From an uncultured Armatimonadia bacterium (GTDB taxonomy: Bacteria > Armatimonadota > Zipacnadia > UBA1398), in the NCBI GenBank assembly GCA_964598695.1, contig CAZRDB010000002.1, positions 30,857-94,856 of the forward strand: 64,000 bases of DNA, written 5' to 3'. Both the position numbers and the translations under genes were made by a program. Shown here in pieces: positions 1 through 64,000 of the stretch; within the stretch, counting starts at the first letter, position 1, and the number at the start of each line of letters is the position of its first letter. Below the pieces are notes generated by a model, which had not been told where the DNA came from, did no database searches, and saw only the letters and a program-made list of their open reading frames with translations.

Positions 1-3000
1 TTCAACGAGGACGCCCGATTCAAGTTCTCCGACTTCGGGACCGCCTGCCGCGACTACGGCTGGCTGATCGCCGACCGGCTCCGGCTCCGCAAGGACGACA
101 CGCTACTCGACTGCATCAACACGGGCACGACGCGCTCGTGGGCGACCTACCTCCCCGGGGGGCCCTGCCTGGAAGCGGAGTGCGCCACGCTCGCCGGCTA
201 CGCGGGCGCCAGCTTCGTCTCGACCGGCGATCTCCGCCGCGCGACCGACACCGTGGGCGACACCGTCGAGCGGATGGACCTTGCCAACCTCGAGCGCCAG
301 ATGCGGGTTCTGGCCGCGGCGGTTCCCAATCTGCTGTGCGAGAAGCTCCCGGACTCCGACATCGGCATGTTCGGCGCCGATCCGGAGGATGGCTTCGCAC
401 TGGTGCACGGCGGCGTCTTCGAGTTCGGCAAGTCGATCAGCTTCTTCCCACAGGACCCGGTCCCCGGGGCGATCGCCTGCTGGGGCCGCGTCGCCAAGAC
501 GAGCTGCGGCGTCCGGCGCCAGATCATGGATCGCGTGGATGACGAGGGCCATTACGAACTGGTCGGCCTGCCGCTTCGCACGCGCAACTGGGGCGCCAAC
601 ACCGAGCTGACCGCGTTCCAGGTCGACGAGCGCACCGGCGAGGTCGTCTACGCGCCCGACCTCGGGGCGCAGGGCGCCAAGCGCCTCAACTTCAACGACT
701 TCGGCATCGAGACCAACGATACAACGAAGGACGTCGTCGTCTTCCAGGCGCGGCAGGTGTCGATCATCGACACGATCGACCCCGGCAACCTCGGGATCCT
801 CTCCGACGTGCGCGTGCTCGACCGCGCGACGAAGGCTCCGCCGTTCAAGTGGGGGATGATCCGTCCCTCGTGGATGGACTCGCGTCTGCCCGGCGACCCC
901 GAGCCGGCCGTCGTGGTCTTCGGCCAGCCGGGCGCGAAGCTGCTCCTGCTGCTCAAGCCCGGCTTCGCCGCCCCGCGCACGTTGCTGCTCAACGCCACGC
1001 CCGACGACCCTCTCGGACTCGGGATCGATGTCGATGAGGAGCCGGTCGTCGCCAACCTCGCCTACCGGGGCGCGCGGGATGTCTGGACCCTCGACGAGGC
1101 GCGGATCGAGGGCTTCAAGCGGTTCGGGATTGGCGACCGCCGGGCTCAGCGGCTGCACGAGCTGGCGGCGGGGACGCTGCAGGAGGCCGAGCAGGCCAAG
1201 GCCGACGGGGTGATCTCGCGCTACGTCGCGCTGTCACGCCGCGCCCTGGCCGTCGAGAACCGGGTCTACCCGCTCGTGGAGAAGACCGCGCGCGACGTGG
1301 TCCACGGCGTGATCTTCTACCTCGCGCTGCTGCTGCCGTTCTCGTTCCTCACCGAACGGCTGTTGCTCGCGGGGCGAACGATCGGCAAGCAGGCGGTGGG
1401 GACCATCGGCGTCTTCGCCGTCGTCTTCACGCTGCTCGCCCTCGTCCACCCCGCGTTCCGGATCACGACGACGCCGCTGATCGTCCTGTTGGCGTTCGTC
1501 CTGATGGTCCTCGCGGCGCTGGTCGCGACGGTGATCTTCCGGCACTTCGACCAGCAGATGGCCGAGTGGCGCCACCAGAGCATCGGCCAACATGACGCCG
1601 ACGTCGCGCGGCTCTCCTCGGCCTCGGCCGCGTTCGCGCTCGGCGTGGGCAACATGCGCCGGCGCGTGACCCGCACGGGCCTCACCTGCATCACGCTCGT
1701 GCTGCTCACCTTCACCGTCATCTCGTTCACCTCGGTGCGGACGGAGCAGAAGGTCCGTCGCCTCGGGATGGACTACCCGGCCGCGCGTGAGGGGATCCTG
1801 ATCCGCCAGCCCACCTACGGCGGCTTCTCGGAGTACACCTACTCCGTCCTGCGCAACGAGGTGGGCGGCGACTTCCCGATCGTGCCGCGCTCCTGGACGC
1901 TCTCCGAGGGATCGGCGCTCAAGTCGGCGATCCCGATCCGCTACCGGGGCCGGTCGTACGAGGCCGGCGCGCTGTTGGGTCTGAGCCCCGACGAGGGCCA
2001 GGTGAGCGGGCTGCCCACGACGCTCGCGGGCGGCGGCAGCCGGTGGTTCACCGACGACCCCAAGGACCTGATGACCTGCATCCTGCCGACCACGATCGCC
2101 GAGAGCCTCGGGGTCGACGCCGGCGAGATCGGCACCGCAGAGGTCGAGGTGCGCGGCGTCGCGCTCCGCGTTGTCGGCTTCTACGAGGGCTCCGCGGCCG
2201 ACGATGTGCTCGACCTCGACGGCGAGATGATGACGCCGATCGACGAGGTCGAGCAGAACAACCTGCGGCGCCAGGGCCAGCTCGGCCCACCGACGGCGGC
2301 CGCACAGGACCAGGCCACCACGACCCGCACGACGCCGCACATCAGCGCGACGCAGGTCGTGCTCGTCCCGCACGCGATGAACCTGCGGCTCGGCGGGGCC
2401 CTGCGCAGCATCGCCGCGAACCCGGGCGGCAGCGAGGAGGCGCGGAAGGCGCAGGCCGACCTCGTCGAACGCCTCGACATCGGCGTCTTCGCCGGCTCGA
2501 GCGGCAGAGTGGAGTTCTGCAGCGCCGTGGGCGGCAAGAGCCTGCAGGGGCTCGAGGGCACCCTGATCCCGATCCTCATCGCGGCGCTGATCGTGCTCAA
2601 CACGATGCTCGGCTCGGTCTACGAGCGCGTGAAGGAGATCGGGATCTACTCGAGTCTCGGCCTCTCGCCCGCGCACGTCGGCTTCCTGTTCCTCGCCGAG
2701 GCCTCGGTCTACGCCGTGCTGGGCGCGATCGTCGGCTACCTGATCGGCCAGGGCGTCGCCTGGTCGTCGATGGCCTTCGGCTGGGGCGCCGCGCTCGTCG
2801 AACTCAACTACTCGAGCCTCGCCGCCGTCGGCACCACCGTGCTCGTGATGGCCGTCGTGTACCTCTCGACGCTCTACCCCGCGCGGAAGGCCGCCGACCT
2901 CGCCGTCGCCGGCGTCGAGCGCAAGTGGCGCCTGCCCGACCCCGAAGACGACGTGCTCACCGTCGACCTGCCGTTCACGATGCAGGAGGACGAGAGCCTC

Positions 3001-3408
3001 GGCCTCCTCGCCTACCTCGCGGAGTACCTCGACGCGCACGCCGACTACTCGGTGGGCGACTTCTCGACCGACGGCGCGACGCTCCACCGGCTGGAGCCGG
3101 GCCGGGCCGACCGCGCCCACTACCGGATCCGCTTCACCGCGTGGCTCTCCCCGTACGATCTCGGCGTCTCGGAGGAGTGCGAGGTGCTCATCGTCGAGAC
3201 CGAGGAGCCCGGGGTGCTCGGCGCACGGGCCCGGATCTACCGCGTCAGCGGCGACTCCGGCGCCTGGATCCGCTGCACCCGCTCGTTCCTGAACCTCCTG
3301 CGGAGGCAGTTCCTGCTGTGGCGGACCTTCGTGCCGAGCGAGAAGGTCCGCTATCACCAGACCGGACAGGAGGTGGCGCTCCGTGGCGAATCGCGCTCGA
3401 CTGGGTGA
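1..3408 (+). CDS. Giant FtsX-domain ABC-transporter-permease-like membrane protein (5' partial; two 4-TM FtsX-type bundles separated by large periplasmic domains, C-terminal cytoplasmic domain)
   Basis: Frame 1 is open from nt 1 to the listed M at 253 (FNEDARFKFSDFGTACRDYGWLIADRL...), so the gene starts upstream of the window. The C-terminal bundle carries an FtsX-like signature ...LIPILIAALIVLNTMLGSVYERVKEIGIYSSLGLSPAHVGFLFLAEAS..., preceded by a MacB-like periplasmic stretch. A second hydrophobic bundle lies around GVIFYLALLLPFSFL...VIFRHF. Codon usage shows strong GC3 bias. Confidence 0.6.
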   Translation, partial: FNEDARFKFSDFGTACRDYGWLIADRLRLRKDDTLLDCINTGTTRSWATYLPGGPCLEAECATLAGYAGASFVSTGDLRRATDTVGDTVERMDLANLERQMRVLAAAVPNLLCEKLPDSDIGMFGADPEDGFALVHGGVFEFGKSISFFPQDPVPGAIACWGRVAKTSCGVRRQIMDRVDDEGHYELVGLPLRTRNWGANTELTAFQVDERTGEVVYAPDLGAQGAKRLNFNDFGIETNDTTKDVVVFQARQVSIIDTIDPGNLGILSDVRVLDRATKAPPFKWGMIRPSWMDSRLPGDPEPAVVVFGQPGAKLLLLLKPGFAAPRTLLLNATPDDPLGLGIDVDEEPVVANLAYRGARDVWTLDEARIEGFKRFGIGDRRAQRLHELAAGTLQEAEQAKADGVISRYVALSRRALAVENRVYPLVEKTARDVVHGVIFYLALLLPFSFLTERLLLAGRTIGKQAVGTIGVFAVVFTLLALVHPAFRITTTPLIVLLAFVLMVLAALVATVIFRHFDQQMAEWRHQSIGQHDADVARLSSASAAFALGVGNMRRRVTRTGLTCITLVLLTFTVISFTSVRTEQKVRRLGMDYPAAREGILIRQPTYGGFSEYTYSVLRNEVGGDFPIVPRSWTLSEGSALKSAIPIRYRGRSYEAGALLGLSPDEGQVSGLPTTLAGGGSRWFTDDPKDLMTCILPTTIAESLGVDAGEIGTAEVEVRGVALRVVGFYEGSAADDVLDLDGEMMTPIDEVEQNNLRRQGQLGPPTAAAQDQATTTRTTPHISATQVVLVPHAMNLRLGGALRSIAANPGGSEEARKAQADLVERLDIGVFAGSSGRVEFCSAVGGKSLQGLEGTLIPILIAALIVLNTMLGSVYERVKEIGIYSSLGLSPAHVGFLFLAEASVYAVLGAIVGYLIGQGVAWSSMAFGWGAALVELNYSSLAAVGTTVLVMAVVYLSTLYPARKAADLAVAGVERKWRLPDPEDDVLTVDLPFTMQEDESLGLLAYLAEYLDAHADYSVGDFSTDGATLHRLEPGRADRAHYRIRFTAWLSPYDLGVSEECEVLIVETEEPGVLGARARIYRVSGDSGAWIRCTRSFLNLLRRQFLLWRTFVPSEKVRYHQTGQEVALRGESRSTG

Positions 3409-5344
3409 GGATCTCGAGGAGTACAGACGGTTACTCGAGGTCCCCACGGAGTTCGAGGACGGCTTCAACCTCCGAACGGTTCTCGGAGCGCTCTTCGTCG
3501 GCTTCGTGATGATGCCGGCCTCGATCTACCTCTCGCTCGTCGCCGGCGCCAACCTCGGCGGCGCCGCGCAGTGGACCACGCTGATCCTCTTCGCCGAGGT
3601 CGCCAAACGCACGTACACCGTCCTGCGCAAGCAGGAGGTCTTCATCCTGTTCTACATGGCCGGCGGACTCGCAGCCGCGGGTGGCGGACCGTTCGGCGGC
3701 ATGATCTGGAACCAGTACCTGCGCTACTCGCCCGCCTCCGTCGGCTTCGGGATCGCCGACGCGATCCCCACCTGGGTCGTGCCGCGGGCCGATTCGATGG
3801 CCCTCGCCGAGCGCACGTTCTTCCACCCCGATTGGCTGATCCCCATCGGGATCTCGCTGCTGCTCACCGTCTTCGGCAAGATGCAGTGGCTCGGCCTCGG
3901 CTACGGGATGTTCCGGCTGACCTCGGATGTCGAGCGCCTGCCCTTCCCGATGGCGCCGGTCTCCGCGCTCGGGACCATCGCGCTCGCGGAATCGACCGGC
4001 AAGGAGCAGACCTGGCGCTGGCGCGTGCTCTCCACCGGCGCGATGCTCGGCATGGCCTACGGCTTCTTCTGGGTGGGGATCCCCGCGCTCAGCTCGACGG
4101 TCGCGACGACGCCGTTCCGGCTGATCCCGATCCCCTGGATCGACCTCACGCCGAACACGCAGAAGATCCTGCCGGCCGCCGCGACGGGCCTCTCGACCGA
4201 CCTGACGAACGTGCTGGTCGGCATGGTGGTCCCGTTCTGGTCGGTGATCGGCCAGGCGATCGCCGCCGCGATCAGCCTGTTCGTGAACCCCCTGCTCTAC
4301 CGGCGCGGGGTGTTGACCACGTGGCACGAGGGCATGGACACCGTGATGACCTCGTTCTCGGCCGACGTGGACTTCTGGATCAGCTTCCGCGTCGGGCTCG
4401 GCCTCTCGGTCTTCCTCTTCGGTGTGGCGCAGATCGCGATCGCCTACGCCCGCGCCCGCAAGGTCGGCGAGCGGCACGAGTCGTGGCGGCCGCCCAAGGG
4501 CCGGGGCGATATCCCCATCCCCGTGATGGTCGCCTTCTACCTGATCGCGACGATCGGGACGATCTGGCTCTGCCACCGGCTCGTTCCCAGCTTCAGCATC
4601 TGGTATCTCATCCTCTTCGGCTTCGTGGTCACGCCGGCCGAGTCGTTCATCAGCGCCCAGGTGCGCGGCATGGTCGGCCAGTGGGTCGGGATCCCCATGC
4701 TCCGCGAGGGCACGTTCATCCTGAGCGGCTACAAGGGCGTTGACATCTGGTTCGCCCCCCTGCCGCTCTCCGACCAGGGCGGCACGGCCGAGTACTTCCG
4801 CACCGTCGAGCTGACCGGCACCAAGCTGTGGTCGATCATCAAGGCCGACCTGCTCGTGACGCCGATCGTGATCATCTGCGGCTTCATCTTCTGGCAGTTC
4901 GCCTGGAGGCTGGCGCCGATCCCCTCGTCCCAGTACCCCGACGCCGACGTCAACTGGCCCCTGCGCTCGCTGACCCAGTGCTTCTGGATGACCGCGACGC
5001 GCGAGGGCGATAGCCCGTTCCTCCGGGCCTTCAGCTGGCCGAAGGCCGCGATCGGCCTCGGCACCGGCCTCACCTCGCTCACCGGCATGGCGGTGCTGCA
5101 CCTGCCGGTCACGCTCGTCTACGGCTTCGTCTATGGCATCGGCGCGCTGCCACACGGGATCATCCCGACCCTGGCCGGCGCCCTTCTGTCGCGCTTCTAC
5201 TTCGAGCGGCGCTTCGGCCGCGAGCGCTGGCGCCCCTACGCCGTCGTGCTGCTCGCCGGCTACGGCTGCGGGCTCGGCCTGGTCGCCCTGGCGGCCTCGG
5301 CGCTCTCGATGGTCACGACCTCGGTCTCGAACCTGCCCTACTGA
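3383..5344 (+). CDS. Uncharacterised polytopic inner-membrane protein (~12-14 TM), paralog A
   Basis: GTG start at 3383 preceded by ggacaggagg at 9-nt spacing; overlaps the upstream gene by 26 nt. Long hydrophobic segments run throughout, with an amphipathic motif RLPFPMAPVSALGTIALAES. No catalytic motif was recognised. Confidence 0.55.
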   Translation: MANRARLGEDLEEYRRLLEVPTEFEDGFNLRTVLGALFVGFVMMPASIYLSLVAGANLGGAAQWTTLILFAEVAKRTYTVLRKQEVFILFYMAGGLAAAGGGPFGGMIWNQYLRYSPASVGFGIADAIPTWVVPRADSMALAERTFFHPDWLIPIGISLLLTVFGKMQWLGLGYGMFRLTSDVERLPFPMAPVSALGTIALAESTGKEQTWRWRVLSTGAMLGMAYGFFWVGIPALSSTVATTPFRLIPIPWIDLTPNTQKILPAAATGLSTDLTNVLVGMVVPFWSVIGQAIAAAISLFVNPLLYRRGVLTTWHEGMDTVMTSFSADVDFWISFRVGLGLSVFLFGVAQIAIAYARARKVGERHESWRPPKGRGDIPIPVMVAFYLIATIGTIWLCHRLVPSFSIWYLILFGFVVTPAESFISAQVRGMVGQWVGIPMLREGTFILSGYKGVDIWFAPLPLSDQGGTAEYFRTVELTGTKLWSIIKADLLVTPIVIICGFIFWQFAWRLAPIPSSQYPDADVNWPLRSLTQCFWMTATREGDSPFLRAFSWPKAAIGLGTGLTSLTGMAVLHLPVTLVYGFVYGIGALPHGIIPTLAGALLSRFYFERRFGRERWRPYAVVLLAGYGCGLGLVALAASALSMVTTSVSNLPY

Positions 5345-5365
5345 GGCGGAAGGCTCGGTACTCGG

Positions 5366-7357
5366 ATGGTGGAGGAGCACGGACAACTGGTGGAGGCTGG
5401 CGAGGCGTCGGCGATGCCGCGCGCGCGGCTGACGCTGCGCGCGCTTGTGCTCGGCCTGGCGCTCTCCATCTTCAACTGCTACTGGGTGGCGGTGATGGAG
5501 GTCCGGTGGTACGTCCTCGACGGGACGTGCCTACCGCTGTTCGTCACGCCGATCTTCGCACTGCTGCTGCTGGCGTTCGTCAACCGCGGCTTGAGCCGGA
5601 TCCTGCCGCGGCTCGCCCTCCGACCGGCCGAGCTGCTCGTCGTCTACGTGATGATGGTCGTCTCGTGCGCGATGTGCGGCCACGACACCATCGCCAATCT
5701 GATCGGCACCGTCGGTCACCTCACCCAGCACACCACGCACGAGAACCAGTGGGGCACGCTGTTCGGCGGCCTCTTCCCCGACTGGATGTGGGTCGACGAC
5801 AAGCGCGCCCTGCTGCGCTTCTACGAGGGCGGCAAGCGGATGCCGTTCTTCGACTTCTTCGCCCCCGGCGTGGTGATGCCGTGGATGCCGAGCCTCGGCA
5901 TCTGGCTCGGCTTCTTCGCGATCGCCTGCTTCACGATGCTCGCCCTAGCCGTCGTGCTCCGCCGGTCGTGGATCGAGCATGAGCGCCTGAGCTTCCCGAT
6001 CGTCCAGCTCCCGCTCGCGGTCACCCGGCCGGCGCTCGAGAACGTCCTCGGCAACCGCGCGTTCTGGATCGGCTTCGCCATCGCGGCGTTCATCAGCCTC
6101 ATCAACGGCCTCTCGGTGCTCAACCCGCAGTGGCCCAAGTTCACGCGCGTGAAGCTCACGTACCTCAACACCTTCTTCACGACCCCGCCCTTCAACGCCG
6201 TCGACGCCCGGCTCGGGGCCTACCCGTTCGGGGTCGGGCTCGCCTACTTCCTGCCCACCGATCTGAGCTTCTCGTGCTGGTTCTTCTTCGTCGCTCGCAT
6301 GTTCCAGCAGGTCTGGCGCGCCAGCAGCGGGTGGATCAAGGCCGACTACTTCGGCGAGCAGTCGATGGGCGCGTGGCTCGTGATGGTCGCTCTCCTGCTG
6401 TGGGCGGGGCGCAAGCAGCTCCGCGGCCTCTCGCGGCGTGCCCTGGAGCAGGAGGCGATCCGAGAACCCCGCGAAGCGCTCCGACGCCGGCTCGCGATGG
6501 GCGTCGTCATCGCCGGCACCGCGCTGATGATCGGCTACGCCCACTTCGCCGGGCTCCGGTTGTCGTTCTCGATCCTGTTCTTCGTGCTCTACTTCGGCCT
6601 CGCCATCGCGATCACGCGCGTCCGGGCCGAGATGGGAGCGCCGCACGAGATCTACTTCGTCCAGCCGCGCGACCTGATCGTCACCCTCTTCGGCACGAGC
6701 TTCTTCACCAACGGGATGGGGCCGTTCCGCGGCGGCCACCAGAAGGACCTCGCGATCATGTGCTCCTTCTTCTGGCTCACCCGCGGCAACCGCAACCACC
6801 CGATGCCCAATTACCTCGAGGCGTTCAAGATCGCCCAGTCGGTCAACCTCCCCGTGGGCTCGATGACCTTCGTGCTGGTCCTCGGCACGATCGTCTCGAT
6901 CCTCGCCGCCACCTCGGCCAACCTGCACATCCCGTACCTCTACGGCGGCGTCTCGAAGATGAAGGGCTTCAAGACCTGGGTGGGCGCCGAGACCTTCCAG
7001 CGCCTCCAGGACTGGCTCGTCAACCCCCGCGCGCCGGACTCCGGCGGCCTCAAGGCCCTGCTGTTCGGCGGCGTCGTCGCGAGCCTGCTCTCGATGCTGC
7101 GCACCCGCTTCGTCGGCTTCCCGTTCCACCCCGCCGGCTACGCGCTCGCCACGAGCTTCGCGCTCGACTACTTCTGGTTCAGCTTCCTGGTCGGGTGGCT
7201 CGCCAAGGCCAGCATCCTCCGCTGGGGCGGGCAGAAGACCCACCGTGGCGCCGCGCCGTTCTTCCTCGGCCTGGTCGCCGGCGACTACTTCCTGGGTGCG
7301 TTCTGGTCCCTGTACGGGATGTTCAAGGACGTCCAGGTGTACCAGATGTACATCTAG
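5366..7357 (+). CDS. Uncharacterised polytopic inner-membrane protein, paralog B of 3383..5344
   Basis: Same length class (663 vs 653 aa) and the same architecture as paralog A, with a related motif RLSFPIVQLPLAVTRPALE. ATG at 5366 lies 22 nt after the previous stop; an alternative in-frame ATG at 5414 (MPRARLTL...) is possible. Confidence 0.55.
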   Translation: MVEEHGQLVEAGEASAMPRARLTLRALVLGLALSIFNCYWVAVMEVRWYVLDGTCLPLFVTPIFALLLLAFVNRGLSRILPRLALRPAELLVVYVMMVVSCAMCGHDTIANLIGTVGHLTQHTTHENQWGTLFGGLFPDWMWVDDKRALLRFYEGGKRMPFFDFFAPGVVMPWMPSLGIWLGFFAIACFTMLALAVVLRRSWIEHERLSFPIVQLPLAVTRPALENVLGNRAFWIGFAIAAFISLINGLSVLNPQWPKFTRVKLTYLNTFFTTPPFNAVDARLGAYPFGVGLAYFLPTDLSFSCWFFFVARMFQQVWRASSGWIKADYFGEQSMGAWLVMVALLLWAGRKQLRGLSRRALEQEAIREPREALRRRLAMGVVIAGTALMIGYAHFAGLRLSFSILFFVLYFGLAIAITRVRAEMGAPHEIYFVQPRDLIVTLFGTSFFTNGMGPFRGGHQKDLAIMCSFFWLTRGNRNHPMPNYLEAFKIAQSVNLPVGSMTFVLVLGTIVSILAATSANLHIPYLYGGVSKMKGFKTWVGAETFQRLQDWLVNPRAPDSGGLKALLFGGVVASLLSMLRTRFVGFPFHPAGYALATSFALDYFWFSFLVGWLAKASILRWGGQKTHRGAAPFFLGLVAGDYFLGAFWSLYGMFKDVQVYQMYI

Positions 7358-7392
7358 CGCCCGTCCGACCGGCGCCCCAAGGAGGTCACCCC

Positions 7393-10197
7393 ATGCGCTC
7401 CCTCGCGCCGTCGCTCGCGGCCGTCGCGCTGCTGCTCTCCGCCGCCTCGGCCGCTGCCGAGGCCGACGATGCGACCGTCGCCTTGATGGCCGTGGGCGGC
7501 TTCGGCGACGTCGGTCGTCTGGAGCCCGACCGAGCCGTGCTGTCGGCGAACAACACGCTCGGCGCCTCACTCCGGATCGTCTGGGAGGACCGCCCGGCCC
7601 CGCCCGCCTGGTGGAGCATCCGCATCGGCCTCCCGCGCGGCGCGAGCGACTACGACGCGCTCGAGTTCGATCTTCGCGTCGAGGAGACCGACGACCAGGC
7701 CCAGCTCTCCGTCTTCCTCGCCGAGTCGGACGACGATCGCTGGGTCTGCTACGGCGCGCGCCTCGCCGAGCTGCCCCGGGGCGAGTGGCTGCATGTGGTC
7801 GTCCCGCGCGATGCAATGGGGCCCTGGCTGATCGGCAACGGCGTGGCCGATTGGGACGCCCTCCGTGTCCTCGCCATCGAGCCGGGCGGGGGCAAGGCGA
7901 CCTTCCACCTCGACGGCCTCGCGCTCAGCCGAGCCGACGACGGCGCCCGACGGGCCATCCTCGACGGCGACGACGACGGCTACGAGCCGCTCGGACCGGC
8001 CGTCGCCCCTCAGCCCGAGCCCTCCGCGGGCCGCTGTTACTTCCCGTTCGACGGCGGCCGGCTCAGCGTCGAGGCCTACCTCCGCACGCCGGGGCGGCTC
8101 GGCGAGATCGTCGGCGCCGTCGGCACCCCGATCGCCGGCTACACCGCGAGCCTGCCCCGGGAGCGCGCCTCGTTGGCGGCAGAGGGGATCCCCTCGATCT
8201 ACTACTCCTCGTTCTCCTCGGGCTACGCGAAGTACCTGACGCGCCGTCAGGCCTGGGACGTCTGCGCCGACGGCCGCTCCCTCAACTTCGTGCACCCCAT
8301 GCAGACCACGTGGGACGGCCAGCACACGATCTCCTACGCCCATCCGGCCGTGACCGAGGCCCTGAGCCACAAGGCCGACGCCCTGCTCGCGGCCGGGCTC
8401 GGGACCTGGATGGTCGTCGACTACACCTTCCCGTGGTTCGATGGCTGGTGGGGCTACTCCGACGCGATGCGGGAGGCCTACCGAGCCGACCTCGCCGGCG
8501 CCGACGAGGGCCTCTTCCTGCGCGGGCGGGCGGAGCCGCTCCGCTTCGCCGAGTACTTCCGCTCCTACAACGGCTTCGCGCCCACCCCCGCCGACCTCGG
8601 CCTCTCGGCCTGGAGCGAGTTCGAGCCGCCGCGCTCGGACGAGCCCGACAGCCCGCGCCAGCGCGCCCGGGTCGCGACCTGGTTCACCCTCCGCTCCTAC
8701 GAGTGGCTCAAGCTGCCCGACCGCGTCGGGCGCCGGATGCGGGACGGCGGCGGCAATCCGCTGTGGATCGTCCCCAACCCCGAGGACTCCTACGGCTCGA
8801 GCGACTACGCCTACCTCGTGCGCAGCCAGGGGGTCGGCAACCTCTTCCCCGAGTGGTTCGGCTGCATCGGCTGGGCCGCCGAGGCTGGCTACGCCAGCCT
8901 GCCGCCGCTCCGCGAGACGGCCGATGAGGGTGGCTGCCGCCTGTCGATCATCCAGGAGACCGGCGCCGGCGGCCATGCCGCGCCCTACCTCGACTGGCGG
9001 GCGGCCTACTGCGGCGTCTACGCGCTCGCGGCTGCGGGCCGGCTCGACGACTTCGACAACGACTTCCTCGACCAGCAGCCCTTCGCGTCGATGAGCGATC
9101 CGGCCCAGGGCGCCGACGAGTTCGCCCGCTTCCGCGACGGCGTGGCGAAGGCCCTGGCCTTCCGTCAGGCTCGGGCGGAGACCGCCCGACGGCCCGCGAC
9201 CGACGTCCTGTGCGTCGCCGGCCGCCCGCCGGCCTACGGCGCCGGGAGCATCTACTTCGGGCTCGACCAGCCTCACTCGCTCGCGCCCGGCCTGTCGCGC
9301 GCCCACGTGCGGTTCGACTTGCGCGACAGCCTCGATCTCGAGCGGGTGCTCGACCGGTACCGGGTGGTCTTCTACAGCCCGCGCGCGCCGCGCAGGGGCG
9401 ACCTCGCCCGGCTGCGGGCGTGGCTCGAGGGCGGCGAGGGGAGGGTGCTCGTGACCCACAGCTTCGTCCCGACGCGCGATGCCGCGGAGTGGTGGCACTT
9501 CGACGGCGGGCCGGGGCTCGGTGGCGGGGACGGCCGCCTCCTCGGCCTCGGGTCGATCGGGCCGGCAGCCGGTGTCAGCGCGACGGTCACCGAGGCCACT
9601 GATCCCTGGGCCGCCGCGCTCCCGGTGGGCGCCACGCTTCGGGCGCGCGCTCCGCTGACGACCTGTGCCGAGGGCCGCGCGTTGATCGCGGGCGAGGCCG
9701 GCGCCCTGCTCACCGAGGCGCGAGTGGGCCGGGGCCGCGTGCTGTACCTCCACTGGTCCCCCGGCAGCCTCGATGGAGACGTGGAGTCGGATCTGTGGAC
9801 CGCCGCCGCCACGGAGCTGGGCCTGCCCGTGACCGGCTCGACGGATGCCGAATGCCCGGTGCAGGTGTTCGACGTGCCCGGCGGCCGCTCCGTGCTGGCG
9901 TGGGACGCCCCCGCGATGCGCGCCTGGAGCTTCGAGTACCGCCCCGGGATCGCGCCACTCGCCTTCGCCGCGCCCGACTCCGACCACACTGTAGCCCTGC
10001 CGGAGGCCGGCGCGGGGGCCGTCGTCTACGACTTCTGGCGCGATGAGATGGCCACCGGACCCGCGCTGCGGCTCGAGGGCGACCTCGCCGGCCTGTGGTA
10101 CGTGGGGCCGGACACGCCGGAGTTCCGCGCGACGCTCGAGGCCGCCCGTGCGCTACGGGCGAAGCTGCGCGATCTGGGGTTCGACGCGGCGCCGTGA
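7393..10197 (+). CDS. Secreted 934-aa protein with an N-terminal signal peptide (MRSLAPSLAAVALLLSAASAAAEA); possible carbohydrate-active or binding protein, family unknown
   Basis: ATG at 7393 is residue 422 of the 6130..10197 ORF, with ggagg 7 nt upstream. A classic Sec signal peptide is present. The upstream 421 codons of the track ORF overlap gene 5366..7357 in another frame and are Arg/Pro-rich GC artefact. Confidence 0.55.
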   Translation: MRSLAPSLAAVALLLSAASAAAEADDATVALMAVGGFGDVGRLEPDRAVLSANNTLGASLRIVWEDRPAPPAWWSIRIGLPRGASDYDALEFDLRVEETDDQAQLSVFLAESDDDRWVCYGARLAELPRGEWLHVVVPRDAMGPWLIGNGVADWDALRVLAIEPGGGKATFHLDGLALSRADDGARRAILDGDDDGYEPLGPAVAPQPEPSAGRCYFPFDGGRLSVEAYLRTPGRLGEIVGAVGTPIAGYTASLPRERASLAAEGIPSIYYSSFSSGYAKYLTRRQAWDVCADGRSLNFVHPMQTTWDGQHTISYAHPAVTEALSHKADALLAAGLGTWMVVDYTFPWFDGWWGYSDAMREAYRADLAGADEGLFLRGRAEPLRFAEYFRSYNGFAPTPADLGLSAWSEFEPPRSDEPDSPRQRARVATWFTLRSYEWLKLPDRVGRRMRDGGGNPLWIVPNPEDSYGSSDYAYLVRSQGVGNLFPEWFGCIGWAAEAGYASLPPLRETADEGGCRLSIIQETGAGGHAAPYLDWRAAYCGVYALAAAGRLDDFDNDFLDQQPFASMSDPAQGADEFARFRDGVAKALAFRQARAETARRPATDVLCVAGRPPAYGAGSIYFGLDQPHSLAPGLSRAHVRFDLRDSLDLERVLDRYRVVFYSPRAPRRGDLARLRAWLEGGEGRVLVTHSFVPTRDAAEWWHFDGGPGLGGGDGRLLGLGSIGPAAGVSATVTEATDPWAAALPVGATLRARAPLTTCAEGRALIAGEAGALLTEARVGRGRVLYLHWSPGSLDGDVESDLWTAAATELGLPVTGSTDAECPVQVFDVPGGRSVLAWDAPAMRAWSFEYRPGIAPLAFAAPDSDHTVALPEAGAGAVVYDFWRDEMATGPALRLEGDLAGLWYVGPDTPEFRATLEAARALRAKLRDLGFDAAP

Positions 10198-10204
10198 GTA
10201 CGTC

Positions 10205-11458
10205 CTACCCCTTCGGGTTCGTCACCCGCCCGAGGAACAGCACGAGTCCGGTCTTCGTGTCGCGGATGAGATACAGGAACGGGTGGTCGGCGAGGAAGCT
10301 CGCCTTGCACTTGCTGGCGGGCACCGGCCCGGCGGTCCCCGCGGACGCCTCGATCCCTCGCTCGTTCACCTTCAGCCATGTCGCGTGGTGGACATCGTCG
10401 ACCCAGAGCCCGCCACTCCCCGTCATGCCGCTCAGGTCGGCCGCGTCGAACGCGAGCGGCATCCCCATCGCCGACAGCACAGGCTTCAGCCTCGCGCTCG
10501 CTTCGAGCTCCCAGCGCGGGAGAGCCACCTCGACGAAGCAGGTCTCGGTCGGCGCGCCGGCAAGGGCGACGGCGTCCTCCCATGCGCCGCTCGCGAGGGG
10601 GATCGCGCCCTCTTGCGGCAGCAGGATCGCCATCTCCACGGTGGTCTGCCGGCAGGGAAGGTGCAGGACCTGGCACGGTACGCCCCCCACGGTCCCCTCC
10701 GCGTACTCCATGTGATCGTTGCGGTGCATCATCTGGGCCGTCACCGTGCGTCGCGGTGTGTGGAACGGACCGGGGCGCGTCAGCGCGAGGTTGAACTCGG
10801 TCTCCCACGGGGCGAGCAGGTACAGCGCGTTCGCGAGCACCAGTTGGGTGTTCCTGTCGGTCGCTCCCCGAGGCAGCAGCTCGGGGATGTGCCCGCCCGT
10901 GCGCTCGGAGACCCAGCGGTTGACCTCGGCCTGCCCGGGCTTCGGGTATGTGGTCTGGTGGATCGACCCGCCGAAGTCGCGCTCGATCGCCGCGCGGTAG
11001 TCTGCGAGCGGCGTGCAACCTTCGCCGAGCCACAGGCTGTTGGCGGGGCGCAGTGTGGCGCGGGCCGTGTTCGCCCGCAGGTCGAGGTCGAGCCGGTTGA
11101 GCGCCGGCCCGAGGCGGTCGTCGGGGAGGCCGAAGCCGCAGACGGTCCGGATCTGCTCGCGCGTCTCGCCTCGCGCCCCAAGGCAGACCATCCCGAGCGT
11201 CACCCCGAGGCTGTAGGGGGAGATGCAGAGGTTGTCCTCGTTGCCCTTCGCGAGTTCGGCCGCGAGCCGCAGGCCGAAGAGCGCGTTGCCCTCCGCGAGC
11301 TTGGCGGTCTCCTCCGGCGAGGCCTCGGGGTTCTGGTCGCGAGCCGCGGCGAGCGGCTCCGCGGGCACAGCGCGCTCGGGGCGCTCGCTCCGGCAGCCCG
11401 TGAGACCGAGGGCGACGACCAACCCCACTCCCAGAGCCACCGCGCGCCATCCCGCCAT
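10205..11458 (-). CDS. Serpin (serine protease inhibitor) family lipoprotein
   Basis: C-terminal serpin signature FLADHPFLYLIRDTKTGLVLFLGRVTNP. The hinge/RCL reads NERGIEASAGTAGPVPASKCK, with the GIEASAGTA hinge intact. The N-terminus MAGWRAVALGVGLVVALGLTGC carries a lipobox LTGC. Confidence 0.85.
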   Translation of the reverse strand: MAGWRAVALGVGLVVALGLTGCRSERPERAVPAEPLAAARDQNPEASPEETAKLAEGNALFGLRLAAELAKGNEDNLCISPYSLGVTLGMVCLGARGETREQIRTVCGFGLPDDRLGPALNRLDLDLRANTARATLRPANSLWLGEGCTPLADYRAAIERDFGGSIHQTTYPKPGQAEVNRWVSERTGGHIPELLPRGATDRNTQLVLANALYLLAPWETEFNLALTRPGPFHTPRRTVTAQMMHRNDHMEYAEGTVGGVPCQVLHLPCRQTTVEMAILLPQEGAIPLASGAWEDAVALAGAPTETCFVEVALPRWELEASARLKPVLSAMGMPLAFDAADLSGMTGSGGLWVDDVHHATWLKVNERGIEASAGTAGPVPASKCKASFLADHPFLYLIRDTKTGLVLFLGRVTNPKG

Positions 11459-11513
11459 GGAGCCCCATCCCCTCCGCCGTGCCCGCGCCGATCCAGGTCT
11501 GCACTCCTTAGTT

Positions 11514-11533
11514 GGCCCCGCGCCCCCGGGGCC
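11514..11533 (-). terminator. Candidate stem-loop (7-bp GC stem, 6-nt loop) between the DUF1559 gene and the serpin gene
   Basis: ggccccg cgcccc cggggcc lies about 90 nt downstream of the stop of 11624..12388 (minus strand). There is no U-tract, so this is weak. Confidence 0.25.
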
Positions 11534-11623
11534 GGACGCGAGGTTCGGTCCCGTACAGCGCTACGCCCGGGAGTCCTCGCGGGAGACCCGGGCGTTACGC
11601 GGCGGCGGAGTGGTTGGCAGGAG

Positions 11624-12388
11624 CTACCGATCGGGGTAGGGGATCGCCCCGTCGACGTGCGGCGGAGTGCCGTCCCACTCGATGCACCAGGGCGGCACGG
11701 CGTCGACCGCGCTGCTGGCGGCCTTGCCGAACGTCGCCACCTGCTTGAGCGGCAGGGGCTTGGCGTGGCCGTCGACGAAGGTGACATTGGTCATGCCGTT
11801 GTGGCGATTGCAGCCGGCCTTGCCCGAGTCCCAGTCCAGCCCGAGCGTGTTCATCAGGACCGCCCAGGTGTCGTCGCCCCAGGTCGCGCCGCCCACGTAG
11901 CCGTCGAGGATCGCGAACGTCTCCGCCGGGTAGCGGATCTCCGACACCAGGCACCGCGCGTCCCCGTTGTTGAGCCCGTAGCACAGGCCGTCGTAGTTGA
12001 CGATGTAGTTGCCGTAGTACACCCCGTCCGGGGGGAGGCCCGCCACGAGGTCGGAGTAGGCGCTGCCGACCTTCACCGGGCTCGTGGGGCACGCGAAGAT
12101 CTGGTTGTTCCTCACGTACGGGTACAGGAGCTGGCACCAGTTGGTGCCCCAGTTGAACGCCCAGGTGTCGTCGCCCGACCAGTAGGCCGGCGGGAACTTC
12201 TCGTCATAGTCCTGGGTGTACTGGTTGAGCGCCGTCCCGAGCTGGCGCAGGTTGCTCAGGCAGCTCGTCTGGCGCCCCTTCTCGCGAACCTTCGCGAACA
12301 CGGGGAACAGGATGGCCGCGAGGATCGCGATGATCGCGATCACGACCAGGAGTTCGATCAGGGTGAAGCCTCTGTGCCTTCGAAGCAT
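11624..12388 (-). CDS. DUF1559 / H-X9-DG protein with prepilin-type N-terminal cleavage-methylation domain (type II secretion pseudopilin-like)
   Basis: N-terminus [45 protein letters not shown] is the canonical PulG-like segment. C-terminus has the H-X9-DG motif [23 protein letters not shown] at 12388 with gggagg upstream. Confidence 0.85.
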
Positions 12389-12417
12389 GGTGTTCCTCCC
12401 GCCGTCGTGGGCATGCG

Positions 12418-12642
12418 CTAGGGAGCGCCGCTGCCGGCCTCGTTCGTCGCGCCGCCCTCGTAGGTCGCCGCTCCCTCGCGCGCGGCGGGAGGAGCGGAGC
12501 GCTCCGCCTGGGTCGCGGCGCGGGTGACCTGCTCCGTCTCGCCCGGGGGCTCCAGGGCGGGAGGCTTGCGACAGCCGGCGAGCAGGGCGGCGGCGAGGAG
12601 GGCGAGCAGGGCCGTGCGGCGGATGATCTGTTGTCTCAGCAT
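12418..12642 (-). CDS. Small lipoprotein (74 aa), function unknown
   Basis: [24 protein letters not shown] contains lipobox LAGC. AAGGAG lies upstream of the ATG at 12642. The gene sits between the two DUF1559 genes; the longer 12418..13593 track ORF overlaps the upstream gene and is rejected. Confidence 0.45.
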
Positions 12643-12671
12643 GGGATCTCCTTGGTCCGGTCGAGGCGGGC

Positions 12672-13463
12672 CTACATACCCGCGACGTACTTGGCGTACT
12701 TGGCCTTCCAGCCGGTGTCGTAGCTGTTGACGACGTACCAGTTCCACGGGGGCTTGTAGGCCGAGGCCAAGGCCGTCGCCTGGTCCATGCCGCAGAAGAA
12801 GCTGAAGCCCTGCGCCTTGGCGTGGCCGTCCCAGTAGCCCACGTTCGCCAGGCCGTTGTGGCGCAGGGCGCCCTCGCCGCGGGCGTCCCAGTCGAGGTCG
12901 AGGTCCTCGAGCGGTGGGTACTCGTTGCTGCCCTCGTTGAAGTAGGCGTCGCCCGCGTCGCAGAGGAAGACCACCTCGGCCGGGCTGTCGGTGAGCGTCA
13001 TCATGCAGTTCGCGACCGGCCGGTTGGCCATCGCGTCCCAGTTGATGCCGTAGTTGCCGTCGGTGCCCATGGTGTAGGTGCCGGTGGCCTCGTTGTACGA
13101 GCCGTAGGTGATCCCCGGATCGGGGCTCGACGGGCAGTCGAAGAGGTCGGCGCTCTTGACGTACGGGCCGACGTAGGCCGGGAACTCCACCCACGGGCGG
13201 AGCGACCGGCAGGGCGTCCCGAACGGGTTCATCATGGGGTTGTTGCCGGAGGTGGCCGCATTGGGGAAGGTCTCGTCGTAGTCCTGCGCGTACGCCAGTT
13301 CCGCGGTCATGATCTGGCGGACGTTCGACAAGCAACTGGTCTGGCGCGCCTTCTCCCGTGCCCTGCCGAAGACGGGGAACAGGACCGCGGCCAGGATGCA
13401 GATGATCGCGATGACGACGAGTAGCTCGATGAGCGTGAAGCCGGAGCGCGTGCGTGCGGGCAT
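12672..13463 (-). CDS. DUF1559 / H-X9-DG protein with prepilin-type N-terminal domain (second copy)
   Basis: [51 protein letters not shown] is the PulG-like N-terminus. H-X9-DG motif [20 protein letters not shown]. The start is residue 416 of the 678-aa track ORF, top coordinate 13463 (cat confirmed in sequence). Confidence 0.85.
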
Positions 13464-13718
13464 GGTGCTGGAACTCCCTTCGAGCGTGCGGGGGGAGACG
13501 GCCGCGACCGACGGAAGCAGCCGAGGAGACCCGGGCGATCGGGGGGCCCTCCCGATCTCGCCACGCCCCCCTGTATACGGCCCGTGCGGCCAAGAGCGCG
13601 CTAAGCGCGCCTTAAGCGCCCATGAAGGAGCGCGGCGCGTCGAGGTTGCCTCCGGCCGGGCGCGCGAGTACCCTGTCCTCGATTCGCTCGTACATGCCCA
13701 GGGAAGAGGTGCCCGGCT

Positions 13719-14474
13719 ATGGCTCACAGGATCGCTCGCTCCGTGGGGATCGTCCTTCTCTTCGCCGCGCTGCTCGCGCTCTGCGCGTGGGCCGTCGCCG
13801 CCCAGACGCAGGAGAAGCCCGACCGTCCCGACCCGATCGGCCCCTCGCCCACGCTGGGCTTGGCGCCGCCACCCGGCGCCTGGGCGCCGACCGACATGAC
13901 CGCATGGCACCGTCGCGACGGGGGGCCGGGGATCTGGAGGGTCGAGGATGGCGTGATGACGGCCGGCGGCGGCGACATTCTCAGCAACGAGCACTTCGAG
14001 GACGCCTACATCCACGTCGAGTTCCGCGAGCCCGACATGCCCGACGCCTCCGGCCAGGGCAAGGGCAACAGCGGCGTGGGGGTCCAGGGCCGGTACGAGG
14101 TGCAGGTGCTCGACAGCTACGGCCTCGCGCGTCCCGGTAAGGGCGACTGCGGCGCCGTGTACGACCAGTTCGCGGCCCTGCTGAACGCCTCGCGCCCCCC
14201 CGAGGAGTGGCAGACCTACGACATCGTGTTCCGCTCGGCGCGCCGCGACGCGCAGGGGCAGCTCGCGGAGAAGGCGCGGTTGACGGTTCTCCACAACGGG
14301 TATGTCATCCAGAACAACGTGGAGGTCCTGGGGCCGACCAACATCGCGCTCGATGCCGACGAGGGCACCCCTGGGCCGCTCCTGCTCCAGGATCACGGCT
14401 GCCCGGTGCAGTACCGCAACGTCTGGATCCTGCACCTGCCGGCCACCGCCAACGACCAGTACGCGGGCCAGTGA
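13719..14474 (+). CDS. DUF1080 (3-keto-disaccharide hydrolase-like / LamG-fold) secreted protein
   Basis: Signal peptide [29 protein letters not shown]. Conserved DUF1080 blocks [20 protein letters not shown] and [18 protein letters not shown]. Confidence 0.8.
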
Positions 14475-14635
14475 GGCGCCGGCGGCCTCTGAGCACCGAC
14501 CCACGGGGCAGGAGACGCCGACCGAGGCGGAGAAGCCCCTTGGCGTTCGGATGCGAGGGCTCGATCGGGCATACTCCCCATTGGGCGCGTGGTGTCGGGG
14601 TGGGAGTAGCCCGTTTGGCAGGAGGCGTCCTGGCA

Positions 14636-15004
14636 ATGCCGATCTTCTTTGCCATGGACAACGCGCAGTTGCGACTGGAGGAGGGGACGCTCCCGTCGGT
14701 CGGTGCATTGTCGCTCGATACCGAGGGTCTGACCTTCACGACCGGCGGGTTCGTCCACGGCGATATCCGCGTGCCGTACGAGAACATCGCCTCGATCGGG
14801 CGGCTGTACCGTTCGAAGGACACGATCCAGGTCACCACCGTGACCGGCGAGCGGTACCTGATCAGCGTCTACCAGGAGGGCACAGCCGACGGCGTCCGCG
14901 CGATCCTCCGCCTGCTGCAGGCCCGCGCCATCCACCAACGCCAAACCAAGCCGCCGTCCGACCCGGAGGATCCCGAGGCCGGCCCCGACGCGTCTTCCTC
15001 GTAG
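14636..15004 (+). CDS. Hypothetical protein (122 aa), possibly PH-like fold, acidic C-terminus
   Basis: ATG at 14636 is residue 144 of the 14207..15004 ORF, with ggaggcg about 10 nt upstream. GC3-biased codons. Sits immediately upstream of nuoA. Confidence 0.4.
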
Positions 15005-15070
15005 GGCCGCGCGCACGCGGAGGAGTTGCCCGCCCACGCGGCGAAGCTCCCCTGCCGGGAGAGAGCTTCG

Positions 15071-15469
15071 ATGCAGTTCCACCCGTACGCGCAGATCCTG
15101 ATCCTCGCCGTCGGCGGCATTGTCTTCATCGGTGGCGCGCTCGTCTTCGGTTGGCTGGTTCGGCCCCGCAAGCCGGCGGAGCCGAAGGAGACGACCTACG
15201 AGTGCGGCGAGTTGCCGATCGGGAGCGCCTGGTTCCAGTTCCCAGCCCAGTTCTACCTGATCGCCCTCCTCTTCGTCGTCTTCGAGGTCGAGGCGGTCTA
15301 CCTGTTGCCCTGGGCGCTCAAGCTGAGCAGCTTCCTCCACAACCCGGAGGGCGAGCTGGTTGGCTCGGCTTGGTTCGCAATCGTCGAGATGGGCATCTTC
15401 CTCTTCGTCCTGCTGCTCGGATGGGTCTACGCACTGCGGAAGGGAGCGCTCGAGTGGATCACCGAGTAG
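15071..15469 (+). CDS. nuoA: NADH-quinone oxidoreductase subunit A
   Basis: [30 protein letters not shown]...[41 protein letters not shown] is typical NuoA/ND3. RBS gggagagag upstream. Confidence 0.9.
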
Positions 15470-16056
15470 CGCTCCCGGGCTGCGAGGGCGATGGCCCCCC
15501 CGGGTCGGGCCGGATCGCCACTCCCGACGGCCTCGCCCCCTCGCCCGAGCTGGACGGACTCCGCTCGTCGGTCCTGGGCTCGCTCCCGGGCGCGGGTCGC
15601 GCGATCGACCTCGTCGACCGCTGGGTGTTCGCGCAGGCGCGGCTGCGCTCGCTGTGGCCCCTGTCGTTCGGCCTGGCCTGCTGCGCCATTGAGATGATGG
15701 CCGCGTTCGCCTCCCGCTTCGATATGGACCGCTTCGGCGTCTTCCCCCGCGCCACGCCGCGGCAGGCCGACGTGATGATCGTCGCGGGGACCGTGACCTA
15801 CAAGATGGCCGAGCGGCTTCGCCGGCTGTACGACCAGATGCCCGAGCCCAAGTACGTCATCGCCATGGGGAGCTGCGCCAACTGCGGCGGGCCGTTCCTG
15901 GACGGCTACCACGTCGTGCGCGGCGTCGATCTCATCGTGCCGGTCGACATCTACGTTCCCGGTTGCCCCCCGCGGCCCGAGGCCCTGATCGACGGCTTCT
16001 ACCGCCTGCGCGAGAAGATCGCGCGCGCCGAGGGCGCCGTCTCGCCCGTGAGGTAG
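15421..16056 (+). CDS. nuoB: NADH-quinone oxidoreductase subunit B (N2 cluster subunit)
   Basis: [18 protein letters not shown]...[10 protein letters not shown]...VPGCPPRPE are the NuoB Cys motifs. The only in-frame ATG is at 15421, giving a 49-nt overlap with nuoA and about 76 residues before LWP. An internal GTG/CTG start cannot be excluded. Confidence 0.75.
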
Positions 16057-16058
16057 CA

Positions 16059-16625
16059 GTGACACACGCGGAAGCGGCACAACGGATCCTGGAGGACCTC
16101 GCGGCGACTGGCGCCGAGGTCGAGCCCTGCGCCGAGTGGGTCGAGGTGCGCTGTGCCGCCCCTGCGCTCGCCGAGGTGGTACGCGGCCTGCGCGACGGCC
16201 GAGTGGGGTTCGACTACTTCACCTTCGTCACGGCCGTCGACTACCCGCCCGGCACGGAGCAGGGCGGCGCGCACGGACGCTTCGAGCTGTTCTACCACCT
16301 CCGGTCGCTCGGCAACGCCTGCGCCGCCGTCGTGCGAACCTGGCTCGAGCGCGACCGGGAGTCGATCCGCACCGTGAGCGACCTGTACGCCGGGGCGAAC
16401 TGGCATGAGCGCGAGTGTTACGACCTGTTCGGCGTGGTCTTCGCCGGCCACCCCGACCTGACGCGGATCCTGCTCCCCGACGACTGGCAGGGACATCCGC
16501 TCCGCAAGGACTACGTGGAACGCAACGAGCTGCCGTGGACCGTCTCGCAGCAGTGGCCGGCGATCGAGCCCGACCGCACGCCCGAGGCACCGCCCGCGAA
16601 GAAGCCGGCGAAGGAGAGCACCTGA
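16059..16625 (+). CDS. nuoC: NADH-quinone oxidoreductase subunit C
   Basis: GTG at 16059 lies 2 nt after the nuoB stop, with gtgagg upstream. Protein reads [15 protein letters not shown]...YHLRSL...[31 protein letters not shown]. Confidence 0.85.
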
Positions 16626-16626
16626 G

Positions 16627-17748
16627 GTGGAGAGCGTACCTCCCGTGCGCGAGGCGCACTACGAGGAGATGCTCATCAACATGGGGCCCCAGCACCCGTC
16701 GACCCACGGGGTGCTGCGGGTGCTCCTGCGCCTCCGGGGCGAGGTCATCGAGGACGCGCAGTTCGTCATCGGCTACCTCCACCGCAACCACGAGCGGATC
16801 TCGGAGCAGAAGGGCTGGATCCGCGCCCTCCCGCTCACCGACCGCGTCGACTACCTCTCGCCGATCACCTGCGAGTGGGCGATGGCGCTCGCCGCTGAGA
16901 AGCTCGCCGGCGTGGAGGTGCCCGAGCGCGCCGAGTGGCTCCGCGTCCTCTCCGCCGAGCTGTACCGCATCGCGAGCCACCTCGTCTTCATCGGCACCTT
17001 CGGCAACGACATCGGCGCGACGACGCTGTTCCTCTACGGCTTCCGCGAGCGCGAGCGGATCATGGACATCTTCGAGCGGCTCACCGGCCAGCGGATGACC
17101 TGCCACTACATCCGCGTCGGCGGCGTCGGCTGGGATCTCCCGGCCGGGCTCGACCGCGAGATCCTCGAGACCCTGCGCGTGATCGAGGAGCGCCTGCCGG
17201 AGTACAACGACCTCTTCACCAACAACCGCATCTTCCGCGCCCGGAGCGAGGGCGTGGGCGTCCTCACCGCCGAGCAGGCGAAGGCGTTCGGCGTGAGCGG
17301 GCCGAACCTGCGTGCCTCGGGTATCGACTTCGACTTGCGGCGCGACGTGCCGTACGGGGTCTACCCCAAGCTCTCGTTCGAAGTCCCCACCCGCCCGAAC
17401 GGCGACACCTTCGACCGGTACGCGCTGCGCGTGCTGGAGATCCCCCAGTCGGCCCGGCTCGTGCGGCAGGCGCTCGAGGGACTGCCGGCCGGGGAGATCC
17501 GCGCGAAGCTCAAGGCTCGGTTCCAGACCCCGGCGGGGGTCGCCTACGGGGCCGTCGAGGGCGCGCGGGGTGAGATCGGCTACTTCGCGGTGGGCGACGG
17601 GACCGAGGCGCCCTACCGGCTCAAGATCCGCTCGCCCTCGTTCTCGAGCCTCGCCTCGATCGAGAAGACGTTCATCGGATGGAAGGTCGCCGACGCGATC
17701 GCCATCCTCGGTGGGATCGACATCGTGCTCGGAGACGTAGACCGCTAG
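16627..17748 (+). CDS. nuoD: NADH-quinone oxidoreductase subunit D (49 kDa)
   Basis: MLINMGPQHPSTHGVLRVLLRLRGEVIED...; GTG start at 16627, 1 nt after the nuoC stop. Confidence 0.9.
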   Translation: MESVPPVREAHYEEMLINMGPQHPSTHGVLRVLLRLRGEVIEDAQFVIGYLHRNHERISEQKGWIRALPLTDRVDYLSPITCEWAMALAAEKLAGVEVPERAEWLRVLSAELYRIASHLVFIGTFGNDIGATTLFLYGFRERERIMDIFERLTGQRMTCHYIRVGGVGWDLPAGLDREILETLRVIEERLPEYNDLFTNNRIFRARSEGVGVLTAEQAKAFGVSGPNLRASGIDFDLRRDVPYGVYPKLSFEVPTRPNGDTFDRYALRVLEIPQSARLVRQALEGLPAGEIRAKLKARFQTPAGVAYGAVEGARGEIGYFAVGDGTEAPYRLKIRSPSFSSLASIEKTFIGWKVADAIAILGGIDIVLGDVDR

Positions 17749-17749
17749 C

Positions 17750-18871
17750 GTGTGGGATGGAGTCGGCATGGAGTCCGGCCGCGGCTGGATCGAGAACGGG
17801 ATCCACAACCTGGTCGCCCCCCTCTGGGAGCGGGTGCCGATCCTGCCTCTCTTCGTGCCGGTGGTCTGTATCCTCGCCGTGGTCGCGGTCTCGGCGCTCA
17901 TCCTGATCTGGCTCGAGCGGAAGGTCTCGGCCGACATCCAGTCCCGCGTCGGCCCGATCCACCATGGCCCCTTCGGCCTCCTGCAGACCGTCTGCGACGC
18001 GCTCAAGCTCATCCAGAAAGAGGACACCGTCCCGAAAGCGGCCGACCGGATCGTCTTCTGCGTCGCGCCCTTCATCGCGTTCGTCCCGGCGGTGCTGCTG
18101 TACTGCGTGATCCCCTTCGGCAAGGGCTGGATCGCCGCCGACCTCAACGTCGGCCTCTTCTACCTGCTCGCCGCCGGCTCGGTCGGCGTGGTCGGCGTGA
18201 TCGTCGCCGGCTGGGCGAGCAACAACAAGTGGTCGTTGCTCGGCGGGATGCGCGCCGCCGCACAGCTCATCACCTACGAGATCCCGGGCTTCCTCGCCCT
18301 CGTCGCCATCGTGATGATCTCCGGCACGCTGTCGATGAACGAGATCGTCCGCGGTCAGACCCGGATCGAGTGGTCGAGCTGGCCGCCGACCGCCCCCTTC
18401 ATGGGCTGGTACTGCTTCACCGTGCCGGGCGCGATCGCCGCGATCCTCTACCTCGTCGCGGCGCTCGCCGAGGTCAACCGCCAGCCCTTCGACCTCCCCG
18501 AGGCCGAGTCGGAGCTGGTCTCGGGCTTCAACACCGAGTACTCCGGCTTCCGCTTCGCGATCTTCTTCCTCGGCGAGTTCAGCAACCTGCTGGTCGTCTC
18601 CGCTGTCGCGACCACCCTGTTCTTCGGCGGGTGGGCCTCACCGCTCGGCGACCAGTTCGCCGGCGCGTTCGGCCTGCTCGGCGATGGCGTCCAGTGGTTC
18701 TTCGTCAAGGTCACGGTCCTGATCTACGGCATGATGTGGATCAAGTGGACCCTCCCCCGCGTCCGCATCGACCAGATGCTGCAGATCGCCTGGAAGGGCA
18801 TGATCCCCCTCGCGCTGATCAACATCGCGATTGCCACCGCGTGGGTTGCCCTGGTGGGGGGGAGCGGATGA
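17750..18871 (+). CDS. nuoH: NADH-quinone oxidoreductase subunit H
   Basis: ...LIWLERKVSADIQSRVGPIHHGPFGLLQTVCDALKLIQKED... is typical NuoH/ND1. It follows nuoD directly, with no nuoEFG between. GTG at 17750, or ATG at 17768. Confidence 0.9.
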   Translation: MWDGVGMESGRGWIENGIHNLVAPLWERVPILPLFVPVVCILAVVAVSALILIWLERKVSADIQSRVGPIHHGPFGLLQTVCDALKLIQKEDTVPKAADRIVFCVAPFIAFVPAVLLYCVIPFGKGWIAADLNVGLFYLLAAGSVGVVGVIVAGWASNNKWSLLGGMRAAAQLITYEIPGFLALVAIVMISGTLSMNEIVRGQTRIEWSSWPPTAPFMGWYCFTVPGAIAAILYLVAALAEVNRQPFDLPEAESELVSGFNTEYSGFRFAIFFLGEFSNLLVVSAVATTLFFGGWASPLGDQFAGAFGLLGDGVQWFFVKVTVLIYGMMWIKWTLPRVRIDQMLQIAWKGMIPLALINIAIATAWVALVGGSG

Positions 18872-19428
18872 GCCACCGCCCCCCGATCGAGATCCCGCCC
18901 GGCCAGGCGCTCTCGCCCAACGGCATCGTCGCCTTCTTCCAGCTTGTCGGCGCCGGGCTGTGGACCGCCGCGAAGGGCCTGCGCGTGACGGCGTACAACG
19001 GCCTCCGCCGGCCCCGAATCACCGTGGCCTATCCCTTCAAGACGCTCGACGTCGCGCCCCGCTGGCGGGGCCGCCACCGGATCCTGCGCACCGACGACGG
19101 CGCGCCCGCCTGCATCGCCTGCGGCGCGTGTGAGCGGATCTGCCCCGACCGCTGCATCGCGATTACCCGCACGAAGGTCACGGTCACCCAGCCGGACGGG
19201 ACCGAGAAGCAGGTGAGCCGGCCGGAGTCGTTCGTGATCGACCTCGCGCGCTGCATGTACTGCAACCTGTGCGCCGAGGTCTGCCCGGTGGACTGCCTGC
19301 ACCTGACGGCCGATTACGCCTACTCGTGCGGCGATGTCCGGACCATGAAGGTCGATCTGGAGGGCCTCCTGCGCGCCGAGCCGCTCTCGGAACACGAGCT
19401 GCGCCGCGACGCGGAGCCGGAGGCGTGA
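18868..19428 (+). CDS. nuoI: NADH-quinone oxidoreductase subunit I (2x[4Fe-4S] ferredoxin)
   Basis: CIACGACERICP and CMYCNLCAEVCP motifs. ATG at 18868 overlaps the nuoH stop (ATGA). Confidence 0.9.
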   Translation: MSHRPPIEIPPGQALSPNGIVAFFQLVGAGLWTAAKGLRVTAYNGLRRPRITVAYPFKTLDVAPRWRGRHRILRTDDGAPACIACGACERICPDRCIAITRTKVTVTQPDGTEKQVSRPESFVIDLARCMYCNLCAEVCPVDCLHLTADYAYSCGDVRTMKVDLEGLLRAEPLSEHELRRDAEPEA

Positions 19429-19455
19429 GTCCTCGCACCTCGAGGGAGCTGTGAG

Positions 19456-20103
19456 TTGGAGTCGGTAGTCTTCTACAGCCTGGCGGCGACGATCCTCTGC
19501 CTCGCGCTGGTGGTCGTCACCACGACGCGCATCCTGCGCGGCGTCGTCGCGCTGTTCCTGGCGCTCGCCGGCGTCTCCGGCCTGTTCTTCCTCCTTCGCG
19601 CCCCGATCCTCGGCGCGATGCAGCTCATGGTCTACGCCGGCGGGATCGCCGTGCTGTTCGCCTTCGCCGTCATGCTCGTGCGGAGCGTCACCGGCGCCTT
19701 CGTGCGCCACTCGACCGGCTACGCGGCCCCGGGGGCGATGCTGGCGGCGGCCTTTGTGCTGCTGGTGGCCGTGATCTGGGCCGCGCAGATCGGCTGGGGC
19801 CTCGACGAGAGCGCCCAGGCGCCCTCGCCGCTCGCGACCGACCTCGCCGCGCGCGTCATCGACACCCCGACCCCGCCGGAGGTCGACCCGAAAGAGGGCT
19901 TCAGCCCGCTGCTGCTCCGGGAGTACCTGATCCCGTTCGAGCTGGCCTCGGTGCTGCTGCTCGTGGCCATGGTCGGCGCGGTTCTCATCGCCCACCCCCT
20001 CGGACGGAGCCACCCCGGCGAGAAGACCGACGCCGCGCGCGAGGGTACCGATGCGGTGGTCGCCGCCGAGACGGCCGGGGAGGGGGCGGGCCACGATGCC
20101 TGA
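19456..20103 (+). CDS. nuoJ: NADH-quinone oxidoreductase subunit J
   Basis: TTG start preceded by gagggag. Hydrophobic NuoJ/ND6-like sequence. Confidence 0.8.
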
Positions 20104-20428
20104 GCTGCTGTTCCCGCAGACGGTGCCGCTCGGCCACTACCTCGTCTTCTCGCTGCTGCTCTTCGCGATCGGCCTCTACGGCGTCGTCGCCCGACGCAAC
20201 GCGATCGCGATGCTGCTCTCGATCGAGCTGATGCTCAACGCGGTGGCCGTCAACTTCGCGGCCTTCTCGCGAAGCGGGATCGCCCAGGCAGGCGAGGGCC
20301 AGATCTTCGTGGTCTTCCTCGTGACGGTGGCCGTCGCCGAGGCGGCCGTCGGCCTGGCGATCATCGTGGCGCTGTTCCGGATCCGGCGGACCACCAACGC
20401 CGATGAGATCAACCTGCTGAGAGGCTAG
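20096..20428 (+). CDS. nuoK: NADH-quinone oxidoreductase subunit K
   Basis: [59 protein letters not shown] is typical NuoK/ND4L. ATG at 20096, with an 8-nt overlap with nuoJ. Confidence 0.85.
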
Positions 20429-20430
20429 CG

Positions 20431-22566
20431 GTGACCGAGTTCCTCGCACAACATGCGTACATGATCGCGGTGCTGCCGGTCGTCGGCTTCGCCATCGTGA
20501 TCTTCTCCGGTCGCCGGACGCCGCTTCAGGGCGCGGCGATCCCGATCCTCTGCCTCGGGCTGTCGTTCCTGTGGTCCCTCGGCTGCCTCGGCTACCTCCT
20601 GGGCGGCGGAGAGCCGTTGCGCAGGAGCTTCGCGATCGCGCCGATGAGCGTACCGCTGGTCTTCTCGTTCACCGTCGACGCGCCCGCGGTCGCGATGCTC
20701 CTGATGGTCTCCTTCGTGGCGCTGCTGGTGACCATCTACTCGACCGGCTACATGCGCGGCGACGAGGACTACGGCCGCTTCTTCGCCTTCCTGAGCCTCT
20801 TCTCGGCCTCGATGCTCGGCCTCGTGCTGGCGAGCAACCTGATCTTCGTCTTCATGTCGTGGGAGCTGGTCGGCTTGATGAGCTACCTGCTCATCGGCTT
20901 CTGGTTCCACAAGCCCGAGGCGGCCCGCGCCTGCAAGAAGGCCTTCCTCACCACCCGGCTCGGCGACGTCGGCTTCACGGTCGCGCTCGTCGCGCTGTTC
21001 GTGCAGACCAGGACCCTCGACCTCAACGAGGTCTTCCGCATGGTCGCGGCCGACGCGATCCCGAAGCCGACCCTCTTCTTGATCAGCCTCGGCCTCTTCG
21101 CCGGCGCGGTCGGCAAGTCGGCCCAGTTCCCCCTGCACGTTTGGCTCCCCGACGCCATGGAGGGCCCGACTCCCGTCTCCGCGCTCATCCATGCCGCGAC
21201 AATGGTCGCCGCCGGCGTCTGGATGATCTTCCGCATGTCGCCGGTCATCCAGGCGACAGCCGGGACGGGGCTCTACGACGCAACCGTCTGGATCGCGGCG
21301 GTCGGAGGCTTCACCGCCCTCTTCGCCGCCACCATCGCCATCGCCCAGGACGACATCAAGCGCGTCCTCGCCTACTCCACGGTGAGCCAGCTCGGCTACA
21401 TGATGCTCGGACTCGGCGTGGGCGCGTACTTCGCCGGCTTCTTCCACCTGCTGACCCACGCGTTCTTCAAGGCTCTCCTCTTCCTCGGCTCCGGCTCCGT
21501 GATCATCGGCTGCCACCACGAGCAGGACATCAAGAAGATGGGCGGCCTCGCGCGGATCATGCCGATCACCTTCGCGACCTTCGCGCTCGGCACGCTCGCC
21601 CTGGCCGGTGTGGGGATCCCCGGCTGGTTTGGCTTCTCCGGCTTCCATAGCAAGGAGATGATCCTGGTCGAGACGTGGCTTCGGGCCAAGCCGCTGGCGA
21701 TCATGGGCCTCGCGGGCGCGTTCCTCACGCCCTTCTACATGACCCGCTGCGTCTGCCTGACCTTCCTCGGCGCCAAGCCGCGCGACCCCCACGTCGCCGA
21801 GCACGCCCATGAGACGCCGCCGAGCATGACCGTCCCGCTGATCCTGCTCGCCGTGCTCGCCGTGAGTGCCGGCTGGTGGGGACCGCAGTTCCGCGAGTGG
21901 CTCGGCCACGGCTACGGCTTCGACGGCGCCCTGACCTTCGCGACGGCCGAGGCCCATGCAGGCGGGCACCATGCCGCGCTCGAGGCCGAGCACCAGGCCG
22001 AGGTCACCGTCGGCTGGACCGCCTTCGCTTGCGTCGCGCTCGCGATCGCCCTCGGCTTCGCCCTGTGGGGGCGTGGCCCGGCGCTGGTCGACGGCTGGGT
22101 CGCGCGCTACGCGCCGCTGCGGTGGCTGCGCACGCTGCTCGCGCGGAAGTACTACATCGATGAGCTGTACCTGGGGATCGCGCGTTGCGCGATCCTCGGG
22201 ATGATCGTCTGCGCGTGGTTCGACCTCCACGTCATCGACCGCGTCTTCGTGCGCGGCTGGGCCTGGATGACGCTGCAGATCAAATCGGCGATGGGCTGGG
22301 TCGACCGGGTCATCGTCGACAAGATCCTCGTCCACGCGCTGCCGACCGCGATCTACGTCGGCGGCGCGCTGCTCCAGCTCGCGCAGACGGGCACGGTTCA
22401 GCTCTACATCCTGATCACCCTGGTGGGCGGCGTCGCGATGATCGGCGCCTCCCTCTTCGCGGAATCCGCGCTCCAGGTGTTCCTGATCGCGGGCGGCGCC
22501 ACGCTGCTGATGGGAGTCCTCGGCGGCTGTGTCGTCCGGGCGCGACGGAAGGCGGTGTCGCAGTGA
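20431..22566 (+). CDS. nuoL: NADH-quinone oxidoreductase subunit L
   Basis: 711-aa antiporter-like subunit. GTG start 3 nt after the nuoK stop. Confidence 0.9.
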   Translation: MTEFLAQHAYMIAVLPVVGFAIVIFSGRRTPLQGAAIPILCLGLSFLWSLGCLGYLLGGGEPLRRSFAIAPMSVPLVFSFTVDAPAVAMLLMVSFVALLVTIYSTGYMRGDEDYGRFFAFLSLFSASMLGLVLASNLIFVFMSWELVGLMSYLLIGFWFHKPEAARACKKAFLTTRLGDVGFTVALVALFVQTRTLDLNEVFRMVAADAIPKPTLFLISLGLFAGAVGKSAQFPLHVWLPDAMEGPTPVSALIHAATMVAAGVWMIFRMSPVIQATAGTGLYDATVWIAAVGGFTALFAATIAIAQDDIKRVLAYSTVSQLGYMMLGLGVGAYFAGFFHLLTHAFFKALLFLGSGSVIIGCHHEQDIKKMGGLARIMPITFATFALGTLALAGVGIPGWFGFSGFHSKEMILVETWLRAKPLAIMGLAGAFLTPFYMTRCVCLTFLGAKPRDPHVAEHAHETPPSMTVPLILLAVLAVSAGWWGPQFREWLGHGYGFDGALTFATAEAHAGGHHAALEAEHQAEVTVGWTAFACVALAIALGFALWGRGPALVDGWVARYAPLRWLRTLLARKYYIDELYLGIARCAILGMIVCAWFDLHVIDRVFVRGWAWMTLQIKSAMGWVDRVIVDKILVHALPTAIYVGGALLQLAQTGTVQLYILITLVGGVAMIGASLFAESALQVFLIAGGATLLMGVLGGCVVRARRKAVSQ

Positions 22567-22645
22567 GGGCGCAGCTTCGGCGCATGCGCCGGCAACGCGA
22601 GGGGATCCGGCGGGTCACCCCGGACCGGACGGGAGGGCGCGCCTG

Positions 22646-24184
22646 ATGGAGGGCTTCCCGATCCTCTCGGTGCTGACCTACCTCCCGCTGGTCGGGGGGC
22701 TCGTGATCCTGTTCATCCCGCGCGAGCGCCACGAGGCGATCAAGTCCGCGGCCGTCGCCACCTCGGCGATCTGCCTCGCGCTCAGCACGCTCGCCTGGTT
22801 CGTCTTCGACAAGACCGCGCCGGGAATGCAGTTCGAGGAGCGCGCCGAGTGGATCCCCATCCTCGGCGCCAGCTACCACATGGGCGCCGACGGCATCTCC
22901 ATGCCGATGATCTGGCTCACCGCGCTCGTGAGCTTCGTCGCCATCCTGTACTCGTGGATCATCCACGAGCGCGTGAAGGAGTACTTCGCCCTCTTCCTGC
23001 TCCTCCAGACCGCCATCAACGGCGTCTTCTGCGCGCTCGACTTCGTGCTGTTCTACATCTTCTGGGAGGTCAGCCTGGTGCCGATGTACTTCATCATCGG
23101 CGTCTGGGGCGGCCCGCGGCGCGAGTACGCCGCGATCAAGTTCTTCCTCTACACCCTGGTCGGCAGCCTGCTGATGCTGCTGGCGATCATCGTCGTCTAC
23201 TTCGCGAGCGGCGACCCCGGCAACCGCACCCTCGACATCATGGAGCTGATCCACCGGCAGCCGCTGACCAAGCTGCCGATGGGGGTGGGGCTGGCCGTCT
23301 TCTGGGGCTTCTTCATCGGCTTCGCGATCAAGGTGCCGTGCTTCCCCTTCCACACCTGGTTGCCCGACGCACACGTCGAGGCCCCGACGGCCGGCTCGGT
23401 CGTCCTGGCCGGACTGCTCCTCAAGATGGGCACCTACGGCCTGATCCGCGTGAGCCTGCCGCTCATGCCGCAGCAGTTCCTCCAGATGGACTACTGGATC
23501 GGGATCCTGGCGATCGTGAGCATCATCTACGGCTCGCTGGTCGCGATGGCCCAGTCCGATCTCAAGAAGCTCATCGCCTACTCGTCGATCGGCCACATGG
23601 GCTTCGTGACGCTCGGGATCGCCGCCATGAACCGCGACGGGATCAGCGGCGCCGTGCTCCAGATGTTCTCCCACGGCCTGATCACCTCGTGCCTGTTCCT
23701 TCTCGTCGGCGTGATCTACGAGCGGGCGCACATCCGCGAGATCAACGGCTTCGGGGGCCTCGGCAAGGTGATGCCCGCCTACTTCGGCGTCTTCGTCTTC
23801 GTCTCGATGGCCTCGCTGGGGCTGCCCTCGCTCTCCGGCTTCTGGGCGGAGTACTCGGTCCTCGTCGGCGCCTACGACTCCTCGAGCGCGGCCGCCAATC
23901 CGGCGATCCTCGCGCTGGGCTCGCCCTGGTTCGCCTGGTCGGCCATCATCGGAATCGTGCTCACCGCCGCCTACATGCTGTGGACCGTCCAGCGCGTCTT
24001 CATGGGCGTACGGAACGAGAAGTGGCTCTCGCTGCCCGATATCAACCCCCTCGAGCTGGCCTGCCTCGCGCCGCTGATGGCGCTCACGCTGCTCGTCGGG
24101 TGCTACCCGATGCCCCTGTGGGGCCCGATCGGGCAGTCGGCGCAGTTCCTGCAGGACCATATCGTGCGGATCGTCGGCGGCTAG
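22646..24184 (+). CDS. nuoM: NADH-quinone oxidoreductase subunit M
   Basis: MEGFPILSVLTYLPLVGGLVILFIPRE... with gggaggg 8 nt upstream. Confidence 0.9.
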   Translation: MEGFPILSVLTYLPLVGGLVILFIPRERHEAIKSAAVATSAICLALSTLAWFVFDKTAPGMQFEERAEWIPILGASYHMGADGISMPMIWLTALVSFVAILYSWIIHERVKEYFALFLLLQTAINGVFCALDFVLFYIFWEVSLVPMYFIIGVWGGPRREYAAIKFFLYTLVGSLLMLLAIIVVYFASGDPGNRTLDIMELIHRQPLTKLPMGVGLAVFWGFFIGFAIKVPCFPFHTWLPDAHVEAPTAGSVVLAGLLLKMGTYGLIRVSLPLMPQQFLQMDYWIGILAIVSIIYGSLVAMAQSDLKKLIAYSSIGHMGFVTLGIAAMNRDGISGAVLQMFSHGLITSCLFLLVGVIYERAHIREINGFGGLGKVMPAYFGVFVFVSMASLGLPSLSGFWAEYSVLVGAYDSSSAAANPAILALGSPWFAWSAIIGIVLTAAYMLWTVQRVFMGVRNEKWLSLPDINPLELACLAPLMALTLLVGCYPMPLWGPIGQSAQFLQDHIVRIVGG

Positions 24185-24205
24185 CCGGGAGAAGGGTCAA
24201 CGCGC

Positions 24206-25666
24206 GTGTTCTATCTGTTGCCCGAGATCTACCTCTGTGCGCTCGGATGCGCGGCCCTCATCGTGGCCTGCGTCCCGACCAAGCGGCGCATCGTCGGGCT
24301 GGCGATCTCCGGCGGGGTCGGCGCGCTGCTCGCCGCCGTGGCGACGGCCTTCCTCGCCGATGACGCCGCCAGCCTGCCCGCCTCCGAACTCACCGCCTCG
24401 CTGCCGATCTACCTCCGCACCACCTACGCGATCGACCCGTTCTCGCGCTACTTCGCCCTCCTCGCCGTGCTCGTCTGCGGGATCGCCTACCTCCTCAGCC
24501 TCGAGTACATCCGCGATCGGCTCGAGGACCACGAGCCCGAGTTCCTGAGCTTCCTCGCCTTCGCGAGCCTCGCGATGTGCTCGCTCGCGAGCGGTCGCGA
24601 CATCCTCACGGTCTGGTTCTCGATCGAGCTGCTCTCGGTCTCCGGCTACGTGATGGCCGCGTTCCTCCGCGCCGAGGAGCGCTCGATCGAGGCCGCGGTG
24701 AAGTACTTCCTCCTCGGCGCCGTCTCGAGCGCCCTGATGCTCTTCGGCCTCAGCTACCTCTACGGCATCACGGGACGGCTCGACCTCGCCGCGATCGGGC
24801 TCGCGCTGCAGGAGGGCACCGTCGGGCCGATCCTCCCGGCCGCGCTCCTGCTGATCCTCGTCGGCTTCGGCTTCAAGATCGCGATGGTCCCCTTCCACAT
24901 GTGGTGCCCGGACGTCTACGAGGGCGCGCCGACGCCGGTCACCGCGTTCCTCTCGGTCGGCCCCAAGCTCGCCGGCTTCGCGGCCCTCGCCCGCGTTCTC
25001 ACCGTCGCGTTCTCGGGCGTCGAGGCCCACCAGGCGTGGGTCGCGATCCTGAGCATCCTCGCCGTGGTCACCATGACCCTCGGCAATCTGGTCGCCCTGC
25101 GGCAACAGAACCTGAAGCGCCTGCTGGCCTACTCGAGCATCGCCCACGCCGGCTACCTGCTGGCCGCCATCGTCGTGCTCGGCCAGTCGGCGTTCGCCCT
25201 GCCGGGACTCGTCCTCTACGCCGCGGCCTACGTGTTCATGAACCTCGGCGCCTTCGCCGTCGTCCTCGGGGTCTCACACGGGACGGGCGACGACCGGCTG
25301 CAGGCGTACGAGGGTATGGCCGCCCGCTCCCCCTACCTGGCGGCCGCCTGGATCCTCTTCGCTCTCTCGCTGGTGGGGATCCCGCCGACCTCGGGCTTCT
25401 TCGGCAAGCTCTACGTGCTGGCCGCGACCGTCGACGCCAAGCTCTACTGGCTCGGTCTCGCGATCGTGCTCAACTCGATGGTCAGCTTGTACTACTACTT
25501 CGAGGTCGCCCGCCGCATGTACTTCCGCCCCGCGCGCAACCCGGCCCGCATCCCGGTCGGAGGCGGCGTTGGAACGGCCATCGGCATCGCGCTCGCGGGC
25601 ACCGTCGCGCTCGTGCTCTTCCTCGGCCCCATCGCCGACGCCCTCGGCGCCATCGCGGCGCTGTAG
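24206..25666 (+). CDS. nuoN: NADH-quinone oxidoreductase subunit N
   Basis: 486-aa antiporter-like subunit with GTG start. Last gene of the operon, convergent with the opp operon. Confidence 0.85.
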   Translation: MFYLLPEIYLCALGCAALIVACVPTKRRIVGLAISGGVGALLAAVATAFLADDAASLPASELTASLPIYLRTTYAIDPFSRYFALLAVLVCGIAYLLSLEYIRDRLEDHEPEFLSFLAFASLAMCSLASGRDILTVWFSIELLSVSGYVMAAFLRAEERSIEAAVKYFLLGAVSSALMLFGLSYLYGITGRLDLAAIGLALQEGTVGPILPAALLLILVGFGFKIAMVPFHMWCPDVYEGAPTPVTAFLSVGPKLAGFAALARVLTVAFSGVEAHQAWVAILSILAVVTMTLGNLVALRQQNLKRLLAYSSIAHAGYLLAAIVVLGQSAFALPGLVLYAAAYVFMNLGAFAVVLGVSHGTGDDRLQAYEGMAARSPYLAAAWILFALSLVGIPPTSGFFGKLYVLAATVDAKLYWLGLAIVLNSMVSLYYYFEVARRMYFRPARNPARIPVGGGVGTAIGIALAGTVALVLFLGPIADALGAIAAL

Positions 25667-25693
25667 GCCCGCGACCGCTGCCCCCGAAACCCC

Positions 25694-26659
25694 CTATACC
25701 TCGTGGCACGCCACCCAATGGTCGGGCCGCGCCTCGCGCCAGGCGGGTTCCTCGCGCCGGCAGCGGTCGGTCGCGAGCGTGCAGCGCGGCGCGAAGCGGC
25801 AGCCGGGCGGCGGGTTGATCGGGCTCGGGACGTCGCCCGGCAGGGGCAGCGGCTCGAGCGGGATCGTCGGATCCGGCTCCGGCGAGGCCGAGAGCAGCGC
25901 GCGCGTGTAGGGGTGGAGCGGCTCGTCGCAGACGCGGTCCTTCGGGGCCTCCTCGCACAGCTTGCCGAGGTACATCACGGCAATGCGATCACTGATGTGG
26001 CGGACGACGGCGAGGTCGTGCGCGACGAAGAGGTACGAGAGGCCGAACTCCCCCTGCAGGTCGCGCAGCAGCTCGATGATCTGCGCCTGGATCGAGACGT
26101 CGAGCGCGCTGACCGGCTCGTCGCAGATGATCAGCTCGGGCTGCACGGCGAGCGCTCGGGCGATCCCCACCCGTTGGCGCTGGCCGCCGCTGAACTCGTG
26201 CGGGTAGCGCGCGAGATCGTCGAGCGTCAGGCCCACCCGCTCGAGGTAACACCCGGCGGCCGCCATCGGTGAGAGACCGGACGCGAGCCGGTGGATGGCG
26301 ATGCCCTCGGCGACGATCGTGCCCGCCGTCATGCGCGGGTTGAGCGAGGAGTAGGGGTCCTGGAAGATGATCTGGACCCTGCGCCGGAAGTCGAGCAGCG
26401 CGCGGCCGCGCAGGCGCCGCGTGCCGTGGCCCCGGAAGAGCACCTCGCCCCGTGTCGGCTCGAGCAGCTTGACCCCCATACGGCCCAGCGTCGATTTGCC
26501 GCAGCCGCTCTCCCCCACCAGGCCGACGGTCTGGCCGCGCGGCACGACGAGCGAGACGTCATCGACCGCATGGACGTGGCCGACCGTGCGCTGGAAGACG
26601 CCGCCGGTGATCGGGAACCACTTGCGCACGCCCCGGAACTCGAGCAGGGGGGCGCTCAT
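25694..26659 (-). CDS. Oligopeptide/dipeptide ABC transporter ATP-binding protein (OppF/DppF-like)
   Basis: Walker A GESGCGKST and Opp-type C-terminal extension PGCRFAPRC...C. The start is MSAPLLEF (residue 51 of the track ORF), making a 4-nt ATGA overlap with the upstream ATPase. Confidence 0.85.
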   Translation of the reverse strand: MSAPLLEFRGVRKWFPITGGVFQRTVGHVHAVDDVSLVVPRGQTVGLVGESGCGKSTLGRMGVKLLEPTRGEVLFRGHGTRRLRGRALLDFRRRVQIIFQDPYSSLNPRMTAGTIVAEGIAIHRLASGLSPMAAAGCYLERVGLTLDDLARYPHEFSGGQRQRVGIARALAVQPELIICDEPVSALDVSIQAQIIELLRDLQGEFGLSYLFVAHDLAVVRHISDRIAVMYLGKLCEEAPKDRVCDEPLHPYTRALLSASPEPDPTIPLEPLPLPGDVPSPINPPPGCRFAPRCTLATDRCRREEPAWREARPDHWVACHEV

Positions 26660-27648
26660 GCCGCGCCCTCCTCTCGCACACGGTCGGAGAAGTGGCAGGC
26701 CACGGTATGGCCGTGCGCCACTTCGCGGACGGATGGGAACTCCCGCCGGCAGATCTCCTCGGCATAGCCGCAGCGCGGGTGGAACGGGCAGCCGGGGGGG
26801 ACCTCCCACAGCCCCGGGACCGTTCCCGGGATCGCCTCCAGGCGCTGGACCTCGCCCGAGGCGACACGGAGGCGGGGGACCGAACGCATCAGCCCGCGCG
26901 TGTACGGGTGACCGGGACGCGCGAACAGCGGCCGCACCGGCGCGCTCTCGACCATCCGGCCCGCGTACATCACGGTGACCCGGTCGCAGACCTGCGCGAC
27001 CACCCCGAGGTTGTGGGTGACGAGAAGCACCGCCGCCCGCGTCTCATCGCGCAGCCGCCGCATGAGCGTGAGAATCTGCGCCTGGACCGTCACGTCGAGC
27101 GCTGTTGTCGGCTCGTCGGCGATCAGCAGGCGCGGCTCGCAGACGAGTGCCATGGCGATCATCGCCCGCTGTCGCATCCCGCCGCTCAACTGGTGCGGAA
27201 ACTCGCGCACCCGGCGCGCCGGGTCGGGGATCCCGACCTGGCCAAGGACCTCGATCACCCGGCCCCGCGCCTGTGCCCACGACTGGCCGCGATGCAGCAC
27301 GAGCGGCTCCGAGAGCTGCTCACCGATGGTGATACACGGGTTGAGCGAGGTCATCGGCTCCTGGAAGATCATGCTGACCTTGTCGCCCCGGATCCGACGC
27401 ATCTCGCGCTCCGAGAGGGCCGTCAGGTCGACGCCGTCGAGGCGCAGAAGATCGGCGCGGACCCGGCCCGAGGGGTGGATCAGTCGCGGGATCGAGAGGC
27501 ATGTCTGGCTCTTGCCGCAGCCCGACTCGCCCACCAGGCCCACGATCTCGCCCGGCTCCACGGTCAGCTCGGCGCCGTGGACCGCGCGCAGCACGCCGTC
27601 GAGCGTTCGGAAGTCGATTGTCAGCCCCTTCATCTCGAGGAGCGGCAT
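26656..27648 (-). CDS. Oligopeptide/dipeptide ABC transporter ATP-binding protein (OppD/DppD-like)
   Basis: GESGCGKSQT, LSGGMRQR and a C-terminal PPGCPFHPRC extension. Confidence 0.85.
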   Translation of the reverse strand: MPLLEMKGLTIDFRTLDGVLRAVHGAELTVEPGEIVGLVGESGCGKSQTCLSIPRLIHPSGRVRADLLRLDGVDLTALSEREMRRIRGDKVSMIFQEPMTSLNPCITIGEQLSEPLVLHRGQSWAQARGRVIEVLGQVGIPDPARRVREFPHQLSGGMRQRAMIAMALVCEPRLLIADEPTTALDVTVQAQILTLMRRLRDETRAAVLLVTHNLGVVAQVCDRVTVMYAGRMVESAPVRPLFARPGHPYTRGLMRSVPRLRVASGEVQRLEAIPGTVPGLWEVPPGCPFHPRCGYAEEICRREFPSVREVAHGHTVACHFSDRVREEGAA

Positions 27649-27655
27649 GGCGGGG

Positions 27656-28555
27656 TCACACCGTTTCGTGCTTCGGGTCCATCGCGTCCCGTAGGCCGTC
27701 GGCCAACAGGTTGAACGCGAAGACCGCGAGCAGGGTCGAGACCGCGGGGCAGACGATCATCCACCACGCGGACTGCAGGTAGGAGCGGCCCTCGGAGACC
27801 ATCACGCCCCAGCTCGGGTTCGGGGGGGTGACGCCGAAGCCGAGGAAGCTGATGCCCGCCTCGGCCGCGATCGCGCCGGCGATCCCTCCGGCGATCGCGA
27901 CGACGACGAAGCCGATCATGTTGGGGAGCATGTGGCGGAAGATCGCGCGGAGAGGCCCTGCCCCGAGCGCCTTGGCCGCCAGCACGTACTCCTGCTCCCG
28001 GAACGAGCGGAACAGGTTGCGGGTGAGCCGACACATGCCCACCCACGAGGCGAGGCCGATCGCGAGGTACACCTTGAACAGCTTCGGCTCGCCCGCCGGG
28101 GGCAGGGCGTTCGTCAGCGCCAGGATGAACAGCAGCTCCGGGAACGTCGCGACGATGCTGTAGACGAAGATGATCGTCTGATCGACCGCTCCGCCGTAGT
28201 AACCCGCGATCCCGCCGAGCAGCAGGCCGATGGAGATCGCGACCGCCGTCGCGATGACCCCGACCATCAGCGCGATCCGGGATCCGTACAGCACCCGGCT
28301 CAGGATATCGCGGCCGTAGAGGTCGGTCCCGAACGGGTGGGCGAGGCTCGGTGCGACGCGGACGCTGGCGAGGTCCTGGACGATCGGGTCTTGGCGCGTG
28401 AGCAACGGCGCGCACAGCGCCGCGGCCACGAGGAGCACCACGTAGCACAGCGCGGCCATCGCGAGCCGGTTGCGGCGCAGCCGGGTCCAGACATCCCGCC
28501 AGTAGCCGCGCTTGCGGCGCGGGCGGACCCCGTTGTCGACGATCGCCTCGGCCAC
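27656..28555 (-). CDS. Oligopeptide/dipeptide ABC transporter permease (OppC/DppC-like)
   Basis: YWRDVWTRLRRNRLAMAALCYVVLL N-terminus typical of OppC. GTG start at 28555 (cac confirmed in sequence). The track ORF's upstream extension is rejected. Confidence 0.8.
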   Translation of the reverse strand: MAEAIVDNGVRPRRKRGYWRDVWTRLRRNRLAMAALCYVVLLVAAALCAPLLTRQDPIVQDLASVRVAPSLAHPFGTDLYGRDILSRVLYGSRIALMVGVIATAVAISIGLLLGGIAGYYGGAVDQTIIFVYSIVATFPELLFILALTNALPPAGEPKLFKVYLAIGLASWVGMCRLTRNLFRSFREQEYVLAAKALGAGPLRAIFRHMLPNMIGFVVVAIAGGIAGAIAAEAGISFLGFGVTPPNPSWGVMVSEGRSYLQSAWWMIVCPAVSTLLAVFAFNLLADGLRDAMDPKHETV

Positions 28556-28563
28556 GTCACCCC

Positions 28564-29505
28564 TCACTTCAGCGTCACCCGCGGGTCCACATAGGCGGTG
28601 AGCAGGTCGCCCGCGAGGTCGGCGAGCACGAAGAGGATCGCGCCGAACATCACGGTGCCCATGATCGTGGGGAAGTCGCGGTTGTTGATCGCGTCGACCG
28701 CCAGCAGCCCGACGCCCGGCCAGCCGAAGACCGTCTCGACGAAGAACGCCCCGGCCAGCGAGCCCGCCACCGCGATCGAGAGGTTGGTCACCAGCGGCAC
28801 CATGGCGTTGCGGAGCGCGTGGCGGACGACCACCACCAGCTCCGGGAGAACCATCGCCTTCGCGGTGAGGATGTAGTCCTGCGTGAGAACCTCGAGGATC
28901 GCCGTGCGGGTGAGGCGCGTGAGTCCCGCGAAGCTGCCGAGCGTGAGCACGAACAGCGGAAGGCACAGGTGCAGCCAGCCCCAGGGGCCGCTGATGTAGC
29001 CGGCGATCGGGAGGATCTTGAGCTTCTGGCCGAGGAACCACTGCAGGAAGATCGCGAGCAGGAAGAACGGGATCGAGACCAGCGCGAAGGTCAGGAAGCG
29101 GATGGTGTTGTCGACGGTCTTGTTGGCCCGCATCGCCGACCACAGCCCCGCTCCGATCCCCAGGAACGTGCCCAGCGTGAGCGCGGGGATCCCGAGCAGC
29201 GCCGTCGCGGGCAGGCGCTGGAGGATCGACTCGCGGACATCGCGCTTGGTGGTGAACGACTGGCCGAAGTCCAGCACCGCCACCCGCCGCAGGAACCGGG
29301 CGTACTGCACCGGCTTCGGCTGGTCGAGGCCCCACTGGTGCGCCATCGCCTCCTCCATCGCCGCGTCGCGGTGCTGGCCCATCAACAGGCGGGCCGGGTC
29401 GCCGGGGACGATGAAGAACAGCACGAACGTGACGGTGAACACGCCCCAGAGGATCGGGATCGTGAGCAGGAGCCGACGGGTGATGTACGCGACGTAGCCG
29501 CTCAT
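28564..29505 (-). CDS. Oligopeptide/dipeptide ABC transporter permease (OppB/DppB-like)
   Basis: Start MSGYVAYITRRLLLTIPILWGVFTVTF (residue 49 of the track ORF). ATGA overlap with the SBP gene. Opp permease EAA-like region present. Confidence 0.8.
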   Translation of the reverse strand: MSGYVAYITRRLLLTIPILWGVFTVTFVLFFIVPGDPARLLMGQHRDAAMEEAMAHQWGLDQPKPVQYARFLRRVAVLDFGQSFTTKRDVRESILQRLPATALLGIPALTLGTFLGIGAGLWSAMRANKTVDNTIRFLTFALVSIPFFLLAIFLQWFLGQKLKILPIAGYISGPWGWLHLCLPLFVLTLGSFAGLTRLTRTAILEVLTQDYILTAKAMVLPELVVVVRHALRNAMVPLVTNLSIAVAGSLAGAFFVETVFGWPGVGLLAVDAINNRDFPTIMGTVMFGAILFVLADLAGDLLTAYVDPRVTLK

Positions 29506-31298
29506 CGGGGGGCGCTCACCGCGCCCGACGCGCGCTCGAGCCGCACGTTCTTGTAGTAGAAGAGGCCGAGGGGGTTCACCGGGTAGTCCTTCACCCACGG
29601 CTGCTGGAGCTGGACCGTCTCGGCGTAGGTCGTGAACAGCCACGGGCAATCGTCGATGATGAGCGCCGCGGCCTCCCGGTAGATCTCCGCCCGCCGGTCG
29701 GAGTCCATCTCACCCATCGCGAGGTCGTACAGCCGGTCGACCTCCGGGTTCGCGTAGAAGGTGCTGTTGGGGCCGTCGGGCGCGAAGTTGCGCGAGACGA
29801 AGAGCGCGAGGAAGTTCTCGGCGTCCGGGTAGTCGGCGATCCACCCCAGCGTGAAGATGCGCGCCTCGTGGCGGTCGAGCGACTCCAGGTGCAGTGGCCA
29901 GGGCTGGAGCTTCAGCCGGACCTTGACCCCGATCCGCGCGAGCTGGTCCATCACCGTCACCGCCTCGCGGCTGGGCGCGTTGGCCGCCGACGAGACGTAG
30001 ATGACCTGCTCCGCGAGCCCCTCGCCGCCCGGGTAGCCGGCCTCGGCGAGGAGCTGCTTCGCGCGCTCCGGGTTGTACGCCCACCGGTGCTCCTCCGGGT
30101 CGTGGCCCGGCAGGCCGGGGGGGATCGGTCCGTACGCGGGACGCCCCACGCCCCGGTTGATCTCACGGATCATCGTCTCGCGGTCGATCGCGCAGTTCAG
30201 CGCCTGCCGCAGCTTCTTGTTGTCGCCGAACGGCGGGTTCTGCATGTCGAAGCCGTAGTAGGCCGTGTTGAGCGTGGGCGTGGTCTGCAGAACCGACCGG
30301 CTCGCGAACGGCTCCTTGAGCGTCCGGTCCGGGTTCATCACCCGATCCCAGTCCTGGTCGGGAACGCCGGTCACGTCGGAGCGGCCCTGCTCGAACTCCA
30401 TGAACGCCGTGTGCGGGTCGCGCCGGCTGATGTACCGCACACCGTCGATGTACGGGTACGGCCGCCCCTCGGCGTCGCGGCCCCAGTACTCGGGGTTGCG
30501 GCGGAGGATCAGCTCGATGTCCGGCTCCCACCGCTCCAGGACGAACGGCCCCGTCCCCACGGGGTGGCGGAAGAACGTGTCGGCCCCCGGCGGGTTGCCG
30601 ATCGCGCCGTAGGCCCGGATCGCCTCGGGAGGCGTGGCCCGGAAGTAGGCCATCGCCAGCACCTTGATGAACGGCGCGAACGGCTCGGCGAGGTGGATCC
30701 GGAACGTGCGGTCGTCCACGGCCTCGAAGCCCTCGATCCCGTCGGCCTCGAGGGTCGCGAGGTCGAGCTTCCAGAAGTCCGGGTTGTCCTCGAGCAGCTT
30801 CTGGCGCCGCTCCACGTACTCGGCGGCCCCCACGACGCGATCCTCGATCAGCCACGAGCCGAGGCTCATCGCGATCGGGTCGCAGACCCGGGTGAAGCTG
30901 TAGCGGAGGTCCTCCGCCGTCACCTCGCGCCCCTTGCCGTCCGGGAAGCACGGGTCGTCGACGAACCGGACGCCTCCGCGCAGGTGGAAGGTGTAGGTCC
31001 GGCCGTCGGGCGCGATCTCCCACCGCTCCGCGAGGCACGGCTCGACCTCCAGCGTCGTCTGGTTGTACGAGACGAGTCCCTCGTAGATCTGATCGCAGAT
31101 CGAGGTCGAGGAGGTGTCGCTCATCTGCACGGGGTCGAGCGAGCGCACCTGCACGGCGCTCGTCGCCAGGCTGAGCGTGTTGTCGGTGATCGCCGGCCCC
31201 CGCGTGGCGCGAGCCAGCCCGCCGACGATGGCGAACATCGCGATGTGAATGAGCACGACGGCCGCGAAGAACCGCGCCACACCCGCGTAGAGCCGCAT
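29502..31298 (-). CDS. ABC transporter substrate-binding protein, family 5 (OppA/DppA-like), N-terminal signal anchor
   Basis: 598 aa. N-terminal hydrophobic segment AAVVLIHIAMFAIVGGLA, then family-5 SBP sequence. First gene of the operon on the minus strand. Confidence 0.8.
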   Translation of the reverse strand: MRLYAGVARFFAAVVLIHIAMFAIVGGLARATRGPAITDNTLSLATSAVQVRSLDPVQMSDTSSTSICDQIYEGLVSYNQTTLEVEPCLAERWEIAPDGRTYTFHLRGGVRFVDDPCFPDGKGREVTAEDLRYSFTRVCDPIAMSLGSWLIEDRVVGAAEYVERRQKLLEDNPDFWKLDLATLEADGIEGFEAVDDRTFRIHLAEPFAPFIKVLAMAYFRATPPEAIRAYGAIGNPPGADTFFRHPVGTGPFVLERWEPDIELILRRNPEYWGRDAEGRPYPYIDGVRYISRRDPHTAFMEFEQGRSDVTGVPDQDWDRVMNPDRTLKEPFASRSVLQTTPTLNTAYYGFDMQNPPFGDNKKLRQALNCAIDRETMIREINRGVGRPAYGPIPPGLPGHDPEEHRWAYNPERAKQLLAEAGYPGGEGLAEQVIYVSSAANAPSREAVTVMDQLARIGVKVRLKLQPWPLHLESLDRHEARIFTLGWIADYPDAENFLALFVSRNFAPDGPNSTFYANPEVDRLYDLAMGEMDSDRRAEIYREAAALIIDDCPWLFTTYAETVQLQQPWVKDYPVNPLGLFYYKNVRLERASGAVSAPR

Positions 31299-31370
31299 GG
31301 ATCACCTCCCCCGTGGGGGCCGCCCGGGCGACGGCGCCTGGCCCCGCCCGGAGCGGCTGCTCACACTACT

Positions 31371-32474
31371 CTAGGGATCGAGCGTCCCCGGACGCAAGCC
31401 GAGAGGCAGCGCCGCCGGACGCTCGCAGGTGCTCTCGATCGGCAGCCACGCGCCCTGCTCCCACGCGTCGGTGAACGAGCACATCAGGTCGAGCACATGG
31501 TACGCGAGTTGTCCCGAGGCCCGGTGCTTGCGCCCCGAGCGCGCCGCGTAGGCGAGATCGGCGACGCCGATGCCGCGGTAGTTCTCGGAGTAACCGTGTG
31601 ACAGCGGCACCTCGCGCCAGCCGTCGGCGCCCGGACGCCAGATCTCGACCGGCCCGCCGAAGGTGTTCGGGTCGGGGACGCTCAGCGTGCCCTCCTCGCC
31701 GTAGATCTCGATCCGCGGTAGGCGGCCCGCCCAGACATCGAAGCTCGTGGTGATGGTGACCAGGGGGCCGCTCTCGAACTCCATGATCCCGTTCACGTGG
31801 GTGGGCACCTCGACGGCCACCCGCGTGCCATAGTGCGGCTGGCTGGTGATCAGGCGCTCGGGGAACGACTTCGTCGCCGACGCGGCCACGCGCTTGACCG
31901 GCCCCAACAGGTTGACCAGCGCGGTCAGGTAGTACGGGCCCATGTCGAACATCGGGCCGGCGCCGGGCTTGTAGAAGAACTCGGGATCGGGGTGCCAGCC
32001 CTCGGGGCCGCGGCTGAGCATGAACGCCATGCCGCCGATCGGACGGCCGATCCAACCGTCGTCGATCAGCTTGCGGCACGTCTGGAGCCCCCCGCCCAGG
32101 AACGTGTCCGGGGCGCATCCCACGCGGAGGCCCTGCTCGGCCGCCCTGGCGAGCACCGCCTTGCCGCCGGAGCGCTCCACCGCGAACGGCTTCTCGGCGT
32201 AGGCGTGCTTGCCGGCCTCGACCGTCGCCAGCGAGATCTCGGCGTGGACCTTCGGGATGGTCAGGTTGAGCACCACCTCGACCTCGGGGTCGGTCAGCAT
32301 CTCGTCGAGCGTCACCGCCCGCGCGATCGCGAACTCCTCGGCCTTCGCCTTCGCGCGCTCCATCACGAGGTCGCTGCATGCCACGACCTCCAGGTTCTCG
32401 AAGCGCTTCGCGGCCGCGAAGTACGCGCCGCAGATGTTGCCGCACCCCACCACTCCGACCTTCGTCTTCTCCAT
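31371..32474 (-). CDS. Gfo/Idh/MocA-family NAD(P)-dependent oxidoreductase
   Basis: Rossmann N-terminus MEKTKVGVVGCGNICGAYFAAA...EKP. ATG top coordinate 32474 with gaggagagg upstream. The 930-aa track ORF is a GC-artefact extension. Confidence 0.85.
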   Translation of the reverse strand: MEKTKVGVVGCGNICGAYFAAAKRFENLEVVACSDLVMERAKAKAEEFAIARAVTLDEMLTDPEVEVVLNLTIPKVHAEISLATVEAGKHAYAEKPFAVERSGGKAVLARAAEQGLRVGCAPDTFLGGGLQTCRKLIDDGWIGRPIGGMAFMLSRGPEGWHPDPEFFYKPGAGPMFDMGPYYLTALVNLLGPVKRVAASATKSFPERLITSQPHYGTRVAVEVPTHVNGIMEFESGPLVTITTSFDVWAGRLPRIEIYGEEGTLSVPDPNTFGGPVEIWRPGADGWREVPLSHGYSENYRGIGVADLAYAARSGRKHRASGQLAYHVLDLMCSFTDAWEQGAWLPIESTCERPAALPLGLRPGTLDP

Positions 32475-32633
32475 GCTGACCTCTCCTCGCCGCCGGCGGC
32501 CGCGCGCCCCTCCCGCGATCCCGCCGTCCGCTATTCGCTCCCCCCGGCCCGATGCACCTCCAGGCGCGCCCGCGCAGGTCCGCGCGCCCCGCGTGCGGAA
32601 GGACGCGATGCCCCCAGGGGCGGAAGGAGCTGG

Positions 32634-33548
32634 TTGCCCGTGCGTCGGGTCCGGATCGCCCTGCTCTGCCTCGTGGCACTGATGGTGCTGACCGCCGGCT
32701 GCCTGCCCAAGTGGGTCCAGCGCGCCCGCGGGCCCCAGACCGGAGCCTCCTCGTCCGACGCGCGGAACACCGAGCCGCCGGCCGCCGAGTCCACCCCTGC
32801 CAAGCCCCCCGCCGAGACGCCGGCCCGCACCACACGGCCGAGCGGCGCCAAGGGCGGCAAGCTGAGCGACCGGCTGAAGGGCGGCTCCTCCGAGGGCTCC
32901 GACGGCCCCGTCGATCTGCCGAACCTCGATCCGATGGAGTTCGCGGCCGAGGGCTACGAGCCGACCGCCACGGGCGAGGCCGACATCGACGACGACGGCG
33001 TCAGCGAGGGCCTGGTCGTCTACCAAGGCTTCGAGGTCGACTCGGTGGGGGAGCCCGTCCGACCCGCCTACATCTCGATCCTCCGCTCGGAGGGCTCGGG
33101 CTGGCAGGAGTGGACGAAGATCGTCGGCGAGAACGATGAGCGGTTCGCCGACAGCGACTCGCTCGTCCGCGCCGGCGACATCAACGGCGACGGCACGCCC
33201 GAGCTGATCCTGCGGTTCTTCGGCTTCGGCGTCTCCAGCCGGCCCGAGAACGTGTACGTCTACCAACTCCTCGACGACGGCTCCGTCACCCCCGTCATCG
33301 TCGGCGGATGCGTCGAGATGACCAGCAAGGACGGCTTCGTGGTGGCCGAGGTCGACTCCACGACGCCCGGCCCTGAGCTGATCTTCGCCCTCGTGCAGCC
33401 GAGCGACGGTCCGGAGTCCGACCCGCACCGCTTCGCCGTCGAGGCCTGGGGCTGGAACGGCTCGGAGTACGAGTACGTGAGCGGCGAGACGACCTCCACC
33501 ACCTACGCGAGCGGATCCGACGCCATCCAGGCCGTCTACGGCGTGTAG
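32634..33548 (+). CDS. Lipoprotein of unknown function (acidic, Thr/Ser-rich linker plus beta-rich C-terminal domain)
   Basis: LPVRRVRIALLCLVALMVLTAGC has lipobox LTAGC. TTG at 32634 (ggaagga 5 nt upstream) or GTG at 32640. Confidence 0.5.
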   Translation: MPVRRVRIALLCLVALMVLTAGCLPKWVQRARGPQTGASSSDARNTEPPAAESTPAKPPAETPARTTRPSGAKGGKLSDRLKGGSSEGSDGPVDLPNLDPMEFAAEGYEPTATGEADIDDDGVSEGLVVYQGFEVDSVGEPVRPAYISILRSEGSGWQEWTKIVGENDERFADSDSLVRAGDINGDGTPELILRFFGFGVSSRPENVYVYQLLDDGSVTPVIVGGCVEMTSKDGFVVAEVDSTTPGPELIFALVQPSDGPESDPHRFAVEAWGWNGSEYEYVSGETTSTTYASGSDAIQAVYGV

Positions 33549-33573
33549 CTCGCCCTTTCCCCCCCCGATCTCC

Positions 33574-33599
33574 CGCGGAGGCCCGGCCGGGCCTCCGCG
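33574..33599 (+). terminator. Perfect 26-nt GC palindrome (about 11-13 bp stem) after the lipoprotein gene
   Basis: cgcggaggcccggccgggcctccgcg equals its own reverse complement. Lies 26 nt after the stop at 33548. Confidence 0.6.
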
Positions 33600-33630
33600 C
33601 ACGCCTGTGCAGGATTCGGTACGATCCGAC

Positions 33631-33680
33631 ATGTATAGTATGCATGATCGGTATGCATAGGCGGTGATCGCACAATGCAT
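33631..33680 (+). promoter_or_regulatory. AT-rich island with three ATGCAT palindromic hexamers (putative promoter/operator of the AbrB-like gene)
   Basis: About 80 bp of roughly 45% GC in a roughly 70% GC genome: ...atgtatagTATGCATgatcggTATGCATaggcggtgatcgcacaATGCATgac. The third hexamer contains the start codon and no Shine-Dalgarno is obvious. Confidence 0.45.
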
Positions 33681-33959
33681 GACAAAGCAGACCCCGAACC
33701 CGAGGGCGCGTGGAGCGACGAGAGCTACTGCGGCTTCGTGACGGTCGGTGAGCGGGGCCAGGTCGTTATCCCGGCCGCCCTGCGACGCGACTGCGCGATC
33801 AACCCGGGCGATCGCCTCCTCGCGGCCCGCGCCCCGGTCGGGGGAGGGGTCGTCTTCGCCAAGATGGAGGTCCTCCGCGATCTGCTCGCGCGCATGGGTC
33901 TGCCGACCGGACCGCCCGACCGCCCTGAGCGGCCCAAGGCCAAGGGAGGCGGGAAGTGA
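33675..33959 (+). CDS. AbrB/MazE/SpoVT-family (swapped-hairpin) DNA-binding protein
   Basis: GFVTVGERGQVVIPAALRRDCAINPGDRL matches the AbrB/MazE N-terminal domain pattern. 94 aa; the stop overlaps the TolC start (GTGA). Confidence 0.7.
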   Translation: MHDKADPEPEGAWSDESYCGFVTVGERGQVVIPAALRRDCAINPGDRLLAARAPVGGGVVFAKMEVLRDLLARMGLPTGPPDRPERPKAKGGGK

Positions 33960-35320
33960 TCCTCTCACGGCACGCCGCGCTCGCCTGTGTCCTGCTCGCG
34001 CCGCTGGCCCGTGCGGCGGCGGGGCAGGAGGCGCCCCTCGCCGCGCAGGCCCCGGAGCCCTGGGGCCTCGCCGACTGCATTCGGTACGCGGTGGAGCACT
34101 CGCCCCGGCTGCACGCCGAACGTCACCGGCTGCGGGCCGCGCGCGAAGCCGTGGCTGAGGCACGGGCCGGCGACGACGCCCGGACCGTCGTGCAGGGAAC
34201 GGGCGCGGCCCAGGCCCCCGAGCTGAGCATTACCCTCCCCGAGGACCGCGTCGTCCGCGTCAGCCCGGCCACCCAGGCCTCACTGTCGATCTCGACGGTG
34301 CTGCCGCTCGACGTCTCCCACTACTGGCGCTATCGCCGCGACGGCGCCACGGAATCAGCCAGCGCCCAGGCCGAGCAGCTCCGACAGGCGGCCGAGCAGC
34401 TCGTGCTCGACACGATCACCGGCTACTACCGCGTGCTCATGGCCGCGGCCGGGCTCGATGCCGCGCGCGAGGCCGTGGGCGTGGCCGAGGCCGAACTGGC
34501 TCGGACGCGGGCCCGCCTCGCGGCCGGCGTCGCGACTCCCGCCCTGCTCGCGGTCGCCGAGTCCGCTCTCACCGACGCCCGCACCAAGCTGACCGCGCTG
34601 GAGCTGGCCTTCGCCGACGCCAACGCGTTCCTGGCCACGACCCTCGGCCTTCCCACCGAGCAGGCGCCCCCGCTGCTCGACGCCCCCCTCGAGCTGGACA
34701 CCTCGACGCCGTGGGAGGAAGCCCGCGATCTCGCGCTCCAGGAGCGCCCTGAGCTTGCCGGGCTCGTCCACTCGGCCGCCGCGCTCGGAGCCACCGCCCA
34801 GGCGATCCGCGCCAGCACGAAGCCGAGCCTCAGCCTCAGCGCCGGTGGAGGGCTCAACACGCCGGGCAGCCTCGCGAGCCCGACACGGAGCCTCCGTGCC
34901 GGCCTCGCCTTCTCCTGGCCCCTCGGCGGCAATGGATCGGCCCGCGCACAGGCCCGCAGCGCCGAGGAGCGTCGCGAGGCCGTGCTGCAGGATCTCGAGC
35001 AGACCCGGCTGCTCGTCGAGACGAAGGTCTACACCGCGATCAGCCGCCTCGAGGAGGTCGCCGCGACGCTCGAGGCCGACCGGTCGGCTCTCGCCGAGGC
35101 GGAGGCACTCGCCCTGCAGACACGGCTGCGCCACGAGGCCGGCGTCGCGACCGCCCAGGAGGTCGCCGCGCGGGCCTGCGCCGTGAGTGCCGCGCGGGCA
35201 CGGCTCCATGCCGACGAGTGCGACCAGTCGCTCGCCCGAGCTGAGTGGGCGCGGGCCCTGGGCATCCTGAGCCGTCTGGCGTTCGGTCCGCCGGCGCACA
35301 CGCGGGAGGTACAGCCATGA
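33956..35320 (+). CDS. TolC-family outer-membrane efflux protein
   Basis: Signal peptide MILSRHAALACVLLAPLARAAAGQ. Two OEP repeats with ...DTITGYYRVLMAAAGLDAAREAV... GTG start with agggagg upstream. Confidence 0.8.
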   Translation: MILSRHAALACVLLAPLARAAAGQEAPLAAQAPEPWGLADCIRYAVEHSPRLHAERHRLRAAREAVAEARAGDDARTVVQGTGAAQAPELSITLPEDRVVRVSPATQASLSISTVLPLDVSHYWRYRRDGATESASAQAEQLRQAAEQLVLDTITGYYRVLMAAAGLDAAREAVGVAEAELARTRARLAAGVATPALLAVAESALTDARTKLTALELAFADANAFLATTLGLPTEQAPPLLDAPLELDTSTPWEEARDLALQERPELAGLVHSAAALGATAQAIRASTKPSLSLSAGGGLNTPGSLASPTRSLRAGLAFSWPLGGNGSARAQARSAEERREAVLQDLEQTRLLVETKVYTAISRLEEVAATLEADRSALAEAEALALQTRLRHEAGVATAQEVAARACAVSAARARLHADECDQSLARAEWARALGILSRLAFGPPAHTREVQP

Positions 35321-37167
35321 AGTCACGACTGCGCATCGTGGTGCCCGTCTTGCTGCTCGCGGCCGCGGCCGTGGGGCTCGCCTACGCCCGCCACGCCCGC
35401 ACCGTCGCCGACGCCGAGGGTGCCGTCTCCGGCAGCGGGACGGTCGAGGCGACCGAGGTCGCCGTCTCGGCCGAGGCCAACGGGCGCATCACGGTCCTGC
35501 GGGTCGAGGAGGGGCAGGCCGTCGAGGAGGGCGCGGTCATCGCCGAGCTGGCGCACAGCGTGCTCGACGCCCAGCAGAAGCAGGCCGAGGCCGCCGCGTA
35601 TGCCGCCCGCATGCAGCTCGCCGAGGTCGCGCGGGGCGCCCGCTCCGAGGAAGTCCGCGCCCGCGCCGCCACGTTGAAGGAAGCGAGTGCCTCGCTGCTC
35701 GGCGCGCAGACCCAGCGCAACATCGCCCGCGAGTCGCTGGAGCATCCCACCGACCTGCAGGCGGCCGTCGACAGCGCCCAGACCCAGATCGCCCTTGCCG
35801 AGGCGCAGCTCGCCGCCTCCTCGGCGCTGCGCGACGAGGCGGTCAGCGGCCCCCGGGCCGAGGAGATCGCCTCAGCGCGCGCCGCGCTCGCCCAAGCCGA
35901 TGCCGCCGTGAGCGGAGCCGTCGCCGAGTGCGCTGAAGCCGAGCGGGCCTGCGCCGCCCGCGAGGCGGCCCGCACGCCGATTACCAAGGCCGAGACCGAA
36001 CTCGCGATGGGGGAGGCGGCCCGTGCCGCCGCCGAAGCGCGCCGCCAGCAGGTGGAGAACCCGCCCCGGCCCGCGAAGCGCGAGCAGGTGACGCACCAGA
36101 TCGCCGCCGCGCGCTCGGCCTACTCCCTGGCGGAGCAGAACGCCTCCCGCGTGCAGCGCCTGCGCGAGGCCGATGCGGCGACCGATCAGGAACTCGACTC
36201 GGCGGTTACCGCCCGCGACCAGGCGCTCGCGAGCCTCAACACGGCCGAGGCCGCCCTGGCCGACCTCGACGCCGGCGCCCGCGAGGCCGAACGACGGGAG
36301 GCCGCCGCGGGCGTCGCCCAGGCCACCGCCGGTGTCCAGGGCGCGCGCGCGCAGATCGCGAACGCGGGCCACGAGCAGGAGGCCCAGGTCGCCCAGGCCC
36401 GCCAGCAGCTTGCCCGCGCCCGGTCGGCCGTCGAGCAGGCCCGCGAGGTTCGCGCGCAGGCGGCCTCCCGCCTCGCGCTGCTGGAGGTCGGCACCCGGCC
36501 GGAGCAGCTCCGCCAGGCCGAGGCCCAGCTTACGGGGTCCGACGCCGGGCTTCTCGGCGCGCGCACGGCTCTCGCCAACGCCAGCACCGCCCACGCTCAG
36601 CGGTTCGCCCAGCGCCAGCAGGTTGCGGCCACCGAGCAGGCGGTCGGCGTCGCCGAAGCAAAGGTCCAGGCGGCCCGTGCCCAGCTCGATCTCGCCCTCG
36701 CGGGCAACACCGACGAGCTGGTTCAGGTCGCGCAGGGCAAGGCGATGGAGGCCGACGCGGCCGTCGAGGTCGTGAAGGCCCGCGTCAACGACTGCTACAT
36801 CCGGGCCCCGCGCGCCGGCACCATCAGCGAGATCGTGTTGCGCGAGGGCGAGATGGTCTCGCCCGGAGCCACGATCGTCCGGATGCTCGACCTCTCGAGT
36901 CTGTGGGTGCGGGTCTACCTGCCGGTCAAGCAGTTCGGCAAGGTCCGGCTCGGAACGACGGCCCAGGTTCGGACGGACGCCGACCCGAGCAAGGCCTACC
37001 CGGGCCAGGTCGTCGCCGTCAGCGACGAATCGGAGTTCACGCCCCGCAACACGCAGACCGTCGAGGAGCGCGTGAAGCAGGTGTTCTGGGTGAAGGTCGG
37101 CGTTGGCGACGGCCAGGGCGAACTGAAGCCCGGCATGCCCGCCGACGTCGCACTGGCCGAGCGCTAG
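35317..37167 (+). CDS. HlyD-family periplasmic adaptor (membrane fusion protein) with an exceptionally long coiled-coil hairpin
   Basis: N-terminal TM anchor MKSRLRIVVPVLLLAAAAVGLAY, barrel-sandwich start GTVEATEVAVSAEANGRITVLRVEEGQAVEEGAVIAEL, then roughly 450 aa of A/E/R/Q-rich heptad sequence, and a C-terminal beta-barrel IRAPRAGTISEIVLREGEMVSPGATIVRMLD. ATGA overlap with the TolC gene. Confidence 0.8.
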   Translation: MKSRLRIVVPVLLLAAAAVGLAYARHARTVADAEGAVSGSGTVEATEVAVSAEANGRITVLRVEEGQAVEEGAVIAELAHSVLDAQQKQAEAAAYAARMQLAEVARGARSEEVRARAATLKEASASLLGAQTQRNIARESLEHPTDLQAAVDSAQTQIALAEAQLAASSALRDEAVSGPRAEEIASARAALAQADAAVSGAVAECAEAERACAAREAARTPITKAETELAMGEAARAAAEARRQQVENPPRPAKREQVTHQIAAARSAYSLAEQNASRVQRLREADAATDQELDSAVTARDQALASLNTAEAALADLDAGAREAERREAAAGVAQATAGVQGARAQIANAGHEQEAQVAQARQQLARARSAVEQAREVRAQAASRLALLEVGTRPEQLRQAEAQLTGSDAGLLGARTALANASTAHAQRFAQRQQVAATEQAVGVAEAKVQAARAQLDLALAGNTDELVQVAQGKAMEADAAVEVVKARVNDCYIRAPRAGTISEIVLREGEMVSPGATIVRMLDLSSLWVRVYLPVKQFGKVRLGTTAQVRTDADPSKAYPGQVVAVSDESEFTPRNTQTVEERVKQVFWVKVGVGDGQGELKPGMPADVALAER

Positions 37168-37206
37168 AGCAGTTCTCGAAAGCTCCCGCGCGCAAGAGCG
37201 AAGAGC

Positions 37207-37291
37207 GACAACCTGCGGAGGGTTGCCCCTCCGCACCACCCTAGGCGGTTGCCGTCGGGGCCAAAGCCCGCGAGCCCCGACGACAACCGCT
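37207..37291 (+). repeat. REP-like palindromic element, copy A (9-bp-stem hairpin tgcggaggg-ttgc-ccctccgca plus a second 18-bp imperfect hairpin)
   Basis: gacaacctgcggagggttgcccctccgcaccaccctaggcggttgccgtcggggcc, then aaagcccgcga, then gccccgacgacaaccgct. The 16-nt arm (37210-37225) and 19-nt arm (37244-37262) are identical to the reverse complement of copy B at 43061-43076 and 43025-43043. Confidence 0.7.
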
Positions 37292-37402
37292 CAGGTCGAG
37301 CAGAAGGACGAGCACTCGACAGACCGCCTCTCGCCGCTGGTACCTGCAGGGACTTTCGGGAACCACTCGAGCGAGCCGCGGGACGGGAAGGACAGGGGAG
37401 TC

Positions 37403-38824
37403 GTGGAGGCGCCGCTCTGGCACAAGGTCGCCGCCGGTGTGATCTTCGCCGCCGCCTATGTGCTGATCGCGACCGACCGCTTCGACAAGACCAAGGTGGC
37501 GTTGCTCGGCGCCGTCGCCATGCTGCTGCTCGGCGTCGTCTCCCAGCACGATGCCTTCGGCGTGCATGAGCGAAGCCTCAGCGTGGTCGAGCACGTCGCC
37601 GCCGCCGAGCCCTCGCTCGGGGAGGAGGGCGTGGTCGAGGACCTCGAGCGGGCCGGGCTCCGCGACGTGCCCGGCGTGGACTGGAACACGATCGTCCTGC
37701 TGCTCGGCATGATGATCTACGTGGGGGTTCTCGGCCGCACCGGCGCGCTCCAGTGGGTCGCAGTCCGGTGCGCGAAGCTCGCGCGCGGGGAGCCCGTCGT
37801 CATCATGGTGCTCCTCGCGAGCGTGACCGGCATCGTCTCGGCCGCGCTCGACAACGTCACGACGATCCTTCTCATCGCGCCGGTCACGCTGCTGCTGTGT
37901 GAGGCCTTGGGCGTCAGCCCGATCCCCATGCTCATCGCCGAGGTGCTCGCGTCGAATATCGGCGGGACGGCGACGCTGGTGGGCGATCCGCCGAACATCA
38001 TCATCGCCTCGGCGGCCGGGTTCGGGTTCACGGAGTTCCTGATCCACCTCGCGCCCGTGGTCGTGGTCCTGCTGGTCGCCTTCGGTCCCTACGCCATCCT
38101 CATCTGGGGCCCGGAGCTGCGGGCCTCGCCCGAGCGCAAGCGCGCCGTGCTCGCGCTCGACGAACGCAAGGCGATCCGCGACCCGCGCTTGCTGCGGAAG
38201 TGCCTCTGGATCGGCGGGCTCATCCTCGCCGGGTTCCTGGTGCAGGGGCCGCTCGGCTGGGGTCCCGCGACCGTTGCGCTCGCCGGCGCCGTGCTGCTTC
38301 TGGCGATCGCGCGGCTGCCGCTCGAGGACGGCCTGCGCGGCGTCGAGTGGGCCACGCTGTTCTTCTTCATCGGCCTGTTCATCATGGTCGGCGGGTTGGT
38401 GAAGGTCGGCCTCGTCCAGGCCGCGAGCCAGTGGATCCTCGTGCGCTTCGGCGGCAACACGCTCGTGCTGGCCCTCGTCATCCTGTGGTTCAGCGCGATC
38501 GCCAGCGCGGTGGTCGACAACATCCCCTACGTCGCGACCATGTGTCCGCTGATCAACAGCCTCGCGCGGGCGATCACCGACCTCCCGGCCGCCGAGGCCG
38601 CGCACGACCCGAGGATCCTGCCGCTGTGGTGGGCGCTCGCCCTCGGAGCCTGCCTGGGTGGGAACGGGACTCTGGTCGGCGCGTCGGCCAACGTCGTCGC
38701 CGCGGGACTGGCCGAGAAGGCAGGATCGCGGATCACCTTCCGCGAGTTCACCCGGCACGGGGCGCCGGTGGCGCTCTCGACCGTCGGCGTCTCCACGATC
38801 TACCTGCTGATCCGCTATCTGTAG
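37403..38824 (+). CDS. ArsB/NhaD-superfamily (CitMHS-like) anion/cation permease
   Basis: LWHKVAAGVIFAAAYVLIATDRFDKTKVALLGAVAMLLLGV and a duplicated permease repeat, about 12 TM. Proposed GTG start at 37403 (gggaagga upstream). The track ORF's TTG start at 37223 lies inside the REP hairpin and is rejected. Confidence 0.65.
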   Translation: MEAPLWHKVAAGVIFAAAYVLIATDRFDKTKVALLGAVAMLLLGVVSQHDAFGVHERSLSVVEHVAAAEPSLGEEGVVEDLERAGLRDVPGVDWNTIVLLLGMMIYVGVLGRTGALQWVAVRCAKLARGEPVVIMVLLASVTGIVSAALDNVTTILLIAPVTLLLCEALGVSPIPMLIAEVLASNIGGTATLVGDPPNIIIASAAGFGFTEFLIHLAPVVVVLLVAFGPYAILIWGPELRASPERKRAVLALDERKAIRDPRLLRKCLWIGGLILAGFLVQGPLGWGPATVALAGAVLLLAIARLPLEDGLRGVEWATLFFFIGLFIMVGGLVKVGLVQAASQWILVRFGGNTLVLALVILWFSAIASAVVDNIPYVATMCPLINSLARAITDLPAAEAAHDPRILPLWWALALGACLGGNGTLVGASANVVAAGLAEKAGSRITFREFTRHGAPVALSTVGVSTIYLLIRYL

Positions 38825-38841
38825 AAGAGGAGCGCGGCGCG

Positions 38842-39792
38842 GTGAGCGACTCCGCCCCCCGACAACACGCGGTCGAGACGACGGGGCTCTCGAAGCTCTT
38901 CGGGAGCGTCCGCGCCGTGGACGGCGTCGATCTGTCGGTGCGCGCTGGCGAGGTCTTCGGCCTGATCGGCGCCGACGGCGCCGGCAAGACCACGCTGCTC
39001 CGCATGTTGTGCGGTGTGCTGAGCCCGGACGGCGGCGAAGCGCGCGTGGCCGGCCGCGACGTGCTCCGGGAGCCTGAAGCCGTCAAGCGTCGCATCGGCT
39101 ACCTCTCCCAGGCGTTCAGCCTCTACGCCGATCTCACGGTCGAAGAGAACGTCGACTTCTGCGCCGACCTGTACTGCACGCCCCGGACGGAGGTGAAGCG
39201 GCTGAAGGACGACATGCTCACGATGACCAACCTCGCGCCCTTCCGCCGCCGCCTCGCGGGCCGTCTGTCGGGCGGCATGAAGCAGAAGCTGGGGCTGATC
39301 TGCGCCCTGATCCATCGGCCTGAGGTGCTGATCCTCGACGAGCCCACGACGGGTGTCGACCCCATCTCGCGCCGCGACTTCTGGCAGATCCTCGCCGACC
39401 TGCCCGCCCAGGGCGTCACCGTGCTGCTCAGCTCCCCGTACATGGATGAGGCCTCCCGTTGCCACCGCCTCGCGGTCATGCACCGGGGCAAGGTGCTCGC
39501 GACCGGCACGACCGAGGAGCTGCAGCGGGCCGTCGAGGGCGCCGTGCTCGAGATCGTGACCACCGAGGTCCGCCCGGCCCTCGATGCCCTCGCCGGCCTC
39601 GAGGGCCTCCTCAGCCTCACCCCCTTCGGCGATGCGCTCCATGCGCGCGTCCGTTCCGAGCAGGGGGCCATCGAGCGAGCGGGGGCGGCGCTGGCCGCGG
39701 CAGGCGTTCCCTGCGCGAGCATCGCCGTCGTGGAGGCGAGCCTCGAGGATGCCTTCCTCGAGGCCGTCGGCCGGGCGGGTGCGAGCCGATGA
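38842..39792 (+). CDS. ABC transporter ATP-binding protein (ABC-2/YbhF-type, first of two)
   Basis: Walker A GADGAGKTT, signature LSGGMKQK, Walker B LILDEPT. GTG at 38842 with gaagaggag upstream. Confidence 0.85.
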   Translation: MSDSAPRQHAVETTGLSKLFGSVRAVDGVDLSVRAGEVFGLIGADGAGKTTLLRMLCGVLSPDGGEARVAGRDVLREPEAVKRRIGYLSQAFSLYADLTVEENVDFCADLYCTPRTEVKRLKDDMLTMTNLAPFRRRLAGRLSGGMKQKLGLICALIHRPEVLILDEPTTGVDPISRRDFWQILADLPAQGVTVLLSSPYMDEASRCHRLAVMHRGKVLATGTTEELQRAVEGAVLEIVTTEVRPALDALAGLEGLLSLTPFGDALHARVRSEQGAIERAGAALAAAGVPCASIAVVEASLEDAFLEAVGRAGASR

Positions 39793-40739
39793 GCGCGCCT
39801 CTCGCGATCGACATCCGCGACCTGACCAAGCGCTTCGGCGGCTTCACCGCCGTCGACCAGGTGAGCCTGACCGTCGAGCCCGGGGAGGTCTTCGGCTTCC
39901 TGGGCCCCAACGGGTGCGGCAAGTCGACCACCATCCGCATGCTGTGCGGCTTGCTGCGCCCCTCCAGCGGGCACGCCAGCGTCGCCGGGCTCGACGTCGC
40001 GCGGCAGTCGGAGGCCGTCCGGCGGCGGATCGGCTACGTCGCCCAGTTCTTCTACCTCTACGGCGATCTCACCGTCGCGGAGAACATGGACCTCTACGGG
40101 GGGATCTACGGCGTTTCCGACGCGATCCTCCGCGAGAGGATCGGCCACTGGCTCGACCGGCTCGACCTCGCCGAGATCCGCGACGTGCCGGCCGACGCCC
40201 TCTCGACCGGCGTCCAGCGACGGCTCTCGCTGGCCTGTGCCGTCCTGCACGAGCCCCCCGTCCTGCTGCTCGACGAACCTACGAGCGGGGTCGACCCGGC
40301 CGCGCGGCGCGAGTTCTTCGCGGTGATCGGGGAGCTGGCCGAGCGCGGCGCCGCGATCCTGGTCACGACGCACGTGATGGACGAGGCCGAGCGCTGCAAC
40401 CGGCTCGCGCTGATGAACCGGGGACGCATCCGGGCGCTCGGCACGCCGGCCGAGATCAAGCAGAGCTGCCCGGGCGCCTTCTATGCGCTGCGCGTGGCCG
40501 AGGTCAAACGCACCGTCGAGCGCGCGCGCGAGCACCCCGCCGTCTGGCACGCCCATCCCTTCGGCGTCGAGGTCCAGCTCCAACTCACGGAGGCCAACCC
40601 GGCCGTCGCCGAGGAGGTCTGCCGCTGGCTCCGCGAGCAGGGGATCGACTGCGGTCCGCCGCGGCCGGTCCGCGCGACGATCGAGCACACCTTCCTCAGC
40701 CTGCTGGGGCAGGACGCGGACGAAGGGGTGGGAGCGTGA
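39789..40739 (+). CDS. ABC transporter ATP-binding protein (second of two)
   Basis: GPNGCGKST, LSTGVQRR, LLLDEPT. ATGA overlap with the previous ATPase. Confidence 0.85.
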   Translation: MSAPLAIDIRDLTKRFGGFTAVDQVSLTVEPGEVFGFLGPNGCGKSTTIRMLCGLLRPSSGHASVAGLDVARQSEAVRRRIGYVAQFFYLYGDLTVAENMDLYGGIYGVSDAILRERIGHWLDRLDLAEIRDVPADALSTGVQRRLSLACAVLHEPPVLLLDEPTSGVDPAARREFFAVIGELAERGAAILVTTHVMDEAERCNRLALMNRGRIRALGTPAEIKQSCPGAFYALRVAEVKRTVERAREHPAVWHAHPFGVEVQLQLTEANPAVAEEVCRWLREQGIDCGPPRPVRATIEHTFLSLLGQDADEGVGA

Positions 40740-41860
40740 GGCGCCTCTGGGCCGTGGCCCGCAAGGAGTTCGTTCACCTCAGGCGCGACCCCCGCAGCCT
40801 GATCGCGGCCGTGATCCTCCCCGTCACCCTGCTGCTGCTGTACGGATTCGCCGTCGACTTCGACCTGAAGTACCTGCCCTTCGCGGTGGTCGACCACGAC
40901 CACACGCAGGCCTCGCGGCGCGCGATCGAGGCGGTCTCCACGATCCATGGCTTCCACAACATCGGGCCCCTCGAGAGCGCCGACGAGGCCGAGGAGGTCT
41001 TCGCGCGCCGGCGGGCGATGGCCGTCGTGGTGATCCCGGCCGGCTTCGAGTCCGACCTGATCGGCCGTCGACCGGCCTCGCTCCAGATCCTCATCGACGG
41101 CGCCAACAGCACGATGGCCTCGACGGCGGTCGCCTACCTGAACGGCGCGGCGGAGGCGATCGGGGCCCGGCTCGTGGTCCAGACGCTCTCGACGACGGCC
41201 TTCCGGATGCCTCGCTCGTCGGTGGAGGCGCGCGTCCGGGTGCTGTACAACCCGAACCTGAGAAGCCGGGTCTTCCTCGTCCCCGGCCTCATCGCCATCA
41301 TCCTCATGCTCATGGCGGCGCTGCTCACCTCCGGGACCGTGGTCCGCGAGCGCGAGCGGGGGAGCTTCGAGCTGCTCGCGGCCAGCCCGCTCAGCCCGCT
41401 CGAGATGCTGCTCGGCAAGCTGCTGCCCTACTGGATCCTCTCGGCCCTCGACGTGGTCCTCGTGGTCGCGACGGGCTGGATCGTCTTCGGCGTCGCGCCC
41501 AAAGGCAATCTGCTCCTGTTGTTCGCCGTCTCGACCGTCTTCGTCGCCTCGGCCCTCTCGCTCGGGCTGCTGTTCTCCTGCATCATGCGCACGCAGCAGC
41601 TCGCGTTCCTCATCTCGTTCATCACGACGGTCCTGCCCACCATGCTGCTCTCGGGCTTCGCCTTCCCCGTCCGCAACATGCCGCGGCCGCTGCAATTGCT
41701 GGCGCAGATCTTCCCCGCCACCCACTACATCCCGGTCGTCCGCGCCGTGATCCTCAAGGGCTCCGGCTGGGACGTCATCCGGATCCGCGTCGCCGTGCTC
41801 ACCCTGATCGCGACGATCCTCGTCTGGATCGCGCTCCGGAGCTTCCGCAAGACCCTGTGA
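40736..41860 (+). CDS. ABC-2 family transporter permease (YbhS/YbhR-like)
   Basis: GTGA overlap with the ATPase gene. N-terminus VRRLWAVARKEFVHLRRDPRSLIAAVILP typical of ABC-2 permeases; 6 TM. Confidence 0.8.
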   Translation: MRRLWAVARKEFVHLRRDPRSLIAAVILPVTLLLLYGFAVDFDLKYLPFAVVDHDHTQASRRAIEAVSTIHGFHNIGPLESADEAEEVFARRRAMAVVVIPAGFESDLIGRRPASLQILIDGANSTMASTAVAYLNGAAEAIGARLVVQTLSTTAFRMPRSSVEARVRVLYNPNLRSRVFLVPGLIAIILMLMAALLTSGTVVRERERGSFELLAASPLSPLEMLLGKLLPYWILSALDVVLVVATGWIVFGVAPKGNLLLLFAVSTVFVASALSLGLLFSCIMRTQQLAFLISFITTVLPTMLLSGFAFPVRNMPRPLQLLAQIFPATHYIPVVRAVILKGSGWDVIRIRVAVLTLIATILVWIALRSFRKTL

Positions 41861-41879
41861 GAGGAAGGGAGGTCGGCCG

Positions 41880-43001
41880 ATGCGTTTCCGCAAGCTGCTG
41901 AAGAAGGAGGTCCGCCAGTTCGTGCGCAACACCTACATGCTGCGCATGGCGATCCTCATGCCGATCTTCCAGACCCTGCTGCTCTCCTTCGCCGCGAACA
42001 CCGACGTCGTTCATGTCCCCGTTGTGGTCTACGACGAGGACGCCTCGCGCCACAGCCGCGAGTTCGCGGCCAAGATCGACTCGACCGTCACCTTCGACGT
42101 CACCCGCTACGTGCTGAGCCCCGCCGCGGTCGAGCGTCAGCTCGAGACCGGCGCGGCCGAGGTCGGCCTGGTCATCCCCCGCGGCTTCGACCGCGACCTC
42201 GAGCGCGGCGGCGCGACCGCCCAGGTGCTCGTCAACGGCGCCGACTCGACCACCGCGCTGGCCGCGGGTAGCTACCTCGGCCAGGTTGCGGCCGGCTACA
42301 ACACCGCCGTGCGCACCGAGCTGGCCGAGCGGCGCGGACCGTTGCCGCAGTTGCCCTCGATCCGCGCCGAGACCCGCGTTCTCTACAACCCCGACCTGCG
42401 AAGCCTGTGGTTCATGGCCCCCGGCGTCATGGCGATGGTCCTGCTGATCCTCATGCAGAACTTCAGCGCTCTGACCGTGGCCCGCGAACGCGAGCTGGGG
42501 ACCTTCGAGCAACTCGTCATCACCCCGGTCCGGTCGTGGGAGGTGCTGCTCGCGAAGCTCGTACCCCTCGCAGCGGTCGGGATCCTCGGCGGCGTGGTCG
42601 TCTGTCTGCTGGTCGTGTTTCTGCTCGGGGTCCCCCTGCGCGGCTCCATCCCCGCCCTCGCGGCCGCGACGCTGTCCTTCGTGGCCGCGAGCCTGGGTCT
42701 CGGCCTGCTGGTCTCCACGGTCTCCGCCAACCAGCAGCAGGCGCAGATGATGAACTTCTTCCTGATCTTCCCCTCGGTGCTGCTCTCGGGCTTCATCTTC
42801 CCGGTGGAGAACCTCCCTGTGCCGCTGTGGTGGGTGAGCCGGTTCGTGCCGCTCACCTACTACCTGGAGGTCATCCGTGGCGTGTTCCTGCGGGGCGCGG
42901 GGGTCGGTGCTCTCCTGACCCCGCAGATCCTCCCCCTCGCCGGGCTCGCCCTGGCCTTCTTCGCGCTCGGCGCCGTCCGTTTCCGCAAGCGCCTCGACTA
43001 G
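41880..43001 (+). CDS. ABC-2 family transporter permease (second copy)
   Basis: MRFRKLLKKEVRQFVRNTYMLRMAILMPIFQTLLL is an ABC-2 N-terminus. gaagggagg RBS. Confidence 0.8.
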   Translation: MRFRKLLKKEVRQFVRNTYMLRMAILMPIFQTLLLSFAANTDVVHVPVVVYDEDASRHSREFAAKIDSTVTFDVTRYVLSPAAVERQLETGAAEVGLVIPRGFDRDLERGGATAQVLVNGADSTTALAAGSYLGQVAAGYNTAVRTELAERRGPLPQLPSIRAETRVLYNPDLRSLWFMAPGVMAMVLLILMQNFSALTVARERELGTFEQLVITPVRSWEVLLAKLVPLAAVGILGGVVVCLLVVFLLGVPLRGSIPALAAATLSFVAASLGLGLLVSTVSANQQQAQMMNFFLIFPSVLLSGFIFPVENLPVPLWWVSRFVPLTYYLEVIRGVFLRGAGVGALLTPQILPLAGLALAFFALGAVRFRKRLD

Positions 43002-43120
43002 AGCGGCTCCCGGAAGTCGCTGCAGGCCCCGACGGCAACCGCCTCGGGTGGTGGGTGGGCCAACCCTCCGCAGGTTGCCGCTCGTCGCGCGTGCGCGCGG
43101 GAACTCGCGAGAGCCGCTCT
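43000..43120 (-). repeat. REP-like palindromic element, copy B (inverted relative to copy A), itself flanked by a 10-bp inverted repeat
   Basis: Core 43025-43079 is ggccccgacggcaaccgcctcgggtggtgggtgggccaaccctccgcaggttgcc. Its reverse complement matches copy A across two perfect blocks. Flanking 10-bp IR: agagcggctc (43000-43009) and gagccgctct (43111-43120). Confidence 0.65.
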
Positions 43121-43266
43121 CGAGCCGCCCGCCATCCGCCTCCGCCCTTGACGCCTCCCGGCCGCGCGCAGCAGGATACTGGTCAGACGCTGCGAAGCTC
43201 TAAGCTCGGACCGGCGGGTCGGGACTCCCGCCCCCCCGGAGAGCGGACTCGCGGAGGAGCACACAC

Positions 43267-43662
43267 ATGGCCAAGGAGAAGGTCCTGGTCGTCGATGACG
43301 AACGCGCGGTCGTCATGGTCATCGAGACCAACCTGCGGATCGCCGGCTACCAGGTCGTGACGGCCTACAACGGCCGCGAGGCCCTGGAGAAGATCCGCGC
43401 CGAGCATCCGGCGTGCGTGCTGCTCGACGTGATGATGCCCGAGATGAACGGCTGGGACGTGCTGCGCGAGATCCGCGCCGACGCGACGATCGAGCGTACG
43501 CAGGTCATCATGCTCACCGCGATGGCCGAGGACTCCGATATCACCAAGGGCTATGAACTCGGCGTCGACCACTACCTCACGAAGCCGTTCGAGCCGGAGG
43601 AACTCCTCGAGTTCGTCGAGCGCGTCATCGAGATGGGCAAGGACGAGGAGTTGATCGACTAG
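43267..43662 (+). CDS. Stand-alone response-regulator receiver domain (CheY-like)
   Basis: VLVVDDE...LLDVMMPEMNGWDVL...LTAM...LTKPF shows the conserved Asp pocket (DD, D, T, K). ggaggagcacacac upstream of the ATG. Confidence 0.85.
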   Translation: MAKEKVLVVDDERAVVMVIETNLRIAGYQVVTAYNGREALEKIRAEHPACVLLDVMMPEMNGWDVLREIRADATIERTQVIMLTAMAEDSDITKGYELGVDHYLTKPFEPEELLEFVERVIEMGKDEELID

Positions 43663-43697
43663 GACCCGGCCGCTCGCGTCGTGTCCGCTCCCTCGCC

Positions 43698-45716
43698 ATG
43701 AGCCAGTCCCCCCTCCCTCGTCCCCTCGTGCTGGGGATCGACACCGGCGGCACCTACACCGACGCGGCGCTCCTCGAACGGGCGACCGGCCGGGTCCTGG
43801 CCAGCGCCAAGGCGCTCACGTCCTACCCAGACCCCTCGGCCGGGATCCTGGGCTCCGCCCGTGCCCTCGGCGTCCCCCTCGACCGCGTCGCCCGCGTCTG
43901 CCTCTCCACCACGCTCGCGACCAACGCCCTCGTCGAGGGTCTCGGGGCGCGCGTGGGGCTCCTGCTCCTGGGCTTCAGCCCCGACCTCTTCGCGCGGCCC
44001 GAGTACGCCTGCCGGCTGCCCGACGGTCCGCGCGCCTTCCTCGGAGGGGCGATGACCGCCGCGGGAGCCGAGCTGGCGCCGCTCGACGAGGCCGCCGTCG
44101 CCCGAACCCTCACCGAGTGGCGCGGCCGTGTCGACGCACTCGCCGTCTGCGGGATCTTCGCGACCCGGAACCCGGAGCATGAGCTGCGTGTGCAGGCCCT
44201 GGCGGCCGAGACCATGGCCGTACCCCTGGTCCTGAGCCACGCGATCTCCGACCGACTCGACGCCGTCGCCCGCGCCGCGACCTGCGCCTTCAACGCCCGT
44301 CTGCTGCCGGTCGTACACCGGTTCCTCGACGCGCTGCGGCCAGCGCTGACCCCCCTCGGCCTTGCCGAGGATGTCCCGCTGTTCCTCGTCCGCGGCGACG
44401 GATGCCTGATGACCGAGGACCTCTCGCGGCGCAAGCCGCTCGAGACCTTCCTCTCCGGCCCGGCGGCCTCGGCGATGGGTGCGGCCTACCTCGCTGGGCG
44501 ACAGCGCGCCGTCGTCGTCGACGTGGGCGGCACCACGAGCGACGTGGCGCTCCTCGCCGGCGGCGAGGTGCTGCTCTCGCGCGAGGGAGCGGTCGTCGGC
44601 GGCCTGCAGACCCACATCCCCGGGCTACACGGCACCACTCTGGGGCTCGGCGGCGACAGCCACGTTCGGATCCTGCCCGACGGCTCCCTCGCCGTCGGCC
44701 CCCGCCGGGTCGTCCCCGTCTCACTCGCGACCCGTACGCTGGGCCTTCCGGCCGAGGCGGCCCGGAGCCGCACCGTCTGGCAGCGCGAGGGGTTGCCCGA
44801 CTACGTTGTCGGCACCGGCTGCGAGCTGCCGGACGCCACGCGACTCGAGCAGAGCCTGCTGGAGGCCGTGCGCGAGGGCCCGCTGCCCGTCGAGAAGCTC
44901 GCGAAGCGCCTCGGCCTCGCCTCACCGATCCTCCTGCCCCTCGCCCGCCTGCAGGCACAGCGGGCCGTGCTGCCCATTGGACCGACCCCCACCGACCTCC
45001 TGGCCGCTGTCGGAGAGATCACGCATGTGGACGGCGAGACCGCCCGGAGCGTTGCCGAGCGGCTGGCCGCCAGCCTGGAGGCCACCCCGGAGGAGCTGGC
45101 GGAGCGGCTCCGCGCGACGGTCGGCGCCACCCTCGCGGACGCCGTGGCGCGGACCTGCCTCGCGCGCTCCCACCCGGCCGCGATCTGGGACCGCGGGGCC
45201 GCCACGACGCTCGAGCCGCCGCGGCCCGAGGCCTTCCTCGCCCTGACCGCGCGCCTCGAGACCCCCCTCGTGGGCCTCGGCGCCCCGGCCGGTCGGCTCG
45301 TGCCCCGGGCGGCCGAGCTGCTGGGCACGGCGTGCATCGTCCCGACCGGCGCCGAGGTGGGCGGCGCCGTCGGCGCCGCCGTCGCGTCGGTGCGAGGCGT
45401 GGTCACGGTCACCGTGCGGGCGGCCTACGGGGCTGCCGGAATCAGCCACTACGTGGTACACTCCCGTCTCAAGCCGGAGTTCTTCGAGGAGCGCGAGCCG
45501 GCGCTCGAGCGCGCCCGCCGGATCGCCGAGCGACTCGCCCGCGAGGAGGCCCTCGCCGGCCCGAACGCCGAAGAGGTCACCGTGACCTTCGAGTCGGAGG
45601 AGTCGCTCGCACGCGACGCCGGCGGCTCGGCGCTCTGGCTGGAGTCCTCCATCCGCGCCACCGCTCGGATGGTCGAGCGCCTCGGCGAACCTGACCCGTC
45701 TGGGAGCACGCGATGA
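43698..45716 (+). CDS. Hydantoinase/oxoprolinase-A-like ASKHA-fold ATPase family protein
   Basis: LGIDTGGTYTDAAL and VVVDVGGTTSDVALL are the two ASKHA phosphate-binding motifs of the hydantoinase_A type. 672 aa; no HyuB-like partner nearby. Confidence 0.55.
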   Translation: MSQSPLPRPLVLGIDTGGTYTDAALLERATGRVLASAKALTSYPDPSAGILGSARALGVPLDRVARVCLSTTLATNALVEGLGARVGLLLLGFSPDLFARPEYACRLPDGPRAFLGGAMTAAGAELAPLDEAAVARTLTEWRGRVDALAVCGIFATRNPEHELRVQALAAETMAVPLVLSHAISDRLDAVARAATCAFNARLLPVVHRFLDALRPALTPLGLAEDVPLFLVRGDGCLMTEDLSRRKPLETFLSGPAASAMGAAYLAGRQRAVVVDVGGTTSDVALLAGGEVLLSREGAVVGGLQTHIPGLHGTTLGLGGDSHVRILPDGSLAVGPRRVVPVSLATRTLGLPAEAARSRTVWQREGLPDYVVGTGCELPDATRLEQSLLEAVREGPLPVEKLAKRLGLASPILLPLARLQAQRAVLPIGPTPTDLLAAVGEITHVDGETARSVAERLAASLEATPEELAERLRATVGATLADAVARTCLARSHPAAIWDRGAATTLEPPRPEAFLALTARLETPLVGLGAPAGRLVPRAAELLGTACIVPTGAEVGGAVGAAVASVRGVVTVTVRAAYGAAGISHYVVHSRLKPEFFEEREPALERARRIAERLAREEALAGPNAEEVTVTFESEESLARDAGGSALWLESSIRATARMVERLGEPDPSGSTR

Positions 45717-46423
45717 GCAGCCACGGGAGCCTCGAGTCTCCATCGCCGGCGCCGCCGGGCCAGAGGGCCGGCGACGTCGTTACCGGCCTGTTCGTCGCCG
45801 CGCTGCTCGTCTCCAACGTCATCACCGTCAAGCCGCTCAGCTTGTTCGGCTGGCCGATCGACGCCGGCACCATGCTCTTCCCGATCACCTACATCTTCGG
45901 CGACATTCTCACCGAGGTCTACGGCTACGCCCGGGCCCGGCGGACGATCTGGATCGGGCTCGCCGCCAACCTGCTCCTCGCCCTGTGCTGCCAGATCGCG
46001 GTCGCCCTGCCCGCGGCCGCCGACTGGACCGACCAGGCCGCCTACGCGGCGATCCTCGGCCCCACCAAGCGGATCGTCCTCGCGAGCCTCGCGGCCTACT
46101 GGTGCGGCGAGTTCGCCAACAGCCTCATCCTGGCCAAGCTCAAGGTCGCGACCCGGGGCCGCCATCTGTGGCTCCGCACTATCGGGAGCACGATCGTCGG
46201 GCAGTCGATCGACTCCTTCGTGTTCGTCTTCGGGGCCTTCTGGCACGACTGGCCCGACGGTGTGGTCCGCCAGGTCTTCCTCGCGAATGTCGTGCTCAAG
46301 ACCCTCTACGAGGCCTGTGCGACACCGCTGACCTACGCCGCGGTCGCCTACCTCAAGCGCCTCGAGGGCATCGACGTCTACGATCGCCGCACCCGCTTCT
46401 CGCCCTTCCGGTTCTCGGCCTAG
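45713..46423 (+). CDS. yhhQ: Queuosine-precursor transporter YhhQ/DUF165 (VUT family)
   Basis: VSNVITVKPLSLFGWPIDAGTMLFPITYIFGDILTEVYGY is the hallmark YhhQ segment. ATGA overlap with the upstream gene. Confidence 0.7.
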   Translation: MSSHGSLESPSPAPPGQRAGDVVTGLFVAALLVSNVITVKPLSLFGWPIDAGTMLFPITYIFGDILTEVYGYARARRTIWIGLAANLLLALCCQIAVALPAAADWTDQAAYAAILGPTKRIVLASLAAYWCGEFANSLILAKLKVATRGRHLWLRTIGSTIVGQSIDSFVFVFGAFWHDWPDGVVRQVFLANVVLKTLYEACATPLTYAAVAYLKRLEGIDVYDRRTRFSPFRFSA

Positions 46424-46488
46424 AGGCATCGGCGGGCGCCCGCGGAACCTTCTCCGCAACTCATCCCGCACCGCGATGGAGGTGTCCC

Positions 46489-47037
46489 ATGCCCCTGGCC
46501 GGCCCGGAACGGTCCGCGCTGCTCGTCATCGACATCCAGGAGCGCTTCGCGCCACACATCCACGAGTACGAGCGGGTTCTGGCTCGAAGTGCCCGGATGA
46601 TCCACGCGGCGCAGGAGCTGGGCGTGCCCATCGTCGTCACCGAGCAGTACCCGAGGGGATTGGGGGCCACCGTGCTCGAGATCCGCTCGGCGCTGCCCGA
46701 GTACTGCACCCCGATCGAGAAGACCTCGTTCAGTTGCTTCGGCGCGCCCGCGTTTGCCGAGCGCCTCGAGGCCACCGCGATCGACACGTTGTTCCTCGTG
46801 GGCATCGAGTGCCATGTCTGCGTGCTGCAGACCGCCATCGAGGCACTCGACCGCGGCCTGGCCGTCCACGTGCTGCGGGACGCGGTCGGCGCGCGCCACA
46901 TCGAGAACGCCGACGCCGGCTTCGACCGCATGGCGCGGGCCGGTGCGGTGCTCAGCACCACCGAGATGGCGATCTTCGAACTCCTGCGCGACTCCGGGCA
47001 TCCCGCGTTCCGGAGCGCACAGGCGCTCGTCAAGTAG
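46489..47037 (+). CDS. Isochorismatase-family (cysteine hydrolase) protein
   Basis: ALLVIDIQERF...VVTEQYP...LFLVGIECHVCVLQTA carries the catalytic Cys. ATG at 46489 (residue 169 of the track ORF) with ggaggtg upstream. Confidence 0.7.
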   Translation: MPLAGPERSALLVIDIQERFAPHIHEYERVLARSARMIHAAQELGVPIVVTEQYPRGLGATVLEIRSALPEYCTPIEKTSFSCFGAPAFAERLEATAIDTLFLVGIECHVCVLQTAIEALDRGLAVHVLRDAVGARHIENADAGFDRMARAGAVLSTTEMAIFELLRDSGHPAFRSAQALVK

Positions 47038-47082
47038 GCTCATGGCCCGCACGGGCTGCCCATCGAGAGAGGAAGAGGCTCC

Positions 47083-50061
47083 ATGACCTTCCGCCGATCG
47101 CGTCGCGCGATCCCGCTGCTCGTCCTGCTGCTACTCGGCCCCGTTGCCGCCTGCGTCCACGCCGCTCCGCTGCGAGCCCTGCTGCTCTCCGGGCAGAACA
47201 ACCATGACTGGCGCTCGACGACGCCTTTCCTCGAGCAGCAGCTCGAGGCGACTGGCCGGTTCGACGTCGACGTCACCAACGAGCCCGGGACGCTGACCCT
47301 CGCCGACTTCCGCCGTTACGACGTGTTGGTCAGCAACTACAACGGCGACGCCTGGAGCGAGACAACCAACGCGGCCTTCCTGCAGTACCTCACGGAAGGA
47401 GGCGGCCTGGTCGTCATCCACGCCGCCGACAACGCCTTCCCGGGCTGGGCGGAGTGGGAGAGCCTCATCGGTTGCGCCTGGCGGGCGGGCACGGGCCACG
47501 GCGCCCAGCATCGCTATGTCGTGGCCCTCACCCGACCCGACCACCCGATCCTCCGCGGCATCCCGCACTACCTCCACGCGCAGGACGAGCTGTACCACAA
47601 ACTCCTGTGGGCGCCCGACTCGCAAGCCGAGGTCATCGGGGAGGCCTACTCGCGGCCCGATACCGGCGGCACCGGCGCCTACGAGCCCATGCTGATCGTC
47701 AACACCTGGGGCCGAGGCCGGATGTTCCACACCGCCATGGGCCACGACAATGCCTCCCTCGGCGACCCGCGCGATGCGCTGATCCTCGCCCGTGGCGCCG
47801 AGTGGGCCGCTACCGGCCGCGTCACCATCCCGGTGCCGCCCGACCTGCCCCGGGACGTGCAGACGGGCGGGGCGACCGCCGACGAGACCGCGGCAAGCTG
47901 GCAGGCACTCGGCCTCGATGCCGCCCTCGCGGAGCGGATCGCCTCCGCCGCCACCCCCGCCGAGACCGCAAAGGCCCTCGCCGACGCGATCGCCGCGGGC
48001 GACGGTGCGGCCCGGGTCGCCGCCCGCCAGCAGATCGTCGGCCTGGGCCTCGACGCGTTGGCGCCGCTGCTCGCTCTGTACCGCGAGCGGCAGGAGCTGC
48101 GCATGGCGGCCGGAGCCGACCTCCAGGTCGTGGCCGGCCTTGCCTCCCGAGACCGTGAGGCCGCCAAGGCCGTCGCCGCATGGGCCGGCCCGCTGCTCTT
48201 CGCCGGCGCCGAGACCGGCCTGCCCCAGGTCATCACCCGCATGCTCGGCCTCGCGGGCTCGCCCGTCGCCATCGACGCGCTGAAGGCAACACTCGCCGAT
48301 CGCCCGCTCACCGATGAGGAACTCCAGGCGGTCGTCGCCTTCGCCGGCGGCGAGCAGTCGCGGCAGGAGGTCCTCGCGGGGCTCGCGGCGGTGGACTCCG
48401 GGGAAGCCCTGGAGGCCCTGGGCCGGATCCCCGGCTCGATGGCGACGGCGGCGCTCGTGCAGTATCTCCGTGAGGCGCCCGCGGCGAGCCAGCCGAAGGT
48501 GCTGGAGGTTCTTGCCGAGCGGGGCGACGTCACCGCCGTGAAGCGGATCGCCGAGGCCGCCCGCAGCCAGGATGTCGGCGTTGCCGCGGCCGCCGTGCGC
48601 GCCCTGGGCGCGCTGACGGGCGAGGAGGCCATCGAGGCCTTGGCGGATGCGCTCCACCACGAGCAGCCGCTGGTGAAGGCCTGTGCCGCGATCTCCCTGC
48701 TCGAGCAGGCGCGTGCCCTGGCCGAGGCCGGTACGCCGGAGGCGGCCCTCGTCGCCGTGCGGGCCGTCCTGGCCGCGAGCCCGAGCGATGCCGACGCCTC
48801 CGCCGCCGCCCGTGTGCTGGGCGCCGTGAACACCACCGAGGCGTTCTCGCTCCTCCGCGACCTTGCGGAGTCGGGCGCGCCGTCCGTCCGCATCGCGGCT
48901 GCCGAGGCGCTCGGCGCGATCACCGCGACCGACCCGGAGCCGACGCTTCTGGTGCTCACCGCCGCCCCGTCCGAGGACCTCGTCCGTGCCGTGCTGCCCG
49001 TCCTCGGCGACCGGGGCACCGCCGCCGCGATCGACCGTCTCTCGGCGATCTGCCACGACGAGCGACGGAGCATGGAGGTCCGCGCCGCCGCCGCGACCGC
49101 GATCGGCCGCGCGCCGAACAAGATGGCCGTCAACGCGCTCCTGAAGCTGGTTGACGCATGGAGCCCCGACGCCGTGCACGCGGCGGCCTTCGCCGCCCTG
49201 CTGGGCGTCGGTCGGTCGCTCGCCGCCACCGATCCCGCCGCCGCCTGCGACAGCGCCCGGTGGCTGTGCTACACCGCCCGCACGAGTAGCCAGAAGGCCC
49301 AGGGGCTGCACCTGGCCGGCGACGCCTACTGCGACCGGACCGTAGGCCTCTTCCACACCGTGGTCCGCAACGCGCTCACCGAGCTGACCGGCGACGACCT
49401 CGCCGGCGCGGCCCATGCGGCCGTAGCCGTCGCGACCGGCCTCCTGGAAGAGGGCAAGACCGCCGACCTCGAGAGCCTCTGCCTCCTGGTGCTCGGGAAG
49501 GCGCCGGGAGAGCCCTACGCGCGACAGATCGCCGAGAAGCTCGCCCAGTCGGGCAGCACGGTCAGCGTCGCGGCCCTCCAGGGCTTCGTGACCCGCTGGC
49601 AGATCATCGGCCCCTTCGCGAACGACAACGGCGACGCGTTCGAGACGGCGTACCCGCCCGAGGAGAGGATCGACCTCGGCGCGACGCTCGTCTCCGATGG
49701 CCGCGAGCTGACCTGGAAGGCCTTCGAGAGCGCCGATGCGCTTGGACGGGTGAACCTGCGCGAGGTGGTCGCCCCCCGGGACAACGTCGTCGCCTACGCC
49801 TTCGCTGAGATCACGGCCCCGGCGGCGATGGACGCGCTCGTGAAGCTGGGCTCCGACGATGGAATCGTCGCCTGGGTCAACGGCGAGAAGGTCCACGCCC
49901 TCGACGCCGCGCGGCCCGTTACGGTCGACCAGGACGTGGTGCGCGTCCACCTCGAGCCCGGCGCCAACGCGCTGCTGCTCAAGATCCTCCAGGGCTCCGG
50001 CGATTGGGGCTTCTGCTGCCGCGTGACCGACACCGACGGCCACCCGCTCCGGGCCGAGTAG
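47083..50061 (+). CDS. Secreted multidomain protein: N-terminal ThuA-like (class-I glutamine-amidotransferase-like) domain, central HEAT/PBS-lyase repeats, C-terminal beta-sandwich
   Basis: Signal peptide MTFRRSRRAIPLLVLLLLGPVAACVHA. ThuA-like RALLLSGQNNHDW...YDVLVSNYNGDAW...GGGLVVIHAADNAF. Repeated ...AL(G/A)xLxxxEAxEAL... HEAT-like units. C-terminus ends GDWGFCCRVTDTDGHPL. Confidence 0.6.
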   Translation: MTFRRSRRAIPLLVLLLLGPVAACVHAAPLRALLLSGQNNHDWRSTTPFLEQQLEATGRFDVDVTNEPGTLTLADFRRYDVLVSNYNGDAWSETTNAAFLQYLTEGGGLVVIHAADNAFPGWAEWESLIGCAWRAGTGHGAQHRYVVALTRPDHPILRGIPHYLHAQDELYHKLLWAPDSQAEVIGEAYSRPDTGGTGAYEPMLIVNTWGRGRMFHTAMGHDNASLGDPRDALILARGAEWAATGRVTIPVPPDLPRDVQTGGATADETAASWQALGLDAALAERIASAATPAETAKALADAIAAGDGAARVAARQQIVGLGLDALAPLLALYRERQELRMAAGADLQVVAGLASRDREAAKAVAAWAGPLLFAGAETGLPQVITRMLGLAGSPVAIDALKATLADRPLTDEELQAVVAFAGGEQSRQEVLAGLAAVDSGEALEALGRIPGSMATAALVQYLREAPAASQPKVLEVLAERGDVTAVKRIAEAARSQDVGVAAAAVRALGALTGEEAIEALADALHHEQPLVKACAAISLLEQARALAEAGTPEAALVAVRAVLAASPSDADASAAARVLGAVNTTEAFSLLRDLAESGAPSVRIAAAEALGAITATDPEPTLLVLTAAPSEDLVRAVLPVLGDRGTAAAIDRLSAICHDERRSMEVRAAAATAIGRAPNKMAVNALLKLVDAWSPDAVHAAAFAALLGVGRSLAATDPAAACDSARWLCYTARTSSQKAQGLHLAGDAYCDRTVGLFHTVVRNALTELTGDDLAGAAHAAVAVATGLLEEGKTADLESLCLLVLGKAPGEPYARQIAEKLAQSGSTVSVAALQGFVTRWQIIGPFANDNGDAFETAYPPEERIDLGATLVSDGRELTWKAFESADALGRVNLREVVAPRDNVVAYAFAEITAPAAMDALVKLGSDDGIVAWVNGEKVHALDAARPVTVDQDVVRVHLEPGANALLLKILQGSGDWGFCCRVTDTDGHPLRAE

Positions 50062-50091
50062 GCGACAGCCCGAAGCAACGCGGGCGTCGTA

Positions 50092-50122
50092 CGGGCGGGC
50101 CGCCGCGAGGCGTTCCCGCCCG
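50092..50122 (+). terminator. GC-rich stem-loop (8-bp stem cgggcggg/cccgcccg) between convergent genes
   Basis: Located in the 68-nt gap between the 50061 stop and the Xer stop at 50130. There is no U-tract, and a second weak hairpin lies at 50064-50088. Confidence 0.35.
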
Positions 50123-50129
50123 TCGCGCC

Positions 50130-51029
50130 CTACCGAGCCCGCGGGTGGCTGAGGTCGTACTGCTCGCGCAGGAACTCCGTGGTCACGTGGGTGTAGATCT
50201 CGGTCGTCGCGAGGCTCGCGTGGCCGAGCATCTCCTGGATCTCCCGCAGCCCGGCCCCGCCTTCGAGCAGGTGCACGGCGAAGCTGTGCCGCAGCGTGTG
50301 CGGGCTCACGGCGCGCGGGTCGAGCCGGGCGTCCTGCGCGGCGCGCTTGACCAGCCGGAAGACGCCGCTGCGGGAGTAGCGGCAGCCCTTGCCGGAGAGG
50401 AACAGCGCCGGCTCCTCCCTGCTGCGGCAGAAGTGCGGCCGCGCCCGCTCGAGATACGCGGCGCAGCGCTCGAGCGCGACGCGACCGAGCGGTACCCACC
50501 GCTCCTTGTCTCCCTTGCCGAAGCAGCGGAGGAAGCCGCTCCGGAAGTCCACGTCCGCGAGGTCGAGGCCGCACAGCTCCGAGACGCGCGTCCCACTCGC
50601 GTAGAGGAACGTGAGCAGCGCGCGGTCCCGCACGAGCGGCGGCGTCTCGCCTTCGCGGCTCGCGAGCAGGGCCTTCACCTCGTCGATGCTCAGGAAGCCG
50701 GGGAGCCGCTTGCCCCGGCGCGGCAGCGGGATCTCGGCCGAGGGATCCTCGTCGGCGATCCCCTCGCGCACGAGGTGACGGAACAGGCCGCGGACCGCCG
50801 CCAGCCGGCGCACCACCGTCGCGGTCGCCTCGCCCCTCTCGGCCAGCTCCGCCACGAAGGCCTGGAGGGCCGAGGGGCTCACCTCGCTCGGTCGTGTCGT
50901 GCCGCGCTCCTCGAGCCACCCCACCAGCAGGGCAAGGTCGCCGCCGTACGCGGCGAGGGTGTGCGCCGAGAAGCCGCGCTCCACCGCGAGGGTGTCGAGG
51001 TAGACCTGTACCGAGTCGTCGAGCAGCAT
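50130..51029 (-). CDS. Tyrosine site-specific recombinase, XerC/XerD family
   Basis: MLLDDSVQVYLDTLAVERGFSAHTLAAYGGDL is an Xer-type N-terminus. C-terminal catalytic motifs are ARVSELCGL (R), HTLRHSFAVHLLEGG (H-x-x-R), LGHASLATTEIYTHV (H...Y). Start chosen at M32 of the track ORF; M25 at 51050 is an alternative. Confidence 0.8.
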   Translation of the reverse strand: MLLDDSVQVYLDTLAVERGFSAHTLAAYGGDLALLVGWLEERGTTRPSEVSPSALQAFVAELAERGEATATVVRRLAAVRGLFRHLVREGIADEDPSAEIPLPRRGKRLPGFLSIDEVKALLASREGETPPLVRDRALLTFLYASGTRVSELCGLDLADVDFRSGFLRCFGKGDKERWVPLGRVALERCAAYLERARPHFCRSREEPALFLSGKGCRYSRSGVFRLVKRAAQDARLDPRAVSPHTLRHSFAVHLLEGGAGLREIQEMLGHASLATTEIYTHVTTEFLREQYDLSHPRAR

Positions 51030-51124
51030 GGCCGCGTTCGCTCCCGCCATGGTAACGGCGCGTGTGCGGGGCGGGATCGAAGGAGATCCATGCCGCGCGG
51101 AGGAAAGTGCATGCGGGTGCAACT

Positions 51125-51969
51125 ATGTTCGGTGTTTCGGGGCTGCCCTGTCCGGCAGGGTTCGAAGTGGTCCCGCCCGAGCGTCAGCGGGGCACGGAGA
51201 GTCTCGTCCTCCGCTCGGGGCCACCGTGCGTTGTTCCCGAGGTCTGGTTCCTGCGGCGCGGGCGGTGCGCGGTCGCGGTCTCCCTGCGCGAGACCCCCGC
51301 GGCGATCCTGCTCGAGCCCCTCGGCCCCAAGGTGACGCTCGCTCTCCACGGGCGCCCCGAGTCGCGGGGCGTCTGGGAGTTCCTGCAGCAGGTCGATGAG
51401 GGCGTCGGCTTCGTCGTGCCCTGCGAGCTGGAGGCTCTCGTCGGAGCCGTGCGGCGCAGTCCCGGGATCTTGCGGATGCGCGTTCTCTCGGGTAGCCTGC
51501 TCCGGCCCGGGCCCGCTCCGAGCGCCCCCGGGCGGCGGGTCCCGCTCGGGCCGGCCGATCTCGACGCGTTGGCCGCAGTCCCGGCAGAGGGACTCGGGTA
51601 TCTCGAGTGCTACGAATCGCTCGAGCGGTTCCTGGCGGAGCCCTTCCCGGGCGTCGCGAGCTGGCTCGGCGATGAGATCGTCGGCTTCGCCGTCGTCTAC
51701 GCGCGCGCGGAGCCGTGGGTGGAAGTGGCCGTCTACACCCGGCCGGACCACCGGCGGCAGGGCCATGCCACCGCGGCATCGGCTGCCTGTCTGCAGGAGG
51801 TCGTCCGGCGTGGCGGGGACCCGGTCTGGACCGCGGTCGACGAGGAGTCGCGCCGCATGGGCCTGCGGCTTGGGCTGATGCCGGCCGGCGAGAGACTGTA
51901 TGTGGAGTTCGACCGTCCGTCACGAGTGCGGCGGGAGCCGATGGCGGGCACGATGGGAGAGGCGGAGCC

Positions 51970-51973
<4 letters not shown>
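51125..51973 (+). CDS. Hypothetical protein with C-terminal GNAT-like acetyltransferase fold
   Basis: C-terminal ...[52 protein letters not shown] resembles a GNAT motif A/B arrangement. Start uncertain: ATG at 51125, or the track ORF start at 51062. Confidence 0.45.
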
Positions 51974-52557
<584 letters not shown>

Positions 52558-52568
52558 AGAGGCCTCCG

Positions 52569-53441
52569 ATGGCACTCGCGCGCGCCATCACCGTGGCCGG
52601 ACTCCTCCTGTGCCTCGCGGGGGCATGGGTGCTGGGCGACGGCGCGTGGGGCGCCCTCGGCAGCCTTCTCCTCGCCGCGACAGGCGTCTCGCTCGTCGCC
52701 CTCGCCCTGCCCGTCGTGCTGATCGGGTGCCGGACGCGCCGGCTGTCGCGAGGCGAGGTTCTGCTGCGCTGCGAGCACCCGCTCCCCGAGGAGGCGGCGC
52801 GCGAGCTGTTCCGCCTCGTCGATCTGGTCCGCGGCCGTCTGGCCGCAACCCTCGGCGGCCTCGACGAGGGCCGGTGCGAGGTGTGGATCTGCGCCGGCGA
52901 GGGTGCGGCCGAGGCCGTCCTGCGGGCTCGAGCGGTCGGAGTGGGGCGCCTCGGCGCCGCCATTTGCCCGATCCCGGAGGCCTGCCTCGCGCGCCCGCAC
53001 GAACTTCCGTTCCGGCTCAGCGAGCCGCTCGCGCGCAACGCCGCCCAGGGCCTCCGTGGACGCCTACGCGGCTGCCTGCTCGAGGGCATGGTCGAGTGGC
53101 TTGCCGTGGTTGGCGCGATGCCCAGTGGGGTGCGGCGGAGAGTGGCGCTTCACGCCGAGGCTGCCCGCCTCTCGCTCAGTGGCCCCGCCGCCGAGCGCTG
53201 GTGCGACGCGGCGAGCCGGAGGGAGTTGCCCGCCGAGGAGCGCCGGGCGCTCTCCCGGAGCTTCACGGGCTTCCTGGTCCAACGCTATGGGATCGGAGCC
53301 TACCTGCGGTTCCTCGCGGAGGCCGACCGCAACCCACCGCATGTCGCTCTGCTGCTCGCCTACCGGCGTACGCCGCGCGAGCTGGAGCTGCGGTGGCGGG
53401 CGTTCCTCGAGGCCGGCTCGGGCCGGGTCGCGCGGCCGTAG
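52569..53441 (+). CDS. Hypothetical membrane-anchored protein (two N-terminal TM helices, Arg/Leu-rich soluble domain)
   Basis: 290-aa ORF, 11 nt after the previous stop. TM helices AITVAGLLLCLAGAWVL and LLLAATGVSLVALALPVVLI. GC3-biased codons. Confidence 0.45.
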   Translation: MALARAITVAGLLLCLAGAWVLGDGAWGALGSLLLAATGVSLVALALPVVLIGCRTRRLSRGEVLLRCEHPLPEEAARELFRLVDLVRGRLAATLGGLDEGRCEVWICAGEGAAEAVLRARAVGVGRLGAAICPIPEACLARPHELPFRLSEPLARNAAQGLRGRLRGCLLEGMVEWLAVVGAMPSGVRRRVALHAEAARLSLSGPAAERWCDAASRRELPAEERRALSRSFTGFLVQRYGIGAYLRFLAEADRNPPHVALLLAYRRTPRELELRWRAFLEAGSGRVARP

Positions 53442-53462
53442 GCCGGGGAGGGGCTGGGAGCA

Positions 53463-54386
53463 GTGGCCGGCAAAGCGAAGTGGTGGGCGCTCACGAGCAT
53501 CGCGCGGGTCGGGCCGAAGGCCGTTCACCGGCTTCTCGCGGCGTTCGGCTCGCTCGATGAGGCTCTCGAAGCCCCCCCCGAGGAGATCCTCGCGAGCGGG
53601 GCTCTCCGTCCCGACCAGCTCAAGCAGCTCCTGAAGCGCCTCGCGCGCCTCGAGGAGTGGGAGGCGGCGGTCGACGATCTGAGCATGGAGAGCGTCGACC
53701 TTCTGACGCTGGAGTCCGAGGACTACCCCCCTCTCCTGCGCGTGATGCCGGCGCCGCCGCCCGTGCTGTTCGCGCGTGGCTCCGGCCGCGAAGCGTTGCA
53801 GATGCCCGCCGTGGCCATCGTCGGCGCGCGGGAGGCCAGCGAGGAGGGGTGCGCGTTCGCCGAGAGCCTCGCGCGGAGCTTGGCCGCGTCCGGCGCCGTC
53901 GTGGTGAGCGGGATGGCCGTTGGGATCGACCAGGCGGCCCACCTCGGGACCCTGGCAGGCGGCGGGCTGACGGTCGGCGTGCTCGGCTGCGGCCTGCTGA
54001 GTCCTCGGGCGCCCGACCCGGAGCTGTGCGAGGATGTCTGCCGCGCGGGCGTGCTGCTCTCCGAGCTGCAGCCCACCGCCCCGCCCACGGTCGCCAACCT
54101 GATGGCCCGGAACCGGATCGTCGCCGCACTCTCCCGCGTGATGATCGTGGCGGAGTTCGGCGCCACGACGGGATCGGTGAACGCCGCCTCGGCCGCACGA
54201 GCCCTCGGCCGGCCGGTCTTCCTGGGGCCGATCGCCGCGAGCCAACCCGCCGGCGAGGCGGCGCTGGCGGCCGGGGCCGAGCTGCTGGGCGACCCCGGAG
54301 CCGTCGAGCCCGTTCAGGAGGCACTCCGGCGCCCCGTCGGGCCGCCTCCCATGGACCCGAACGGGCAGCTCTCGCTCCCCCTGTAG
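53463..54386 (+). CDS. dprA: DNA-processing protein A (DprA/Smf)
   Basis: AVAIVGAREASEEG...AVVVSGMAVGIDQAAH...NRIVAALSRVMIVAEF is the DprA Rossmann-like core. GTG start. Confidence 0.8.
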   Translation: MAGKAKWWALTSIARVGPKAVHRLLAAFGSLDEALEAPPEEILASGALRPDQLKQLLKRLARLEEWEAAVDDLSMESVDLLTLESEDYPPLLRVMPAPPPVLFARGSGREALQMPAVAIVGAREASEEGCAFAESLARSLAASGAVVVSGMAVGIDQAAHLGTLAGGGLTVGVLGCGLLSPRAPDPELCEDVCRAGVLLSELQPTAPPTVANLMARNRIVAALSRVMIVAEFGATTGSVNAASAARALGRPVFLGPIAASQPAGEAALAAGAELLGDPGAVEPVQEALRRPVGPPPMDPNGQLSLPL

Positions 54387-54430
54387 CCGGCCGCGACAAC
54401 ATCCCGCCATCCCCGAGCGTCCAAGGGGAC

Positions 54431-55582
54431 GTGGGAACCGACGGCGTACGCGGGAGCAGGCGCGTGGGCGCAGGGCGGGCGGCCCGGCAGGGGCGGCCCC
54501 GCTGGCGCACGCTCACGGCACTCGCGCTGCTGGCTCTCCCGCTGCTGCTGCGCGAGAACCCCGGCCCGCAACCGCCCCCGACGCCCGTGCACATGCGGGT
54601 CTCCTTCGAGGCGGGGGGGAAGCAGAGACGCCTGGACTCGGCCGGCCCGCTCGCCGTGATCCTCGGGCCCGGCGCGCGCCTGACCTTCGCCGTCGAGGCG
54701 CGGCCTCAGGCCTCGTCCGAGTGGCATGTGGTCAGCCGGAGGATTCATCTGACCCTCCCCGACGGGTCGGCCCGCGCGGGCGAGGGCGCCGTGGCGGGGG
54801 CCATCCAGGCCCCCGTGGCCCCCGGCACCTACGCGGTGACCGCCGAGCTGCGCTCGCGGTTCGCCTCAACCCACGGTGCAGGCCGGGCCTGGCGGGCCGA
54901 GCGCGAGACGACAACGACCGAGAAGCTCTACCTGTGCGTGCCGGTACCCGGGAGCGAGATCCGGGGCGAGCACCTCCGAGGCTATCGGGTCGGCGACTAC
55001 TCCGGGCGAGGGGAGGTCCCCGAGTGGTTCATCGAGATCCCCGAGGAGGCCCTCGCCGCCCGCCTCTCGGAGCACCTCACACTGGGCACGTTCGTCTCGC
55101 GAGATCCCCCGACAACCCCGAGCGGCTGGCCCCGCTACGCGCCCATCCCCTGGGCCCTCGTCGACAAGGTCGAGGCACTCAACGCCGCCCTGCGCAAGCG
55201 CGGGATCGTGCGGGAGTCGGTCGACTGCTACAGCGGCTACCGCACCCCGCACTACAACCGGCTTGTCGACGGCGCCAGCCGGTCGCAACACATGCAGGGC
55301 CAGGCGATGGACTTCCGGGTCGACGAGAACGGCGACAGCCTGATGGACGACGTGGATGGCAACGGAGTCGTCAACATCCGAGACGCGATCGCGGTGGGCG
55401 AGGTGATCCGGTCACTCGAGCACTCGGGGGCGGTGGTGATCGGCGGGACAGGCGTCTACGAGACCGCTGGGGCGCCCGCCATGGGCGTCGGGCTGCACCT
55501 GGACATCCGGGGCACGAGGGCGAGCTGGGGTCGCCACTACCCGCACCCGGGCGCCACCACGTACCGGGAGATCCCTTGGTAG
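54431..55582 (+). CDS. DUF882 / peptidase M15A-family (YcbK-like, zinc D-Ala-D-Ala carboxypeptidase fold) protein with Tat-like signal
   Basis: C-terminal YSGYRTPHYNRLVDGASRSQHMQGQAMDF matches the DUF882 core (SGYR...N...S.H..G.A.D). The N-terminus has RR followed by ALALLALPLLL. Start uncertain: GTG at 54431 or 54464. Confidence 0.6.
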   Translation: MGTDGVRGSRRVGAGRAARQGRPRWRTLTALALLALPLLLRENPGPQPPPTPVHMRVSFEAGGKQRRLDSAGPLAVILGPGARLTFAVEARPQASSEWHVVSRRIHLTLPDGSARAGEGAVAGAIQAPVAPGTYAVTAELRSRFASTHGAGRAWRAERETTTTEKLYLCVPVPGSEIRGEHLRGYRVGDYSGRGEVPEWFIEIPEEALAARLSEHLTLGTFVSRDPPTTPSGWPRYAPIPWALVDKVEALNAALRKRGIVRESVDCYSGYRTPHYNRLVDGASRSQHMQGQAMDFRVDENGDSLMDDVDGNGVVNIRDAIAVGEVIRSLEHSGAVVIGGTGVYETAGAPAMGVGLHLDIRGTRASWGRHYPHPGATTYREIPW

Positions 55583-55774
55583 GGTTTCGCAGAAGAAGCT
55601 GAACGGAATTGGTGAACCCTTCGGGTACCTGGCCGGTTCCTGAGGCAGAGACCTCAGCCCGACGCCGGAGGAGCGACCCGAGATGACGAACCGTACGCGC
55701 CTTGCCGCACCCGGAAGCCCGGCGCCGCCTGGATCGAGAATGGCGACGAGGCGGCGCTGATCGCGGCGAACGTC

Positions 55775-56005
55775 ATGAGCGCGCTCGAGCACGAGCCGTC
55801 GGCGTTGGCCGTGACACTCCCCGACGGACGCCAGATCGTCGCGCAGGCGGCAGCCGTCTCGATCCGTTTCGAGCGGGCCGAGGGCGGCTGGGTGCCGATC
55901 CTGCTCCAGGGGATCCGGGTCCGCTCCGTGAGCCTCGACGGCGCCACGCTCTTCCGGGCGACCGATCTCACCGACGAGACCGTGCAGTTCCTGCCCGCCT
56001 GGTAG
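55775..56005 (+). CDS. Small hypothetical protein (76 aa)
   Basis: Strong GC3 bias across 76 codons, followed 28 nt later by a strong terminator. Nothing recognisable, and no clear RBS. Confidence 0.35.
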   Translation: MSALEHEPSALAVTLPDGRQIVAQAAAVSIRFERAEGGWVPILLQGIRVRSVSLDGATLFRATDLTDETVQFLPAW

Positions 56006-56032
56006 GCCGACGACCAGACCCTCTCGACGTGA

Positions 56033-56069
56033 ACAGAGCCCCGCCCGGGCTTCCCGGGCGGGGCTCTGT
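56033..56069 (+). terminator. Bidirectional intrinsic terminator (16-bp perfect stem, 4-nt loop) between convergent genes
   Basis: acagagccccgcccggg cttc ccgggcggggctctgt, followed by gtcatctcgtgtgtc. Confidence 0.75.
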
Positions 56070-56093
56070 GTCATCTCGTGTGTCGTCGGGCCG

Positions 56094-58154
56094 TTAGCGC
56101 TTGATGACCCACAGGTAGTCGATCCCGATCCCGTCGCCCGCGCTGGCCTCGTTGCGGCCCGCCGACTGAAGCGTGATCGTGTGCTCGCCCGCGGCGAGGT
56201 CGAGCGTTGCGAAGAAGTAGTTGCGCTCCACCTCATGGTAGGGGCTGAACAGGTCGATCGCGTGGTCGGTCGGCTTGCCATCGTCGATCGCGAGACGGAA
56301 CCGGCCGTTGCTCGGCGCGAGCGCCGCGGTCAGCGCGATCTGGTAGCGCCCCGCCGCCGGCACGTCCACCCGGAAGCGAAGCTGCTCGCCCTCGGCCTTG
56401 GGGCTCCAGAGCAGCGACTTGGCGCCGGCGAAGAGAGCCCCCTCCAGCACGCGCGTGTTGTCCTGCCCGGGGGCGAGGGCCGTCTCCGCGTCGAAGAACG
56501 TCGCGCCGGTCGCGCCGCCGGCGGCCATGGGCTCCCAGCCGTAGGCCAGCGTCAGGCCCTGGTGGACGTCGGCCTCGGTGATCGGCACACGCCGGTCGCG
56601 GACTCGCTCGTCGGCATAGAAGTAGGCCGAGCGCGCATAGGTGAAGCCCGGCACGCGCGTGTGGCAGAACAGCTCGAGGTAGAAGCCGATCTCGCGCGAG
56701 AACGGGATCGCGTCGAGGATGTGCCAGCGGTTGTTCGCGACGAGCCCGCGGGTGCCGGGGCCCGTGTTCAACGGCTGGGCGCAGTAGGCATGCCAGAAGT
56801 GGTCGGGACGGCTCCAGGCGTAGTTGAAGTAGTCCTCCGAGCCCGTGCCGAACAGCGAGGGGAAGGTGTCGTCGTCGACGTAGACCTTCTCATCGCCCTC
56901 GCCCCACCAGTTGCCGCCCTCGGTCGGGATCGGGGCCGGGTTGTTGAGCTGCACCGCGACGCCCACGAAGTGGCCGCGGCCGTGGGCGTTGAGGATCGGC
57001 ACATCGAAGACGTCGTGGCCGCCCTGGGCCACGAGATCGTGGTCGACCTCCCAGATGCAGTGGAACTGCAGTGAATCGTCGGTCCATGCGCGCGGCCGCA
57101 CCTGGGCGGTGCCGGTCACGGTCACGGGCTGCTCCCCGAGGTTCTCGAGGACGATCCGGGCGCTCCGGGCGAAGGGCATCCGGAAGCGGCAGACCATCGA
57201 CCCATCCGGCTTGACCGAGAAGGGGAGCGACTCGTAGGGATTGACCCCCACGCCGGCGCCGAAGAAGTCGCCCACGGGCGCCTCGACCTGCGGCTGCGCC
57301 GAGCCGTCGAAGTGGATCCGCAGGATCGTCTGCCGGAGCGCGGCGGTCCGATCGCGCGCGTCCGCCCTGAGCGTCAGCTCGGCGATCTCCGCGGCGCCCT
57401 CCACGAGCAGCGCCTCGGCACGGGTCTTCGGCTCCACCGTGAGGCCGATCTCCCGCGCCTCGGCCCCCTCAGGCGCCGGCCACGGCGTTCCCAGGAGCGA
57501 GGCGGCGGCCCGATCGTACTCGGCGGCGTACGTCTCGAGGTCGGCGGGCGCGAAGGTCTGCACCTCGGTGCCCTCGGGGTAGATCCGCGCCTCGATGTGG
57601 TAGAAGTGGATGTCTTCCTTCTTGCCGATCCACTCGATCCGCATCCCGCGCGCGAAGGGCATCGGCAGGTAGCAGGCCATGTTCTGGTGGAAGCCGTCGT
57701 CGTCGGGGGCGGGCAGGCCGAGCTGCTCGCGGAAGTGCTTCGAGGTCCAGATCAGGAAGCGCTCGGCCGGGCCGTCGTAGAGCGGCGTCGTGGAGCCGTC
57801 GAGGTAGAGCCGGATGCTGCCGGCGTGAGCGGCCGACCAGGTGCGCACGAGCGCGCCGGGGCCGTCGACCTCGGCCATGAGGTAGCGGCCGACGCCCTCG
57901 GCGTTCGGCTCCTCGAGGGTCGCGAGGAAGTTCGGGATCGGCTCCCCGCCGAAGCCGTCGCTGTTCTCGTACCAGTCCGGCGCGTAGGGCGCCACGCTGC
58001 GGCGGTCGTAGCTCGAGAACTGAACGAGCTTGTGGGCGGGTGCGGTCACCGTGGTGAGCCGGTCGAGGTCGTACGTCTCACCAAGGAGCGTTCCGGTGGT
58101 GATCGGCGCGCCGATCGCGGCGGAGCAGGCGAGCAGGGGCGTCCATAACATCAT
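56094..58154 (-). CDS. DUF2961 / glycoside hydrolase family 172-like secreted protein
   Basis: Signal peptide MMLWTPLLACSAAIGAP. Block NWWGEGDEKVYVDDDTFPSLFGTGSEDYFNYAW matches the DUF2961 (GH172) signature as I recall it. C-terminal extra beta domain. Confidence 0.6.
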   Translation of the reverse strand: MMLWTPLLACSAAIGAPITTGTLLGETYDLDRLTTVTAPAHKLVQFSSYDRRSVAPYAPDWYENSDGFGGEPIPNFLATLEEPNAEGVGRYLMAEVDGPGALVRTWSAAHAGSIRLYLDGSTTPLYDGPAERFLIWTSKHFREQLGLPAPDDDGFHQNMACYLPMPFARGMRIEWIGKKEDIHFYHIEARIYPEGTEVQTFAPADLETYAAEYDRAAASLLGTPWPAPEGAEAREIGLTVEPKTRAEALLVEGAAEIAELTLRADARDRTAALRQTILRIHFDGSAQPQVEAPVGDFFGAGVGVNPYESLPFSVKPDGSMVCRFRMPFARSARIVLENLGEQPVTVTGTAQVRPRAWTDDSLQFHCIWEVDHDLVAQGGHDVFDVPILNAHGRGHFVGVAVQLNNPAPIPTEGGNWWGEGDEKVYVDDDTFPSLFGTGSEDYFNYAWSRPDHFWHAYCAQPLNTGPGTRGLVANNRWHILDAIPFSREIGFYLELFCHTRVPGFTYARSAYFYADERVRDRRVPITEADVHQGLTLAYGWEPMAAGGATGATFFDAETALAPGQDNTRVLEGALFAGAKSLLWSPKAEGEQLRFRVDVPAAGRYQIALTAALAPSNGRFRLAIDDGKPTDHAIDLFSPYHEVERNYFFATLDLAAGEHTITLQSAGRNEASAGDGIGIDYLWVIKR

Positions 58155-58193
58155 GCGGGGTCTTCCCTTTCCGTGTGCGCCGAGCCCGTGGCG

Positions 58194-59915
58194 CTAGTCG
58201 GCCTTGCCGAGGACATCGCGGGCCCAGGCCTCCAGGTCCCCATACTGGGGCACCCATGTCGTGTACATCGCGCCAATCACGTTCGGCACGCCGGCCTCTC
58301 TGGCCTGCGCGAACCACTCCCCGTTGTAGAGGTTGGGGTCGTCGTAGTACCCGCACAGGATCTGGCGGTGGCCACGCTCGGCGAACCACCGCATGGTCTC
58401 CAGCCCGCCTCCGTGGTGCCAGTTGGCGATCCCGATCTCGGGCCTGAGACCCTCCCACGAGCCCTCCCAGGAGCCGTTGACCATGTAGTAGTCGCCGTGG
58501 GCGTTGTGGCCGGGGTCGAACATGTCGGACCACACCCAGATCTCCGCCCCGGGCGAGACCTCATGGACCAGCTCGATGCACCGGCGGAAGTTGTCGGCGA
58601 GGAGCCCGCCCGGCGTGAGACCCCGCGATTGGCAGGCCTCACACCAGTTCGCGACGCGGATCTCGTCGTGGTTGAGGAACCAGGTCTTCGGGTGGAGCAG
58701 GTCCTCGACGTACCGGAACTGCTCCCGAAGATACTCGTAGACCTCGGGTTCCGAGAGGCAGCACATCGTCTGGTCGCCCAGGACCCGCGCGGCGTGGTAG
58801 AAGCTCACGCGGAGGCGGGCTCCCTCGGCGATCCGACTGCCCTCGGTGAGCCGGATCGGGATCTCCTCCGGCCACTCGCCGCCCGGCCACCAGGTCGAGA
58901 TCCCCTCCCGCATCCCGGGCAGGGGCTCGAAGTCGCGTCCCTCCTCATAGACCGTCCCGTCCTCCCCCCGCACGGTCACCGGGCAGCCGCCGCGCCGGAG
59001 CAGGTTGACCAGACCGGCTTCGCGGATCTCGAGATCGTCCCACCAGATCGAGCCCGTCGTGCCGCCCCAGGTGCCGAGGTAGACGCGGATCTCCTCGGCC
59101 GCCAGGCTGTTGAAGATGATCGTGTGTCGGGTCCAATCCTGAGTCGACTCCAGGGCGAGGTTGCCGAATGAGCGTGCTGTCCCGTTCATGTCTGCGATGT
59201 AGATGCGGGATGCGGGTCGCGTGTCCAGGTCCCGCGTCTTCACCCAAACGCTCGCGCGGTAGTAGCGGAAGGGCGAGACCCGGAAGCTCTGGCAGATCCG
59301 CCCGTGGCCGTGCGTCGGGTCGGCCGTGCCGATGTCGGTGAAGCGGAGGCTGGAGGCTCCGCCGTGCTTCACCTCGCGATCGGCGAAGCTCCCGGTGCCG
59401 GGGTAGTCCTGGAACGCCCACGAGTCGAACGTGTCGCCGTCCGGCTGCTCGAAGCCCGGATCCCGCAGCACGGGCTCCGGGTCCGGCTCGAGCCGCGCCT
59501 CGCCGCCCCGCGCCACGAACAGCGCGTCGCGCACGGGAAGCCCCTCGTCGAGATTCGGGTTGCGCCCGAGGATCGAGCCCGCGTAGCCGATCGAGGCCAC
59601 GCCGGGCACGAGATCGATCCCCAACTCGTCGCAGAGGGCCTTCACCTGCGCGAGGTTGTCGCGATAGCCCTCCGGGGTGCGGTCGGGCCGCTCGAGCCAG
59701 TAGTCGGCCAGGAGAGCCCGCGTCACCCCTGCCTCCCGCGCGCGAGGGAGCACCTCCCGGGCGCGCGCGAGGCCCTCAGGCGTCGAGACCGAGAAGAACA
59801 AGTGGACCCACAGCTCCGGCCGCCCCGGCGCCGCCTGCCGGCTGCGCGCGGGCGGGGCGGCGACCAGGGCGACAACGAACCCGAGACCGAGAACAGCGGC
59901 GATCGCGCGCGACAT
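58194..59915 (-). CDS. Secreted putative glycoside hydrolase (N-terminal beta-sandwich/CBM-like region plus C-terminal TIM-barrel-like region; family not assignable)
   Basis: Start MSRAIAAVLGLGFVVALVAAPPARS (residue 94 of the track ORF; GGAGG 7 nt upstream; top coordinate 59915 confirmed). C-terminus ...IWVWSDMFDP...NWHHGGG...CGYYDD...AMYTTWVPQYGDLEAW resembles a GH TIM barrel. Confidence 0.45.
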   Translation of the reverse strand: MSRAIAAVLGLGFVVALVAAPPARSRQAAPGRPELWVHLFFSVSTPEGLARAREVLPRAREAGVTRALLADYWLERPDRTPEGYRDNLAQVKALCDELGIDLVPGVASIGYAGSILGRNPNLDEGLPVRDALFVARGGEARLEPDPEPVLRDPGFEQPDGDTFDSWAFQDYPGTGSFADREVKHGGASSLRFTDIGTADPTHGHGRICQSFRVSPFRYYRASVWVKTRDLDTRPASRIYIADMNGTARSFGNLALESTQDWTRHTIIFNSLAAEEIRVYLGTWGGTTGSIWWDDLEIREAGLVNLLRRGGCPVTVRGEDGTVYEEGRDFEPLPGMREGISTWWPGGEWPEEIPIRLTEGSRIAEGARLRVSFYHAARVLGDQTMCCLSEPEVYEYLREQFRYVEDLLHPKTWFLNHDEIRVANWCEACQSRGLTPGGLLADNFRRCIELVHEVSPGAEIWVWSDMFDPGHNAHGDYYMVNGSWEGSWEGLRPEIGIANWHHGGGLETMRWFAERGHRQILCGYYDDPNLYNGEWFAQAREAGVPNVIGAMYTTWVPQYGDLEAWARDVLGKAD

Positions 59916-60087
59916 CGGACACCTCCGTGTCTGCCGGAGCCTCGCGTCCCCCGAGCCCTTCCGCCGGTTCGCCCTGCAGGCGGGTTGGCCTCCACACGGG
60001 GGGAGGGTGGGGCTCCCCGGGGCTCGAACCTCCGAGGCGACAGGGTGTCCAATCGCGGGCGGCAGGACAAGGAGCCGATCGGGACCG

Positions 60088-61266
60088 ATGGCCATGCGCG
60101 GTCTGAGTGGATTGCTGTGCGCGGTCGCGCTCGCGGCGGCGGCCTCGGCCGGCTGGGCCGCGGAGGAGGCCATCGGCCCCGACCCGCCACCCACCTACCC
60201 CAAGACGAAGCGCGTGTTCAGCGCGACCCCCAGCCGAGGCGAGATCAAGCTGCTGCAGTATCTGTTCGTGCGCGGCAAGGGCCTCCGGCGGATCATCAAG
60301 TACGTCGCCTCCACCCCGGGCCAGCCCAGGGTGCAGGTCTTCAAGTACCGCGAGGAACCCGCCCCCACACCGGAGCAGGTCCATGCCTTCTACACGGAGT
60401 GGGCGCGACAGGCAGGCTTCCGGCCCCTCGTCGCGGTGCGGATGGGCCGTCCGCCGATCGACCCGATGCTGGACGACTGGGACCGGCCCTACCGCCCGGA
60501 GCCCGAGCGTCCGCCCGCGCCGTGGGAGGAAGAGGAGTACACCTGGGTCGACGCCTTCCACCGGCCGGGCGACGCCGGTGGCGTGTTCATCAGCGTGTGG
60601 ACCAAGTTCCAGCATGTCTGGGTCTGGAAGCCGGGCCACTGCCCGGTCGCCCCGATCCTCGGGGAGTGGCTCGGCCTGCCGCGCGTCGAGGCGGACATGA
60701 CCCCGCCCGCCGAGGTGCTCCCGTTCCCCGAGCCGCCGGGCTTCCCGCCCGTGGCCGAGACCGGGTTCTACGTCCGTGCCCAGGTGGGCAAGTGGGAGAT
60801 CGATTCGCTCTCGCGGGACCTCCAGGCGCGCGTCCTGAGCAAGCAGGAGCGCCGGGGCCCCCTCGACGCCCTGTTCTCCGTCGCGCCGGCGACGTTCGGC
60901 CCCGTCCGCCACGCCTGGCTCGTCAACTTCCGCGACTTCCCCCCGGCCCGCGAGGCGTGCGTGCAGCCATGGGTCGAGTGGGCCACGCGCCGCGGCTGGG
61001 CCCCGCTGCCGATCACCGCCTCGGGCCCGGCCCGGGTTCGGGCCTGGTACTCCCCTGGCGCGACGGGCGGCGCGATGGTGCTGTTCGACGTGCGGGACAC
61101 GACGAATGTGCTGGTCTTCGACGGGCCGCCGAATCTGATCGCCCTGCTGCCCGTCCTCGACCAGTTCCAGCAGCCGATCGAGGAGCCGCGCCCGCACGCG
61201 GAGGTCGCCGCGCCGACGCGCTCGGTCGAGGAGGCCGGCCATGTCGGCGCCGCGCTCGCGCGCTAG
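60088..61266 (+). CDS. Secreted hypothetical protein (392 aa), Pro/Trp-rich
   Basis: MAMRGLSGLLCAVALAAAASAGWAAEEA is a signal peptide, with aaggag upstream. No recognisable domain. Confidence 0.45.
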   Translation: MAMRGLSGLLCAVALAAAASAGWAAEEAIGPDPPPTYPKTKRVFSATPSRGEIKLLQYLFVRGKGLRRIIKYVASTPGQPRVQVFKYREEPAPTPEQVHAFYTEWARQAGFRPLVAVRMGRPPIDPMLDDWDRPYRPEPERPPAPWEEEEYTWVDAFHRPGDAGGVFISVWTKFQHVWVWKPGHCPVAPILGEWLGLPRVEADMTPPAEVLPFPEPPGFPPVAETGFYVRAQVGKWEIDSLSRDLQARVLSKQERRGPLDALFSVAPATFGPVRHAWLVNFRDFPPAREACVQPWVEWATRRGWAPLPITASGPARVRAWYSPGATGGAMVLFDVRDTTNVLVFDGPPNLIALLPVLDQFQQPIEEPRPHAEVAAPTRSVEEAGHVGAALAR

Positions 61267-61293
61267 ACGAAGGGAGCCGAGTGGCTCACGCGC

Positions 61294-62694
61294 CTAGCCG
61301 CCGAGTTCGTGCTCCATCGCCTCACAGGTCTCCATGAGGATCTCGGCCAGGGTCGGGTGGGCGTGGACCGTTCGCGAGACGTTCGCGACCGTCGCGCCCA
61401 GCGAGAGCGCGAGCCCGGCCTCGGCGACGAGGTCGGTCGCGTGGGGGCCCACGATGTGGACGCCGAGCAGCCTGCCCGTGGGCTTCTCGGCCACGACCTT
61501 GCAGAAGCCCTCGAACTCGCCGAGGGCGATCGCCTTGCCGATCGCGCGGAACGTCAGGCGGCCGACCAGGATCTCCTTGCCCGCCTCGCGCGCCTGCGCC
61601 TCGGTCCACCCGATCGAACCGACCTCCGGGATGCAGTAGGTGCCCCGCGGAACAAGCTTGTAGTCGAGCGGAGCGGGGTTCCTGCCGAGGATCGCGTCCA
61701 CCGCGATCCGGCCCTCCATCGAGGCGGTGTGTGCGAGTGGGAGCCGTCCGACGATATCGCCGATCGCGTAGACCTTCGGGTTCGCGGTCCGCATCGCGCC
61801 ATCGCACGGGACGTAGCCGCGGTCCAGTTCGACGCCGTTCTCCTCGAACCCGAGCCCCTCGGTGAGCGGCCTCCGGCCGACCGCGACGAGCAGCGTCTCA
61901 GCCTCGTAGGTCGTCGTGGCGCCGCTTGCGCCTGCGGCCGTAACGCGCACGCCGTCGGCCCCGACCTCCGCGCCGGCAACGCGAACCCCGCACTCGATCT
62001 TGCAGAGGTTGCGGTAGAGCCGCTGGATCTCCTTGCTCGCGTCCTCCTCCTCGAGCGGCAACACGCGCGGGAGCAGCTCGAGGACGGTGACCTTCGCGCC
62101 GAATGTGCTGAGGATGTACGCGAACTCCATCCCGATGGCGCCGGCGCCGAGGATGATGACCGAGTCCGGGACCCGATCGAGCGAGAGCGCGTGATCGGAG
62201 GAGATCACCCGTTCGCCGTCGATCGCGATCCCGGGCAGGCTGCGCGGGGCGGAGCCCGTCGCGACGATCACGTGGCGCGAGGGGAGGACGGTCTCCGCGC
62301 CCTCAGCGGTCACGACGACGTTGGCGTCGGCGCCGAGCCGCCCCTCGCCCTGGATGACCTCGACCCCGGCGGTCTTGAGCATGCTCTTGACGCCCTTGGT
62401 CAGGCGATCGACGACCTTGCCCTTGTTCGTGAGCGCGGTCGCCATGTCGAACGAGACCTCGCCCGTGAGCCCCACACCGTAGGCTGCCATGGCGCGCGTC
62501 TGGTGGAGCAACTCGGCCGAGCGGATGAAGGTCTTCGAGGGGATGCAGCCTCGATGGAGGCAGACGCCGCCGACGGTGTCGCGCTCGACGCACGCGACGG
62601 AGAGCCCCCTGCGGGCCGCGTAGGCCGCCGCCACATACCCCCCCGGGCCCCCACCGAGAACCACGAGATCACGAACATCGCTCACCGAGACCAC
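61294..62694 (-). CDS. lpdA: Dihydrolipoyl dehydrogenase (E3)
   Basis: VVLGGGPGGYVAAAYAA...GGVCLHRGCIPSK (redox-active disulfide) ...VIVATGSAP...IILGAGAIGMEFA...AIGDIVG...HAHPTLAE (His-Glu dyad). GTG start. Confidence 0.9.
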   Translation of the reverse strand: MVSVSDVRDLVVLGGGPGGYVAAAYAARRGLSVACVERDTVGGVCLHRGCIPSKTFIRSAELLHQTRAMAAYGVGLTGEVSFDMATALTNKGKVVDRLTKGVKSMLKTAGVEVIQGEGRLGADANVVVTAEGAETVLPSRHVIVATGSAPRSLPGIAIDGERVISSDHALSLDRVPDSVIILGAGAIGMEFAYILSTFGAKVTVLELLPRVLPLEEEDASKEIQRLYRNLCKIECGVRVAGAEVGADGVRVTAAGASGATTTYEAETLLVAVGRRPLTEGLGFEENGVELDRGYVPCDGAMRTANPKVYAIGDIVGRLPLAHTASMEGRIAVDAILGRNPAPLDYKLVPRGTYCIPEVGSIGWTEAQAREAGKEILVGRLTFRAIGKAIALGEFEGFCKVVAEKPTGRLLGVHIVGPHATDLVAEAGLALSLGATVANVSRTVHAHPTLAEILMETCEAMEHELGG

Positions 62695-62730
62695 GATCCC
62701 TTCCGTGTGCCGAACGGCGCTATTGTGCCC

Positions 62731-63846
62731 CTACGCGCCGCTGTCCGCAAACGGCAGGAGGCCCTGCTCGAGTTCGTGCTCGCAGTAGGCGCAGCGCGGC
62801 ACCTTGGGGCTCCAGTCGGTCACGACGGGCCGCTGTGGCAGGGCCGGCTCCTGGACGGTGATGCAGCGCTCGTTGAGGCAGTGGGCCCACTCCTTGGGCC
62901 GCTCGACGGGCCGGAACGGCCGCTCGGCGCAGCAGAAGCCCTCCTGCTCGAGCAGCAGATCGAGCAGCGCCATGCGGACGAAGACGCCCGCCGCGGCCTG
63001 CTCGAAGTAGCGCGCGCGAGGGTCGGCGTCGACCTCGTACGCGATCTCGTCGACACGGGGCAGGGGATGGAGGATCAGCGTGTCGGGCCGCATCTTGTCG
63101 AGCAGGGCCTGGTCGATGCGCGGGATGTCGATCGCGGCGAGCTCGTCGGGCAGACGCTCGCGCTGGAGCCGGGTCATGTAGATCGTGTCGACCTCGGGGA
63201 GGCAGTCCTCGAGGCGGTCGACATAGTTCACCACACCGCGGTAGCGCTTGTGGATCTCGTCGAGCACGTACGGGGGCATCCCCAGCTTGCTCGGCGCGAC
63301 GCAGACCACGCGGGCCCCGAAGCGGACGAGCGCGGTCGCGAGCGAGTGGACCGTCCGGCCCGCGAGGAGGTCGCCGCACAGCGCCACGGTGAGGCCCTCG
63401 ATCCGCCCCTTGGTCCGGCGGAGGTAGTACAGGTCGGTGAGCGTCTGCGTGGGGTGGAGGTGGGAGCCGTCGCCGCCGCTGACGATCGGCACACCGCTCA
63501 GGTCGGCGCAGACCTGGGCCGAGCCCTCGGCCGGGTGGCGGATGACGACCGCGTCCACGTACGAGGCGACGATGCGAATGGTGTCGGCCAGCGTCTCGCC
63601 CTTGGTGACCGACGACGAGCGGATGTCGGAGAAGCCCATCGTGCTGCCGCCGAGCCGCATGAAGGCGGTCTCGAACGAGAGTCGCGTGCGGGTGCTGGGC
63701 TCGTAGAACAGCACGGCCATCAGTTGGCCACGGAGGCGGTCGTTGGCACGCTCGCGGACACGCTCGAAGACGTCCGCGCGGTCGAAGAGCCCCGAGACGT
63801 CCGAGTCGGTCAGGTTGTCGAGTGAGACGAGGTGGCCCACGGGCAT
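62731..63846 (-). CDS. pyrB: Aspartate carbamoyltransferase catalytic chain fused to a C-terminal PyrI-type zinc-binding domain
   Basis: STRTRLSFE (carbamoyl-phosphate binding), ...HPLPRVDEI (ATCase HPLP motif). The C-terminal tail CLNERC then 23 residues then CAYC reproduces the PyrI Zn-domain spacing (C-x4-C...C-x2-C). Confidence 0.8.
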   Translation of the reverse strand: MPVGHLVSLDNLTDSDVSGLFDRADVFERVRERANDRLRGQLMAVLFYEPSTRTRLSFETAFMRLGGSTMGFSDIRSSSVTKGETLADTIRIVASYVDAVVIRHPAEGSAQVCADLSGVPIVSGGDGSHLHPTQTLTDLYYLRRTKGRIEGLTVALCGDLLAGRTVHSLATALVRFGARVVCVAPSKLGMPPYVLDEIHKRYRGVVNYVDRLEDCLPEVDTIYMTRLQRERLPDELAAIDIPRIDQALLDKMRPDTLILHPLPRVDEIAYEVDADPRARYFEQAAAGVFVRMALLDLLLEQEGFCCAERPFRPVERPKEWAHCLNERCITVQEPALPQRPVVTDWSPKVPRCAYCEHELEQGLLPFADSGA

Positions 63847-63928
63847 ACAAACCCTCCTTCGCTCCCCGACACTTCGGAGGACGAGGCGCGGGCTCCTGCG
63901 CTCGCGGGGCCTTGCCGCGCGACGCCTC

Positions 63929-64000
63929 CTACGCGCGCGCGACCTGGCGGAGGAGCGCGGCTCCGATCCGGGCGAGACGCTCGGGATCGCCGACCCGCGC
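63929..64000 (-). CDS. 3' end of an unidentified gene (runs off the window)
   Basis: Minus-strand frame reads ...ARVGDPERLARIGAALLRQVARA* with the stop at 63929-63931. Only 23 codons are visible. Confidence 0.3.
   Translation of the reverse strand, partial: ARVGDPERLARIGAALLRQVARA

Follow-up and report, generated by a model that had tools for sequence, protein, structure and literature searches.

Aspartate carbamoyltransferase (ATCase) catalyzes the first committed step of pyrimidine synthesis and is a textbook allosteric enzyme. In the 64-kb stretch of DNA that we analyzed (the window; G+C content, 71%), we found an ATCase gene, here called pyrB-Zn, whose product joins the catalytic chain (PyrB) to the zinc domain of the regulatory chain (PyrI) in a single polypeptide that has no PyrI allosteric domain. 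We infer that this zinc-domain-only fusion most likely forms a catalytic trimer that has zinc clamps built in and is free of control by CTP or ATP. The fusion is widespread and apparently uncharacterized; its domains and its chemistry are familiar. The gene lies on the minus strand (a preliminary description of this DNA gave no strand). Its features and the gene that follows it, in plus-strand numbering, are listed here.

62731..63846, minus strand: pyrB-Zn open reading frame (ORF), 371 amino acids (aa) plus stop, ATG start, encoding a PyrB catalytic chain, a linker, and a PyrI-type zinc domain

63853..63858, minus strand: Shine-Dalgarno sequence AGGAGG, assigned from sequence, 6 nt upstream of the ATG

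63418..63834, minus strand: carbamoyl-phosphate-binding domain, OTCace_N PF02729, residues 5-143, 149 bits, with S51-T52-R53-T54-R55, K82, and R103

62956..63399, minus strand: aspartate-binding domain, OTCace PF00185, residues 150-297, 95 bits, with R164, R226, Q228, and H260-P-L-P-R264

62884..62946, minus strand: linker QEGFCCAERPFRPVERPKEWA, residues 301-321, in which RPFRPVERP aligns with E. coli PyrI 96-103, RPSLPERI (tblastn)

62764..62883, minus strand: PyrI_C zinc domain, PF02748, residues 322-361, with predicted ligands C323, C328, C352, and C355

62731..62763, minus strand: C-terminal 10 residues (QGLLPFADSGA region) and stop, pLDDT 47-65, conserved in the closest clade only

61294..62694, minus strand: gene for an lpd-like (dihydrolipoyl-dehydrogenase-like) flavoprotein disulfide reductase, starting 36 nt after the pyrB-Zn stop, with Pfam domains Pyr_redox_2 and Pyr_redox_dim

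The 371-aa ORF runs from the PyrB part to the tail with neither a stop nor a frameshift (translation, with codons checked against the DNA), and a protein identical to its product (P0001) is present in a public protein collection. The AGGAGG located 6 nt before the ATG forms a strong ribosome-binding site. An ORF of 376 aa in another frame (62720..63850) overlaps pyrB-Zn; at the high G+C content of the window, such long overlapping ORFs are to be expected as noise.

The first ~310 aa of the protein had been read as an orthodox PyrB, and profile searches agreed with that reading. Against TIGR00670, the ATCase equivalog, the window protein scored 311.5 bits (cutoff, 236.95) over residues 5-297, and against NF002032 it scored 296 bits (cutoff, 263). 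The motifs PSTRTRLSFE and HPLPR occupy residues 50-59 and 260-264, respectively. All of the substrate-ligand residues (S51-R55, K82, R103, H131, Q134, R164, R226, Q228, and H260-P263) are present, and they are invariant among 111 homologs. The same is true of the catalytic residues counted in E. coli numbering (R54, K84, R105, H134, R167, R229, Q231, and L267; 111/111 homologs). K82 of the window protein is the equivalent of E. coli K84, a residue that the neighboring chain supplies in known ATCases; since it is invariant, a catalytic trimer is expected. Judged by these profiles and residues, the window protein is a bona fide ATCase catalytic chain.

The tail of the protein matched the zinc domain of PyrI in profile searches. 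PF02748 (PyrI_C) scored 29.0 bits with the whole protein and 33.1 bits with the tail alone (gathering cutoff, 23.4; E value, 5e-8), a profile match that is far beyond chance. CLNERC (C323..C328) and CAYC (C352..C355) are separated by 23 residues, and the resulting pattern, C323-x4-C328-x23-C352-x2-C355, has the spacing of E. coli PyrI (C109/114/138/141). The four cysteines are invariant in 111/111 aligned homologs. Three other residues, N325, E333, and Y354, are close to invariant across the 111-member alignment; together with E356, they are the counterparts of E. coli rN111, rE119, rY140, and rE142. Each of the 37 homologous tails tested matched PF02748 individually (37/37), and a profile built from them matched PyrI chains exclusively in the PDB, with E values of 2e-9 to 2e-5. 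When E. coli PyrI was compared with the window by tblastn, the one match was to the tail, covering r96-150 with 30% identity and ungapped across the four cysteines. With a model of the tail alone, the PyrI chains 2yww and 1pg5_B ranked top in Foldseek (probabilities, 0.97-0.51). Single-sequence searches with the tail gave only chance matches in the PDB (phmmer), and 3 matches among 1.84 billion representative proteins; the latter search yielded no census because the query was too short for a single-sequence search. The preliminary description had recognized both the cysteine spacing and its likeness to PyrI, and both were borne out. PyrB and the tail share a reading frame, here and in >100 independent homologs, so the tail is not a separate short ORF.

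In the linker, RPFRPVERP is the counterpart of E. coli PyrI RPSLPERI, the segment that runs into the zinc domain of PyrI. The linker also contains two adjacent extra cysteines, C306 and C307 (62929-62934; GFCCAERPF), both of which are found in P0002 and P0003 and one of which is found in P0004. These cysteines are common to the closest relatives only.

In E. coli, the allosteric domain of PyrI contains the nucleotide site as well as the r-r dimer interface through which the two trimers are tied together. This domain (PF01948) had no Pfam match in the window protein. The full-length PyrI model TIGR00240 gave 16-21 bits (cutoff, 148.55), aligning at profile positions 98-144 only, and full-length PyrI models in NCBIfam as a group gave 16-28 bits (cutoffs, 148-171), the aligned part being the zinc-domain segment (profile positions ~98-144). 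We considered an allosteric-domain remnant in the linker and rejected it, since the PyrI models align only from profile position ~98 onward. Residues 1-95 of E. coli PyrI (tblastn) had no match within the 64-kb window. The same was seen in relatives. By tblastn with E. coli PyrI, the allosteric domain was absent from the fused loci L001 to L025, each inspected with 10 kb on either side, whereas the same search found a complete pyrI beside pyrB in 8/8 unfused control loci (two from Enterobacterales and six from archaea). PF01948 was listed for none of the best 120 homolog clusters and was absent from the precomputed Pfam annotation of L038, L039, and L040. The fusion had been described as lacking the nucleotide-binding domain, and these searches bear that out.

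We determined the distribution of the fusion among homologs. Most of the best 120 homolog clusters had the architecture PF02729+PF00185+PF02748, and those among the 120 with no precomputed PF02748 match were mostly of equal length. The fused clusters (>100) are independent, are of similar length, and represent several phyla and several sequencing projects. Scanning a single genome for each GTDB species returned 25 fused loci. The closest two belong to Armatimonadia/Armatimonadetes metagenome-assembled genomes (MAGs), with 69% and 65% identity (the latter being L002); the others belong to Armatimonadota, to many Clostridia (Oscillospiraceae, Ruminococcus, and Flemingiibacterium), and to one Planctomycetota MAG. 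Named database members with the fusion add Poribacteria and Fimbriimonadaceae. Current annotation calls the fused proteins merely “aspartate carbamoyltransferase (catalytic subunit).” The preliminary description had judged this ATCase organization unusual; it is instead the rule in a large ATCase clade, albeit one missing from a 2015 review of the family (PMC4581275). A survey of PVC genomes for the same fusion had been suggested; a single Planctomycetota MAG was recovered, and the nearest relatives are Armatimonadota, not PVC. Judged by these relatives and by the syntenic lpd-like gene, the window itself most likely derives from an Armatimonadota genome.

In a rough neighbor-joining tree of the catalytic parts, which has no support values and is indicative only, the fused proteins stood apart from archaeal and enterobacterial PyrB proteins with a separate pyrI. 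A PyrB protein from a Symbiobacterium MAG (L033, 10001-10834) lacks the zinc tail, no pyrI gene lies within 10 kb of it, and it nests in the fused cluster of this unsupported tree; it may have lost the zinc tail secondarily.

The genes around the fusion differ between lineages. The 64-kb window contains no further pyr gene or carbamoyltransferase gene, and no Rfam match was found in it. The order of pyrB-Zn and the lpd-like gene is kept in the relative with 65% identity (L002), in which the lpd-like proteins are 63% identical and a small methyltransferase gene precedes the fused gene; the neighbors are different in L003, L038, and L039. We therefore rejected a general functional link between pyrB-Zn and the lpd-like gene, the synteny being confined to the closest clade. 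The cluster in L003 reads carB-pyrF-[pyrB-Zn]-argG-argH-pyrK, that in L038 reads pyrR-[pyrB-Zn]-pyrC-carA...carB, and that in L039 reads pyrK-pyrD-[pyrB-Zn]. These pyr and arg clusters around the fused gene in relatives support the view that the window gene encodes a biosynthetic (housekeeping) ATCase. In L038, the pyrR gene, which scored above the NCBIfam cutoffs, lies directly before the fused gene, an arrangement that supports control of the pathway via PyrR in at least some fused lineages. On the far side of the lpd-like gene in the window, the segments at 56094-60194 (minus strand) and 60007-61266 (plus strand) hold a 686-aa DUF2961 protein and then ORFs of 666 aa and 419 aa with no Pfam match; with long ORFs overlapping on the two strands and a high G+C content, the gene calls at 56094-61266 are uncertain.

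We then considered how the zinc domain might sit on the catalytic chain. An AlphaFold2 (AF2) model of the full-length monomer had a pLDDT of 93 and a pTM of 0.92. The linker and zinc domain reached pLDDT values of 91-96 in this model, compared to 59-90 when the tail was modeled alone (59-83 for the linker). The higher values in the full-length context indicate that, in the AF2 model, the tail is packed against the catalytic body, with the caveat that an AF2 monomer can place in cis a domain that is truly bound to a neighboring chain. Against the PDB, Foldseek aligned the full model with PyrB chains only (TMq, 0.76), and no solved chain spans the fusion.

Residues at the interface between regulatory and catalytic chains were retained to different extents. 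Contacts documented between the r and c chains of E. coli ATCase include rN111-cE109 and rE142/rK143-cS131/N132 (PMC6056424; PMC6981877). On the zinc-domain side, the counterpart of rN111 is kept in 110/111 fused proteins, that of rY140 is kept in 104/111, and that of rE142 is E or D in 92/111. On the catalytic side, the counterpart of cE109 is E in 70/111 fused proteins, including the window protein (E107), and Ala in 37/111. The counterpart of rK143, which acts between trimers in the T state, is not conserved among fused proteins. Residue cY165 was found in 38/111 fused proteins and in all members of the small, 8-sequence reference set of unfused pyrI-linked PyrB proteins (8/8). For cD236, the corresponding counts were 36/111 and 8/8, in a 240s loop whose alignment (D236 and E239) is uncertain; an acidic residue aligned at position 239 in 68/111 fused proteins. 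K/R164 is present in 95/111 members of the fused family, whereas in the clade of the window protein, that protein included, L161/A162 stand where E. coli has K164/Y165, in an alignment that is unambiguous and ungapped. E. coli ATCase in which K164 or E239 has been substituted is noncooperative and stays locked in the R state (PMC6056424). From the conserved contacts and the model, the fused zinc domain is predicted to bind zinc and to touch the catalytic chain at the C1-R1 surface.

We propose that a PyrB protein of the PyrI-associated (E. coli/archaeal, “class B”) lineage became permanently fused, via a linker of ~20 residues, to the PyrI zinc domain, and that the nucleotide-binding allosteric domain of PyrI was lost from the fused enzyme. 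The zinc domain would fold back on its own or a neighboring catalytic chain, at the site that the PyrI zinc domain occupies in the E. coli holoenzyme (C1-R1-type), and would act there as a structural clamp that sets the conformation of the catalytic chain. Since the PyrI dimer interface and the nucleotide site both lie in the missing domain, and since the T-state inter-trimer residues have decayed, the enzyme is probably a (PyrB-Zn)3 trimer with R-like, hyperbolic kinetics and without heterotropic control by CTP, UTP, or ATP. We favor this trimer, with zinc clamps docked in C1-R1-like fashion and no nucleotide effectors, as a reading that is somewhat better than an even bet. The pathway would then be controlled at the level of gene expression (in some relatives, PyrR is encoded next to the fusion) and by downstream homeostasis.

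A larger assembly is a rival reading. The zinc domain, covalently joined to one catalytic chain, might reach a chain of the opposite trimer and so bridge two trimers, in an R1-C4-like or domain-swapped manner, giving a (PyrB-Zn)6 hexamer in which homotropic cooperativity for aspartate is kept and nucleotide control is absent. In the T state of the E. coli enzyme, the zinc domain is in contact with catalytic chains from each of the two trimers, and many fused members outside the window's clade keep K/R164 and the acidic residue at 239, at the frequencies given above. The window's clade, however, has L161/A162 for K164/Y165; rK143, the cross-trimer partner of cD236, is not conserved; and the tail is compactly packed in cis in the AF2 model. 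The engineered complex of zinc domains with a catalytic trimer is also said to have stayed a trimer. We consider a bridged hexamer unlikely. Regulation might instead be supplied in trans, by a separate protein with only PF01948 or by a full PyrI that docks onto, or competes with, the fused zinc domain. Split domains occur in other systems, and the DNA inspected was 64 kb of the source genome and 10 kb on either side of the fused gene in relatives. Within that DNA, PF01948 was absent from the window, from the 25 fused loci, and from the pyr operons of L038, L039, and L040, whereas the control loci always had pyrI beside pyrB; a full PyrI would moreover need to push aside a zinc domain that is tethered covalently. 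Control in trans is quite improbable.

A different function for the zinc site has to be weighed against the favored structural clamp. The Cys4 site might be a sensor, in which oxidation or loss of zinc unfolds the clamp and alters ATCase activity, so that pyrimidine synthesis would follow redox or zinc status, with the adjacent disulfide-reductase-like gene functionally linked to it. Cys4 zinc sites can be labile to oxidants and mercurials, and mercurials dissociate E. coli ATCase. The lpd-like flavoprotein gene lies 36 nt after pyrB-Zn in the window and follows it also in L002, and the window's clade has the extra linker cysteines C306 and C307. The lpd neighborhood is nevertheless restricted to the closest clade, the fused gene having pyr or arg neighbors in other lineages, and the extra cysteines are not conserved beyond four close relatives. 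We regard a sensor of this kind as very unlikely. That the fusion is no more than an assembly or frameshift error joining pyrB to a truncated pyrI, or that the tail is an unrelated zinc ribbon, was an a priori possibility for a MAG-derived sequence with 71% G+C. It is refuted by the presence of the architecture in >100 independent clusters, by the invariance of the cysteines (111/111), and by a tail profile that matches PyrI exclusively, and its probability is close to nil.

Some members of the fused family are longer than the window protein. Two metagenomic proteins of 648-649 aa (P0107 and P0111) consist of PyrB, a PyrI zinc domain (359-402), and a PyrR domain (~457-627) that scored 152.7 bits against the equivalog NF003549 (cutoff, 138); in these proteins, which have no PyrI allosteric domain, the zinc domain thereby carries a uridine-nucleotide-binding module. 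In the Planctomycetota MAG (L023) and several members of 450-460 aa, the zinc domain is followed by an extension of ~50 residues (…RRIKPENRVYFESEQQA..GFR…) that weakly resembles PF02805, the metal-binding domain of Ada, with a score (20 bits) that falls short of the cutoff (23 bits). Fused members of 400-460 aa have an insertion inside the aspartate-binding domain.

A large natural clade of zinc-domain-only enzymes would help to show how the zinc domain serves the catalytic chain apart from nucleotide signaling. Candidate roles are stability, an R-like conformation, and shaping of the active-site entrance via the S131/N132-R167 network. Such a clade would also give evolved counterparts to Schachman's engineered zinc-domain complexes, and the fusion would illustrate a loss of allosteric control, perhaps with a swap for a PyrR module, in which a piece of the interface was retained. 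A broader idea, which we hold to be unlikely, is that the PyrI zinc domain is a general adaptor on this ATCase lineage for varied sensory modules, the PyrI allosteric domain being one option and the PyrR and Ada-like additions behind the zinc domain being others, and that the bare form may be a redox- or zinc-responsive switch. If this is true, the clade would offer a series of natural enzymes in which to dissect the passage of signals across the r:c interface.

The fusion can be set against the known forms of ATCase. A 2015 review of the family describes three prokaryotic types: dodecamers associated with dihydroorotase (DHOase), PyrB6PyrI6 holoenzymes (separate or fully fused), and bare trimers (PMC4581275). 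The “fused” form cited there is a complete PyrB/PyrI fusion only, and a catalytic chain with just the zinc domain is not listed (PMC4581275). Our literature search, which had most subscription journals outside its reach, returned no account of a PyrB protein fused to the zinc domain alone. Anyone who looks through the domain combinations in Pfam can see this architecture. PROFICS (PMC8446807) came up as a possible PyrB-PyrI fusion and was rejected, as it concerns N-terminal blocking of a circularly permuted PyrB.

With the E. coli-type (class B) holoenzyme, (PyrB3)2(PyrI2)3, the window protein shares a catalytic chain that is 43-44% identical to E. coli and P. abyssi PyrB (TM, 0.9), the cysteine spacing of the zinc domain, and, in the fused form generally, conservation of the r:c contacts N111, Y140, and E142. 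It differs in that the zinc domain is in cis at the PyrB C terminus, the allosteric domain is absent, and L/A replaces K164/Y165. The Thermotoga maritima-type PyrBI (NF009916; ~525 aa), which belongs to the “fused” dodecameric type (PMC4581275), likewise has catalytic and regulatory parts in one polypeptide. In contrast to the window protein, which is ~150 residues shorter, it contains the whole of PyrI, both the allosteric and the zinc domain, and is reportedly allosteric; the window protein scored 101.5 bits against NF009916 (cutoff, 800), over residues 44-298, the catalytic part only. With class C, the unregulated Bacillus subtilis-type trimer under pyrR, the fusion shares an expected trimeric state without nucleotide effectors and, in a relative, the layout pyrR-pyrB-pyrC-carA. 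B. subtilis PyrB, however, has no zinc domain and is far more distant (130 bits, compared to ~260 bits for E. coli-type PyrB). The best functional analog is an engineered complex: Markby, Zhou & Schachman (PNAS 1991) reportedly paired the 70-residue zinc domain, isolated from PyrI, with the catalytic trimer of E. coli ATCase. That complex, like the window protein, has catalytic chains and zinc domains without allosteric domains. It is noncovalent and man-made, whereas the window fusion is covalent, natural, and evolutionarily conserved.
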